Source: Scenedesmus sp. PABB004 (taxonomy: Eukaryota). From it: a DNA stretch of 64,000 nucleotides. Below the pieces are notes generated by a model that did no database searches, had not been told where the DNA came from, and saw only the letters and a list, made by a program, of their open reading frames with translations. Below, piece after piece: positions 1 through 64,000 of the stretch (positions are counted from its first letter, which is position 1; each line of letters opens with the position of its first letter). The position numbers were made by a program, and so were the translations under genes. The stretch is taken from assembly GCA_014905635.1 (NCBI GenBank), contig JABVCE010000026.1, positions 248,001 to 312,000 on the forward strand, written 5' to 3'.

Positions 1-341
1 CCCGCCGCGCGCAGGCGGGGTTTTGGGAGGCCGACTACGCCTACACCAAGGGCATCGAGGGCCCCATCGTGGACGGCGTGGGCCTGGGCTACCCCGGCTA
101 CTTTGCCCTGCCCGGACAGGCGCGCCGCGCAGCCCGCGCGGGGCAGAGCGGCGCGGGGGGCCGGCGGCGCAGCACGCGCGGCGCGCGGCAGCGCGTGCGC
201 GGCGCTCACTGCATCCCGCCCCGCTCCCCGCGCGCGCGCGCCCCGCGGCCGAGGCAGGCGCTGGAGAACGAGGCGGCGTGGAGCCGCTTCGTGCGGCAGG
301 GCCGCGTGCAGCTGCGCTGCGAGGTGCTGGACTGCGAGTGA
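1..341 (+). CDS. 3' end of a gene truncated by the window edge; unknown function (possibly a MATH-like C-terminal domain)
   Basis: Coding-like exon ...FWEADYAYTKGIEGPIVDGVGLGYPGYFALPGQ, probable GC-AG intron 120-257, then ALENEAAWSRFVRQGRVQLRCEVLDCE-stop (TGA 339-341). Confidence 0.5.
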   Translation, partial: RRAQAGFWEADYAYTKGIEGPIVDGVGLGYPGYFALPGQARRAARAGQSGAGGRRRSTRGARQRVRGAHCIPPRSPRARAPRPRQALENEAAWSRFVRQGRVQLRCEVLDCE

Positions 342-804
342 GGGGCCGGCCCGGCGCTCGTGTGGGCGCGCCACGCAGCTGCGCGCCGCAGGCGCCGCGC
401 TGCGTCGGCGCGCTCCCGCCACGGTCGGGTCTTCGCTGATCGGCGGGCGGGCGGCGGCGCCGTCGCTCCAACCAACCAGCACTGCGAACCCTCTGCACTA
501 GTACTAGGGTTCAGGGTGTCAAACCCTAACACCGCACTTGCGTATGCGTTTTTCCCCCAGCGCCCGGCGGGGGGCAGGGGGCGGAGTGACCGAGGCGAGC
601 TGGCCGCGGCAGGACTCGGCCGGCGCTGCGGCCGTGCAACCGTTGCAAGGACGCCGGCGCCCTTACCGCCTCTCGCCGCCCCCGCCGCGCAGCACGAGCT
701 GCAGCAGCTCCGCCCTCCCGTCCCCTCGCTCCGCGACTCCTCACGCGCGCGCACCGTCGCCCTCGCTCGCCGCGCGCCGCCCTCTCAACTCGGTTGCAAT
801 TCGC

Positions 805-2114
805 TCACTCGCGCGGCGCGCCGGCGCCGGCGGGCGCGTAAAAGTCGCTCACCGCGCACAGCCAGGCGCGGCCCGGCGCGCCGGCGGGCGCGCCGGCGGG
901 CCCGCTGTCGCGCGCCTCGCCGAGCAGCACGAGGCGGCGGTAGAGGCCGAGGGCCCAGATGGGGAAGATGTTCCTGCCGGGGTTTTAGGGAGAGCGAGGG
1001 GACAGGGTTTAGGGAGAGGGGATGGGGTGAGGGAGGGAGCGAGGGAGCGGCGGGGAGCGCGGCGGCGAGGCGAGTGCACGGGCTGCGCGGCGGCGCGGCG
1101 GCGCGGCGGGGCGGCGGGGCGGCGGGGCGGCGCGCGCGCCTGTAGTTGGCGTATGTGATCATGCAGTTGCGGTTGAACACGCCGCTGATGTGCTGCTGCG
1201 GCCAGTCGCCGCTGTCGCACTGCGCGCGCATGAGGTACGCCGCCGCGCTGCGGCGGAGGGAGAGAGGAGAGGGTGCGCCGCGCGGCGGGCGGGCGGGCGG
1301 CGGGCGGGCGGGCGGGCGGGCGGGCGGGCGGGCGGGCGGGCGGGAGGTGGGCGGCGCGGCGGCGGCGAGCGGGCCCTCCCACCGCGCGGCGATCGACCGC
1401 GGCGGCGCGCACCGGTGGAGCGGCTTGGCGTCGGCTGCGTGGTACCCGCCCGCCAGCAGCGCCATCATCGCCCACGCGGTGTTGACGACGTGGCTGTCCC
1501 CCTCCAGCTGGCTGTACACCTGAGCGCCGCGGCGCAGGCGCGGGCCGCGCGCAGGCAGGCGTCGGCGCGGCGCGGCGGCGGTGCCGGCGGCGCGAGGGGC
1601 CGCACCCCGCGCCCCGCGCTCGCTCGCGGCGCCGCCGCCAAACCCCAAAACCGCCCCCGTGCCTGCCCGCCTCGCACCTTGTCCTGGCAGGAGAGGTAGC
1701 TCTCGCCCCACCCGCCGTCGAGGCGCTGCTTGCTGACCAGGAACTCACACGCGCGGCGCACCGCGGGGTCGCTGCCCGCGCTGTGCCCGCGCGCGGCGAG
1801 CGCAGTCACGCCAAACCAGGTGCCGTACGTGAAGCACACGCCCCAGGAGCCGTACCTGCGCGGGCAGCAGGGGGGAGGCAGGGAGGAGGCAGAGGCGCGG
1901 CGGGCGGGGGCGGGGGCGTCGAGGGCGGCGCCACGGCCCCAGGGCGGCGCGCGGCCCAGGGCGCCGCCGTGGCGCACCACGAGCCGTCGGGGCGCTGCAC
2001 GCGGCGCACAAACGCCTCGGCCCTGTCCAGCGCGGCCGCGATCTTGGGCGCCCACCTGGGGGGCACGCCGGCCGGCCGGGCGGGCAGGCGGCGCGGCGCG
2101 CGGGTGAGCGCAGC

Positions 2115-2155
<41 letters not shown>

Positions 2156-4974
2156 GCCGGGCGGGGGTCGCGCGCGCGGTCGGGGCGCGGCGGCGGCGCG
2201 GCGGCGGCTGGCGCTTGCGGCGGCGCAGCGCGGCGCGCACGAGGTGCCCGGGTGGAGGCGCTGGAACGCGGTGAGCGCTGTGACGCAGGCGGAGGTGCAC
2301 TCGACGTAGCTGTAGTCGACGATGATGTCGCCAAACGTCTCGGCGGGGTTGAGCACCTGCGGGCGGGGCGCGGGCGCGTGCGTGTGTGGGTGTGCGAGTG
2401 CGTGAGTGTGGGTGGGTGTGGGTTGGGCGTGGGTGGGGAGAGAGAGGGGAAGAGAGGAGAGAGAGGGGGAGAGAGCGTGGAGCGCGGGCGGCGTCGGGAG
2501 GGCGCTGCGGCGGCGGCGTGCGGGGGCGGCGTGCGGGGGCTGCGGGCGCTGCGGCGTCGCCGCGCACCTCGAGCCAGTGGAAGGAGCGCGTGTTTTCGTA
2601 CGTCGCCATGCCGCCGTCAGAGTTCTGGCCACGGCGGAGGGCGCGGGCGCGGGCGCGGGTCAGGCAGTCGACCGCAAGCGCGTGTCAAGTTCAGACGCCG
2701 GGGGGTCCGAGCGCCCTGTATTCAGCGTGTGCGGGGGGGAGGGGGGGGGACCTTAACCCCCCACCTGGTAGCTCAGGATGACGCGCACCGCCTCCCCCAG
2801 CCGCTCCACGCTGATCGCCGGCCCCACCACGCCCGGCCGCCCCAGCGCCGCGAGGCCGAGCGCGGCCTTGAAGCCCTCGCTCGTGCAGTCGCTGATGGGC
2901 CACCCGTGGTCCCTGAGCGACGCGGCGCGGCGCGGCGCGCGGCGGGGGTTCGGGCACCACGCGCCGCGGCGCAGCAGGCGCAGCGCGGCGCAGTCGCGCG
3001 GCGCGGCGCTGCGCCCACGGTCCCCCCCCCCCCACACACACACAACACACACACAACACACATCCACGCACCGCGTGCTGAAGGGCCACGCGCCCTTGCT
3101 GATGTGGCGATAGAACTTGCCCAGCGGCGCCTCCGCCTCGGTCACCACCTGGCTGGCCTCGATGTACGCGTGCGCCTTGGCCAGCGCCGCGCCCGCGACG
3201 TCGGGCAGGCCGCAGTCCAGCATCGCCTGGCGCGGCGCGCGGCCGCGCGCAGGGGTCGTCGGCGCGGGGGCGCGCGGCCGAGGCGGCCGGGCAGCGCGCG
3301 GGGCGCGGCGGCCCGCGGCGGCGCGCGTGCTGCTGCGCGGCCCGCCCGCCCCGCCCCGCGCGCACCTGGGCCGCAAAGGAGGTGTCCCAGAGCTGGCTGC
3401 CGTTGTAGCCCTGGCCGAGCCGGCAGCGGGAGGGGCGCGGGGGCGGGGCGGGGCGTGAGTCCGGGCCGCCGCCGCGAGCCGCTCGGCCGCACATGTGACA
3501 CCGAACCCCGCTGCACCCTCCCACTGCGCCGCCCGCCCCCAGAAGGCCCCGCCCCGCCCCTAAAACTGCCCCGCCACTGCGCCGCCCGCCCCCAAGCGCC
3601 TCCCAAGCGCCCCGGCAGCCCTAAACCCCACCTGCATCTTCATGCCGTCCTCCGCCACCCACAGGTAGTCGTACACGCGCGGGAGGTGCCTGCGCAGCGC
3701 AGCGCACGGTGGCAGCGGCGGCGGCGGCGGCGGCGGCGGCGGCTGTGCTGTAGGCGGCGACAAGCGGTGCGGCGGCGCGGCGCGGCGTGGTGCGGCGCGC
3801 GGCGGCGTGGTGGTGCGGCGCGCGGCGGCGCGCGGCGCGGCGCGCGGCGGCGTGGTGCGGCGTGGTGCGGCGCGGCGGCGGTCACCGCTTGAACGCGTCA
3901 CTGTTGGGGTCCTCGAGCCAGCAGGCGAGCATGTTGATGACCTGGCGGGGGCGAAGAGGAGCAGGCAGAGGGAGCGCCGCGGGTCAACAGAGAGAGGCGC
4001 GGGCCGAGGCGGGCGGGCCGAGGGGGTCGAGCGGCAGAGCGCCCGGCGCGTGCGGCCGAGGGGGAGCTGCCGCGAGGCCGCCGCGCGTGCCCTCGCGTCG
4101 GCGCGCTGCAGTCCGTCCTCAGGCGCACGCAGGAGGACGACCTGCAGCGCGCCGACGCGAGGGCGCAGCGCGGCGGTCCAGCCCCCGCTCGCGTCGGCAG
4201 CATTGCAGGTGGGCCGAGGGGGTCGAGGGGCAGAGCGCTCGGTGCGTGCGGCCGACGGGGAGCCGCCGCGAGGCCGCCGCGTGTGCCCTTGCGCTGGCGC
4301 GCTGCAGCCGGCGCGCAGGCGTGCGCCTGAGGACGGACTGCAGCGCGCCGACGCGAGGGCGCAGCGCGGCGGTGGCCCAGCCCCCGCGCGCGTCGGCAGC
4401 ACTGCAGGTGGGCCGAGGGGGTCGAGGGGCAGAGCGCTCGGCGCGTGCGGCCGAGGGGGAGCCGCCGCGAGGCTGCCGCGCGCGCTGCGCCCTTGCGCCG
4501 GCGCGCTGCAGCCGGCGCGCAGGCGTGCGCCTGAGGACCGACTGCAGCGCGCCGACGCGAGGGCGCAGCGCGGCGGTGGCCCAGCCCCCGCGCGCGTCGG
4601 CAGCATTGCAGGTGGGCCGAGGGGGTCGAGGGGCAGAGCGCTCGGCGCGTGCGGCCGAGGGGGAGCCGCCGCGAGGCTGCCGCGCGCGCTGCGCCCTTGC
4701 GCCGGCGCGCTGCAGCCGGCGCGCAGGCGTGCGCCTGAGGACCGACTGCAGCGCGCCGACGCGAGGGCGCAGCGCGGCGGCGGCCCAGGCCCCGGCGCGC
4801 ATAAGAGGCGTCAACGATTGATCGCACGGGTTTGAAGAAACGGTCAACCCGGGTGCATCACCCAGTGCAGCAAGGTGGTTCGTCTCACCTTGTTGACGGG
4901 ACCAATGTCGATGTAGCGCGTGTTGGCGTCCTCGTAGTGCACGTGCGCCATGACCTGTTGCCAGGGGTTGTGCG

Positions 4975-5011
<37 letters not shown>

Positions 5012-7366
5012 GGGGGGGAGGGGAGGGGGGAGGGAGGCGAGGGGGGGCGAGAGACGAACGTGAGGCGTGCGCGCGGCGTGCGCGGCGGGCGCGCCGGCGG
5101 GGCGCGCGCGGCGCCGCGCGCGCGGCGCGCGCGGCGGCGCGCGCGCGCACCTCCTTGAGCGCCCAGCGCCGCAGGCGGCTGCCCAGCAGCACCGCCTCGG
5201 CCTTGTACAGCGCCCACCACAGCACGTCCTGTGGTTGGCGCGTGTGGGAGGGGCGGGGGCGCGGTCGCGGCGGCGTGGCACACGGCAGGAAGAGCACAGC
5301 CCACAGCGCACTGCTCTCTGCTCACAGCGCGCACAGCGCGCACAGCGCGCACAGCGCGCACAGCGCGCACAGCGCGCACAGCGCGCACAGCGGTCCCTCG
5401 CACCTGCACCAGGGGGTGCGGGTAGTACAGGTCCTCCTTGGCGATCTGGCTGCGCGCCGCGTTCCAGTCGATGCTGCCGTACGGCACCGGGTACAGCTCA
5501 CCCCTGCCGCGGCGGCGGCGGCAGCGGGTTGGGGCGGGCGCGGGCGCTGCCACCACCGGCGCGGCTGGGCAGGCCCGCAGCGCGCGCGGCGCGGCGCGGC
5601 GGCGCGGCGTGCAGCGCGCCTGATTGCGGCGGTGAGGGGCGTCTCCTTGCAGGTGCCGCGCACGCCGTACACGTAGCTCATGGGCAGGTAGACCTAGGGT
5701 TTAGGGGCCAGGGGGAGGTGCGCAGGGTTCAGGGTTTTGTTCGACACGGGCGCGTGTGCGTGTCAGGGGTTGCCCGACGCGCGGCGCCAGGCGGCGGCGG
5801 CCCGCGGTGCCAGGCGGCGGCCCGTGGCCCGCAGCGGCGGCGCGCAGCGCGCACCATGCGGCAGTGGCACCAGAACCGGCCCGGGTGCAGCCAGCCGACG
5901 CCCGTCGCGGCGCTGTAGGGCAGGAGCCACATCTCCGGCGACAGCGGGTTCTGGCCGTCCCAGCTGTAAACGCCCAGCACGGAGAGCCAGAACTTGCCCC
6001 AGCTCGTGATGTGCGTCGCGCCGCCGCGCGCGTGGATCTGTGCGGCGCCGGCGCGGGGCGGCGGCGCGTTGGGTTGGGGCGCAGCGGCGCGCGCGGAGGC
6101 GCGGCAGTGGCGCGCGTCGGCGCGCGCCGCTGCAGGGCCCGGCCGGCGCGCGGCAGCGGCGGCGCGGGTCTCACCCATTTGCGCGCGGCCACGACCTCGG
6201 CGCGCTCCGCGTCCTCGCCCAGCAGGCGCAGCGTCACGTAGCTGCGGCGGCGGCGGCGGCGGGCGCGGCGTCGGGTCGGCCGCGGCGTCGGCGCACGAGC
6301 GCGCGCGCGCACGAGGGAGAGGGCGAGAGAGAGGCAGAGAGGCGGACAGGGCCGGGGCGTGCAGCGGCGCCAGCGCGCCGCGCCTGAGCGCGGTGCCAAA
6401 CATGGTGGACGTGCCCTCGATGTGCAGCCCAAAGCCGCCGTCGGGGTTTTGGTGGTTGTAGAGGTACCGCACCTGCGCGGCGCGCCACGTGGGCGGGCAG
6501 CGAGCGAGGCGCGGCGCACGCGCACGCGCAGGCAGGCCGTGAGGCGCAGCGTGCAGGCGCAGCCGCCGCGTTGCCGGCCCCCGCGCACAGCCGCCGCGCC
6601 GCCGCCGGCCGCCGCCGCCGCACCATCTCCGCCTGCGCCTCGGGGCGCAGCACGTCGCCGAGCACGCCGCAGGTGTACAGCGCGATGACGAGGCCGGGCA
6701 TGAGGAACATGGGCCCGCCGTAGTCGCCTGCGCCGCGACGCGGCCGCGGCGGCGGTCGCATGGCGGCAGCGGCCGCGCGGCGGCGGCGGTCGCACGGTGG
6801 CGGCGGCGGCAGCTGCGCTGCGCCGCGCGGCAGCGCGCGGCTGCCGCGCCCGCCAGCAGCGCCTGGCCGCGCGCCAGGCGCTGCTGGCCGCGCGCCAGGC
6901 GCTGCTGGCCGCGCGCCAGGCGCTGCTGGCCGCGCGCCAGGCGCTGCTGGCGGGCGCGGCAGCCGCGCGCTGCCGCGCGGCGCGACGTGTCGCACCGCGC
7001 CGCCGCACCCGGGAAGTGGCCGTCATCGGCCTGCAGGCACTCATAAAAGGCGAGCGCGCCCTTGAGGTGCGCCTCGACCGCGGGCGCGGTCGGGACCTCG
7101 CCTTCCGCGACGCGCTGCCCCGCCGGCGGCGGCGCGTGCGCCTTGGCCGCGACGCGCTCCGCCGCCTGCAGGCGCAGCAGCTCGTCGCCGCTGTGGCGCT
7201 GCACGTGGCGGTTGGCCGTGAACGCGGCCCGCGCCGCGTCCGCCGCCGAGCGCTGCTCCGGCGTGCCCGCCGCCGCGTCCCAGACCCAGGTCTGGCGGCC
7301 CTGGTTGCCGTTCAGGCTGGTCAGCAGCGGCCCGCCGACGTCGGCGGCGCTGAGGAAGCGCCACAT
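805..7366 (-). CDS. CAS1: Cycloartenol synthase (2,3-oxidosqualene cyclase), about 20 exons
   Basis: Spliced exons read MWRFL...[159 protein letters not shown]. The Y of GYNGSQ and the H/I of DHGWPI are the cycloartenol-type residues. ATG 7364-7366, TGA 805-807. Confidence 0.96.
4015..4790. repeat. ~200-bp tandem repeat (about 4 copies) with internal inverted repeat, inside a ~950-nt CAS1 intron
   Basis: GGGCCGAGGGGGTCGAG recurs at about 4015, 4211, 4410 and 4614; the units are near-identical; 23-bp perfect stem 4089-4111/4142-4164. Confidence 0.92.
5323..5391. repeat. 9-bp tandem repeat (CACAGCGCG)n in a CAS1 intron
   Basis: About 7.5 direct copies. Confidence 0.9.
6820..6983. repeat. 48-bp perfect inverted repeat enclosing a 21-bp tandem repeat, CAS1 intron 1
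   Basis: 6820-6867 is the exact reverse complement of 6936-6983; GCCGCGCGCCAGGCGCTGCTG is repeated about 4 times between and into the arms. Confidence 0.9.
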
Positions 7367-8335
7367 GCTGCCGTGCTTTGGGGGCTCGCGGCCCGCCGCT
7401 GCTGCACCGCCGCCGCCGCCGCCGCCGGGCCGCGCGCGTGTGGCCGCGCCGCCTGCTCTGAGGGAGCGCGTGCACGCGCCGGGCGCGACCGCGCGCGAGC
7501 CGGGCGGGGCGCACTGCCGGGGGCGCGCACTGGGGGCGCTGCGGTGTGATGGCGCGGCGCAGCGCCGCGGAGCGGCGTGGCGGGCTGGACGGGAGCCGTG
7601 CGGCTGCGCAGTCGTGTGGGTCTGCACGTGGACGCAGCGCGCGGGCGGGCGCCGGGCAGGAGCGGGCGCGCGGGGCCCGGGCAGCAGGGCGCAGCTCCGC
7701 GGCGTCGAGTGGTGTGGCGACGATCGCGGAGCGTGCGCGGGCGACCTTGCTGCGCCAGCGCGATTGGCTGGCGGCGGTTGCCAGCTGCCAGCTGCGCGGC
7801 CGGCGCGCGCGCTCGGCCGCGCCGGCGGCGGCGGTCCGCGGCGCTCCGCGGCGGCCTCGGGCCTCGGGCGCGGCCTGGCGCCGCGCCAGAGAGCAGAGGG
7901 AGCTGGGGGTGGCCGCTGCTGCCCCAGACGCAAGGGCGTGGCAGCGCGCGGCGCGTGAGCGCGCGCCGCGTCCGCCGCGCCCGGCGGCAGCCGCCGCCGC
8001 CTCCGGGCGCGCATGGAGCGATCGGGGGACGGGGATCGAGGGCGGCAGGGCGGACTCGGAGGCCTGATTGGCTCAAGGGCACGGGGTTTCTGAGACGTGC
8101 ACGCAGCCGGGTCCGGGCTAGCCCGCTCGCGGCCGGCCCTCCGCACCCACACCACGCTGCCCGCCTGGGACTGGGCGCACGCGCACCTGCAGCCGCCCGC
8201 CCGGGCCCGCGAGCAGCAGCAGCAGGGCCGCCCCAGGCGGCCCCTCCAGCGCCCTCGGGCTGCGCCTGGGAGGCCCCAGTGTCGGCCCCCGCGGCCGCCG
8301 GCGCCGGCGCGGCGAGGGCAGCAGCAGGTGGCGAG

Positions 8336-11300
8336 ATGGCATCGGACCACCTCGCGTCCATCGCGGCGCTGGCCAACGCCTTCGTGGAGCGGCAGGTCGT
8401 GGCCCGCGCCAAGGTGAGCTGGGCGTGCGCAGGGCGGGAACGGGCTCGCCTCGGGCGCGGGCGGGCCGTCGTGGCATGCTGCCCCCAGCTCACGGCCGCA
8501 CCGCGCCAGGCGGGCGCCTACGTGCCGCCGGAGATCACGGCGCCGTCAAAGCTGGAGCACCTCTACGGCTGCGCCGCCTGCGGCTTCTCTGAGGTGCGGC
8601 GGCGGGGTGGGGCGGGGCGCGCGTTGGTGAGGCCGCGGCCGGCGGCCCGCGCATGTGGCGGCGGCGGCCCCTGGCAGCCAGCCCCTGGCCCCGCCATCTC
8701 GGGCGCCGCCGCGCCGCCGCGGCTGCTGCCGCCACGGCGGCGGCCGCCGGCCGCGGCGCGGCCCGCGCTGCGATCGCGGCCGCCGCGCCGGCGCGCCGCG
8801 TGGCGCTGCCGCCGACTCGCGCGCCCGCCCGCGCCCGCGCGCCGCAGGCCGGCTGCAAGGGCTGCTGGGACGAGCCGCTCGGCTCGCGCCCCGCGTCGCG
8901 CGCCAAGCCGCGCGCGGGGCGGCCGCCGCCGCCGCTGCCCGACGCGCCGACGTTCCGCCCCACGGCCGAGGAGTGGGCCGACCCCTTTGCCTTCCTGTCC
9001 TCCGTCGCGGCGCAGGCGGCGGCGGGCGGCATCGCCCTCATCATCCCGCCGCCCGGGTGGGCGCCGCCGGTGCAGATGCTCGACCAGGACACGGGCCTGC
9101 TGCGCACCAACTTCCGCGTCCCCGTGCGCATCCAGCCGACGCACCTGCTCTGCAAGCGCCACCCGACGCCGTCGGGCGCGCCGCCGTCGCCCGCGGCGTC
9201 GCGCGCGGGCAGCCCCGCCGCCGCCGCCGCGGCCGCGCCGCCGAGCGGCGCCGGCGGCGGCGGCGCCGGCGGCGCGACGCCCAAAAAGTCAAACGCGGTC
9301 GTGGGGCGCTGCAGCAAGGCGAGCGTGGCCGCGGCCGCGGTCGCGACGCTCGCGGCGGTGGAGGCGGTGGAGGCCGAGGCGGCCGCCGCGGCGGCGGAGG
9401 GGCGCGAGCTCATCGCAAACCCCGCCCACTGGGACGCCGTCGCGGCGGCGGCCGAGGCGGGGGAGCAGTTTGGGTATGAGCACCTCGACGACCCGCTCAG
9501 CCTCCACGACTTCCACAGGCGAGGGTTTAGGCTCAGGCAGCGCGGCACGGCGCGCGCCGCCACCGCGCCGCAGCACGACGCAGCGCGCAGCCTGACGCGC
9601 CGCCGCCGCGGCGCCGCACGCCGCAGGTACGCGGACTGGGCCAAGCGGCGGCACTTTGGCGGCCCGCTGATGGCGGGCGCGCCGCGCCGCGCGCCGCCGC
9701 CGGCGGTCGCGGGTGGCGCGCCGGGCGCGCTGCCGGTGGACACGGCGAGCGCGGCGTGGCGGACCGTGCCCTGCACGCCCGCGGTGCGCGCGGCGCGCGG
9801 CCTGCCCGCGCGCTGGCTGCCCGGCACCGCCGCGCCGGCGGCCGCCAAGGCAGACGGCGACGACGACGGCGAGGGTGAGGCAGACGGCGAGGAGGAGTGG
9901 CAGGTGCGGGCGGCGGCGCCGGCGCCGCGCCAGGGCCGGCCCCGACGCGCGCGTGCCCACCTGGCCCTCTCTCCCTCACACACACAAACTCACTCTCTTG
10001 CGCACGCGCGCGCGCGCGGCAGGAGCCGAGCGTGGAGGAGGTGGAGGCCGAGTTTTGGCGCATCGTCGAGGCCGCGGACGAGCAGGTGGAGGCGCTGTAC
10101 GGGCAGGACATTGACACGGCGACATACAGCAGCGCCTTCCCGACAATCAAGGCGCGGCGCGCGGCGGCGAGCGGCGGCGTGTGGCGGCGGCCCGCGGCGG
10201 CGGCGGCGGCGCACGCTGCGCGCTGCGCGGCGGGGCTGACGCGCGCGCGTGCCCGCCGGCGGCGCAGGAGCTCGCGTCGGCCGAGGCGCGCAACCTGTTT
10301 GCGCCGGCGGGCGGCCCGGCGCCGCCGCGCGGGCCGCGCGGCGCGGACGAGGGCGCCGACGCCGCCGACCCCGCGCGCTGCTTCGAGACGTGCGGCTGCG
10401 GGCGCTGCGGCCTCTGCCGCCTGCGCGCGTACGCGGGGCACCCGTGGAACATCAACAACCTGCCCCAGGCGCGCGGGAGCGTGCTGCGCTTTGTGCGCGA
10501 GGACGTCGGCGGCAAGCCCATCACGGGCCTCATGGTGCCCTGGGTCTACGTCGGCTCCTGCTTCTCCGCCTTCTGCTGGCACATTGAAGACCACGGGCTC
10601 TACTCGATCAACTACAACCACATCGGCGCGCCAAAGGCGCGCGCCGAACGCCGCCGCGCGCGCTGCGCCAGCGCCCGCCGGGGCGCGGCCGCCGCCGGGG
10701 GCGCGCCCGCGGCCGGGGCCGACCCCTCGCCCCGCGCCCGCGCCGCGCAGGTGTGGTACGGCGTCCCGCGAGCGCCGCGGCAGCGCTCGAGGGCGCGATG
10801 CGCGACGCGCTGCCGCACCTCTTTGCCGTGGACCGCCTGCTGCTGCACAAGCTCGTCACCATGCTCTCGCCGCGCGAGCTCGTCGCGCGCGGCGTGCCCG
10901 TCTGCCGCGCGGTGCAGGTGCGCAGCCGCACCCCCCCTGCCCCTCTGTCTGGGCGCCGCGCGCACGCCGCGGCCGCCGCGCTCACGCCGCCGCCGCCGCG
11001 CGCACGCCGCCGCGCTCACGCCGCCGCCGCGCCGCCGCCAGGTGCCGGGCAGCTTTGTGGTGACCTTTCCCGACGCCTACCACGCGGGGTTCAACTCGGG
11101 GTTCAACGTCGCGGAGGCCGTCAACTTTGCGGCCCCCGACTGGCTGCCCTTTGGTAGCTCCAGCGTCGTGCGCTACCGGTGCGGCGCGGGGCTGGGGGCC
11201 ACGCCGCGCCGGCCCGCGCGCGCCGGCGCGCCGCCTCGCCGGCTGCTGACCGCGCGGGCGTGTCGCCGCGCGTCCTGTGTCCACCGCCAGGTGTGAGCGG

Positions 11301-13493
11301 CGCTATATGACCTTCAGCCACGACGCGATGCTGGTCAACGTGGTCAAGGCCGCCACCGCGGCGGCCGCGGCGGCCGCGGCCCGCGGCGAGGCGCAGCAGC
11401 AGCAGCAGCAGGAGCAGGAGCAGGCGGAGGAGCAGGAGCAGGAGGAGGCACTCGGCGGCGACGCAGCGCGCGGCGGCGGGCTGCTTCCGCCGGGCCTCGC
11501 GCCGCCGGCGCCGCGGGGCCTGCGCCGGCTGTTTGCGGCGGGCCTGGGCGCGACGCTCGCGGCGGCCGAGGCGGCCGAGGCCGACGCCGCGGCAGAGCAC
11601 TGGGCGGCGCGGCAGGCGGGCGCGGGGCTGCCGCGCGGGCGCGTGCCGGGCGCGCGCGCGCTGGCGGTCGTCGCGCCGCCGGCGGGGCCCGGCGCGCCGC
11701 GGGCGCCGCCAGTGAGCTTCAGCATGACGCCCCTGGAGTCGCCCTTTTGGTGGCGGGCGCAGCCCGACGCGGTGTGGGCCGACGCGGCCGCGGCGGCGGA
11801 CGAGGCGGACGCGCGCGCCGCCGCGGAGCGCCGCGCCGCGGAGCGCGCGCCCGCGGCGGGCGACGGCGGCGACGGCGCGGCGGCGGTCAAGCAGGAGCCG
11901 GGCGGCGCGGCGGGGAGCCCGCAGCACGTCGCCGCGGTGCCGCAGCCGCAGCAGCCGCACGGCGGGCAGCGCATGGTCACGATGCGCGGCGGCGGCGGCG
12001 CGGCGGCGGCGGCGGCGGTGCTGGAGCTGCCGTCGCCGACGGACGGCCCCGTCGCGGGCGCCGCCGCGGCCTCGGCGGCGCGCGGCCCGACCGCGCCCGT
12101 GGTCGCGGCCGCGGCGCGCGCGCTGGCGCTCGCCGCGTTCCCGCCGCGCGGCCTCGCGCCGCGCGCGCCCCGGCCCGACGCGGCGCCGGAGGAGGCCGCG
12201 GAGGCGGAGGCCGAGGCGGCGGCGGCGCGCGAGCGCGTCGAGGCCGGCGTCGCGGCGGTGCGGGCGTACGTGATGGCGCTCGCCGAGTCGCGGCGGCAGC
12301 ACATGCTGCTGCAGCCGCCGAGCGCGGCGCTCGCGGCGCAGGCGGTCGGCGAGCTCGCGCTGCGCGTCGAGCTCGAGCGCGCGCGGCAGGCCGCGCTCGC
12401 GCTCACGGCGGGCCTCGGGCCGCCGCGGCTCATGGCCGGCGGCGGCGGCGCGGCGGTCGACCCGGGCAGCGGCGTGCACGTGGACACGGCGGGCGTCGAG
12501 TGCGCGGCGTGCGGCGGCGACCTCTCGCTCGCGGCCGTGGTGAGCGACGCCGACCCGGGGCGCGCGGTGTGCCCGGAGCACGCGCACGACCTCGACGGCG
12601 GCCGCGCCGAGCGCCGCCTGCTGCTGCGCTACCCGCCGGGCGCGCTCGAGCGCCTGCTCGCGGCCGCGGCCGCGCACGTGCCGGGCGCGGCGGCGGGCGT
12701 GCGCGCCGCGCGCGCGCGCCGCGCATGGGTCGCGGCCGGCCGCTTTGCCGGCGGCGCGGTGCTGCGGTCGCCGCCCGGCGGCGGCGCCGGCCGCGGCGCC
12801 GCCGCGCCGCCGCCGCCCGGCGCCGCCGCGCGCGGACGCGGCGCCGCGCCGCGCCTGCCCACGCGGCTGCAGCCGCTGCCGGCGCAGCCCGTGGTCGAGG
12901 TCGCGGCGCTGGGGCGGCTGTACGACCCCCGGGAGCTGCCGGCCAAGCTGTTTGAGGACCTGGAGGACGACTCGGACGAGGAGGAGCAGCTCGCCGCGCT
13001 CGGCGGCGGCGCCGCGTCGGACGGCGACGGCGACGGCGCCGTGGCGCCGCCGCCGGCGGCCAAGGCGCCGCCCAGGGCGCGCGCCGCGGCGCCCGCGGGC
13101 GACAGCGGCGGCGACCGCTCGTCGGGGAGCTGGTGGCTGGAGGAGGAGCTGAACGGGCAGGAGGACGCGTTTGGCTTTTACGCCTTCCTGGACGGCGGCT
13201 CGGAGGACGAGGCCGCGCAGGACTCGGACGACGACTTCCGGCCGCCCACGCGCGGCGCGGGGCGCGGCCGCGGCCGCGGGCGCGGCCCGGGCCGCGGGCG
13301 GGGGCGCGGCCGCGGGCGCGGCCGCAAGCGCGGCGCCGACGGCGACGGGGACGCCGGCGGCCGGTCGCCCGCCAAGCGCGCGGCGCGGGCAGGCGGCGCT
13401 GACGCGCCGGCGCCGGCGCTGGCGCCGGCGCCGGCGCCGGTGTCGGTGCCGTCGCCGGTGCTGGCGCCGGAGCCGATGGACGCCGCCGCGTGA
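8336..13493 (+). CDS. JmjN/JmjC histone lysine demethylase (KDM5/KDM4-like) with degenerate C5HC2-type finger; one apparent frameshift
   Basis: Jmj[21 protein letters not shown]...GIALIIPP. Jmj[10 protein letters not shown]...[87 protein letters not shown]. Finger: ECAACGGDL...CPEH. Frame break near 10765. Confidence 0.92.
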
Positions 13494-14219
13494 GCGCGGA
13501 GGCGGGGGACGGGGTGCGCGTTGCGCCGCATTTGACTTGCGGCGCGCGCACGGGCAGCCAGCCGGACGTGCGGAGCGCGCGCGGCCAGGCGGGCCGCGCG
13601 AGCGAGGGTGACGGACAGACAACAGACGACAGCAGGGTTGGTGCGTGGGGCGCGCGCATTTGCGCGCACGCAGGCTTGCTGATTGCTGATTGCACGGCGG
13701 CGGCTGGTCGCTTGTTTTTTGACGTCTTGCGGCGCGCAGGTAACGGCCCGTTGTTGCTCTCTCCATCCTCTGCAGGGCGGCGGCGCCGCTCGTTCGCACA
13801 CGCTGCCGCCGCCGCGGTGCTGCCGGCGTCCCAAGACGCGCCCCGACGCGCCACGGGCAGGCCCGCAACTCCCGCCGCGCTGCCGCTGTCGACCGCTGCA
13901 GGCGGTCGCACGCTGCTCGGGGCAGCCCAGCGCGATGCCGCGGTGCCAGTTTGCGGTCTCTGGGCGTTGGCGCGGCTGCCAGGCAGGCCGCGCAGGGCGC
14001 CGCCCCGGACGGGGCCGCCGCGGTGCGCGGGGCGCGCGCCGCCGCTGCTGCTGCGCGCCGGACGCCGCCCGCCGGCGCGGCCGCTGGCGTGCTTCGCAGG
14101 CACGCCGTGCTGCGTCGTCCGCGACGCCGGCCGCCTCCAGCGCGTCGCCCACTGCTCTTCAGCGCTGGAACACCAGTGGGCGACGCGCTGGAGGCGGTCG
14201 GCGTCGCCCCCCGCTCCTG

Positions 14220-14940
14220 CTCATCCGGCGGATGAACGCTCCCGATCAAGGGCGCGGCCGCGTTCATCCGGGCGGGCGTGGCCGCTGCCCTGCGCGCGCG
14301 CGCGCGCGCGCGCTGACCGCGCGCCCCGTGCGCCCGTGCGCCGCCCGTGCCCGCGCTGCGTGCGGCCGCAGCCTCGCGCACCACGCCCGCGCGCGCGCGG
14401 CGCGCCCGCCGCACGCCTGCGCCGCCCCTCGACGCCGCAGCATGCGCGGCGACCTGCCGCCGGTGATGTTGAAGATGGACGCGCGCTTCACCCTCAACCT
14501 CACCGCCGGCAGGCAGGGCGGCGGCGGCGGTGGCCCCAGCACGCCCGCGCGGCGGGCTGCGCGGGCTGGATGAGCGCGGCCTCGCCCGTGATCTCTCCGA
14601 GGAGTGGTCGTGCCACCTGCATGCACCTCGGCGATCGCCGAGGTGCGCGAGGTCACGGGCGCGGCCGCGTTCACCCGGGCGGGCGTGGGCGCTGCCCTGC
14701 GCGCCCGCCCGCGCGCCGCCCCGCGCGCCCGCGCGCCGCCACGTGCGCCCGTGCGCGCTGCGTGCTGCGCGGCCGCAGCTTCGTGCACTGCGCCCCCGCC
14801 CGCCGTCATGCAGACGCGCACCGCCCCCCGACGTCCAGCATGCGCAGCCCCGTGCCGCCGGCGCCGCCGGCGAGGTCTGCGATCTGTCGCAGGGCTCATC
14901 TCTGACCTCGCCGGCGGCAGGTCGCTGCGCACGCTGCGCG
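14220..14940. repeat. Degenerate duplicated/fold-back sequence, possible non-autonomous transposon relic
   Basis: ~200-bp diverged direct copies at about 14250-14450 and 14657-14850; inverted pairs 14863-14877/14904-14918 and about 14437-14463/14911-14937; short palindromes at 14221-14235 and 14626-14643. Confidence 0.55.
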
Positions 14941-15580
14941 TTGCGGGGGGACGGCAGCGCCGTCTGCGGGCGCTCAGCGTCGCCAGCCTCGCGCGGTTAC
15001 CTCGTCGCGATCCTGCTCTCACAGGACCGCGGCGAGGTCGCCGCGGACGCCCTGGACCGGCAGCATCTGCGCGCTGGCGTCCATGCTCGCGACCGAGCGG
15101 CTGGACAGCAGCGCCACGAGCTCGTCGACTCCCCAAGCTCATGGCGCTGCTTTCCAGTGGCGGGCGGCAAGCCCTGGACCCGGCGCGGTGTCGCGCGCGC
15201 GCGGCGCCGCGCGGCCGGCCCGCGAGCGTCTGCGCGCCTGGCGCGGCGGCGGTGGCGGCTGCCTGCCAAGCGCCCTGCCCCCCGGTGAGACGCGGTCGCG
15301 CGTCCTGCGTGCTGCGAGTGCGCGCCTGGGGGGATCTCGCGCGGGCGCGGGCGGGCGCGCGCGTTTGCGGGAGACGCGCGCATTCCGCATTGCTCGACGC
15401 CGCTGATTCAGGCATCCCCGAGCTCGTGTCAGGCTGTTCTCAGCTTATCTCAGCTCACTCGTCACGCCGCTGAACGTGCGCGCCCTCCAACGCGCAGCTG
15501 TTCGGCCGGGGGCAGCGGCAACAGCTCCCGAGCTCGCGCGCGCCAGGCCCCGACTGCGAGCCGCGCCTGCTCCTCTCACC

Positions 15581-17534
15581 ATGCGGCGCCCTCTTCCAGC
15601 GCTGCTCCTGGGCGCGCTGGCCCTGCTGGCGGCGGCGGCGGCCCCGGCGCTGGCCAGTCGCGAGCTGCACATCCACGCGCCGGCGCGCGCCAGGCAGGCC
15701 CAGCTGGGCGAGAGCTTCGACCTGGAGGCCGCGCTTGCGGCGTATGAGGCAGAGCTGTGAGCCTGGGGCCAACAGCCGCGCCTGATGCTGCCCCCGCGCC
15801 GCCAGCTGCGGTGCGGCCCGGGCCTGTGGGGCGGCGGCTGACCCGGCGCACCACGCGCCCGCGTCGCCGGCGCGCCGCCGCAGCCGCGATGCCGAGGCGG
15901 CGGCGACCGAGGCCTCCACGCTGGCGCGCCGCAACGTGACCGAGGAGGCCGCCGCTCCGTCGGCGGGGGGCCACGGCACCGAGCCCTGGGTTGAGCTGCT
16001 CTCGCACGAGCCGCGCGCGCTGCTGTGAGCCCGCGCCCGCCGCCGCCGCCGCCGCAGCCCGGCGCAGCCAGGCGCGCCGGCGCGGAGGCCGGAAGCGCCG
16101 CGGCGCAGCGCCCACGCACGCCGCACGGCGCCGCGCGGCCGCAGGCACCACAACTTTCTCACGCCGGAGGAGGCAGACCACATCCGGCACATCGTGCGTG
16201 CCCGCCGCGCGGCGCGTGCCGCGCGGCACGCCCGCGCCGCGCCCCCGCGCGCCCGGCGGCGCGGCGCGTGCAGCGGCGAGGCGCGCGGGCTTGCCGCACC
16301 CGCCCACGCGCCCACGCCGCCCCGCCGCTGCCGCAGTCGGAGCCGTACATGGTCAAGTCAAAGGTCATCGCCGCAGAGAGCGGCAAGGTCGTCGACAGCG
16401 CGTGAGTGCGCTGCAGCGCGCCGCCGCCACGCGCGCCCGCGCGGCGCCGAGCAGCGGGTCCGGGCTGGCAGGCGGCGCCCTGCCGCGCGGCCGCGCGGAC
16501 GCCGGCCCGCCGACCCCGCGGCCGCCCCCGCCGTGCCCGCAGCGTGCGCACCAGCAGCGGCGCGTGGGTGCAGCGCGGCCAGGACGCTGTCGTTGCGACG
16601 ATCGAGGCGCGCATCGCCAACTGGACGGGCGCGCCGGTGGAGAACGCGGAGCCGATGCACGTGCGCGGCCGGCGGCGCGCGCTGGCGGGGTTGTTGCTGT
16701 CGGCGCACGGCCGGCGCGGCGGTCTCCCGCCGCCACCCGCGCCACCCCCCCCCGCCACCCCCGCGCCACCCCGCCCGCCACCCCCGCGCCGCCACCCCGC
16801 GCGCGCCCCGTGTCGCGGCCAGGTGCTGCGCTACGAGCCGGGCGAGCAGTACCGGGAGCACTACGACGTATACTTTGACGAGGTCAACGTCATCAACGGC
16901 GGCCAGCGCGTCGCCACGGTCCTGCTCTACCTCAGCGACGTCCCCGAGGGTGAGCCGGCGCGGCTGCAGGGCGGGGCGGTGGCGGCGGCTGCGGGGCGCG
17001 GCGGCTGCGGGGCGCGGCGGCGCGGCGGCGGGCCGCGCGGCGCCCTCACGCGTGCGGCGCGCCCGGCGCGGCGCGGCAGGCGGCGAGACGGTCTTCCCGC
17101 TGTCGTCCGACAAGCCCTCCGGCGCGGCGGCGCACGGCCTGAGCGGTGCGCGCGCGCGCGCGCGGCGCGCGCGCGCGCGCGTGGCCCGCGGCGGGGAGCG
17201 CCGACGGCCGCCCGACCTGCGCGCCGCGCCCGCGCCCACGCCGCGCCCGCGCCGCGCAGCCTGCGCGCGCCAGGGTGCCGCCGCGCGGCCGCGCAAGGGC
17301 GACGCGCTGCTGTTCTTCAGCCTCCTCCCCGACGGCGTGACGGTGGACGAGCGCAGCCTGCACGCGGGCTGCCCCGTCATCGCTGGGGTCAAGTGGGTGG
17401 CGACCAAGTGGCTGCGCCAGTCGGAGTGGATCGACGCGCCGCTGAGCCAGGTGCAGGCGGTGCGCGAGGAGCGTGAGGCGATGCGCGCGCGCGAGGTCGC
17501 CGCGCGCATCGCGCAGACCAGCGGCGAGCTGTGA
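15581..17534 (+). CDS. P4H: Prolyl 4-hydroxylase (2OG-Fe(II) dioxygenase), secretory pathway, about 8 exons
   Basis: Signal peptide MRRPLPALLLGALALL; WVELLSHEPRALLHHNFLTPEEADHI, VRTSSGAW, IEARIANWT, VLRYEPGEQYREHYD, GGQRVATVLLYLSDVPEGGETVFP, PRKGDALLFFSL, SLHAGCPVIAGVKWVATKW (HxD...H...K). Confidence 0.95.
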
Positions 17535-18025
17535 GGGGCGGCGAGGCGCGGTGCGGCGGGCGCCCAGGGCGGCCGGCGGCAACGGCGCGGCCGCTCCCGC
17601 CAAGCGCCGCCTGCGCGCGGGGGCGGCCGGCCAGCGCGCCATCGCGGTACGAGTGCCAGCTTCACTCGCCCGTGTCACTGGCAGCCTGCGCGGGGCCGGG
17701 GCGATGGCTGGCGCGGGCTGGGCCGCGGCAGCCGGCTGGGCGCCCGCGCATCTCGCTCGGCGGCCCAGCACGGCGCCGCGTGACCACCCGAGCAGAGCCA
17801 TTGCACCCGGACTGACGACGCGGCGCAGCGCAGACGCCACGCAGCGGCCCGCGCGCGCTCAGCGGCCGGCATCATCCCACGCGCCGCACGCTCTCCGCAC
17901 GGCCTGCTGCTCGTCACGGACACGCTTAGCATGCTCACATACATCGCCGCGGCGCTGGCGGGCTGGCGTGGCGCGCCCTGACCGCGGGCGAGCTCGAGCG
18001 CGCGAGAGGCGGTCGTGGTGGCACC

Positions 18026-21000
18026 ATGGCGCCCCACGCCGCGTCTGGCGCGGAGCCACTCCGCCGAGAGATCTGGGAGGTCACGGGCGTGAGCGCGCAG
18101 TGCGCGGGCAGCTCAGGTAGGCCCGCGAGGCAGTGCTGGCTGGCGGAGCAGCTGCGGCCGCCGCGTGCAGCCGGGGCGGAGGCGCGGCCTGCGGGGCGGC
18201 GCGTCTCGCAGCTGGTGGCACAGCACACCTGGGAGCGGGCGGGCGGGTGGCGGCTGCGGCCGCGCGGCGGCGGCGGCGGCGCGCGAGGCGTCGCTCACTG
18301 CCACGCCCGCTGCCGCAGGTGGCGCCGCCGCGCACTCGCACTGGCTCAGCTGGGGCGGCGCGCGCTGGCAGCTGAGCGCAACCTTCCTGCCGGCCGAGGA
18401 CGCGCTGGCGCTGGCGCTGCGCTGCCGCCCGGCGACGGCCGGCGGCGCCGGCGCGCAGGCGCCGCGCGCGACGTACGCGGCGCTCCACGTGCTGAACCGC
18501 CGGGCCGGCGCCGACGGCGACTGTGGCGCGGCGCACGCGAGCGCCTACCTGCCGCCGCACGTGTTTGGCGCCGCCGCGCCGGAGCTGGGCGTGGCGCGGC
18601 TGCTGCCGCTGAGCGCGCTCACCGCGGCGCGCTCGCCGTTTGTGGTCAACGACGTGCTGCAGGTCGCCGTGGAGCTCAGCGCGTCGCCGCTGGCCAGCGC
18701 CGCGCTCGCCGCGCTCGCGGGCGGCGGCGGCGGCCGCCCCGCGGCGTCGCCGTTTCCGCCGATGTTTGGCGGCGGGCTCGACCGCTTCATGATCGGCGCG
18801 GCGTTTGCGGAGGTCCGGCTCGCGCCCCTGGACGGCGGCGACGCGGAGCACGGCGGCGGCGCCGCGGCGCCGCCACTGCTGGCGCACCTCTCCCGGCTCG
18901 CGGCCGTGTCGGGCGTGCTCGCGGCGGAGCTGCCGCCGCGGCTCAAGGGCCTGCGCGCGCGGCCGCAGGGCTTTGCCGGCCTCGCCGCCGCTCAGCCGGC
19001 GGTGCGCCTCGACGCCAGCCTGCCCGTGCTGGCCGCGTTCCACCGCCTGCTGTACGAGCCGGAGGTCGCGCTGCCGCCGGAGCTGCTGCAGGGCCTGCAG
19101 CGCCTCGCGTCCGACTACGCGATGCCCGAGCTGGCGGCCTGGGTGCTGCAGCAGGCGGCGGACGCGGGCCTGGCCCTAGCGGCGCCGTGCGGTGAGCGCC
19201 GGCGCACGCGCGCGGGCGGCGGCGCGGGAGGGCGCGGCCGTGCCCTCGCGTCGGCCGCGCTGGCTGGGGCGCTGGCTGGAGCGGGCGCCCGGGCGCGCCC
19301 CTGAGCTGCTCCGCCCGCCCGCTGCCCGCCGCCAGGCCGCAGCGGCGCCGGGCGCGTCGAGGTGACGCCCGTGCCGGAGCCCGCCGCCGAGCAGCCCCGG
19401 CGCGGCCCCAGCCTGGGCGGGGGCACAGTCAAGCTGTCGGCGCCCGCCGAGCTCCGGCGCGGGCTGTCGGCCGGCGGCTGCAGCGAGCCAGGTAGCGCGC
19501 GCTCGAGCTCCTGCGGCGGCGCGGCGGCGCTGCCGCGGCGCGGGTCGCCGGAGAAGCAGCCCGAGGCGCGCAGCTGTGGGCGCGAGCGCTTTGTGCGGGC
19601 GTGCTCCATCTACGAGGCCGCCCTGAGCACGCTCGAGGCGGGCGGCGAGCACGGCAGCTCGCCGCGCAAGGGCGCCAGCCTGGCGCAGCAGCTGACGTTC
19701 TGGAAGCAGCAGCAGGAGCTGCTGCGGCAAGAGCGCACCAAGCTCCCGGGCAGCGCCCGGCCGCCGGTGCGCGCCGTGATGCAGCCGCGCGCGCTCGGCG
19801 CAGGCGGCGCCGGGGCCAGCCCCCGGTGGGGCCTGGCCAGCGCGGGCAGCCCCCGGCAAGCCGTGGGCAGCCCCCGGCGAGCCGTCAGCAGCCCCAAGCA
19901 CAGCTACGGCGCGCGCTGGTCGCAGCAGCAGCAGCAGCAGCGGCAGCAGCGGCAGCAGCAGTCGCCCAGCCGCGCCAGGCTCGCCGGCCGCCGCGCGGTG
20001 GCACCAGCAGTGAGCGCGGCGGCTGCCGCCGCCGAGCCTGGCACGCCCGCGGCCGGGCAGGACGGCGAGGGCGCGCCCGGCAGCGGCGTGCTGGGCAGCT
20101 TCAGCTTTGAGCGCTTCACAGGCGGCTGCTGGGACCCGCTGGCGGAGGTCCAGGCGATGACCGCCGCCGTGCTGGGCCGCCAGGCGACGGCCGGCGCGGC
20201 GGCCGGCGCCCCGGCGACTGGCAGCACCTCAGCGGCGGGGCAGGGAGCGGCAGCTGGCGCGGCCGAGGCCAGCGCGGGCGCCGGCGCGGGCGCGGGCGCC
20301 GCGCCGGCCGGCTGCCTGGCGTACGCCGCCATGAGCCCGCTGATGTCCGTGCAGGAGATGGCGGACGCGGTGCTCCGCGCCAAGGCTGCGAGGGCAGGCG
20401 CCCAGCAGCCGCAGCAGCCGCCACCGCCGCAGCAGGCGCCGGCCGAGGTCGGCGCCGCCGCGAGCGCGGGCGCCGCGCCGGCCGGCTGCCTGCCCTACGC
20501 CGCCATGAGCCCGCTGATGTCCGTGCAGGAGATGGCGGACGCGGTGCTCCGCGCCAAGGGTGCAAGGGCAGGCGCCCAGCAGCCGCAGCAGCAGCCGCAA
20601 CCGCCGCAGCAGGCGCCGGCCGAGGTCGGCGGTGCCGGCAGCGGCAGTGCGGGCGCGGTCCGCGAGCAGCCCGCCAGCCGCCAGGCTTGCTGGGAGGCGT
20701 TTGACCCGCTGGCGGGCCTGCAGGCGATGGCGGCCGAGGTGCTGGCCAGGAAGGGCCACAGCGGCGGCGCCGCGGCCGCTGCCGTGCCCGCGCCCGCGCC
20801 CACGCGCGCGGCGGGGGCGGCGGCCGAGCAGAGCGGTGGCGCCAGCGGCGCCGCTGCGGAGCCGGCGAGCGCCGCGGCAGCGTACGCCGCGCTGGGCCCC
20901 TTTGCCGACGTGCACAGCATGACAGCGGCCATCCTCAGCCGGCGCCCGACGCCGGCGCTCGCCGAGCAGGCGCCCGCCGCTGTGCCGACCGGAGGCCCCG

Positions 21001-23174
21001 CCCGCAGCAGCGACGGCTCTGCTGATGCTGCTGGCAGCAGCACGGGCGCCGCCGCTGGCAGCGGCAATGCCGCGTGCAGCCAGCCCGCGGTGTTCCTGGA
21101 CCCCCTGGCACAGCTCCAGGCGATGGCGGCTGAGGTGCTCAGCCGCGCTCAGCCCCTGGCCGCCAGTGAAGCCTGCGCCCGCGGCGCAGCGACCGCCGGC
21201 ATGCAGCCGGCCGCAGCTTGCGCCAGGGCGGGCCTGGGGTCGCCAGGCGAGCCGCCGCACGGCAGCGCTCCCAGGCCGCCTGCGGTGCCGCCGCAGCGCC
21301 GCGCCGGCCCGAGCCCTGGCGGCGCGGTCGCCGCCGCCATGGCTGCGCTGGCGGGCCGGGCGGCACCACTGGCCGCTGAGCCCGCGCCGGCGGCAGACGC
21401 CCTGCCGCGCCCCGTGGTGGCGCTGCCGCTGCGGGACAGGACGAGCGAGGTGTCGGAGCTGGCCGCGGAGGTGCTCCGCGGCTGCAGCGCGGCGGCGCGC
21501 GCCGCGGCGGGCACGGGCGCAGCCTCGCCGCACGAGCCGGAGCGCGAGCTGCTCGACCCGGTGCAGCCGGCGGCGGCGCCCGAGCCTGAGCTGCTGCCGC
21601 CGCTGGCCGAGGAGCTGCTGCCTGCGCCCGAGCCGGGGCCGCGGGAGGAGGCGCAGGAGCTGCGAACCGCACCGAGCAGCAAGTCCAACGGCAAGGGCGA
21701 GCAGGGGCTCCCCTGCCCGGCCCCAGCCGCATGGGAGATTGCAGCGGGCGTGCAGCCGCAGCAGCCGGGCTCGCCCGGCACGCCGGCGTCGCTGGCGTCG
21801 GACGCGGCTGCTGCCAGCTCGGCGGCGGCCGCCGCCGCAGAGGCAGCGCACGTGGACGCGGCGTCGGCGGCCTGCTGCAGCAGCAGCTGCTGCAGCCTCA
21901 GCATCAGCGGCGGCAGCAGCAGCGAGTGCGCAGGGCTCGACGGCGCCAGCCCGCAGTCCGAGCAGGCGCTGCTCGCGCGCGCCAGCGGCGGCGGCGAGGC
22001 CGCCAGTGAGTCGCAGGAGCTGGGGCAGGAGCCTGCGCGAGCTTGCGTGCTGGGGCCCTCGACGGTCGAGCACCAGCCGGTGCCAGCGGCTGAGATGTGG
22101 CTGCAGGAGGAGCAGCTGGAGGAGCAGCTGGAGGGGCAGCAGGAGGAGCAGCTGGAGGGGCAGCAGGAGGAGCAGCAGCGCAAGGCGAGGCGGGTGCTGA
22201 GGCACGCCGGCCTGACTCAGGTGCTGCGCATGCCGCAGGACGGCCCCGGCGCCGGCGGCGCTGCGGCGGAGCTGGCAGTCCAGCCAGCGTCAGCCGCACA
22301 GCCGCGCGCCCAGCTGCGCATGCTCCCGCCGGCGCCGCGCAGCCCGGCGCTGTCGGAGTGCTCCGGCCGCAGCGGCCTGTCCTTTGCGCGCCTGCCCCCC
22401 AGCGTCGCGCGCTCGCACAGCGGCGGCACTGCGAGCAGCCTCGCGCGGCACAGCAGCGGCGGCTGCAGCGTGGCGCCCTCCGAGGCGCTCTCGGCAGCCA
22501 CCTGGTGCACCACCGCCTCGGCCGCTGCGGCGCTGGGCGGCGTGCCGGCTGGCGCGCGGCGGTCGGCCGGCGGCCTTGCGCGGCTGCTGCGGGGCTCGAC
22601 CGCCAGCGGCGGCGGCGGCGGCGCGCGCGCCGGCAGCGAGGGCGGCGTGTGGAGCAAGCTGCGGGGCCGCCTGGCCGCCAGCAGCGGCGGTGGCGGCGGC
22701 AGGCGCAGCGGCGCAGCTGCGCGCGCGCGCGCCGAGCCGGCCGCGCCGCCCGAGGCCGCGCCGTCGGCGCTGGAGCTGGAGCAGCAGCAGGTGCTGGCCG
22801 AGGCCGCGGCGCGGGACTGGGGCGCCGCCGTGGGCGTGGGCGTGGCCGGCATCCAGGGCCTGACGCCCGACGGCGTCATGGCGCTGCTCCTGCGCCTCGC
22901 GGGCGCGCGGCGCGGGCCGGCCGGCAGCGGCAGCGCCGCCGCGCTGGAGGCGCTGGAGCTGGTGATGCTCTGGGTGGAGGGCGACCGCGAGGCGCGGCAG
23001 CACAGCCCCGCGCTGGACGACCTGACCGCGGGCGTTGACTTTGGGGCGTTTGATGCGGCGCAGCTCTGGCGCGCGCGCCGCCTGCCTGGCGTCGCGGGCA
23101 GCCCAGCGCTGCGCGCGCGGCTGCTGGAGGCGCATCAGGCGCGCGTGCTCGCGCGCTGCGCGGAGCAGCTCTGA
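18026..23174 (+). CDS. MATH-BTB/POZ protein with a ~1100-aa low-complexity repeat insert and a C-terminal BACK-like segment
   Basis: MATH-like: SHWLSWGGARWQLSATF...LGVARLLPLSAL...SPFVVNDVLQVAVEL. BTB-like: FAEVRL...LLAHLSRLAAVSGVL...AFHRLLYE...LQRLASDYAMPEL. Last exon about 19336-23174 ends with GLTPDGVMALL...ALELVMLWVEGD...LTAGVDFGAF. Confidence 0.7.
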
Positions 23175-23779
23175 GCGTGCCTGGCGGGGGAGAAAGGGCC
23201 GAGGTGCGCCTGGATGGCGCCGGCAGCGGCGTCCTAGGGGGGGGGGGCACAAGTCAGCACAGCGTGCTGGAGGCACTGCGTGCGTGTTCAGGGCATGCAG
23301 GACTCACCAAACTCACCGCCGAAGCATTGCGGCGACGGCCGCCGCCCCGTAGTCAACGTGCGCCAGTCAACGTGCGCACGGCGTGCTGAGCGGCGACGGC
23401 GTGCTGGGGGCGTCAGGCCGCGGCGCCTGTGTCGGGGCGCGCTGCACAAGCGCGGGCCGAGAGGGGTGTGCGCGGGGGCGAGCTGGTGGGCTCGAACTGC
23501 ATCACCGCCGTTGGGCGTCAGCGGCGGCGCGCTCGCGCAGTGCCAGGGCACAGCCTCCTGCGCCGCAGGCTCCGCCGCTCCGCTAGAGTCCTGTCGGGTC
23601 CAAGCCAAATCGTTTCGGGCCCAAGCACAGCTGAGTAGCGACCGCGCGCGCTTGCGCTCGCGAAAAAACCGCGAGCCGGTTGAGCCTGCGCGAGCGCAGC
23701 GCCAGCAGCTCCCGGCAGCTCGTGCAAGGCTTTTCAGACCTTTCACAGCCCAAAGCCGAGGCGGCTCGCCCCACACACA

Positions 23780-24805
23780 ATGGCTGACGAGGTGGCGGGG
23801 CTGGCAGCGGCGGTGCTGGCCGACCGCGCGCCGCCGTGCAGCGCCGGTGCTCCCTGCAGGCTGCTCTCCGACGAGCCGGGGGCTGCCAGCGCTGCTTGTG
23901 GCGCCGACCGGCCCGGCGGCATCGTGCTGAGCCTGACGGCCAGCGCTGCGCCGGGCGACGCGGCCGCGCCGCCCGCGCCGGCCAGCCAGCCCGCGCCCGC
24001 CAGCCCGGCGCCGCCGGAGCAGGCCAGCCTCGCCGGCGCGGGCAGCGGCGCCTGGGACCCGCTGCAGGAGCAGCTCCGCGACATCGCTGCGACCGTCGCC
24101 CGCAGCAAGGCGGTCCGCGAGACGGCGACGAGCGCCGCCGAGCCGGCGGCGCCGCCGCGCGCGATCGCCTCTGGCGGCGCGGCCGGGCGCCCCGCGCCGT
24201 CGCCGGCCAGCAGCCGCCCCCGGCTGTGGGCGGCGGCGGTGGCGGCGGCCGACGCGCGCAACGCGCCGCGCGAGGCCGCGGCGGACGGCGAGGAGGAGCG
24301 CCCGCTGAGCATGGCGGAGCGCAAGGCGCTGTGTGAGCGCAGCGCGCGGGCGCGCCGGGCCGCCCGCCCGCCTGCACCGCAGGCTGCGCACGCTGCAGGA
24401 CCCCTGGGGCGGCCGTCGCTGACGCCGCCTCCGCCGCCGCCCGCCTCTGCAGATGTGAGCGCCGCGCGCAACACCGCGGTGTCGCCGCCGCGGCCGGAGC
24501 GCACGCCGGCGCCCGTCGCCAGCCCCGCCGGCGCAGAGGGCATGTCGGCACGCCGGTCCGCCTACCTCGCCGCCACTGGCAGCGGCGGCGGCGGCGCGCC
24601 GCCGATGCCGCGCCCGCCGCCCGGCCCGAGCCGCCCGCACCGGCCCTGGGCCGTGCCCACCAGCGACGGCGTGCACGTGCGCGGCGGCGCGCTGGACGGG
24701 CGGGCGGAGGAGGTCTCCGGCATTGCAGCCGCGCTGCTGGCGCGCCCGCGCAGCGGCCGCGACGCAGCCGAGGCGGCTGGCAGCGCTGACGGGGCCGCCG
24801 CCTGA
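23780..24805 (+). CDS. Hypothetical Ala/Pro-rich protein (341 aa, single exon) sharing a helical motif with the upstream gene
   Basis: ATG-started ORF with coding-like codon usage; motifs ADEVAGLAAAVL, WDPLQEQLRDIAATV, AEEVSGIAAALL; TGTAA at 24930. Confidence 0.65.
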   Translation: MADEVAGLAAAVLADRAPPCSAGAPCRLLSDEPGAASAACGADRPGGIVLSLTASAAPGDAAAPPAPASQPAPASPAPPEQASLAGAGSGAWDPLQEQLRDIAATVARSKAVRETATSAAEPAAPPRAIASGGAAGRPAPSPASSRPRLWAAAVAAADARNAPREAAADGEEERPLSMAERKALCERSARARRAARPPAPQAAHAAGPLGRPSLTPPPPPPASADVSAARNTAVSPPRPERTPAPVASPAGAEGMSARRSAYLAATGSGGGGAPPMPRPPPGPSRPHRPWAVPTSDGVHVRGGALDGRAEEVSGIAAALLARPRSGRDAAEAAGSADGAAA

Positions 24806-24929
24806 GGCGCCCGCAGCCGGCGCCGCCGGCGCACATGCACTGCCAATGCACGAGGGCGACGGGGGCGCGCTGGTGCCGCAGGTGGGGTCATGGTGGTCCG
24901 CGTCACGTTACGATGGGCCGGTCAACCGC

Positions 24930-24934
24930 TGTAA
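24930..24934 (+). terminator. TGTAA polyadenylation signal (green-algal type)
   Basis: About 125 nt after the stop at 24805. Confidence 0.5.
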
Positions 24935-24991
24935 GCTCTGCTAGCGACATGAGAAGGACCCGTCCGGACCCAAAAATCGCCCGATGCGCAG

Positions 24992-25513
24992 TCACGCGCC
25001 AAACGCCGCGGCTGGGCTGCCGCGCTGCTGCTGCTGCTCCTGCTCCTGCCCCCGCTCCTCCTCCTGCCCCGGCGGCGGCGCCCGCGCCGCAGCCGCCTCG
25101 CGCGCCGCCTGGCCGCCGCGCGCGCCGTTGCCGCCGCCGCCCGGCGCGGCGCCGGGCGCGCCGCCGGCGCCGCCGCGCGCCGCGCGCTCGCGCCGGTACG
25201 CCTGCACGAGCGGCTCCGCGCCGTCGAGGTCGACGTAGCGCCGCCCCGCCTCGTCCCAGACGAGCCAGGCCGTCATGAGGTGCCGCAGCAGCGCCGCGTT
25301 GAGCCGCGCGACCGTGAGGTAGCGCCCGAGCCGCGCGTCGAGGTGGCGCTGCGCGACCGGCGCGTTGTAGCTGGGCACGCTGAGCGAGAGGTGCGCGGGG
25401 AGGTGGTAGTTGGCGTGGTGCAGCACCACCGACAGCCAGCGCGGCAGCTCGAGCGTGACCGTGCCGTTGATCGCCGCCTGCGCGGCATCATACTCCAGGC
25501 CCTGCGCGCCGGA

Positions 25514-25565
<52 letters not shown>

Positions 25566-26650
25566 CGTGGGCGTGCGGGTGCCACCGGGCGCGCGGGCGC
25601 CGCCGGCGGGTGCGCGCGCTGCGCGTTTGTGTGCGCAGGCGCGCGCGCGCACCTGCGCCACCCAGGGGATGTGCGGGGCGGTGTGCTGGATGAGGCTGAG
25701 GGTGCTCAGCCAGCCGTGGAAGACGAGCCACGGCCCCAGCCACCAGCTGACCCAGCCGCCGAGACCGCCCGCCGCGATCATCGCCGGCCACACGACGCCC
25801 GCAAAGCCGAGCGGCAGCGCCCACGACGCCCACACCCACGGCCGCGCCGCGGCGGGGTGGAGCTTAAGGTCGAAGCCCTCCAGGCTGCGCGCCCACTGGC
25901 CGACCGAGGCAAAGAACTTGAGCGGCGTCGCGACTAGCAGCGCGAGCGCGGCGCGCCGCCACGGCGGCAGGTCGGCGAGGTCGGCCGGCAGCAGCGGGTG
26001 CCACGCGTCGGTGTCCTCGTCGAGCTGGTTGGTGCACCTGCACACGCGCGGGCGCGCGTGGGCGCGCGCACGCGTGGGTGCGCGCGGGCGCGGGCGCTGC
26101 GGCGGCCGCCGTCGACGGCAGCGCTGCCGGGCGCGGCGCGGCGCGGCGCGGTGCGGCGGCGCGGGGCGGTGCGGTGCGGCGCGGCTCACATCACATGGTT
26201 GATGTACTTGAGCCGCCAGACCTCGTAGCTGACCAGCGCGGGCGCCATGAGCAGCGCGCCGAGCGCGTCCTGCAGCGCGGGGCGGGACGGCCAGAACGCA
26301 AAGTGGCCGCAGTCGACGGCGGTCTGGAAGGCGCCAAAGTAGCCCGTCCCGATCACGCCCCACGCGAGCAGCGTCTGCCACCAGGGGCAGATGGAGTGCC
26401 AGTACCAGAGGTGCGCGTAGCCGGCGGCCATGAGCCCGAGCGAGAGCGCGAGCAGCCCCAGCGCCTTGCCCAGGTCGAGCGCGAACGCCGCCTCGGGCAG
26501 CGTCTCCGCGATCGCGCCGAGGCTCAGGCCCTCGGGCAGCGGGCGCCCCAGGCGCTCGTAGCCCCAGTCGGCCGCGAGCTGCGCGAGCGCGGGGTCGTCG
26601 AGGTCGTCGAGCCACGACGCCGCGCTGCGCGCGGGCGGCAGGTCCAGGCC

Positions 26651-26707
<57 letters not shown>

Positions 26708-27037
26708 CTCATGCTGCTGCTGCTCCAGCGGTGGCTGGCCGAGCTGCGCCGCCGCCGGCGGCTGCTGCTGGCCCTCCGCGGCGCCCGCGGCAGACGCTGC
26801 TGCCGCGCGCCCGCGCCGCGCGCCGCGCTGCTGCTGCCGCGCCGGCACCGGCGCCGCCGTCAGCAGCGGCTGCCGCGGGGCGGGCTGCGCCGGCCGCGCG
26901 CCCGCGCTGAGCCGGCCCGGCAGCGCCGCCGGCCGCCGCCGCTGCTGCTGCGCCGCGCTGCACGCGCCCAGCAAGCGCTGCGGGGCCGCCGCCTGCTGCT
27001 GCGCGGCCCGGCCGATAAGGCCCGCCGCCAGAGCCAT
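24992..27037 (-). CDS. Plastid omega-6 fatty acid desaturase (FAD6)-like protein with degenerate histidine boxes, 3 exons
   Basis: Transit peptide; LAADWGYERLGRPLPEGLSL, GTGYFGAFQTAVDCGHFAF, WRLKYINHVMCTNQLDEDTDAWHP, WWLGPWLVFHGWLSTLSLIQHTAPHIPW, AQAAINGTV...PRWL...HHANYHLPAHLSLSVPSYN. Confidence 0.88.
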
Positions 27038-27532
27038 GGCGCAGGGCGCGGGACGTGCCCGCGACGCGGCCGCGCCGAGCTGGAGCAGGAGGGATGGCCG
27101 CCGTGCGCTGCCGGCGCGGGCAGGGGCTCGATCAGCGTCTGCGCGACGCCCCAGAGCCACGCCCCGATCGGTGGCCGTGCGCAGCCGGCGTGCGAGGGGC
27201 GCCCGCGAACGCGGAGGCGGTGTTGCTCGAGTGCCGGCGGGCGCAGCGCGCGCATTCGTGGCTTTGGAGCGCTCGTCGCAGCGCGCAGCGTGCTGGCCGC
27301 GTCGAGCGGCTCTCGCGGTTCAAGCCGGCGCAGCGCCGCGCGCCGGCGCGCCGCAACCGCGGCGGCTGCGGCTTGCGGTGCCAGATCCGCTCGGGCGCGG
27401 CCCTGCGCCCCCTGTCTCTCTCTGATCAAGCGGAAGCCCCCCTGCCCCGCGCGCACACCAGTCGCCGCTGCTGCCGGGCGATCGCGAGCAGCGGCGCCGC
27501 CGTGGCCCGCGCCGCAGCGCAGCGGCGCCGCC

Positions 27533-29953
27533 ATGGCACTCCTCCACGCCCGCCGGCAGCCGGCGGCGACGCCTGCCCGCCCCGCCGCGCCGCGCGCCGC
27601 TCGCCCCGGCGCGCCGCCGCGGCGCGGCTGCAGCGGCCGCCGGCGTGGCAGCGCCGGGGCGCCGCCCGCAGCCACTGCCGGCACCGGCGATCAGCAGCCG
27701 CGCGCCGCCCCGCCGGCGGCGCGGCGGCGCGCGCTGCTCTCGGGCGTCGCGGGCCTCGCCGCCGCCGTGCAGCAGGGCGGCGCGCCGCCGGCGAGGGCGC
27801 TGCGCACGGTGCGGCGCGGCGGCGCGGCCGGCCGGGCGGGCCCGTCCCTCTCTCTCCCTCTCCCTCTCGCCCTCCCTCTCCCGCTCCCTCACGCGCCGCG
27901 CGCGGTGCGCAGATCGAGCTGCGTGACGGCAGCGCGGCGGAGGTGTATGAGCACGGCATGAGCCTCAGCATCGTGGCGCTGCGCGGCAGCCTGCCGGAGC
28001 AGTGGGTCGTCGAGTTCAGGCGCGCCGCGGCGCGGCGCGGGAGAGGGCGGCCGGGCGGGCCGCAGGCGCGGCGGTGCTGAGGCGCCAGCGGGCGCCCGCG
28101 GCGGCGGCGGCGGCGGGCGGCGGCGCGCGGCGAGGCCCCGCCGGCCGCCCACGCTGCCCCGGCGGCGCCCGCGCTGCAGGCAAGGTCTTGGCAAGTATGC
28201 TGGCTTTGAGCTGGGCCAGCGGGGGCAGCTGCAGGAACTGTTCGACGAGCTCGGAGACCCTGGAGCCAAGCGCAGCGCTGGTGCGCGCGCGCGGCCGGCG
28301 CCGGCGCGGCGGCGGCGCTGCGGCCGCGGCGGCACGCTGTGCTCAGCCCGCGCTGGCGCGCGCAGGCGTGGCAGACGTGGTGACGCTCGGCGACGGCTGG
28401 CTGGGCGCGGCGGTGCGGCGGCGCCTGATCCAGCCTATACCCTCGGCAGAGACGTATCGGTGCGGCGGGGCCGCGGCGCCGCGGCGGCGGCAGCGGGCGC
28501 AGCGCCCATGGCGCGGCAGCGCCCACGGCGCGGCGGCGCGACGCGCGCCCCCGCGCAGGTGGTGGCGCCGCCTGCCCAAGCGCTGGCAGCAGCTCATGCG
28601 CCGCGACGCCGACACGGGCGCGCTCAGCGACAGCGGGGACATCTGGGGCTGCCCCTATCGGTGAGGCGCCGGGCTGGGACGGGCGCCTGCTGCGCAGCGC
28701 CACGCTGCGTTGTGCTCTCCCGCGCGCCCGCCGCCCACCGCCGGGGCGGCGCCGCCGCGCAGGTGGGGCGCGCTGCTGGTCGCGGCCAAACGCGAGCAGC
28801 TCGCGCGCCGCGGCCGCCACGCGATCGTGACGTGGGCGGACCTGCTGCAGCCGGGGCTGCGCGGCCGCATCGCGCTGCCGGACAGCCCCCGTGAGTTTGT
28901 GGGCATCGCGCTGAAAACGCTCGGCCACCCCGCCATTGGTGCGCGCAGCGCAGCGAAGCGCCGCGCCGCGCCGCGGCGTGCGGGAGGCGCGCGGCGTGCG
29001 TGCTGGCCCCGCCCGCCGCCGCCCCGCACCATGCCGCCACGCCGCGCCGCGCGCCGCGCGCCGCGCGCCGCGCCAGGCTTCAACTCGACCGAGGCCGACC
29101 TCGCGGCGGCGGGCTTTGACCGCGACGCCGTGCGCGCGCGCGTGCGCGCGCTGCGCGGCCAGGCGCGCCTGTTCAGCTCGCAGGAGCACGTGCGCGCGCT
29201 GCTCGCGGGCGACGTGTGGGTCACGGTGGGGTCGAGCACCGACCTCGTGCCGCTCCGCGAGCGCACGCCGAGCGTGGACCTGGTCGCACCCGCCGACGGC
29301 ACCGGCCTCTGGGCGGACGTCTGGGTCGTGCCCGCCGGCGCGCAGCACGGTCACCTCCAGGCGGGGCCGAGCCCCATCCTGCCGTCGTGGCTGGAGTTTT
29401 GCGTCAGCCCCGCGCGCGCGGAGGTGCTGACGGGACTCAAGTGAGCGCTGCGCCGTGCCGCGCCGCGCCGCGCCCCGGGCGGGCGGCGGCCCCGACGCGC
29501 CCGCGCGCGACCCGCCCTGGCTCGCCCAGCCCCGACCCCGGCCCCGCCGCCGCCGCGCGCAGGAGCGGTGCGTCGCCCATCCTGCTGCCGGAGCTGCACG
29601 ACGAGTGGGAACGCGGCGCGGCGGCGCCCAGCAGCGGCGCGGTCAGGGCCGGCGGCGACGGCTGGCGCGCGCGGCTGCAGCGCCGGCTCACCGGCGGCGG
29701 CGGCGCCTCCGCCGTGGCGCGGCCGGCGGCCGACCCGGCCGCGCGCGAGGCGGCGGCGGCAGCGGCGGCCGCGGCGGCCGCGGCGGCGGGCCGCGCGCGC
29801 GCGTACGCGGCGGCGACGGCGCTGAGCGCGGAGGACCTGCGGCTGAGCCAGGCGGGCGCGTTCATGCCGCCGCCGGGCGTGCTGGAGCTCAGCGAGTTCA
29901 CGCAGCCGCTCGACGCCGCGACGCTGGACTTTTACCGGTGGCTGCTGAGCTGA
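27533..29953 (+). CDS. Plastid PotD/PotF-like polyamine-binding-fold protein (ENF2-like), about 8 exons
   Basis: Transit peptide with RR motif; SIVALRGSLPEQWVVEF, ADVVTLGDGWLGAAV...LIQPI, DIWGCPYRWGALLV, WADLLQPGLRGRIALPDSPREFVGIALKTLG, GDVWVTVGSSTD, GTGLWADVWVVP, GPSPILPSWLEFC, SEFTQPL. Confidence 0.85.
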
Positions 29954-30050
29954 GCCGAGCTGAGCCGAGCCGAGGCATGTGACAACGGCACAGAACCGCT
30001 GCGCCGCAGCCGCCGCGGCAGCGCCCGCCCCCGGGCCCGTGCTCAGCCGC

Positions 30051-31527
30051 TCATCCGGCGCGCACGCCGCGGCCGGCGGCGTTGCCATACACGATCAGGT
30101 TGGGCACCACCTCGCGCACCAGGTCGGCCGGCAGCGCAAAGTTGACGCCCGAGCCGCGGCCCTGCGCCCGGGCGCCGCCGCCGGACGCGGCGTGAGCGAC
30201 GGCACGCGGCGCGGCGGCTGCGCGGCCGGCGGGCGCACCGAGCCGGCGCGCGTGAAGCTTGCGGTGTTGACGCCCACGAGGCGCGCGAACGAGTCGAGCA
30301 GCGGGCCGCCCGAGTTGCCGGCGTTGACCGCCGCGTCCGTCTGCGGCCGCGCGCGCGGCGCCGCGCGGCGGCCTCGCGCCCGCGCAGCGCCCCGCCGCAG
30401 CCGCGGGCAGGCGCCCCGGCTCCCCTGCCAGGCGGCGCCTGCCGCGCCGCGCCGCCCGGTCACCTGAATCGCCCCGTAGATCCGCTGCCCCGTGGGGGAG
30501 GGGATGGTGCGCCCCAGCCCGCTGACGACGCCCGCCGTCAGCGTCTTGGCCAGCCCCGCCGGGTTGCCAACGGCGTAAACGCTCTGCCCGACCTTGAGGT
30601 CGGCCGAGGTGCCCATGCGAATGGGCACGAGCGCGTCGCGCGGCGCGTCAATCTGCGGCGCGGCGCGAGGTCGGCGCTCCGCCCCCGTGCGGGGCGAGCC
30701 CACGCGGCGCGCCGCCGCGCCGCCGCCGCGCCGCCGCCGCGGCGCGCTCTGCCCGCGCCTTGAGCACCGCCAGGTCGTGCGCCGCGTCCGACCCCACCAC
30801 GGCGGCCGCGTACGACGCGCTGCCGCCGGCGCCGTCGTCCAGCACCACGCGCACCTCCTGCGCCGAGCGCCCGGTGCCGGGTGGCCTGGGGGGCGCCGCG
30901 TCCGCGTGCGGCGGCACGAGCCGCGCCGCGCGCCGAGGCGGCGTCGAGCACGCCCGGCCGGGCGCGCGCCCGTTCTGCCCACCTGCTTGCCCGACTTGTC
31001 CAGCACAAACTGCGACACCACGTGATAGTTGGTGACCACTGTGGCCCATGGAGGCGGCGGCGATGGGGCGGCCAGGGCGGCGTCGGCGAGGGCAGCGGCA
31101 GCGGCGGCGGCGGCGGGGTCGGCGCGCGCCGCACCGTGCCCGGCGGCGTCCCAGAGGAACCCCGTGCCCACGCCCTCCATCACGCGCCCGCTGCCCTGCG
31201 TGACGTAGTCGTTGACCGACACCACGCTGCGCGCGGCCAGCGCAAACACGCCCTGCGCCGCCGGCGGCGGGCGGCGCGCGTCGGCGCCGCAGTCGCGCCG
31301 CAGCGTCGCCGCAGTCGCGCCGCGGTCGCGCCGCGGCGCGGGGTCCTCCCCGCGGGCGCCGCCGCGCCTGCGCGACGGTCTCGTCGACGAGGTACGCCGC
31401 GGCCCGCGGCGCCGCCGCGCCGCCGCCGAGCGCGGCCGCCGCCGCCGCGCCCGCCGCCGCGGCGAGGCTGCCCAGCAGCGGGCGGCGGCCGCTGCCAGCC
31501 GGTGCCTGCCGCTCTTTTCGCCGCCGC

Positions 31528-31591
<64 letters not shown>

Positions 31592-31739
31592 GAGGCTGCT
31601 GCTCCTGCTCCACCAGCTCCCGCTCAGGCGGGCGAAGGGCTGCTGGGCAGCAACGCCGGCGCGGCGCTCGACCGGCGCAGCGCGAGCCCGCGCGGCCGCC
31701 GACGACGGCGCGGCCGCGCGCGGCGGGCGGCAGCATCAT
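30051..31739 (-). CDS. DEG5: Deg/HtrA serine protease without PDZ domain, thylakoid-lumen type (Deg5-like)
   Basis: Bipartite twin-Arg signal (GRRPLLGSLAAA...AAA); EGVGTGFLWDAAGHVVTNYHVV (His), AHDLAVLK (Asp), IQTDAAVNAGNSGGPLLDS (Ser), GSGVNFALPADLVREVVPNLIVYG then a short tail to stop. Confidence 0.88.
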
Positions 31740-32018
31740 GCTGAACGCGTGCCGTGGGGAGGCCGGGCGGCGTGGGTTTGTGCGCACCGGCGGCGGCGCC
31801 ACGGCGTGCGAGCAGTGCCACAGCCCTTTTCTTGCGCCGCCGCCGGTTAGGAGCTCGCCAGCCGCGCTCCTCACGGCTCCACACCTCCGCGCCCTTCACG
31901 CGCCCGGCCACGCCGCCGATCCCGCCTGGCTCGCAACGGCGCGCCGCGTGCCCGCCGCTGCCGCACGCTGCCACGCCTCCCGGGCTGACCTCCCCGGGGC
32001 CAGCAGCAGCCCAGCAGC

Positions 32019-32866
32019 ATGCAGGCAGCCCTCCGCACGCGCCCGGCCGGTCCAGGCCACGCGCGGGGCAGCGCCCGCGCCGCCGCGCCGCCGCTGCTGC
32101 CCGCCGCGGCGCGCCGCGGGCCGCGGCGCGTCCGCGCCGCGGGCGCGGGCGCGGCGGGCGTGCCGGCGCCGGCGCCGGAGCCGGAGCAGCAGCGCCCAGC
32201 GGGGGTGCTGCAGCGCGTGAAGCGCTTCTTCCTGGGCGACGGCCTCGACAAGGAGCGGCTCAAGGCCCTGGGCATGGGCGCGTTTGCGAGCTACGGCTTC
32301 ATCTCCAACCTCAAGTGAGCCGAGCTCACGAGCGCCGAGCGCCGAGCGCCGCGCGCCGCGCGCCGCGCGCCGCGCGCCGCCGCAGCTGAGCGCGCCCGTC
32401 GCGCCCGCCGCGCCCGCCGCGCAAGCTACGGGACTGCCCTCGGGGTCGCGTGGCTCGCGTTTGTCAAGCAGTACGGCGTCGCCCCGACCGCGCCGGGGCA
32501 GTGGAAGGTCTTCCTGGCCTTCTACGCGGGTGAGCCATGCGGGAGGGCCGGGGGGGGGCGTGGGGCTCGCGCTGGGAGGCGGGCGCTGGTGGGCGCTCGC
32601 GGCCACGCCACGCCGCGCGCCCGCCGCCGCCCGCCGCAGGATTGTGGGCCGTACAGAACTTTGCGCGCCCGCTGCGGCTGAGCCTCGCGCTCGCGCTCGC
32701 GCCGGCGTTTGACAAGGCGATCACGCGCCTGGGCGAGGCGCTCCGGCTGGAGAAGCGCTGGGCGTTTGGCGTGTTCCTGGCGTGCATGGCCGTGCTCACC
32801 TCGGCCACGCTCTTTGGCACCCTCTACGCCCTGGGAGGCTTCCCGCCCACCCCAGCAGCACCCTGA
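32019..32866 (+). CDS. Hypothetical chloroplast membrane protein, 3 exons
   Basis: Transit peptide; LDKERLKALGMGAFASYGFISNLNYGTALGVAWLAF...GQWKVFLAFYAGLWAVQNFARPLRLSLALALAPAFD; several hydrophobic helices. Confidence 0.8.
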
Positions 32867-33612
32867 GCAGCCTGGGGCGGCGCCGCTGACCAGTCACGAC
32901 CGACGGGGGCACCGCCAGCGGCGCAGCGCGTTCACCCGGCGGCCCCGCTTCGCATGACCAGGGAGGGTTAGGTTAACGCAAGCCCGCTCCCAACGATCCA
33001 GGCCGCGCGCCGCCGGCTGGATGCTGGGCAGCCGTCGGCGCAGGGCCGGCGCACGCCGGCAACGGCGCGCCGCGTGGCAGGCGCCGCGAGACACCCCACG
33101 CCAGCAGGCCCGAGGGCCGTGAGGTTCCGTGCGGCGCACAGCGTGCGTAGGTGGTCGCGGCTTCAGTCTAGTCCAGTCTTCAGGCGAATGCCTGCAGCCA
33201 AATGCAAGCCCCGCACCCCGCCGCGTGTGCACTGACCAGGCAGGCCCCCGAGCGAGCTGGGACGCGCCACCGCATCCCGAAGCATTAGTCCCATCCGTTC
33301 CCCTTTCGCCAGCGCCGCCGCACACGCGCCCGCCCAACGCCGGCCGGCAGGCCGAGCACGCGTCCGCTTGGAGTGCAAGGCGGTCTGAACCCATGTTTGA
33401 AATTCACTCGCGAGGGCGGGCGCCGACGATCCACGGGCAGACCCCAGGCCCCCGCATGGGCTGTGCGTCCAGCAGTGCCCGTACCGTCCGCCGCCAAGGC
33501 CTAGGCCACACCACACGGGGCATGCGTTGCAAATACTCAGTGCCGCGCCCGCAGCCGCGCTTGCCGGCGCCGGCCCCGCCCCGCGCTCCTCCCCGTCCCG
33601 CGCCCGCGGGGC

Positions 33613-34379
33613 TCACGGCACGAGGGCGGCGCGCTTCGGGCTCGGCTGCGGCGCCGCCACCGCCGCGGCCTGCTGGTCCTTGGTCGCAGACTCCAGCAGC
33701 GCCAGCAGCGGCGGCGGCAGCTCCGCCGTCGAGAGCGGCTTGGCCACGACGGCCGCCGGCGCGGCTGCCTCGCCGGCGCGGCGGCGCCGTGCGGCCGCGC
33801 ACCGGCCGCACGCGGCCAGCACGAGCGAGCGCAGCCAGCCCACGAGGAACCTGCGGCGGCGGGGCGGCGGGGCCGCGCGCGCGTCAGGCCGCGGCGCGGC
33901 GCCCGTGCGCGCCCGCCCGCGCCCCGCGCGCCGCGCGCCGCGCGCCGCCTCACATCGCGGCAAACGCGAGCACGAGCAGCAGCGGCAGCGCGGCGTAGAA
34001 GACCGGCGCCGAGGGGCGGGCCCAGTCGAGCGCGCGGTACACCCACGCGCCGGTGAGGGCGGCGTGGGCCCAGAGGAAGACCAGGTAGGCGCTGCCGTAC
34101 GCGATGACCACCTGGCGGGGACGGCGAGGGAGGGAGGGAGGGTTGAGGACGGCGCGCGGCGGCGGGACGGGATGTGGTAGCGGCGGCAGCGGCGGCGCAC
34201 GGCGGCGCGCGGCGGCGGCGCGCCTGGATGTGGTAGCTGATGAGCGGCGTGCCGCTTATTGCAAAGTCGAGCAGCAGCAGCCCCGCAGAGCCGCCGTGCT
34301 TCAGCGGGTTGTCGACGCGGATGGGCGAGCCGCGCACGTACTCAGCGACCCTGGCGGCGCGGCGCGGCGCGGCAGCAGA

Positions 34380-34450
<71 letters not shown>

Positions 34451-35488
34451 TGTATGTGCGTGCGGAGGGGAAGGCCGAGGGAGCGGGGGCGCGTCGCGTC
34501 GCGTCGCCGCGCGGCCACGCACCAGTAAAAGATGGTCAGCATGATGCTCGCCGCGCACGCCGTCTCCAGGCACAGGTGGTACAGCCGGTCCTGCACCGCC
34601 CAGCCGCCGGTGGCGGCCGCGCCGCCGCCGCTGCCGGCGCCCGGCCGGCAGCAGCCGCCGCCGCCGGCGGCGCCGTCGGGCGCGGCGTGCGGGGCCGAGG
34701 CGATGACGTCGGTCGGCAGCGTCGGCCGCCGCTGGCGCCGCCAGTCCTGCGGGCGGCGGCGGCGGCAGCGCGCGTGCGCGCGTGGGCGGGTCGCCGCGCC
34801 GCCGCTGCGCGCACCGCCGCAGCGGCCGCCGCCGCCGGCGCCGCGCGCTGCGCTCGGCCGGGTGGGCTCACCGCGCCGGTGAGCACGACGCCCGCGAGCG
34901 CGGTCGCGCCAAAGAGCACAAAGGTCCAGTTGGTGAAGTACAGGAAAAACTCCGGCCCCGCCTCGCCGTAGGCCAGCGTCTGCGACCACCCGGGCGGCGC
35001 GGGGTGTGGGGCCGTGCGCGGGGCGGCGGCCAGCGCGCAGCGCGTGCCCTCCGCGGCCCGCCCGCCGCCGCGGCCCGCAGCGCCGCCGCGGCCCGCGGCG
35101 CCGCCGGCCGGGGCGCGCGCGGGCGCACCCCGTATGTGAGGGTGAAGGTGAAGAGCGCCAGCTCCGCCAGCCGCACCAGCAGCACGACCGGCGTGCCGAG
35201 GAGGCCCGTGAACTGCGGCGGCCGGCGGCGCGCGGGCGCGTGAGGCTTGCGCGGCGCCCGGCGTGCAGAGCGCGCGCGGCGACCGCCGGGGCGCACCAGG
35301 CCGCGCGCGTCGGCGAGCTCCCAGGCCAGCCACGACGTCGGGCGCTGCTCGCGCTTCACGCCCGCGCGCCGCGGCAGGACGGCGAGCGCCCAGCCCTTGC
35401 GGATGAGCGTGTAGGCGGCGGCGTTGAACGCGGCAATGATGAGCACGCACACCGCCACCGTCCAGTCCTGCCCGCCGCCCGCCGGCAT
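33613..35488 (-). CDS. Multi-pass membrane protein, rolling-stone / FAR-17a-AIG1-like
   Basis: FFLYFTNWTF, SIMLTIFYW, NPLKHGGSAGLLLLDFAIS, AYLVFLW...GAWVYRALDW; about 7 transmembrane segments over about 7 exons. Confidence 0.75.
34380..34452. repeat. (GCGT)n microsatellite in an intron
   Basis: About 18 perfect tetranucleotide units. Confidence 0.95.
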
Positions 35489-35919
35489 CGCTCTCTCGCT
35501 CGCTTCGCCGCGGCGCGCCGCGGCGCGGCGGCAATGCCGCCGCGCGCCGCTCCGCCGCCGCCGCCGCCGCCCGCCGGGGCTCAGCTGCTCCGCCGCGCCG
35601 CGCCCGCCATGGCCGTCGCGCAGGGAGACGGCGCCTGCGGCGAGCTGAGCGTGCCGCGCTGCGCAGCAGCAGCAGCAGCAGCTGGCGAGGGAGCTCGAGC
35701 TGGCTGGCTGGAGGGCGGGCTGGCTGCGATGCGAGTGCGGTCGGGGAGCGAAGTGGAGCTCACGGCGAGCGCGGGGGAGCTCGGGGCGAGCAGCACGGCC
35801 CAAGCGGTTTTTTTGCATTGTTCGACCCTCTTTTTTCTGCTCGAGCTTTGATTCAGAGCTTCAGAGGCTCTAAAGGCTCGCCCCTCGCTCGCGGACGCGT
35901 TCCCGCGCTCAGCCCGCAC

Positions 35920-35953
35920 TCAGCCGGCAGTCGCTTCCGCCTCGGCCTGCTCT

Positions 35954-35988
<35 letters not shown>

Positions 35989-37814
35989 GGCCGCGTGCTC
36001 GACCACGGCCGCCAGCACGCCCTCGCTCTCGGCCAGCAGCAGCTTGTGCTCCAGCCGCGCCTCCAGCGCCGCACGCCGCACCGCCACGGCCAGCGCGTCG
36101 TCGCTGCCGGCGGGGGGCGGCTCGCGCGCGCGCAGCGCCGCGAGCTCCGCGCCGTCCTCGGCGGCGCTCGTCCCTGCGAGCGCCAGCATCTGGCGCACCT
36201 GGCTCAGCATCAGCTGTCCCATGTAGCGCTGCGTGGCGAGCGCGCGGGGGCCGCCCCCGCTGGGCGACGCGGCAACCGGCAGCGCGTCGGCTGCGGCGCG
36301 CCGCCGCGCGCCGCGCAGCCCGTCGCCGCTGCCGCCGCCGCCGCCGCCGCCGCGCGGCAGCGCGCCCGCCGCGGCCTCGGCCGCGCGCAGCAGCTCCGCG
36401 TCAAAGCCGGCGCCGGCGCCGCCCGCGGCGGCAGCCGCGGCGGCCGCAAACACCGGCGCCAGCAGCTGCGCGTCGGCGGCGTTGCCGGGCAGCGTGAAGC
36501 CGTAGCAGCTCGCGAGCGACAGGTTGCTCTTGTTGCTGCCGTAGCTGATGCTGGCCTCCTCGCCGGCGCGGATGCGCGCGCCGGCGGCGACGTCGAAGCT
36601 GCGGCGGCGGCCGGCCGGCCGCGCGCGCGCGCACGCGTGGCGTGAGCCAGCGCGGGCGGGCTCACGCGGCGCGCCTGCGGGCCGCGCGCGTGCGGCGCGG
36701 CGCACCAGCCGGCCGCCCAGTCCACGCGAAAGTCGCAGTTGGGGGCCGGGCTGTGGTTCAGCAGGTCCACCCAGGGCACCATCAGCAGCACCACGCGCGC
36801 CTCGTCGTCGTCGCCGGGCTCCAGCTCCGCGGCCGCGGCGGCGGCGGTGCTGCTCTTGTTGCTGTCGGCGCGCGGCGGCTGTTCGCTGGCCCCTGCCGGC
36901 AGCGGCCGGCCAAACGTGCGCGACTTGACCAGGCCCAGCGCCCACGCTGCGTCGCGCTCCGGCACCGCGCCGCCGAGCGCGCGGCCGCACTGCGCCTGCA
37001 CCTCCAGCAGCAGCTGCCGCTGCGACACGGCCAGGGCCTGCGCGGCGCGGGCGCGGCGCCGGCGGCGCCGCGCTCGCGCGCCGCCGCCGCCGCGGCCAGC
37101 CGGCTGCGTGCGCCGCGCCGCCGCCGCGGGCGCCGCTGCTGCCGCCGCACCTTGAGCGCTCCAAACTGCAGCTGCTCCGCCTCTTCGGGGCTGAAGCAGA
37201 AGAAGGAGGGCGTCCCCTCGGGCCGCGGCAGCGCGGCACAGTAGGCCGCCCACAGGCTGCCCGGCGGCGCGGCGCGCGCGAGGTGCAGCAGCCAGGCGGC
37301 GAGCTTGGCCTCCCAGGGGCACGCCGCGTCTGCGGCGCGGCGAGGCGGCGCGGCGCCCGTGTGGGAGGGGGGGGGGGGGGGAGCGCGCCCGCGGCGGCCG
37401 CGCCAGCGCCACGCGGCCAGGCGCGCGCGGCGCACCCAGCACCAGCTCCAGCAGCGCGGGCGGCAGCTCCCCGTGCTGCGCCTGCCAGGACGCCAGAGCG
37501 CGCCGCGCCGCCGCCGCAGCCGCCGCGCTGCCCAGCGCGCGGGGGACCTGCAGCACGCTGTGCAGCGGCACGCGCGCCACCAGCTCGCCCGGCGCCAGGT
37601 CGCGCACCGCTAGCAGGCCGCGGTGGCCCGCCGGCGTGGCGCCGGCACGCGCGCCGCGTGCCGCGTCGACGCGCGCGAGCGCCTCTAGGGCTGCCGTGGC
37701 CCCGGGTTCGTTGATGGCCGCCGCGGATGCGGCCGCCGGCGGCCGGCGCAGAGCCGGGCGCGCCGCCGCCGCCAGCAGCGGCGGCCGGCAGGACCGCTGC
37801 CGGGGGGAGTGCAT
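35920..37814 (-). CDS. SET-domain protein-lysine methyltransferase (Rubisco LSMT/SETD3-like), probably plastid
   Basis: GHRGLLAVRDLAPGELVARVP, SLWAAYCAALP, WALGLVKSRTF, MVPWVDLLNHS, AGEEASISYGSNKSNLSLASCYGF. Confidence 0.9.
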
Positions 37815-38044
37815 CGTCGGGCGCATTTCTGGCGTGCTACCCCAGCGGAGTGCGGGGCGCGCGGGCAGCAGGCGGGCACTCGCGCAGCGGAGCGTCGCGC
37901 GGCGTGTCAGGGCGGCGGCGCGACACGCACGAACAGCCCCTTGCCCGACCTCACACCCACCCGCGCGCGCGATACATCGGTCTTGCATACCGCGAACGTC
38001 CGCCCGACACCCGCCAGCGCGGAGGAGCAGCGGCAGCAGCGGCG

Positions 38045-39008
38045 ATGCTCGCGGCGCGGCGGCTGCCGTGCGCGTGCGCGGTGGCGGCACCGCGCGCCCA
38101 GCAGGCGGCGGTGCCGTCGGCGGCGGCAAGGGCCCCCGCCCGAGCGGCGGCGGCCGCGCTGCTGCGGCGGCTCGCGGGCGGCGCGGCGGCGGCCGCGCTC
38201 GCAGCGGGCCTGCTGCTGTCGCCGGCGGCGCCCGCAGGGGCCGCGGCGGCGCCGCCGCAGCTGGCGGACTTGCTTGCCGACGACTATAAGTCGTTTCTCA
38301 AACCCGACCGCGCGGGCGTCGTGACGCGCAACGAGCTGCAGCAGCTGGTCAGGGAGATCAGCAAGGAGGAAAACCTCCCGCTCGTGGACGGCGAGCAGCT
38401 CGACTTTTCGCTGAAGCTCTTCGACCTCAACCAGGCGCGCCACGCGGCGCGCCCGCCGCCCGCCCGCCGCCGGAGCGCCAGCGCCAGCGCACGCGGGCGC
38501 CGCACGCGGGCGCCCGCACCGCCGGCCGCGCCCACGCGCGCGGCGGCGCGCTCTTGCAGGACGGCACGCTGACGACGGAGGAGCTGCTGCGCGCGCTCGT
38601 GCTGGACGGCGCGGTCGACGACGACGCGGTGGATGCAGACGTGTTCCGAGTCTTCGACACGTGCGCGCCGCGGGGCGGGGCGCCGGCGCGTGCCGCGGCG
38701 CCGCGCTCCCGCTGCCAGCACTGGCGCGCCGCGCCGCGCCGGCGCCGGGCCGCCCCGCGCCGCGCCGGCGCCGGCGCCGGGCGACGCCGCGGCCGCCCGC
38801 CCCCCGCCGCCGCCGCAGCAACGGCAACGGCACGGTCGAGGCGGGCGAGTTCCGCCGCGCGCTGGGCGACCTGGGCCCCAACGGGGAGAGCGCGAAGGAC
38901 TTTGTGTTCTCGCGCGTCGACGCGCTCAGCGGCAGCGGCGGCAGCCTCGGCACGAGCGCCTTTGGCAACGCGCTCGTGCTCATGCGCGCCGTGCTGCTGG
39001 GTTACTAA
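38045..39008 (+). CDS. EF-hand calcium-binding protein with plastid/thylakoid-lumen-type presequence, 3 exons
   Basis: EF loops DLNQDGTLTTEE and DTNGNGTVEAGE plus two degenerate hands; N-terminus ...LLRRLAGGAAAAALAAGLLLSPAAPAGAAA; TGTAA at 39029. Confidence 0.85.
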
Positions 39009-39028
39009 GGGGCGGCGCGGCGGCGCGC

Positions 39029-39033
39029 TGTAA
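39029..39033 (+). terminator. TGTAA polyadenylation signal
   Basis: About 20 nt after the TAA stop of the EF-hand gene. Confidence 0.45.
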
Positions 39034-39304
39034 CGTGGCTGGGCAACCCCCCGGGCTGTGCTCGGCGACGAGCGCGCAACGCCCTGTTGGCCCGCGCGGC
39101 GGCGCGGCCGCCAGGGCTCGCCGCAGCCTGGGCCCCGGCGGCGGCGGCGGCGGCACCAGCCACCGGCCCGCCCCTGGCGTGCGGTTCAGAGCGGCCCGGT
39201 GCGCCGACCGCACCCCGATCGGCAGGCATTCCGCGTGCCGGCACCCGGAGGCGCGTGGGCCGGCCGCAAATCGCGCGCAGCGATTTCCCTGGCGCCCGGG
39301 CGCC

Positions 39305-42146
39305 ATGGCGGCCAAGGTGCCCGCGGGCGGCCGGCTGGACAGCACCGTGTCGGTGAGCAGCACGGCGGGCCTGCTGCAGAGCGACGCGCAGCGCCTGGAC
39401 GCGATTTACGGCAAGGTCTCGCGCCGCGTGCTGGTGATGTTCTTCTTCGTGATGGTGCTGAACCAGATAGACCGCACCAACCTGGCGTACGCGGCGCTGT
39501 CCATGAACCGGTGCGCGGCGCGCGCCGGGGCGCGTTGGCCCGCAGCGCATGGCCTCCGGCGCCGCCGTGCGCCCCGGGCGGGGCCTCCCGGGGCGCCCGC
39601 TCACTCCCGTCGCGCATGGCGGGGCCCCTGCCACACTCAGGGACCTCGGGTTCGACCCGAAGACCTACGGTGCGCGCGCCCGCGGCCGGCAGCAGCGGCG
39701 TGCGGCGCCGGTGCCGCCGGGTGCCGCCGCCGCCGAGCGCGGCGCCGCGCCCGCAGCGCCGCCGGGCGCGATCCCGGATGCTAGAACATGCAAACCAGCC
39801 CGGGGTCGCCGCCCGGGGGCGCCCGCGCGCCGGGCTCACGGCCGCGCCCCGCCCTGCGCCGCGCAGGCCTGGGCTCGGCTCTCTTCTTCCTTCCTTTCTG
39901 CGTGCTGCAGGTGCGCGGGCGGCCCGCACGCATGCAGCGCGCGCGCCGGCAGGCAGACGCGGCGGCAGCGGCCCACGCACGCCGCCGCGCCGCCGCGGCC
40001 GCAGGTCCCCTCCAACCTGGTCATGCTGCGCGTCGGCGTGCGCCGCTGGCTCGCGTTCCTGCTGCTCGGCTGGGGCGTCGTCGCGTCCTGCTTCGCGCTC
40101 ATCCACAACCGGGCCAGCTTCTTCACGCTGCGCATACTGCTGGGCGTGTTTGAGGCCGGTGCGCCGCGCGCGCCGCCGCGGCGGGCCGCGGCGGGCACAC
40201 GGGGGCCCGCCCGGGGGGACGCGGGCGCCGAGGCTCGCGGGGCGCGCCGGCGCAGCGCGCACGCGCGCCGGGGCGCGCCGCCGCAGCAGGCGGGCGCGCC
40301 GGCGGCGGGCGCGGCGGGGCGCCGAGCGGCGCCGCCGCCCCGCCGCGCAGGCGCGGTGCCGGCCATGTGGTACCACCTCTCTCAGTTCTACCCCCAAGAG
40401 CGGTGCGGCGCCGCGCTGCCGCTGCTCCCCCCCCCCTTGTCTGGGCGCGGCGCTGGGGCGCCGGGCGCGCCCGCCCGCCGCCCGCCCGCCGGCCGCGCTG
40501 CTCTGCTCCCCTGCCCCGCCTGGTCGTGTGCGTGTGAACAACACGTGCGTGCCAACAACGCACGCAGGCTGACCAAGCCCTACATGTACCTCACCGTCGG
40601 CATCCTCATCAGCCAGATCGCCGGCGGGCCGCTCGCGGCGGGCTTCCTCGCGATGGACGGCCTCGGCGGCCTGCGCGGCTGGCAGGCGCGGCGACGCGCG
40701 GGGGCGTCGGCGCGGCAGGGGGCGTCGGCGGCGCGGCGACGCGACGGCGACGCGGCGCGGCGCGCCGACGCTGCACGGCGCCGCGCGCGCGCCGCCCGTG
40801 CCCCGCCCGCGCAGTGGCTGTTCCTGCTGGAGGGCATCCCCACCGTGCTGATGAGCGTGCTGATCGGGCTGCTGCTGCCCGACTGCCCCCGCGCCGCGAC
40901 GTGGCTGAGCGACAGCGAAAAGGCGCTGTGGGAGGCGGACGTGAGCGGGCGCGCGGCGCGCCGCCGCCGCCGCCACGGCCGCCGCGGCCGCAGAGCCCCG
41001 CTCGCCGGCGCCGCGCGCGCCGCGCGGACGCGCCGCCGCCGCCGCGCCCTCGCGCCGCCGCCGCCGCCGCCGCCGCCGCGCGCAGATTGCGGAGCACCTG
41101 CGGCACAGCCCGCCGCGCGAGCGCATCCCGCGCAGCCCCGCCAAGCTGCTGCGCCTCGCCGGCAGCAACCCGCTGCTGCTCTACCTCTGCGCGCTCGGCA
41201 TCATGCAGTCGGCGACGAGCCACACCTACATCCTGTGGCTGCCGACCATCATCGACGCGCTGCTCCGCGGCGGCGCGCTCGCGTCGGGCGCGGGCAAGGC
41301 CGCCGCCGGGGCCAAGGGCCTCTCGCTCATGCCGGTCGTGCTCACCGCGGTGCCCTACACCGCGGGCGCGCTCGCCGCGTGGGTCGTCGCCGCGAGCAGC
41401 CAGCGCCGGCGCGAGGTCTACTACCACGCCGTCGCGTGCATGGCCTTTGCGGGCGCGTGGTTTGTGGTCTTCCCCTACCTCACCAAGGCCTCCATCTACG
41501 CGGGCTTCATCGCGCTCGTCATGGTCGCCGCGGGCGGCGCCGCCGCGGTCAGCCCCGTCGTCGCGCTCGTCGCGCGCATCAGCCGCGGCCCCGCGCAGGT
41601 CGTGGGCATGCCGCTCTTCAACTCCATCTCCGTCATCGGCGGCTTCATTGGTGCGGCGCCCCGCCGCCCCGCTGCCGCCGCGCGCCGGCGCGCGACCCCG
41701 GGCCCGGCGCGCGACCCCGGGCGCGGCGCGACCCTGGGCGCGCTGCACGGCGCACTGGCGCCGACGCCGACGCCGACGCCGCGCCGGCTCCGGCGCCGCG
41801 CGCCGCGCGCCGCGCCGCAGGGCCCTACCTGACTGGCGCGATCGTGCAGAGCAGCTCGCAGGGCTTCACGGTCGTGAGCATCGTCATGGGCGCGCTCATC
41901 CTGGTGAGCGGCGCGCTCACGCTCGCGCTCAAGCCCCTGGAGGCGCTGCGCAGCCGGCGCCTCGCGGCGCGCGGCATCGACGAGGAGGCGCGCTGGGCCG
42001 AATTTTGCGAGCCCGAGCTCCCCGTGAGCCGCAAGCAGAGCGGCGTCGACGCGCCGCCGCGCAACGGCGCCGTGGTGACGCCCGACGGCGACGCCGCGGC
42101 CGGCGTGCGCGCGCGGCCGGCGCACGCCCCCGCCGGCGGCCTGTGA
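39305..42146 (+). CDS. MFS transporter, anion:cation symporter (tartrate/phthalate permease-like), about 10 exons
   Basis: LNQIDRTNLAYAALSMNRDLGF, GLGSALFF...QVPSNLVMLRVGVRRWL, LRILLGVFEAGAVPAMWYHLSQFYP, GLGGLRGWQWLFLLEGIP, LLPDCPRAATWL, FNSISVIGGFIGPYLTG. Confidence 0.93.
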
Positions 42147-43279
42147 CCGGCGCGCGTGCGCTGGGGCCGCGGCGGCTGACGGCGCCGCTGGCCGGCCGGA
42201 CGCCGCGCGAGCTGCGAGCCGCCGGCGCGCCGAACGAGGTTGGTCCCGTGCGATCGGTGCGTATTTGGGGTGTGCAGCGCCCACGCGCCGACGCGTGGGG
42301 CGCGCAAGCACTGCGTGTGGTTTGAACGGGGTCGGGCGGCCCCGAGCTGCGGCGCCGGCTCAGTTGCATTTTTTCCCGCGCGCACCATTCTTCTAAAACG
42401 GTTGCGGACCAAACGTCGCCCAGTGCCCAATGCCACCAAACAGGGAGCTGGTCACGCGGGCGGGGGCGCGCCCACGGCGCTGCGGCCGCAACGGCAACGG
42501 CAGCGCCGCCGCGTGCGCGGCTGGCTGGCCGGCGCCGGCGCGTCGTTGCAATGACCAAGCTCGCTGAGCAGCAGCGCGCACGCCTGCCCATGATTGCAGT
42601 GAGCGCAGCGCATGCGCTTGGACCGCGGGGGAGTGGGTTGGAACGCGCGCCGGCCTCTCGCTCCTGAGCTCCGGGGAGGCTCGAGGCGGTGGCGAGCGCG
42701 GCGGGGCGCTGGCTGGCTGGCGCGGGGCTCAAAGCCAGGGAGGGGCAGCATCACGCGTGTGATTGGGGCGCGCGGCCAGGAGCGGGCGGGGCGTTTCCTG
42801 TGCGCGCGTGCGTGGGGCCGCGTCTGCGTCGGTGCGTCGGTGACGGCCCGTCAGCCGAGAGCAGCCGGCCCGTTGGCCGACTCTCAACCCAGCTCGCGCC
42901 CTCCACGCACATACACCGCACGCAGCTGCAGCCGCCGCCGCAGGCCCCGCGCGCCGCAGCTGCACCGCACGCGACCGCCGCTGCCCCGGCACCGGCGCCG
43001 GCGCGCTTCCGCGCGTGCAGAGATCATCCTCTTCTTCCTCCACGCGGGCACCGCCGGGCCTGCGCCGCCTGGCAGGCGCGCACGCGTCCCGAACGGCCTC
43101 GGCAGCACTCCCAGCTCTGCTGAAGCGAAGGTGCGCGGCCCTGCCCTGGCAGCGACGCGGATAGGCCGCTGTGGTGGTGCCTGTCGCGCGGGCAGGAGGG
43201 CGGGCGCGCCGGGGCCGACCAGCGCGCCGACGCCGCGCGCCGCTGCTGCCGCCGCTGCCGCAGCGCGCGGGCCGCCGCG

Positions 43280-43918
43280 ATGCCGCCGGAGTCGCCCTTC
43301 CCGCTGCTCACGCTGCCGGACCTGGTGCTGCAGCACGTGCTGGGTTTCCTGTCGCTGCTCGAGCGCAAGGCGGTGCGCGCGACGTGCCGCCGCCTCGCGC
43401 GCGTCGCGTCGGCCGCCGTGCGCCACTTCCACGTCGAGAAGCCGCCCGGCGACTCGTACCTGGAGTACCTGGGCCTGCAGGAGCGCTTCCCAAACATCGG
43501 GGTGCGCGCCGGCGGCGGCGGCGGCGGCGGCGCGCGCCGCGCGCTGCACGCACCGCCGCGCACGCACGCGCACACGCGTGCCGCCCCGCGCCGCCCCCGC
43601 CGCAGGTGATCAGCCTCGCGGACGAGCTCGTGGCGGACCGGCCGTTTGCGGCGCTCGTGACGCTCGCGCTGTGCCGGCTGAAGAACCTCACCGCGCTGCT
43701 GCTGCTCAACGGCGGCATGGCGCTCAGCGCGGCGGGCATGGCGACGCTGAGCCAGTGCCGGCACATACGGCAGCTCGCGCTCGCGCCGCCGTGCGCGTCC
43801 AAGGGCCCGCTGCTGGCGGCCAACACGCAGGCGGTCGCCACGATCCTGGGCCAGCTGCCGGGCCTCACGCACCTGCTGCTCGCGCCGAGCCAGGCCGAGG
43901 ACGACGACGACGACGCGC

Positions 43919-43955
<37 letters not shown>

Positions 43956-44317
43956 GCTGGCGGGGCCGGCGCTCGGCGCCGGCGGCCAGCCGCGCGACTG
44001 GCAGCTCGGCGAGGCGGCGCTCAGGTGGGGTCGCGCGAGGCAGAAGGGGGGAGGTGTGGGGCGGCGGCGGTTCGCTCCCTCACGCATGCACACACGCTCA
44101 CCGCGCCCGCAGGGCGCTGGGCAACCTGCACGGCCTGGTGCAGCTGGAGGTCGGCTGCGACCCGGCGGGCCTGACGGAGCTGGCCAGCCTGGCGGCGCTC
44201 AGCAACCTGCGGCGCCTCGCGCTGCGCGGCCTCAGCCTGGAGGCAGGTGGGCGGCGGCGGCGGCCGCGTGGCGGCAGCGTGGCCGGCCGCACGGCGCGCA
44301 CGGCGCGCCCATCGCCC

Positions 44318-44351
<34 letters not shown>

Positions 44352-45828
44352 AGGTGAGCGCCTCGGCGTGCTGCCCGGCCTCCCCGCGCTGCGCAGCCTG
44401 TCGCTGGCAGGCAGCGCGATCGGGGAGGACAGCTTGGCGGCCGTGGGGCGCTGCACCAAGCTCACGCGCCTGGAGCTGCAGGTCCGCGGGCCGCGGCGCC
44501 CGCGCGCCGCGGCCGCAGCGCCACGCTTGCCGCTGCACCGCGCTCGCCGCCGCGGCGACACGCGCCCCGCCCGCCGCGGCAGGGCTGCCACCGGCTGCGC
44601 GAGGGCGCGCTGTCGCACCTGGTGCCGCTGCACCAGCTGGCCAACCTGCGGTGCAGCATGGCGCTGAGCGAGAGCGGGCTGTCGCTGCTGGTTGCGGCCG
44701 CGGGCGCCCGCCTTGTCGCGCTCGAGGTGGACAGCCTCGCGCTGCTCGGCCCGCCCGACGCCCACGCGCCGGGCGGCGGTGGCGCCCCGGCGGCGGCCGC
44801 GGCGTTTGGGCAGCTCGGGCCGCAGCTGCCCGCGCTGCGCGCGCTGCGCCTGCGCCGCCTGCCGAGCGCGAGCCCGCAGCTGTGGCAGCTCGCGCCGGGG
44901 CTGACGTCGCTGGTGGTGTGGGGCGAGGCGAACAACGCGGGCCTCGCGCGCGCGTTCTCGGGGCACTGCGCGCTGCGGCGCCTCGCGCTCTGCTGCGAGA
45001 CGACCAGCGACGCCGGCCTCGCGGCGCTCAGCAGCCTGACGCGCCTGACCGACCTCGCGCTCGTTGACGGCGCCAGCCTCTCGCCATATCGACTCATCAG
45101 CGTGGTGCAGCGCCTGCCGCGCCTGCAGGTGACGCGGCGCGCGCGCGCCGGGGCGGGCGCCCGCGGGGCGGCGCGCCTGCCGGCCCGGGCCGCCCCGCCG
45201 CGCCGCCGACGGGCGCCGCCCCCGCCGCGCGGGCGCCGCTGGCGGCGCGCAGGTGCTGCAGCTGTCGCACATGGCGCACCTTGGCGACGAGGGCCTCGCC
45301 CACCTGGTCGCGGCGGCGCGGGGGCTGACCGCGCTGGGCCTGCAGGAGCCGGGGCGCGTGTCGGAGGCGGGCTTTGCCCTGCTCGGCGCCCTGCCCGCGC
45401 TCGCCGCACTCTGGGTGGACTGCTGCAAGCTCGGCGGCGCCGTGCTGGTGGGCCTCGCGTGCGCGCCCGCGCTGCGCCGGCTCGAGGTGCACAGCAGCCA
45501 CCCCGAGGCGGAGGCGCTGAGCGCGAAGCAGCTGGAGCTGCTGGCGCGCGTCAAGGGGCCGTGGCTCGAGGTCGCGCTGCGCCCCGGGCCGCGCCCGCGC
45601 GCGGAGCTGCTCGCGCCGCTGCGCGCCGCGCCGGGCGGCTGGCCCGGCGCCGGCGCGGAGGGCGGGGCGGAGCTGCTGCTGCCGGACCAGGGCCTGCGGC
45701 GCTGGCCGACCGGCTCGTGGGCGGCGGCCGCGCCCGCCGCGGCGCCGCCGCCCGCGCCGGGCGGCGGCGGCGGCGCGGCCGCCGCCGCGCACGGCGGCCT
45801 GGAGGCCCTGGGCGACCTGCAGCTGTGA
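43280..45828 (+). CDS. F-box/leucine-rich-repeat protein
   Basis: F-box: FPLLTLPDLVLQHVLGFLSLLERKAVRATCRRL; many LxxLxxLxL repeats (LAALSNLRRLAL, LSSLTRLTDLAL, HLGDEGLAHL). Confidence 0.85.
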
Positions 45829-46390
45829 GCTGGGCGCGAGGCAGCGGCGAGCGAGGCCGCCGGCGCCGAGTTACCGGCGGCACCGGCGGCACCGGCGGCC
45901 GCGCAGCGCGGGCGGCGCGGCCGCACCGGCGCGGCGCTGCGGTGCCGCGGCCGTGCGCTGGCGGCCCCGGCGTGCTCGGCTCGTGCCCGGACGGGGCGAC
46001 GGGGCGCCACGAGCGAGCGCGCGCACGGGTCCCCGCCTGGTGCGTCGTCTCACCCGTGCTGACCGGCCCGCGGCGCCCCGGCCGGTCGTTTGTCGCGGGG
46101 AGCGCGCGACGCGCGACCGCCGCGGCCGGGGAGCGGGGAGCGGGCGGGCGCTAGGGTCCTGGCACCGCGCGGTGGTGCTTCTCGGAACGCCGGTGAGGCG
46201 CCGCGTGACGCGGGCCCCGCCACGCACTCGTCCGCGCGCTCACGCGACGCGCACGCAGCGGAGCAGTCCGGCGCGCGCAGCAGCGAGCAGGCCGCCCGCG
46301 CCAGGGCGCCCCGGCGCACCCGCGCGCCTGAGGGCCTCGGCCGGCTGCCAGGGCGTCGTCGATCGCGGCCATGAGGGCGCCCAGCGCGCC

Positions 46391-46796
46391 ATGAGCAGCG
46401 ACAGCGCCGGCGGGGGCGGGGCCGCGGGCAAGGCGCTGTCAGAGGCCGAGCGGGAGCGCCTCAAGCGCCAGTATCGGTGCGGGCGCGGGACGCGGGGCAC
46501 GATCCGGGCGCCCGCGGCCGGCGCCGGGCGCGCGGCGCGCCGGGGTGCCCGCTTGCGCAGCTTTGGCGCGCCGCGGGGCGCCGCCCAGCGCCCGCACGGC
46601 CCCGCGCAGGGGAGTATTTTGGGACCGCAAGACGCGGCGCTGGCGGTGCCAGCTGGGCTACCAGAGCAAGAAAATTTTCCTGGGCTACTTTGACGATGCC
46701 GCCGAGGCCGCGCGCGCGTATGACCAGAAGCTCGTCGAGCTGCGCGGCGCCGGAGGTGCGGCGTGGCCCCGCTGCGCGCGCGCCGGCGGCGGCCCC

Positions 46797-46829
<33 letters not shown>

Positions 46830-47929
46830 GGCGCGCGCTGCTGCTGCTGTCGCGCGCGGCGCCGCGCGGGCGGCCGGCGAGCGGCCGCTCGCGCCGCGCG
46901 CGCCGCCAGCCCGTGCCCGGCGCCGCCAGCGTCGAGGGGGGCATGGTGGCGGCGCGCCCGCCCGCCCGCGCCGCGCGGGGGCCGGCTGCCCGCCCCCGTT
47001 GACCGGCCGCGCCGCGCCGCCCGCCCGCGCCGCGCCGGCGCACTGCAGCGCGCACCAACTTTCCCATCACCGACTACCTGGACGTGATGCAGGCGCCCGA
47101 GGCGGCGCGCGCGCGCAGCGGCGCGGCGCGCGCGTCGTCGCGCGCCAAGCGCGCCAAGCGCGGCAGCAGCGGGAGCGCCGCGGCGGCGACCGCCGCCGCG
47201 GACGACGAGGACGACGGCGACGACGACGATGACGACGGCGCTGGCGGCGCAGGCGACGGCGGCGCCGACGGCGCGGCGCACGACGACCCCGCCGGCGGCG
47301 GCGACCCCGACGGCGGCGGCGGCGGCGACCAGGGCGCGCCCGGCGCGGCGCAGCAGCTGGCGCGCGCGGTGGCGCAGCAGGCGCAGCAGCAGACGGCGTC
47401 GTCCGCGGCCGCGGTGGCCGCGGCGGCGGTGGCAGAGGCGGTCGGGGGCATGCTGGCGGGCGGCGGCGGCCTGGGCGGCGCGGGCGCCGGCGCGGCCCGC
47501 CTGCCCTCCGCCGCGCCGCTGGACACCGGCCTGCCCGGCGAGCAGCCGCCCAGCTCGTCCGCGCTCGCCGCGGCGCAGCACGCGCTCGAGGCGCGGCGCA
47601 GCTTTGACGGCAGCTACGGCCGCGGCGCCGGCGCGGCGCCGGCCGCGTCGGCGGCGCTCTCGGCGCAGCAGCCCTTCACGGGCGGCTTCAACCTCGCCGC
47701 GGCGGCCGCCGCCGTCGCCGCGGCCGCGGGCGTCGGGCACGGCGCGGGCGCGGACGCCGGCGCGGCCGACCCGGGCTCGGCGGGCGGCGCGAGCAGCGCG
47801 GCGGCAGCGGCCGCGGCCGCGCTCTTTGGCGGCGGCCAGCACCGGCACAGCAGCAGCGGGCACGACGCGTTCCTGGGCGCCGGCAGGGGGGGCCAGCAGC
47901 ACCAGCAGCACCACCAGCAGCAGCACCAC

Positions 47930-47996
<67 letters not shown>

Positions 47997-50900
47997 CCTG
48001 GGACGCGCTTGCCGACACGCTCGGCAGGTTCGCGGGCAGCTACGGCCACGACGCCGGCGGCGGCGGGCACGGCCACCAGCAGCAGCACTTCAGCGCGCTG
48101 CACATGGCGCCGCAGCACGGCCGCGGCGGCTACGCCGACGACACGGGCGGCGGCCACTATGGCGGCGCGTTTGGCGGCGGCGGGCACGGCGGCCTCGCCG
48201 CCGGCGGCCACTACGGCGCGGCGTACGGCCACGCCGCGGCGCACGGGCACCACCACAGCCACCACTTTGGCCACCACGGTGGCGCGCACGCGGCGCACTA
48301 CGGCGGCGGCGGGGCGCACTACGGCGGGCACCACCACGCGGCGGCGCACCACCGCGGCAGCGACGACGGCGCCGGGCTGGCCGCGCACCACGCGGCGTAC
48401 GCCGCGGCGGGCGGGCACCTGGCGGCCGGCTACGGCGGCGCCGGCGGCCTGGCGCAGCACCATGGGCACCAGTCGTACGCGGGCGGCCACCAGCTCTTTG
48501 GCGGGCACGGCGGCGACGCCGGCGACGGCGGGGACCCGTACGGCATCGGCTACAGCGCTGCCGCCGCCGCCGCCGCCGCCGCGCACCACCACGGCGGGCC
48601 GCACCACCACCTCGGCGCTGCGCACGGCCACCACGGGCAGGCGCACCACGGCGGCGCCGGCGGCGGCCACGCCGCGGCGGCGCGCCTGCTCGCGCAGCAC
48701 GGCGCGCAAGCCGGCGGCGGCTACGGCCACGCCGCGGCGCAGTACGCGGGCGGCGGCACGAGCGCCACGGTCGCCGCCGCGCTGCAGCAGCAGCTCTACG
48801 GCGGCGGCGACGCGGCCGCGGCGGCGGCGGCGGCCTACGACTACGACGCCGGCCGCGGCGCCGCGGCGCCCGGCGGCGACGCGGCGAGCCTCGCGTTCCG
48901 GCAGCGCCTCGCGACGTACGGCCTGGAGGGCTACGCCGCCGACGCGCTCGGCGGTGACGGCTACGCCTCGGCCGGCGCGGCGGCGCACCTCACCGCCGCG
49001 GTCGCGGCCGCGGGCAAGGGCGCCGGCGCGGAGGAGGAGGAGGAGGAGGCCGACCCGGAGGCGGCGTGGGTGCGGCGCGCGCGCTCGGGCGCGTACGGCC
49101 GCGCGGGCGGCGCCCGCGGCGCGCGCCGGCGCGGCGGCGAGTCGGACGAGTACGACGCCGGCGCGGAGGAGGACGAGGACGACAGCGACGCGGGGCGCGG
49201 CGGGCGCGGCGCGCGCGGCGCGCGCCGGCGCAGCCGCGGCGCGCCCGCGGGCGACGGCGTGCTGCGCACGAAGCGCACCGACGGCGGCGGCGCGGGCGCG
49301 GACGCGCGCGCGCACTCGTACAGGTGCGGCCGGCGCCGCCGCGCGGCTGCGGCCCAGCCCCGCGCGGCGCCCACACGCGCCCGCGCCCGTGCGCCCGCGC
49401 CCGGCCGCAGGGGCGTGTTCTGGGACAAGAAGAGCCGCCGCTGGCGGTGCCAGCTGGGGCACAAGAACAAGAAGATCTTCCTGGGCTACTTTGCTGTCGC
49501 CGAGGACGCGGCGCGCGCGTACGACCAGAAGCTGGTCGAGCTGCACGGCGGCTCCGGTGCGGCGCGCGGGGGGCGGGGCGGCGCGGCGCGCGGGCCGGCC
49601 CCGGGCAGCCGCTCGCGGGCTGGCGCACACGCCGCCGCCGCCGCCGCCGCCGCGGTGCAGCCAAGACCAACTTCCCGATCCAGAACTACCTCGGCGGCGG
49701 GACCATGGCCGGCGACGGCGACGGCGGCGTCGCGCCTGCCGCGCCGCCCAGCGCGGCGGCCGCGGCCGCGGCGGCGAGCGCGCTGCAGGCGCCGGCGGCG
49801 TCGGGCGGCGCGCGGTGGGTTGCGGCACGGGGGCGCACCCGGGGCCCACCGCGGCTCGCCGCGCGCTGCCCCTCCTGCGGCTGCCGCGGCCCGCGCTGAC
49901 CCTGCGCCCCGGGCCGCCGCGCGCAGGGCGAGCTGGGGCGGCGACACGGGCTCCGCCTGGGACCAGCAGGGCGAGCTGGAGGCCTCCCTGGCCAAGCGCC
50001 GCCGCGTCGCGTCCGCCCCGGGCGACGTCGCTGCCGCGGGCGCCGCCGGCGGCGCGGGCGAGCGCTCTCCCTTTGAGGCGGCGCTCGCAGCGGCCGACGG
50101 CGCCGGCGGCGTCGCGGCGGCCGCGGCCGCGGCGGCCGCGGCGCTCGGCGGGCTGCACCACAGCCGCGCGGTCGGCGACGACGGCGTGCTCTCGCTCGCG
50201 CGCGCCGGCAGCGCGTACCGCGTGGTCGAGACGCCCGCTGTGCAGGCCGGCGGCCTGGCGGGCCGCGCGCCTGGCGGCGGCAGCGGCGCGCTGGAGGCGG
50301 CGTGCGACGGCGCCGTCGCGGCCGCGGCCGCGGGCGGCGGCGCGGGCGGCCTCGGCGCCGGCTTTGCCACCAGCGGCAGCGGCCTCGCGCTGAGCCGGCT
50401 CGCAAGCGGCGAGGTCGGCGCGGTGCAGGCGCTGTCGGGGCTGCACGACGCGCTGCGCGGCGCCGGCGCCGGCCGCGGCGCGCCGCCGGCCGTGGGCCTG
50501 GGCGCCGCCGGCGCCGCGGCCGCCGGCGCCGACAGCGCGTTTGGCGCCCTGGCGGTGCAGGCGTTTGGCGGCGGCGGCGCGGGCGCCGCGCGCGGGCAGT
50601 CGGCGGTGTCGCGGCTGTTTGACGAGGTGGTCAGCCAGTACGGCGGCGCCGCGGGCGGCAGCGCGGGCGTGCCGCCCCTCGCGCCGGGCGCGCGCGACGG
50701 CGCGGGCACCAGCCCGCCCATGCGCGGCGGCGCGGCGGGGCGCTACAGCAGCCCCGGCGGCGCGTCGGCCGACGCGCTGAGCCGGCTCGGCTCGAGCGAG
50801 GTGCGCGCGGTGCAGGCGCTGTCGGGGCTGCACAACGACGTCACGCCCTACAGCGCCGGCACCGCCGGCTGGCCCGCCGCCGCCGCAGCGCACGGCGCGC

Positions 50901-51708
50901 CCGCCGCGGGGCGGCCGTTCGGGGGCGCCGGCGCCGCGGCCGTCGGCGGGGCGGCGCTGACGCAGAGCCTGGCACAGGAGCTGCTCGGCAAGACGTGGGA
51001 CACGTCCGCGGTTGCGGCGAGTACCATTGCGGCCGTGGCGGCTGCGGCGAGCGCCAAGCAGCAGGCCCAGGCGGCCGCCGCCGCCCCCCAGGGCGGCGGC
51101 GCCACGGCGGGCCGCCCGCCGACGCCGCCGACGCAGCCGGGCGCCGACGTCGGCGCTGCGGTGGCGGCCGAGGCGGGCTGGGGCGGCGGCGGCGGCGCGC
51201 CGCCGCCGAGGAGCTGGTGCTGATGCCGCGCAAGCGCCCCAGCGCGAGCGGCGGCAGCGGCCTCACCGGGCTGCTGGACAGCATCGGGCAGCTGCGCGAC
51301 GACGTGGAGCACCAGGTCGCGGCCGTGCAGCAGCACCCGGAGCTCCCAGCGGCAGGCGGCGGGCCGCCGCAGGCGCAGGCGGCAGCGCTCGCGGCGGTGG
51401 CGGCGCTGCCCGCCGTGGAGCCGGCGGCCGTGGAGCCGGCGGCAGCGGAGCCGGCTGCCCCGGAGCCCGCGCCGAGCCCGCCCGCCGCTGGAGCCGACGC
51501 GCCCCAGCCGATGGACGTGGATGCGCCGGCCGACGAGGGCGCGCCGGCGCAGGCCGGCGAGCTGCCGGCTGCGTCCGAGCCGGCGGCCGCGGACGCCGGC
51601 GAGCCGGCGGAGCCAGCGCCGGCGCAGGCTGAGCGCGCGCCGGACATGGCGCCGCCGCAGCAGCAGCAAGACCAGCAGCAGGAGCAGCAGCAGGAGCAGT
51701 CGAGCTGA
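46391..51708 (+). CDS. Transcription factor with two AP2 domains separated by a Gln/His/Gly/Tyr-rich region; 3' end at 51223, or at 51708 via an apparent frameshift
   Basis: QYRGVFWDRKTRRWRCQLGYQSKKIFLGYFDDAAEAARAYDQKLVELRG-ARTNFP and SYRGVFWDKKSRRWRCQLGHKNKKIFLGYFAVAEDAARAYD...AKTNFP; TGTAA at 51888. Confidence 0.9.
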
Positions 51709-51887
51709 CGCATGACCTGGGGGGTGACCTGGGCGGCGGGCCTTTTTGGGCAAGGCGGCGCTGGGCAGGGGGTGACTCGCGAATGACCTGGGGGCGCGCG
51801 CGGGGCGCGCCGCGCGCAGCGCTGCCGCCGTGGCGCGCACTCGCTCCCGGAGCACTCAAACTCGATTGGGTGCATTCAGTGTGCGTG

Positions 51888-51892
51888 TGTAA
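51888..51892 (+). terminator. TGTAA polyadenylation signal
   Basis: About 180 nt after the stop at 51708. Confidence 0.5.
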
Positions 51893-52205
51893 GACAGCGA
51901 TGTACCGAGGGGAACAGTAGATGGCGTCACCGCAGCAGCAGCGTCACGACGGTCCACGCGCCCGCCGCCGCCCGCCCAGCCCCGTTCACCTCTGCGCGGG
52001 GATCCGCGCCTCCGCCATTCCCCCAAGCACTTGGCCCACGGCATCACCGCGCCAGCCGCCCTGGCTGCGAGCAGCTGGAAGCAAAGTGACCGTCGTTCGC
52101 CGCAGCTGCCCGCCGCTGGTCGTCGAAACGCGGCGTCGTTCTGTTTTGCGCTCGTGGACGGCGGATGGCCGGCGGGCGGCCGCGCAAGTGACGGCGCGGC
52201 GAGCG

Positions 52206-55161
52206 ATGCGTTCGTTGGGGCTCGCGCTCCTGCTGCTGGCGGTGCTGGAGCCCGGGCGCGCCGCCGGAGACGCTGATGCTATTCGTCTGCTCATCAAACA
52301 CGACCCCGCGGCGGCCGCTGCGGTCGCCGCCGCGGCGGCGGCGCGTTCGCTGCCGCTGCTGGCGGCCGGGCCCGGCCTGACGGTGCTGCGGGCGCCGCGC
52401 GCTCGCCTGGCGGAGCTGGCGGCCTGGCCGGGCGTGGAGGCGGCGGAGGAGGACGCGCCGCGCTGGCTGCACCGGCCCCTCGCGGCGGGCGCGGAGAGCG
52501 ACGCGGGCGGCGACGCGGGCGCGGCGTGGGCGGGCGCGTTCTCGGGCCCCGGCCCCGGCGCGCCGCCGTCGCCCTACTTCAGCTGCGAGCAGCGGGACGT
52601 GGTGCTCTCCAACGCCTCGGACGCGATCCTGCCGGAGCGCCTGCCCTACGGCATCCGCCAGGTGCAGGGCGACAGCGCAAAGCTGCCCAACGCGACCGAC
52701 GAGGCCGGCGTGATCGTGTGCATCATCGACAGGTGGGCGCGCGCGCCGCGCCGCGCCAGGCGGCGCGCGCGCGCGGCCGGGCGCGGCGGCCGCCGGCCAG
52801 CTTCGCAGCGCGCCCGCGCCGGCCGCACCCGCGCCGGCCGCGCCCGCGCCGGCCGCGCCCGCGCCGGCCGCGCCCGCGCCGGCCGCACCCGCGCCGCCCA
52901 CCCGCGCCGCCCACCCGCGCCGCGCCGCGCCGCGCCGCGCCGCGCCGCGCCGCGCCGCAGCGGCCTGGACGCGACGCACCCCGACCTCGCCGGCAACTCG
53001 CTGGACGGCTGCAAGCTGCAGGACGAGTTTGCGCCCGCGGGCTGCCCCTTTTACTACGGCGCCGACCTGGTCGGCCACGGCACGCACGTCGCGGGCACCG
53101 TCGCCGCGCAGCGCAACGGCGCCGGCACCGTCGGCGTCATCCCCGGGCGCGCCGAGGTGTACGTCGTGCGGGTGCGCGCCGCGCCGCGCCGCGCCGCGCC
53201 GGCGCGCGCCCCGCTGCCCCCGCGCGCGCGCGCGTCGCGCGTCGCCCCGCGCAGAGCCGCGCCCCGCCGCCGGCCGTTGGTGTCACGAACAGGTGTTCAA
53301 CGACTCTGGCGACGTCAACCAGGGCCAGGGGCTCGTCTATGGGTCGAGCCTCATCCTCGCCTTCACGCAGTGCGAGGGCCGACTCGCGGCGCAGCAGGCG
53401 CGCGCCGCGCGCGCCGCGCGGCGGCCGGGGCGCCCGAGCGCCCGGCGGGGGCGGCCTGCCGCCGTGCCGCCTGACGCGCGCGCGGCTGCCCCGCGGCGGC
53501 GCAGGCCGCGCACCCGGCGCGGCGCTACCGCATGGTGGTCAGCATGAGCCTTGGGGCCGCGGGGCCGCTGAGCATCGAGCGCATGTTCTTCCGCGAGGCG
53601 GGCGCGCGCGGCGACATCGTGTTTGTCGCGTCGGCGGGCAACAACGGCACCGCGCAGACGCGCGGCCCCGACGGCCGCCTCACGAGCGCGGTCAACCCCG
53701 GCAACTTCCCGGGCGCGTACCCCGAGGTGATCGCCGTCGCGGCGGTGGACTGCGAGAACCGGCTCGCGCCGTTCAGCCAGAAGAACCCGGCCGTCGACCT
53801 CGCCGCGCCGGGCGTGTACGTGCTCTCGACCGCGAGCCAGGACGTGCCCGGGCGGGCGGGCGCGATGGCGGGCGGCTTTGCGTCGGACAGCCCCCGCATC
53901 CTCGTGCGCGGCGGCATCGCGGGCACGGAGAACGTGGTCCGCCACGCCGGCGCAGGCCGCGTCACGGCCGCGGTCGCCGACTGCGGCGACGGCGCCGCGC
54001 CCTGCCCCGCCGCGCGCGGGGCATCTGCCTCGTGCGCTACGACCCGGCCTGCCGCCGCCGGCGCCGGGGGCGCCGCGCAGCTCGCGCTACGGCGTGCTGA
54101 CCGCGCTGTACGGCCCGCCGCCGGGGCGGGCCGACGCGGGCGGCGACGCGCCCGTGCTGCCGCGGAAGCACTACTGCGACGCGGTCGCGTTCTGCGCCGC
54201 CCAGGGCGCCGCGGCGGTGCTGCTCGGCGCGCCGGCGCTCAGCAGCGGCTTCTACGGTAGCTGGGGGCTTGAGAACCCCGGCAGTTTCCAGGTGGGGCGC
54301 GCGCGGCCGGTCGGGCGGCTGCGCGCGGCGCCGCCGGCGGCCGGCCGGCCGCCGAGCGCGCCGCCGCCGCCGCCCGCCGCGCAGGACCTGCCGGTGCTGG
54401 CCGACCTGGACTGCTCGCGCTTCAACTGCTCCTGCTGGCCCAAGCTGCGCGACGCGCCGCGCCTGCCGGCCGCGGGGCTGAGCCTGCGGCAGTACGCCGA
54501 GGTGCAGGCCGCGGCGGCGGCGGCGGCCAAGGCGGGCGCGCCCTTCGTCGGCACCGTGGAGTCGCGTGCCGACGCGTTCCAGCGCCTCAGCGGCACGAGC
54601 ATGGCGGTGCCGCACGTGTCGGGCGCGATCGCGCGCGTCTGGGCGGCCTTCCCCGGGTGCGACGCCGCGGCGGTGCGCGCTGCGTTTGAGGAGACGGCGC
54701 TGGACCTGGGGCCCAAGGGCAAGGACGTGCAGTTTGGGCACGGCTTGGTGCAGGCCGAGGCAGCATACGACTACCTGGCCCGCCAGCCCTGCGGCGGCGA
54801 CAGTGCCTCCGCACGCGCCGCGCCCGCCCCGTCGCCGGCGCCGGGCAGCAGCAGCAGCAGCCGGGGAGAGGTCGAGAAGGCGGTGCGGCCGAGGCCGCCG
54901 GCCGCGGCGCCGCCGGCGCCGGCGCCGGCTGCTGGCCAAGCGGCGCCGGCCGCGGCGCCGCCGGCGCCGGCGGCTGGCCAAGCGGCGCCGGCCGCGGCCT
55001 CCCCGGCGCCTGCTGCTGCTGCCTCGCAGCGGCCGGCGACTCCGGCCGCGTCGCCGGCGCCAGCGACGGCAGCGGCAGCAGTGCGGGAGCAGCTGGCGTC
55101 GGATTGGCTGCCCTCGGCCAAGCCGGGCGCCCGCAGTGGCTGGCGGCGGCTGCGGCGCTGA
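52206..55161 (+). CDS. Secreted subtilisin-like (S8) serine protease with PA-like insert and Pro/Ala-rich tail; two apparent frameshifts
   Basis: Signal peptide MRSLGLALLLLAV; VIVCIIDSG (Asp), GHGTHVAGT (His), VASAGNNG, SGTSMAVPHVSG (Ser), ALDLGPKGKDVQFGHGLV. Confidence 0.92.
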
Positions 55162-55399
55162 GCCCTGCGCGGGCGGCGACGGCGGAGAGGGCGGCTCGGA
55201 CGCGGCGCGCACTGCAAGACGTGCCGCCGATTTCATGTCGGGTCATTCCTGGGGCTGCGCGGCGCGGCGCGTTCCGTGACGCGCGGCAGTTTTGTGGCCG
55301 GGAGCAGGGCCCAGCGCGGTAAAACCTGCCTTCCCGCGCCTCCGCTCGCCGCGGCCGTCCACAGCGCCACGCGCCGCGCGCCGCAGCCGCAGCGCCGCG

Positions 55400-56936
55400 A
55401 TGAGCGGCCGCCGCTGCGCCTGGGTGAGCTGGGCGGAGTGGCAGGAGGTGCGGGACTGGCTGCTGTCGCCGGTGCAGGAGGACGTGCGGCGTGGCATCAC
55501 ACGGGTGCGGGGCCGCGGCAGGCGCGGGCGCCGGGGCGCGCGGGCAGCGCCGCGGCCGCCGCGAGCAGCAGCGCGCCCCGCCGCCGCGCAGGTGGAGGCC
55601 TGGAGGGCCCGCGGGCGGGTGCCGCTGGGCGTGGACATCACCGCCTGCCTGCTGGAGACCGCGCTGTGCGACGTTAGCTCCTGGGCGCCCGCGGCCGGCG
55701 GCGGCGCTGTCGCTGCTGCCGCCGCGCCGTGGGGCGGCAGCGGCGGCCCGTCGCAGCTGCAGGTTCGGCTGCAGTACTCGGCGGCCATCGTCAGGTGCGC
55801 GTCCGGGCCGGCAGCGACGCGCCGCCCGCCGCCAGGCCGCCGCTGCCGTGTGTCCGCCGCGGCCGACCGGCCGGCGCCGCCGCGCCGGCCGCAGGATGGT
55901 CAACGGCATCGCTGACTCGCAGCAGAAGGGCCGCGTCGCGGTGTCGGTCAACTCCCTGGCCGAGGCGGCGGGGCTGTCGCGGCTGCTCGTGGACGTGCGG
56001 CACGAGGCCACCCACAACGAGCTGCCCAGCCTGCCGACGCTGCAGCTCGCGGCGCGGCAGGCGCTGGACTGGCTGGTGGTGCAGTACTGGTGCGCCGCCG
56101 GCCGCGCCATGCGCGCGCTGCGCGCGCCGGCGCCGCGCCGGCGCCCGTGCGCCGCGACCCCGCCGCCGCCGCCCCGCCTCCGCGCCGCAGGCAGCGCCAG
56201 AGCGACCACCTGGCCGCGTGCGGCGCGCGCGTGCAGGGCGTGCTGGCGGGCATCGCCGCGTCCTGCCAGGCCGCGGCGGCCAAGGGCCTCGGCGGCGCGG
56301 CGGGCGACGACGACGACCAGGAGCGCGCGGGCGAGGCGGACGCCGAGGCGACGGGCGCGGGTGCGCCGCGCCGCGCGTGCGCGCAGCGCGCTCGGGCGCC
56401 CTGCCGGCGCGGTCCTCTCGCGCTCACGCGCGCCCGCCGCGTGCCACGCGCGCAGGCTACAGCGCGGCGGAGGGGCGCAAGGAGCGGCGGCAGCTGCTGG
56501 CGGAGCTCAAGGGCCTGCTGCCGCCGAGCCACACGCACCTGGTGGTCGCTGCGCTGCTCGAGAGCGGGCTGGTCGCGCCGGCGCCGCCGGGGCAGGAGGC
56601 AGCAAAGCCGGCCGACGGCTCGGCGCGCCGCGCGCAGGAGGCGGCGCTCACCTCGCTGTGCCGGCAGTACCCCGAGCTGCGCCCGCAGCTGCTGCAGGAG
56701 GTGGTCAGCAGGCTGTGCGCGGGCGCGGCAGCGGCGCGCCCCCAGCTGTCGGAGCGCGAGCCACGGGAGGGGCAGCTGGACGGCGGGCTGGACGGCGGGC
56801 AGCCGAGCACCGAGTGCGAGCAGATGCTGGAGTGGCTGCAGCTCCTGCTGCCGACCCCGGCGGCCGGCACCTGCGCGAGCAGCAGCGGCAAGGCTGGCAG
56901 CAGCGGTGGCCGTATCCGCGGCAAGCATCACCAGGA

Positions 56937-56969
<33 letters not shown>

Positions 56970-57819
56970 GGCGCCGCTGGCGGCCAGCCTGCTGGGGGAG
57001 CATCTGGCGCGAGTGCTGGACTCGAGCCGGGCGGCGGCGGCGGCGGGGGCAGCAGCGGGCGGCGCCGAAGCGGAGCAGGCGCCAGAGCTGCAGCGCGCCC
57101 AGCAGCTGCTGCTGTCGGCGCTGGCCGTCACGCCTGCAGCGCCCAGGGGCGGCCGCACGCAGGACGGCGGCTGCGCGCTGCTGCAGCGGCTGGGCCAGCT
57201 GGCGACGCCCGCGGCGGCGGGCAGCGCTGCCGCGGGCGGCCGGCCTCTGCTGTTGAACAGCAGCAGGAGCGGGCAGCAGGACTGGCAGCTGGAGCAGCAG
57301 GCGCTGCTGCAGGAGGCACGCGAACGCCAGGAGCAGGCGCTGCAGCAGGCTCGCAAGCGGGGCAGAGTCGTGGCGGCCGACGGGGCGGAGGCGCCGCCGC
57401 CAGACGGCGCCCGGCGGCCGCGCTGGGCGCGGGCCGCGCACTGGGCCCCATGCGCGATCGGCTGCCTGCCGCACGCGCGCCAGCCGCGCGAGCTGCTGGC
57501 GTGCCTTCAGGCGCCCGCGGCAGACGGCCGGGGCGCCGCGGCGGCTGGCACGGCGCCCGCCCCACCGCAGCAGCCGGCGCAGCTGCCGCGGGCGGCCGGC
57601 CAGGCGCTGCTGGCGCTTGCGGCGCCCGACGCTCGCGTGGGGCCAATGGATGCGGAGCCAAGTGATGAGCCCAGCGCTGCGGCGTCGGCTGGCAGCGAGG
57701 GCGGCGACAGCGAGGCGGACGCGGGCGAGGGCGGCGGCGTCGTGCGGCTGGGCCTGTTCTGGCAGCTGCCGCGGGCGGAGCTGCCGCAGCTGCAGGCGGC
57801 CGTGCGCCTGCTGCTGTGA
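55400..57819 (+). CDS. LAS1: LAS1-like HEPN endoribonuclease (pre-rRNA ITS2 processing)
   Basis: WVSWAEWQEV, VEAWRARGRVPLGVDITA, RLQYSAAIVRMVNGIAD, SVNSLAEAAGLSRLLVDVRHEATHNELPSL (HEPN RHxxxH), ALDWLVVQYW, C-terminal WAPCAIG. Confidence 0.92.
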
Positions 57820-57980
57820 CGCGCGCGGCGTGGGTCTGGCAACGAGTTAACCGCAGCACTCACAACGCCAGGGGCGATCCCGATACGCACACAGCACGAC
57901 GACGCGCCAGCGCGGCGCCGCTGCAACTGCGCCGCGCGCTCTCAGAAGGAAGGGGGAGCAGCGCCGGCGGCGCGCGCTGC

Positions 57981-60685
57981 TCAGCCCTGGTGCGACGCCG
58001 CGGCGGCCGCCTCGAGCGCGGCGATCTGCTCCGCGTGCGCCGCCGCCGCCGCAGCGAGCGTGGCCTCGTCGAGCGCGACGCCGCCACCCGCCGCGAGCAG
58101 GGCGAGCGTGTTGGCGTCCAGCCCGCCCGCGCCGTCGTGCCCGACCAGGCCGAGCTGGCCCTCGTGCTGCGCCCCGCCGCCGTCGCCGTCCTCGTCGCCG
58201 CCCATGCCGTCGTCGTCGCCGCCGTCGCCGCCGTAGTCGCCGCCCAGGCCGCCCAGGCCGCCGTCGTGCGGCGCCGGCGGCCCGGGGTCGGTGTCGACGA
58301 CCGCCGCGCACAGGTTCTCCAGCCACGCCTCGGTGCGGCCGTTGCCGCCGCGCGCGCGCGGCCGCGCCTCGCCGCCCTCGCTCTGCGCCTTGCGCACGCG
58401 CGCCTTGTAGGCCTCCTTGAAAAACGCCTGCGCCGCGCCGGGCCGGGCCGCGCCGCGCGGGCGCGCGGTGCTCAGCGCGGGCCGAGCGCGCGCACGCGCC
58501 GCCGCGCACCGCCGCGCCGCCGCGCCGCGCCGCGCCGCGCCGGGCCGCGCAGACCCCACCTGGCGCAGGCGCTTGACGGGCGCGTCGAGGTCGACGTTTG
58601 GGTCGGCGTCGATCTGCGCGAGGAAGCCGCGCAGCTTGGCGAGCGCCGGCTCGACCGCCATCGGGCGCTCGTTGTTGGCCGCGTACTGCTCGATCGAGCT
58701 GATGAGCTGCACCACGCTCTGGCGCTTGCGGAAGGGCCAGCGCGGGATGCCAAACTTGCGGCAGTAGTGCTTCAGCATCGTCTGCCCGATGCCCAGCTGC
58801 CGCGCCGCCTCCTCGATGGGAAGGTGGAACACCTGCGCGCGCCGCCGCGCGCCGCGCCGCGCCGCCGCGCGTGAGGAGCCGCGGGTTCGGACCGGGCACG
58901 GCGCGGCGCGGCGCGGCGCGGCGCGGCGCGGCGCGGCGCGGCGCGGCGCGCGCAGCGTGCGCGGCCGGCGCGGTGTGCTGCGCGCGCGCGCGGCCAGCCG
59001 CCGCCGCCGCCGCGGCCGCCGCCACGCACCGACTTGAGCATGTCGCGCGTGACCATGCGATCCGGCAGCACGCCGTGGCGGCGCACCATGTGCCCGCCGT
59101 CGCCGCCGCCGCCGCCGCCGCTGCCGTGCCCGCCGCCGTGCCCGCCGCCGCCGCCGCCGCCGCCGCCGCCGAGCGCGGCGCCCTGCCCGCCCGTGAGCTG
59201 CTGCAGCTGCATGAGCTGCTGCTGCAGCGCGAGCTGCTGCTGGAGCTGCTGGATCTGCAGCTGGTGCTGCAGCTGCTGCATCGCCTCGGGGCCCGCGCCG
59301 GCGCCGCCGCCGGCGCTGCCGCCGAGGCCGCCCGGCAGCTGCACGCCAAACGCGCCGCCCATGATGGGGACCTGGCCCAGCGACATCTGCTGCTGCAGCA
59401 GCGCGAGCTGGTCCTGCAGCCCGCCGTCGGGCCCCAGCGCGAGCGCCAGCTGCGGCGCCGCGGGGACGAGCATGTTGACGCCGTTGATGGTCACCACGGT
59501 GCCCAGCGCGGCGGGCCCGCCGCCCGCGTCGAGGCCGCCGAGCGCGCCGGCGTCCAGGCCGGCGGCGCCGCCGTCGGCGCTCTCGGCCTCGCCGCGCGCG
59601 CGCTTGACCGGGCGGCCCGCCTCGTCCAGCGCCGTGGCGCCCTGCAGCGCCGACAGGTCGAGCCCGCCGGGGCCGCCGAGCTGCACGAGCTGCACGCCCG
59701 GCGGCAGCGCAAAGCCCGCGCCGCCGGCGCCGCCGACCTGCAGGCCCTGCAGGCCCTGCAGGCCAAAGGCTGAGAGGTCGATGATGTTGCCCGACGCGTC
59801 GGCCAGCGTGCCGTCCGGCAGCGCGGTCAGCGCGAGCGGCTGCCCCGCCTCGTCCACCAGCAGCGGCGGCGCGGAGCCGGCGGCCGCCGCCGCGTCGGCC
59901 GCCGCCGCGTCGTCTGCGGCGTCGCCGCCCGCGCCGTCCGCGCCGCCGCCGTCCGGCTGCGGCGGGCCCCCGGCGGGCGCCGCGATGGTGTCCGCGGCCG
60001 CGGCCGCGGCGGCCGCCGCGGCGGCGGCGTCGCCCGCCAGGCCAGCGGCGGCGGCGGCGGCCGCCTGCTTGAGCGCAGGGTTGGCCATGGCCAGCAGGAT
60101 GTCGGCCACGTCGCTGTCGGCGGGCGCGTCGGGCTCACCTGGCAGGGCGCGCGGGCGCGGGCGCGGGGGCGGGGGCGGTGCGTGAGCCCGGGGGGGGGGG
60201 GGGGGGGGGGCGCTGTCGCCGCAGCCGCTGCGCGCGATGCGCGCGCAGCCGCCGACGGCAGCGCAGGCCCGCGCGTGCGCACCGGCCTTGCGCTTGAGCC
60301 CGCGCAGCTGCGCCTGCAGCTCCGGCGTCAGCTGCAGGCCCGCCGCCGCCGCGTCGGGCGCGGGCGGCGGCGCCGCCGCCGCGTCGGGCGCGTGCTCGGC
60401 GGGCGGCGCCGCGCCGTCGGCGCCGACCAGCGCGGGGCTGACCAGGTCGGGCGCGCGCGGGAGCTGGATGTCGGTGCCCGCCGGCGGCGCGCCCGCCGCC
60501 GCGGCGCCCGCGTCGGCGACGGGCGGTGAGACGAGGCGCTGCAGCAGGTCGCCGCCGCCGCCGCCGCCCAGCGCGCTCAGGTCGGCGCCGGCGCTGAGCT
60601 GCGCGCTCAGCGCGGCGAGCTGCTCGGGCGTGAGGCCCTCCAGCAGCAGGACCGTGCCGGGCTGCGCGCCGACGTCGCCCTCCAT
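57981..60685 (-). CDS. RWP-RK domain transcription factor, about 4 exons
   Basis: VTRDMLKSVFHLPIEEAARQLGIGQTMLKHYCRKFGIPRWPFRKRQSV ... KRLRQAFFKEAYK; long Ala/Gly/Gln-rich N-terminus from MEGDVGAQPG. Confidence 0.93.
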
Positions 60686-61370
60686 CACGCCCTGCGCCCC
60701 GGCCGCCGGCGAGGAGGCCCTGCTGCGCGGCGGGCGGCGGCGGGCGCGCGGGCGGGGCGGCGGCGGGCGCGCGGGCAGGGCAGCGGCGGGGGCGCGTGGG
60801 CCGGCCGCGGGCGCCGCACCCGCCCAGCACGCTGGTGGCGCCCCGGCGCGCGGTCCCCGTGCTCCCGGCGCGACGTGCGGGGCGTGCGGGGCGCCCCGGC
60901 GCACGCGCGGGCCTGCCCGCGCCGCGATGCGGAGGCAGCGCCCCCGCCCCCTGCCGCGCCGGCCAAGGCCGCGGGCCGAGCCGGGCGGCGGGCCACGGGC
61001 GCCGGGGCGCCTCGCGTGGCCGCCCGGGCCGGAGAACGCGGAGGGGCGCCACCCGCCCGCCCGGTTCTCCTGCCGCGGCCGCTCCGAATGCTCACCCCGC
61101 TCGCGCCGCCCGACGGCTCCTCTGGCGCCGCGCGGCGTGTGCCTCGCGGCCCGAGGCGGCCCTGGCGCGCGCGGGCGCACGCGGGCCGCGCCCACAGAAA
61201 CGAAACGAGACGGGCGTGTGTTGCTGCGCCGCTGCGGGCGTGTGCGGGCGCTGCGTGGCGTGTGGGTGCGCTGGCGGCGGCCGCGGGCGCTGCGGGTGGG
61301 CACGGCGCGAGGCCGCGCGGGGCTGAGCGCTGAACCCGGCCGCTCAGGCAAGCGTGCTTTCCGCGACCAG

Positions 61371-61518
61371 TTCAATCCAGGCCCGCCGGCAGCGTGCCGT
61401 CCTCGCGCAGCAGCCGCTCCAGGGCCGGCGTCACGCCCCAGGCGCGCTTGAGGTCGACGTACTGCGCCGCCAGCCGCGCGCGCTGCTCGCCGCCGGGCCG
61501 CGCGCCGCCGCGCACGGC
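61371..61518 (-). pseudogene. Duplicated copy of the 3' coding end of the neighbouring methyltransferase gene
   Basis: Near-identical to 61713-61857, including the stop codon (EQRARLAAQYVDLKRAWGVTPALERLLREDGTLP-GLD*). Confidence 0.8.
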
Positions 61519-61713
61519 AGCAGCGCGCCCCAGCGATGGCGCAGGCCCACGTCGCCCCGCCCCGGGGCTGCAAGCCCGACGTCCGTGTGCTGAGCGACGA
61601 GGCGCTGCGCGGCCAGCTGCACGCACGCCTGCTGCAGAGCGGGCCGCACGGCCTCGAGGGCGGCGGCGGGCGCGGCGGCAGCGCGCTGCATGCTGCGCCG
61701 CGCCCACGCGATT

Positions 61714-63326
61714 TCAGTCCAGGCCGTCCGGCAGCGTGCCGTCCTCGCGCAGCAGCCGCTCCAGGGCCGGCGTCACGCCCCAGGCGCGCTTGAGGTCGAC
61801 GTACTGCGCCGCCAGCCGCGCGCGCTGCTCGCCGCAGGGCCGCGCGCCGCGCACGGCGCGGATGAGCAGGTTTCGCGGCGTGTGCTCCGTGGACACAAAC
61901 TCCACGACGTCCGTCCTGCGAGCAGCAGCGCCGCGTGCGTGCGTGGGCGCCCGGGCACACGGCGCGCGGCGCGCGGCCGCGGCGCGCGGCGCGACACCCC
62001 GCCCCGCCCCACCTGTAGCCGGCGAGGCGCAGGAGGTGCGCGCGGAAGGTGTCGGTGAGCAGGTCGAGCGCCCGCTGCCGCAGTATGCCGTGGCAGAGCA
62101 GGGGGTCCAGCAGCGCCACCACGCCCTCGGCCTCGCCGCCGGCGGCCGCCGCGCGCGCCTGCTGGCGGTGCAGGTCCTTGTGGCAGCACGGCACCGACGC
62201 GATGAGCGCCGCGCGCGCCGCCACGCCGAGCGCGAGCGCCTCGTCCGTGGCGGTGTCGCACGCGTGCAGCGCGAGCACGACGTCGGGCGGCGCCGGCGGC
62301 GCAAAGCCCCGGATCGGCGCCGCGTGGAAGCCCACCACGTGCCGCGCGACGCCGAGCTCGGCCGCGAGCGCGTTGCTGCGCGCCACGAGCGCGGCGTTCG
62401 TGTCGACGCCGGTCAGGCGCACGGCGAGGCCGCGCACGCCGGCGAGGTAGTGGTACGTCCCGAGCGTGAGGTGCGACGCGCCGCAGCCCGCGTCGAGCAG
62501 GTGCACGCCGCTGGGGCGCGCCGCGAGGCGCTCCAGCTCGCCCGTGTGCAGGAGGAGCTTGATGAACTCGTTGATCTGCGTGAACTTGGCCTGCGCCGGC
62601 GGGGCGCGGCGGCGGCGCCGCTCAGACGGGGCGCAGCGCCGCTCGGACGGGCGCGGCGGCAGCAGCGCGGGGCACGCCGGCGCACGCAGGCGCGCGCGCC
62701 CGCGCCCGCGCGCCGCACCTGCATGCTCGCCCGGACGCGCCCGTCCGCGGTCTGCAGCCCGATGCGCTGCAGGAAGGGGTGAGGCACGCTGCCGTCGATG
62801 GGCTGCGCCTTGGCGCGGTCGTGCGCGAGGCTGATCGGGCCGGCGGCGCCCGCCGGCGCCAGGCCGCCGCCGGCGCCGCCGCCCTGCGGCGGGCCCGCGC
62901 CAGCGGCCGCGCCGGCGGGCGGGCTGCCGGGCGGCGCTGCGGCGGCGGCCTTGCCCGGCCCGCGCTGCACCAGCACGCGGCCCTTGCGCGAGACCTGCAC
63001 GTTGAGCGTGGCCGCTGCCGTAGCGAGCGACGCGCTCGCCCACGGCAGCGCGAGCAGCTCCCGCAGCGCCGCGCCCGCCGCGTCGGGCGTGTAGTTGCGC
63101 GTCGTGTCCTGCGAGCGCACCGCCGGCGGCCGGCGCGGCACCGGCTCGGCCGCTGCTGCCACGCCGCCGCCGCCGCCGCCGCCGCGCCGCGTGCGCTGCG
63201 CGCCGCGCCGCGCGGCCCCCCACCTGGCGCGCGTCCAGCAGCGAGAGCTGCAGCTGCAGCTTCCCCCGGAGCAGCACTGGCCGCAGCGTGAGCTGCTTGT
63301 AAGGCATGAGGCCGCCGGCGCCCCCA

Positions 63327-63366
<40 letters not shown>

Positions 63367-63763
63367 GCGCTGCGTGCGCGCCGCCGGGCTGCTTGACGTT
63401 GGCGTCCGTCGGCGCAGTGATGCGGCCCTTGCACACCAGCCGGACCAGCTGCTCCGGCCGCTCCAGCGCGGCGGCCGCGACCAGCTCCCGCCAGTCGTCG
63501 GCGCTGCCGGCGCCAGCGGCGGCGGGGGCTGCTGCTGTCGCTGCTACCGCTCCTGCTGCTGCTCCTGCTCCTGCTCCTGCTGGGCGGCCCGCTGCCCCTG
63601 TCGCGGCCGCGCGCACTCGCCGCGGCGCAGCGGCACCGGCAGCAGCAGCAGGCAGCGCCGGCGGCGGCGGCAGGACGGCGCGCCGGCGCGCAGCGCCGGT
63701 GTGCCCGGCGGCCGGCGGCTGTGGCACCCGGCCGGCAGTCGCCGCCGCGCGGGGCGCGCGCAT
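61714..63763 (-). CDS. SAM-dependent methyltransferase (Methyltransf_32-like), organelle-targeted, 4 exons
   Basis: HDRAK...PFLQRIGL...GRVRASMQAKFTQINEF, LLDAGCGASHLT, LTGVD, VLALHACDTATDEAL, SVPCCH, LLTDTFRA...GYRTDVVEFVSTEHTPRNLLIRA. Confidence 0.9.
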
Positions 63764-64000
63764 CGCCAGCGGCGGCGGCGAGCAGCTGTCGGCGGCGGCG
63801 GTGGCGCGGCTCAGGCAGCGGGGGGCCGCCGCCCCTGATCACGGCGACGGAAGTGCTGTGCTGTCGTCGACAGCGGCGCGTGGGGACGTGCAGCCTATCG
63901 AGCGCGGCGGCGACGGCGCCGGCGCCGCGTCTTTGCGGGCCGCAAACGCGCCTGGTGGCCGTGGCGGCGCGCCTGGCGCAGGTCTCACACGCCACAGCTC

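Follow-up and report, generated by a model that had tools for sequence, protein, structure and literature searches.

Why should pieces of a telomere-type repeat lie at the ends of introns in the left part of this locus, and do they mark the birth of those introns or a change to introns that were already there? The window, i.e. the whole stretch of 64,000 nt that was analysed, carries such pieces in and around a cycloartenol synthase gene (CAS1), a gene of sterol synthesis, and its JmjN/JmjC neighbour. The original prediction had described G-strand copies in the 5′ part of introns and C-strand copies before acceptors, and had read them as scars of telomerase-assisted break repair co-opted as splice or branch signals, a possible route of intron remodelling or gain. 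Every sequence quoted there was found in its place when the letters of the window were checked. The observation was confirmed as a whole and the interpretation was partly supported: the telomere repeats at intron ends are a real local oddity, the making of new introns by telomerase does not follow from them, and remodelling of old intron ends by the repeats is possible. That TTTAGGG is of telomere type holds, since it is the telomerase product in three Sphaeropleales, including one Coelastrella (TRAP table of PMC3318450), and the type is judged from that product rather than from the chromosome ends of this strain.

The CAS1 coding region occupies 805-7366 on the minus strand and is split into 21 exons by 20 GT/GC-AG introns, as given by exact spliced mapping of the annotated protein P0002 (797 aa, 100% identical), which had one solution only; the N and C domains of SQHop_cyclase (Pfam) are present, and 20/20 junctions are seamless without indels against nine homologues. 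The top segment of the whole window in the profile scan (42.2 bits) lies in intron 5 (5694-5854, minus strand, exact gene model), whose last 45 nt (5695-5739) are made up of six C-strand units that follow one another in 7-nt register (CCCTGAA CCCTGCG CACCTCC CCCTGGC CCCTAAA CCCTAG), an array in which the middle units have decayed and the outer ones are intact. In transcript sense the intron ends with AAAACCCTGAACCCT...CCCCTAAACCCTAG| at 5694, one exact run stands 1 nt and the other 37 nt away from the 3′ splice site, and the acceptor AG (5695-5694) is the AG of CCCTAAACCCTAG|. The junction CHCRM|VYLPMSY across this intron is invariant among homologues, and among 56 short read-through ORFs from relatives 42 share the intron position. 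The exact gene model and the homologue junctions together show, at the level of predicted splicing, that the repeat holds the acceptor AG required to join CHCRM to VYLPMSY, as had been claimed for one acceptor of this gene.

Intron 11 (3411-3631, minus strand; exact gene model and repeat matches) has a G-strand copy, GTGGGGTTTAGGG, at the donor (3631-3619) and a second one, TTTTAGGGG (3565-3558), 67 nt downstream of the donor. At its position 46 of the 91 matches from relatives break after EDGMKMQ, 42 of the 46 going on with V, and the same position is found in sequences resembling land-plant genes. An apparent break of P0017 at this intron was dropped, as the annotation skips exons, and the read-through of P0226 after exon 11 has just 4 of 12 residues alike to CAS1 here. 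Intron 20 (974-1139, minus strand, GC donor; exact gene model and profile scan) has two C-strand copies, CCCTAAACCCT and CCCTAAAACC, with exact runs 30 and 10 nt from the acceptor and profile scores of 29.0 and 14.1 bits. Both lie within a tract that is G-run-periodic on the plus strand (981-990 and 997-1033), and 997-1033 comprises roughly five G-run units without a strict 7-nt register; 30 of 71 relatives (short ORF-type) break here, after ITYANY|R. Two further CAS1 introns are less distinct. Intron 18 (1520-1677) has a looser G-strand-like tract, GGTTTTGGGGTTTGG (1638-1652, minus strand, 18.8 bits), which starts about 25 nt behind the donor and includes 0 exact repeat 7-mers, and its position was seen in read-through ORFs of 5 relatives by manual reading of 21 flagged rows. 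The donor of intron 14 (2625-2764) is weakly G-strand-like (GTGGGGGGTTAAGG, 2751-2764, minus strand), and its 14.3 bits fall in the noise range of the remaining window, which makes it a weak case only.

The comparison of CAS1 introns among relatives that had been proposed was thus made for positions, and the positions prove old: introns 5, 11, 18 and 20 show same-codon breaks in relatives, so that recent gain found no support in any of them and, as far as predicted intron positions can show it, all four are old. Intron gain, part of the earlier interpretation, is therefore contradicted, because these positions are common to many relatives. A metagenome scan with CAS1 gave 79 loci at identities of up to 67%, all from distant relatives, and among the 20 loci examined one intron was present in 2 and zero introns in 18, so that this set did not serve for an intron-by-intron comparison.

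The neighbouring gene, with JmjN and JmjC domains, has a 108-nt intron with a GC donor (9519-9626, plus strand, 19.4 bits) that starts with GCGAGGGTTTAGG. This intron is in frame and stop-free, so the open reading frame continues through it, and it is supported by a 36-residue gap exactly there in the Tetradesmus orthologue P0124. In addition, we observed a repeat cluster that the original prediction had not noted, after the CAS1 stop codon and between convergent genes (487-533; 22.2, 19.1 and 13.6 bits). It reads GAACCCT ... TAGGGTTCAGGGT ... AAACCCTAAC with orientation switching twice, and it has the 12-mer ACCCTGAACCCT in common with intron 5; hairpins predicted for 487-533 were not significant versus shuffles (z = -1.56). 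Moreover, AAACCCTA is exact at 521-528 (plus strand) and 5695-5702 (minus strand), and AAACCCT occurs at four further places. Six loci in about 9 kb carry the repeat: three CAS1 introns with two copies each (5, 11 and 20), a fourth with the looser tract (18), the JmjC intron and the spacer after CAS1. All are internal, in non-coding DNA within or between genes, and most copies are about 1.3-2 units long, those outside 5695-5739 and 997-1033 measuring 1.3-1.7.

Repeat copies are far above composition expectation in the first ~9 kb. Counted in any phase on both strands, the TTTAGGG repeat has 26 exact 7-mers in the window, of which all lie within 505-9531 and 0 in the other 54.4 kb, which bears out the scarcity reported for the rest of the window, and 44 of 52 cyclic 6-mers lie before 9.6 kb. 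The shuffle comparison that had been suggested, run within the window, gave 5 exact TTTAGGG matches against 0.25 expected, a count reached by 0/100 shuffles. The perfect 10-mer GGGTTTAGGG occurs three times, at three loci; with up to one mismatch it matches 8 times where 0.35 would be expected, each time before 9.6 kb and once (18-27) inside an exon, and with up to two mismatches 33 times where 13.55 would be expected, both counts exceeding all of 100 shuffles. The 33 divide into 22 in the first 9.6 kb and 11, about chance, in the other 54.4 kb. The top seven segments of the profile scan (18.8-42.2 bits) all lie before 9.6 kb, and the best one beyond it scores 16.5 bits, in coding sequence. 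Predicted non-coding DNA amounts to 6,411 nt in the first 9.7 kb (A+T 16.6%, 43 A/T-rich patches) and 28,661 nt in the remaining window (A+T 15.9%, 193 A/T-rich patches), so that non-coding A+T is alike inside and outside the cluster and composition does not account for it. Among the A/T-rich 7-mers of the CAS1 introns (4,168 nt in all), only (TG)n and (TC)n are more frequent than telomere words. The window, which is about 80% G+C, is also rich in GC-rich micro- and minisatellites (78 TRF rows); a 204-nt tandem repeat of CAS1 intron 9 has no dispersed copies elsewhere in the window, and Rfam gave 0 families at gathering score over the whole window.

The polarity held as predicted, with, in transcript sense, G-strand copies at 5′ ends and C-strand copies at 3′ ends in 4/4 introns with exact runs and in 6/6 when the weak introns 14 and 18 are included, and in the four introns the exact runs stand 1, 3, 3 and 10 nt off the nearest splice site. 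A general 5′-G/3′-C skew of introns, which the original prediction had also considered, stands on the 3′ side, where 20/20 CAS1 introns are C-rich over the last 50 nt, and fails on the 5′ side, where 6/20 are G-rich. The suggested role as a general splice or branch signal is not borne out, because about 109 further introns predicted in the window lack the motif. A-containing words are scarce near intron 3′ ends, as only 9/21 introns have a canonical YTNAY branch word within their last 75 nt.

We presume, with a probability of about one in two, that these copies are short interstitial telomeric sequences of TTTAGGG type that were added to older introns, eroded, and kept by constraint at the intron ends. 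The array at 5695-5739, with six head-to-tail units in register at a non-terminal site, is what such a sequence would look like, and by analogy with known cases a telomerase or repair origin is plausible. Most likely, the introns came first and would have received the repeats through telomerase-type synthesis or when a break or nick was repaired on a telomere template, the tracts would then have been worn down by the A/T to G/C drift of the genome, and copies would have stayed recognisable where an intron end constrains sequence, solely in the tolerated orientation. A G-strand copy would prolong a GTGGGG-type donor or G-run, and a C-strand copy would suit the universally C-rich 3′ tract and supply TAG together with words that contain A and resemble a branch site; on this view the polarity would reflect which copies survived rather than how introns originated. 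The local clustering might stem from a subtelomeric position or from a rearrangement breakpoint close by. Several observations weigh against this explanation: most copies are short, the TTCAGGG variant seen twice (507-516 and 5725-5734) may mean that one locus was copied from another instead of being newly synthesised, breaks repaired at random would not be expected to leave six loci in 9 kb and not one in the other 54 kb, the polarity is based on 4 to 6 introns, and C-richness alone would favour the polarity of the 3′ copies.

Among the alternatives, the one that survives best, although we consider it unlikely, is that the copies are cis-elements kept by selection. As DNA they might be telo-box-like sites for telomere-repeat-binding Myb proteins regulating the CAS1/JmjC locus, and as RNA intron-end sites for G-strand-binding hnRNP-like proteins (GGG/UAGGG-type enhancers) together with branch and pyrimidine signals. 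Intact copies adjoining splice sites with decayed units between, the persistence of A/T-containing words in ~80% G+C DNA, the exact AAACCCTA on opposite strands at two sites, the paucity of YTNAY words and the boost to splicing from intron-end GGG and hnRNP A/B sites in mammals (PMC1326234) all speak for it. However, some 109 other predicted introns manage without the motif, and plant telo boxes flank the transcription start according to PMC3022908, whereas the divergent promoter shared by CAS1 and the JmjC gene (7367-8335) has 0 repeat 7-mers and only one 6-mer, GGGTTT at 8084. Further, it is conceivable, if doubtful, that telomerase-type additions repeatedly furnish old introns with ready-made intron-end modules, the polarity being kept by selection and CAS1 being a hotspot. 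With G+C at ~80%, splice signals that contain A/T are rare, and C-strand copies could serve as pyrimidine tract, A-rich branch region and TAG acceptor, and G-strand copies as donor-proximal G-run or UAGGG enhancer.

We give no better odds to a regional cause, namely that the left part of the window, itself part of a 527-kb contig, lies or once lay near a rearrangement breakpoint or the end of a chromosome, and that telomere seeds would have been scattered there as such a site healed and recombined again and again; this is compatible with later addition to old introns. Every locus lies in the first 9.6 kb and none beyond, and the Tetradesmus obliquus orthologues of the two adjacent genes have locus tags 29 apart on one 6.2-Mb contig, therefore gene order near here differs in one of the two lineages. 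Against such a cause, the chromosomal orientation of the copies is mixed, unlike a single fusion point, and the genes are conserved housekeeping genes.

A chance by-product of skewed, low-complexity, slippage-prone introns, in which stray T and A residues fell into telomere-like order, is improbable. It could draw on the abundance of micro- and minisatellites, the strong C skew at intron 3′ ends, the mild lean toward the same polarity among weak profile matches outside the cluster, and the looseness of introns 14 and 18, but it does not account for counts that no shuffle reached, for three loci with the perfect 10-mer, or for the remaining window, where 0 repeat 7-mers occur although composition does not differ there and non-coding DNA is 4.5 times as abundant. 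Least probable, and contradicted at the predicted introns 5, 11, 18 and 20, is that introns or intron ends were born by rejoining two telomerase-healed break ends. The geometry fits: whichever strand is read, healed ends joined head to head begin with the G-strand and finish with the C-strand, and so would a transposon whose inverted terminal repeats are telomere-like, in agreement with the minus-strand CAS1 and the plus-strand JmjC gene. However, the two-ended scar that had been envisaged is present in 0 introns, the four positions are common to many relatives, the lengths of introns 5, 11 and 20 (161, 221 and 166 nt) are ordinary for CAS1, and the six motif-bearing sequences and the spacer share only telomere words of up to 13 nt and GC-rich low complexity, with no sign of introners or inverted terminal repeats.

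Interstitial telomere repeats within introns are already known; a limited literature search found no report of telomere-type motifs at green-algal intron ends, and PMC7215372 regards the splicing effect of intronic interstitial telomere repeats as an open question. What stands out here is a repeat unit that forms the predicted acceptor of an ancient conserved intron, with other copies abutting donors in the opposite orientation. If the polarity holds genome-wide, it would connect the insertion of telomere repeats with the way a genome of extreme composition renews its splice signals, and would offer a clean system in which to test whether telomere-like words act in splicing; a pattern found at this locus alone would be a curiosity, perhaps the trace of a breakpoint or of an earlier chromosome end.

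Several known systems resemble these copies in part. Mammalian GGG and hnRNP A/B or F/H sites near intron ends aid intron definition, and the proteins also bind telomeric single strands (PMC1326234); G-triplets and UAGGG-like words close to intron ends are shared, but those sites are mammalian and act at the RNA level, and the likeness, an analogy, would explain just the donor-side G-strand copies here. Plant telo boxes (AAACCCTA), for which Gaspin et al. 2010 proposed non-processive telomerase addition at free 3′ ends (PMC3022908), are likewise single genic units of the same repeat type, with a core that occurs exactly in our window; they are concentrated around the transcription start, in the 5′ UTR and the flank before it, and pair with site II or TEF elements, whereas the copies here lie at intron ends and the promoter is without a 7-mer. 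In Caenorhabditis, 63% of interstitial telomeric sequences are in introns and a contribution to intron evolution has been suggested (PMC6800518). There too, degenerate and perfect repeats occur, depleted from exons and UTRs, but they are genome-wide and tied to small RNAs and silencing marks, and the available sections of that paper describe no splice-site adjacency or polarity. Previous studies of mammalian short interstitial telomeric sequences describe insertion during double-strand-break repair, with one-step telomerase insertion proposed (PMC2246262), and 31% of the human ones are in introns, a share judged consistent with random insertion (PMC7215372). Like those, which are absent from exons and often intronic, the copies here are internal and consist of a few exact or near-exact units; unlike those, the copies here, presumably inserted, cluster in a 9-kb locus and adjoin splice sites with strict polarity, and one of them itself supplies a predicted acceptor.

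Telomere-type motifs, CCCTAAACCCTAG and GGGTTTAGGG among them, exceed chance at the locus of CAS1, the minus-strand cycloartenol synthase gene, and of its plus-strand neighbour, the JmjC gene. TTTAGGG was matched five times in the window against 0.25 expected, and GGGTTTAGGG, which was also the word of the mismatch search, eight times with at most one mismatch against 0.35 expected, all eight before 9.6 kb and one of them exonic (18-27). Up to two mismatches gave 33 matches of GGGTTTAGGG against 13.55 expected, 22 of them before 9.6 kb and 11 across the remaining 54.4 kb, about the level of chance there. Exact cyclic 7-mers of the repeat numbered 26, every one of them between 505 and 9531, which bore out the original prediction that the motif is nearly absent from the remaining ~54 kb, and 44 of the 52 cyclic 6-mers were before 9.6 kb. 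In a profile scan allowing for A/T-to-G/C decay, the top seven segments (18.8 to 42.2 bits) were again all before 9.6 kb, and the best beyond it (16.5 bits) was in predicted coding sequence. The G+C content is ~80% across the whole window, in agreement with the 78.5% tabulated for strain PABB004 (PMC12571836). A rough coding-potential segmentation, trained on the CAS1 exons and also recovering the JmjC exons confirmed by Tetradesmus, assigned 6,411 nt of non-coding DNA to the first 9.7 kb versus 28,661 nt to the rest, with 16.6% versus 15.9% A+T and 43 versus 193 A/T-rich patches, an equal density. Outside CAS1, only one of ~109 predicted introns (gaps between neighbouring same-strand coding segments) contained the motif, namely the JmjC intron, and within the CAS1 introns (4,168 nt) only (TG)n and (TC)n were commoner than telomere words among the A/T-rich 7-mers.

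A search with the translation of one conserved exon returned a 797-residue protein, 100% identical, named GgCAS1 of Scenedesmus sp. PABB004 and located on a 527-kb contig. Exact spliced mapping of this protein had one solution only, 21 exons from 7366 to 805 on the minus strand, with 20 introns of the GT-AG or GC-AG type; all 20 junctions were seamless in the alignment with nine full-length green-algal homologues, and the squalene-cyclase N and C domains were found with Pfam. The neighbouring gene begins near 8336 and has JmjN and JmjC domains (Pfam). Its quoted intron is real, because the Tetradesmus orthologue leaves a 36-residue gap exactly at 9519-9626; these 108 nt are in frame and without stop codons, so that retention would add 36 residues rather than truncate the protein. 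The two genes are head to head, with start codons ~970 nt apart (7367-8335), and GC-AG introns are frequent in them (CAS1 introns 3, 6 and 20, donors 6383, 5619 and 1139, or 3 of 20, and the JmjC intron, donor 9519).

Every sequence quoted in the original prediction was found in the window. In the transcript sense, G-strand (TTTAGGG-type) copies are at the 5' ends of introns: intron 11 starts with GTGGGGTTTAGGG, followed by TTTTAGGGG 67 nt further, with 61 nt between the two copies, and the JmjC intron starts with GCGAGGGTTTAGG at its GC donor (9519, plus strand), while the looser cases are GGTTTTGGGGTTTGG ~25 nt behind the donor of intron 18 and the weak GTGGGGGGTTAAGG at the start of intron 14. 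C-strand (CCCTAAA-type) copies are at the 3' ends, where intron 20 runs into its acceptor with CCCTAAACCCTGTCCCCTCGCTCTCCCTAAAACCCCGGCAG and intron 5 with AAAACCCTGAACCCTGCGCACCTCCCCCTGGCCCCTAAACCCTAG. The intron 5 tract consists of six units in strict 7-nt register (CCCTGAA CCCTGCG CACCTCC CCCTGGC CCCTAAA CCCTAG), intact outside and decayed in the middle, where the changes are mainly A to G or A to C. The two good copies of intron 20 are part of a longer tract with G-runs spaced 4 to 11 nt. In the four introns that bear exact runs, the distance to the closest splice site is 1, 3, 3 and 10 nt, and second copies are 37 nt (intron 5) and 30 nt (intron 20) from the acceptor. A further cluster, absent from the list of the original prediction, occupies 487-533 in the spacer between convergent 3' ends, where GAACCCT, TAGGGTTCAGGGT and AAACCCTAAC alternate in orientation. 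The TTCAGGG unit GGGTTCAGGG is present at 507-516 and 5725-5734, two loci that also have the 12-mer ACCCTGAACCCT in common, a possible sign that one locus was copied from the other or that a variant repeat recurs.

The polarity proposed for these copies is consistent in the motif-bearing introns, in four of four with exact runs and in six of six when the weak introns 14 and 18 are included; it is suggestive rather than proven, with few loci only. The last 50 nt are C-rich in all 20 CAS1 introns (mean skew -0.38), and the C-strand orientation at the 3' end is therefore favoured by composition. Near the 5' end, however, only 6 of 20 are G-rich (mean skew -0.02), so that a general skew alone does not account for the G-strand orientation there, although the donor copies overlap GTGGGG or GCGAGGG donor sequences; of the 5'-G/3'-C intron skew considered beforehand, only the 3' half holds in CAS1. 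Weak matches in the rest of the window tend mildly towards the same polarity.

The claim that a repeat supplies a splice acceptor was upheld for intron 5, which can have its acceptor nowhere but here, because the junction must yield CHCRM/VYLPMSY, a sequence that does not vary among the ten aligned proteins, and the surrounding sequence offers no second AG. Branch signals in CAS1 are weak, since of 21 introns only 9 have a canonical YTNAY word within their last 75 nt; other introns have CTGAC, CTCAC or TTGAC words ~35 to 73 nt from the acceptor. CTGAAC and CTAAAC in introns 5 and 20 are candidate branch sites. Just upstream of the intron 8 acceptor, a near-homopolymer of ~70 G on the plus strand (4976-5047; C in the transcript) is an extreme pyrimidine tract.

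Public gene calls on the contigs of relatives often run on past the end of an exon into the intron behind it, and a similarity break at the same codon then marks an intron there. For intron 5, 42 of 56 short matches break after CHCRM into V and unrelated sequence and 14 are contiguous; for intron 20, 30 of 71 break after ITYANY/R, 31 are contiguous, five end there and five are without an anchor. For intron 11, 46 of 91 break after EDGMKMQ (42 of the 46 go on with V) and 37 are contiguous, and many of those that break have A/T-rich sequence and, on our reading, resemble genes of land plants; at intron 18 the break comes after SCQxK, in five read-through ORFs. The suggested intron gain is thus contradicted, as the positions of introns 5, 11, 18 and 20 are also found in relatives. 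Since relatives break at the same codons, the motif-bearing introns are, on sequence comparison, old, and the repeats would have been added to introns already present or have taken the place of parts of them. At intron 19 (1248-1412), which lacks the motif, almost all read-through ORFs of relatives that cover exon 20 continue unbroken into exon 19 and only one, P0169, looks interrupted, so this intron may be lineage-restricted.

Two tandem repeats of other kinds were observed. Intron 9 is 947 nt long, compared with 116-281 nt for the other 19, because of a 204-nt unit in 3.9 copies (4015-4800, 93% matches, internal inverted repeats) that was not found elsewhere within the window; a 174-nt unit in 2.0 copies (94% matches) is at 20277-20631 amid predicted plus-strand coding segments.

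The copies are most likely short interstitial telomeric sequences. In three Sphaeropleales, one of them a Coelastrella, cloning of the telomerase product gave TTTAGGG (PMC3318450), which is regarded as the ancestral repeat of green algae (PMC3318450, PMC8226300). For the short interstitial telomeric sequences of mammals, addition by telomerase at breaks or free 3' ends has been suggested (PMC2246262, PMC7215372), and telomerase-mediated addition also for plant telo boxes (PMC3022908). What the sequence shows is the anatomy of the copies today and that the introns are old; we infer that telomerase-type addition would have occurred at breaks or free 3' ends within existing introns, that the inserted tracts would then have eroded, and that copies would have been kept where, and oriented as, intron ends tolerate or use them. 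A live rival is a functional reading, in which proteins would bind the motifs in DNA or in RNA; it is compatible with the pattern of preservation but loses weight, as the motif is missing from every other intron of the window and from the promoter that the two genes share. The two-ended scar of break repair that had been envisaged does not fit, as no intron has the 5' G-strand and the 3' C-strand copies together. Nor do the motif-bearing introns have anything in common beyond GC-rich low complexity and words of up to 13 nt, and both results speak against a transposon or introner family. For the clustering of six loci of interstitial telomeric sequence in 9 kb, a present or former chromosome end and a rearrangement breakpoint are candidates, beside which we note that the Tetradesmus obliquus orthologues of CAS1 and the JmjC gene are on one contig with locus tags 29 apart. 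Among known systems, the interstitial telomeric sequences of Caenorhabditis are likewise concentrated in introns (PMC6800518), and about one third of the human ones are intronic (PMC7215372).
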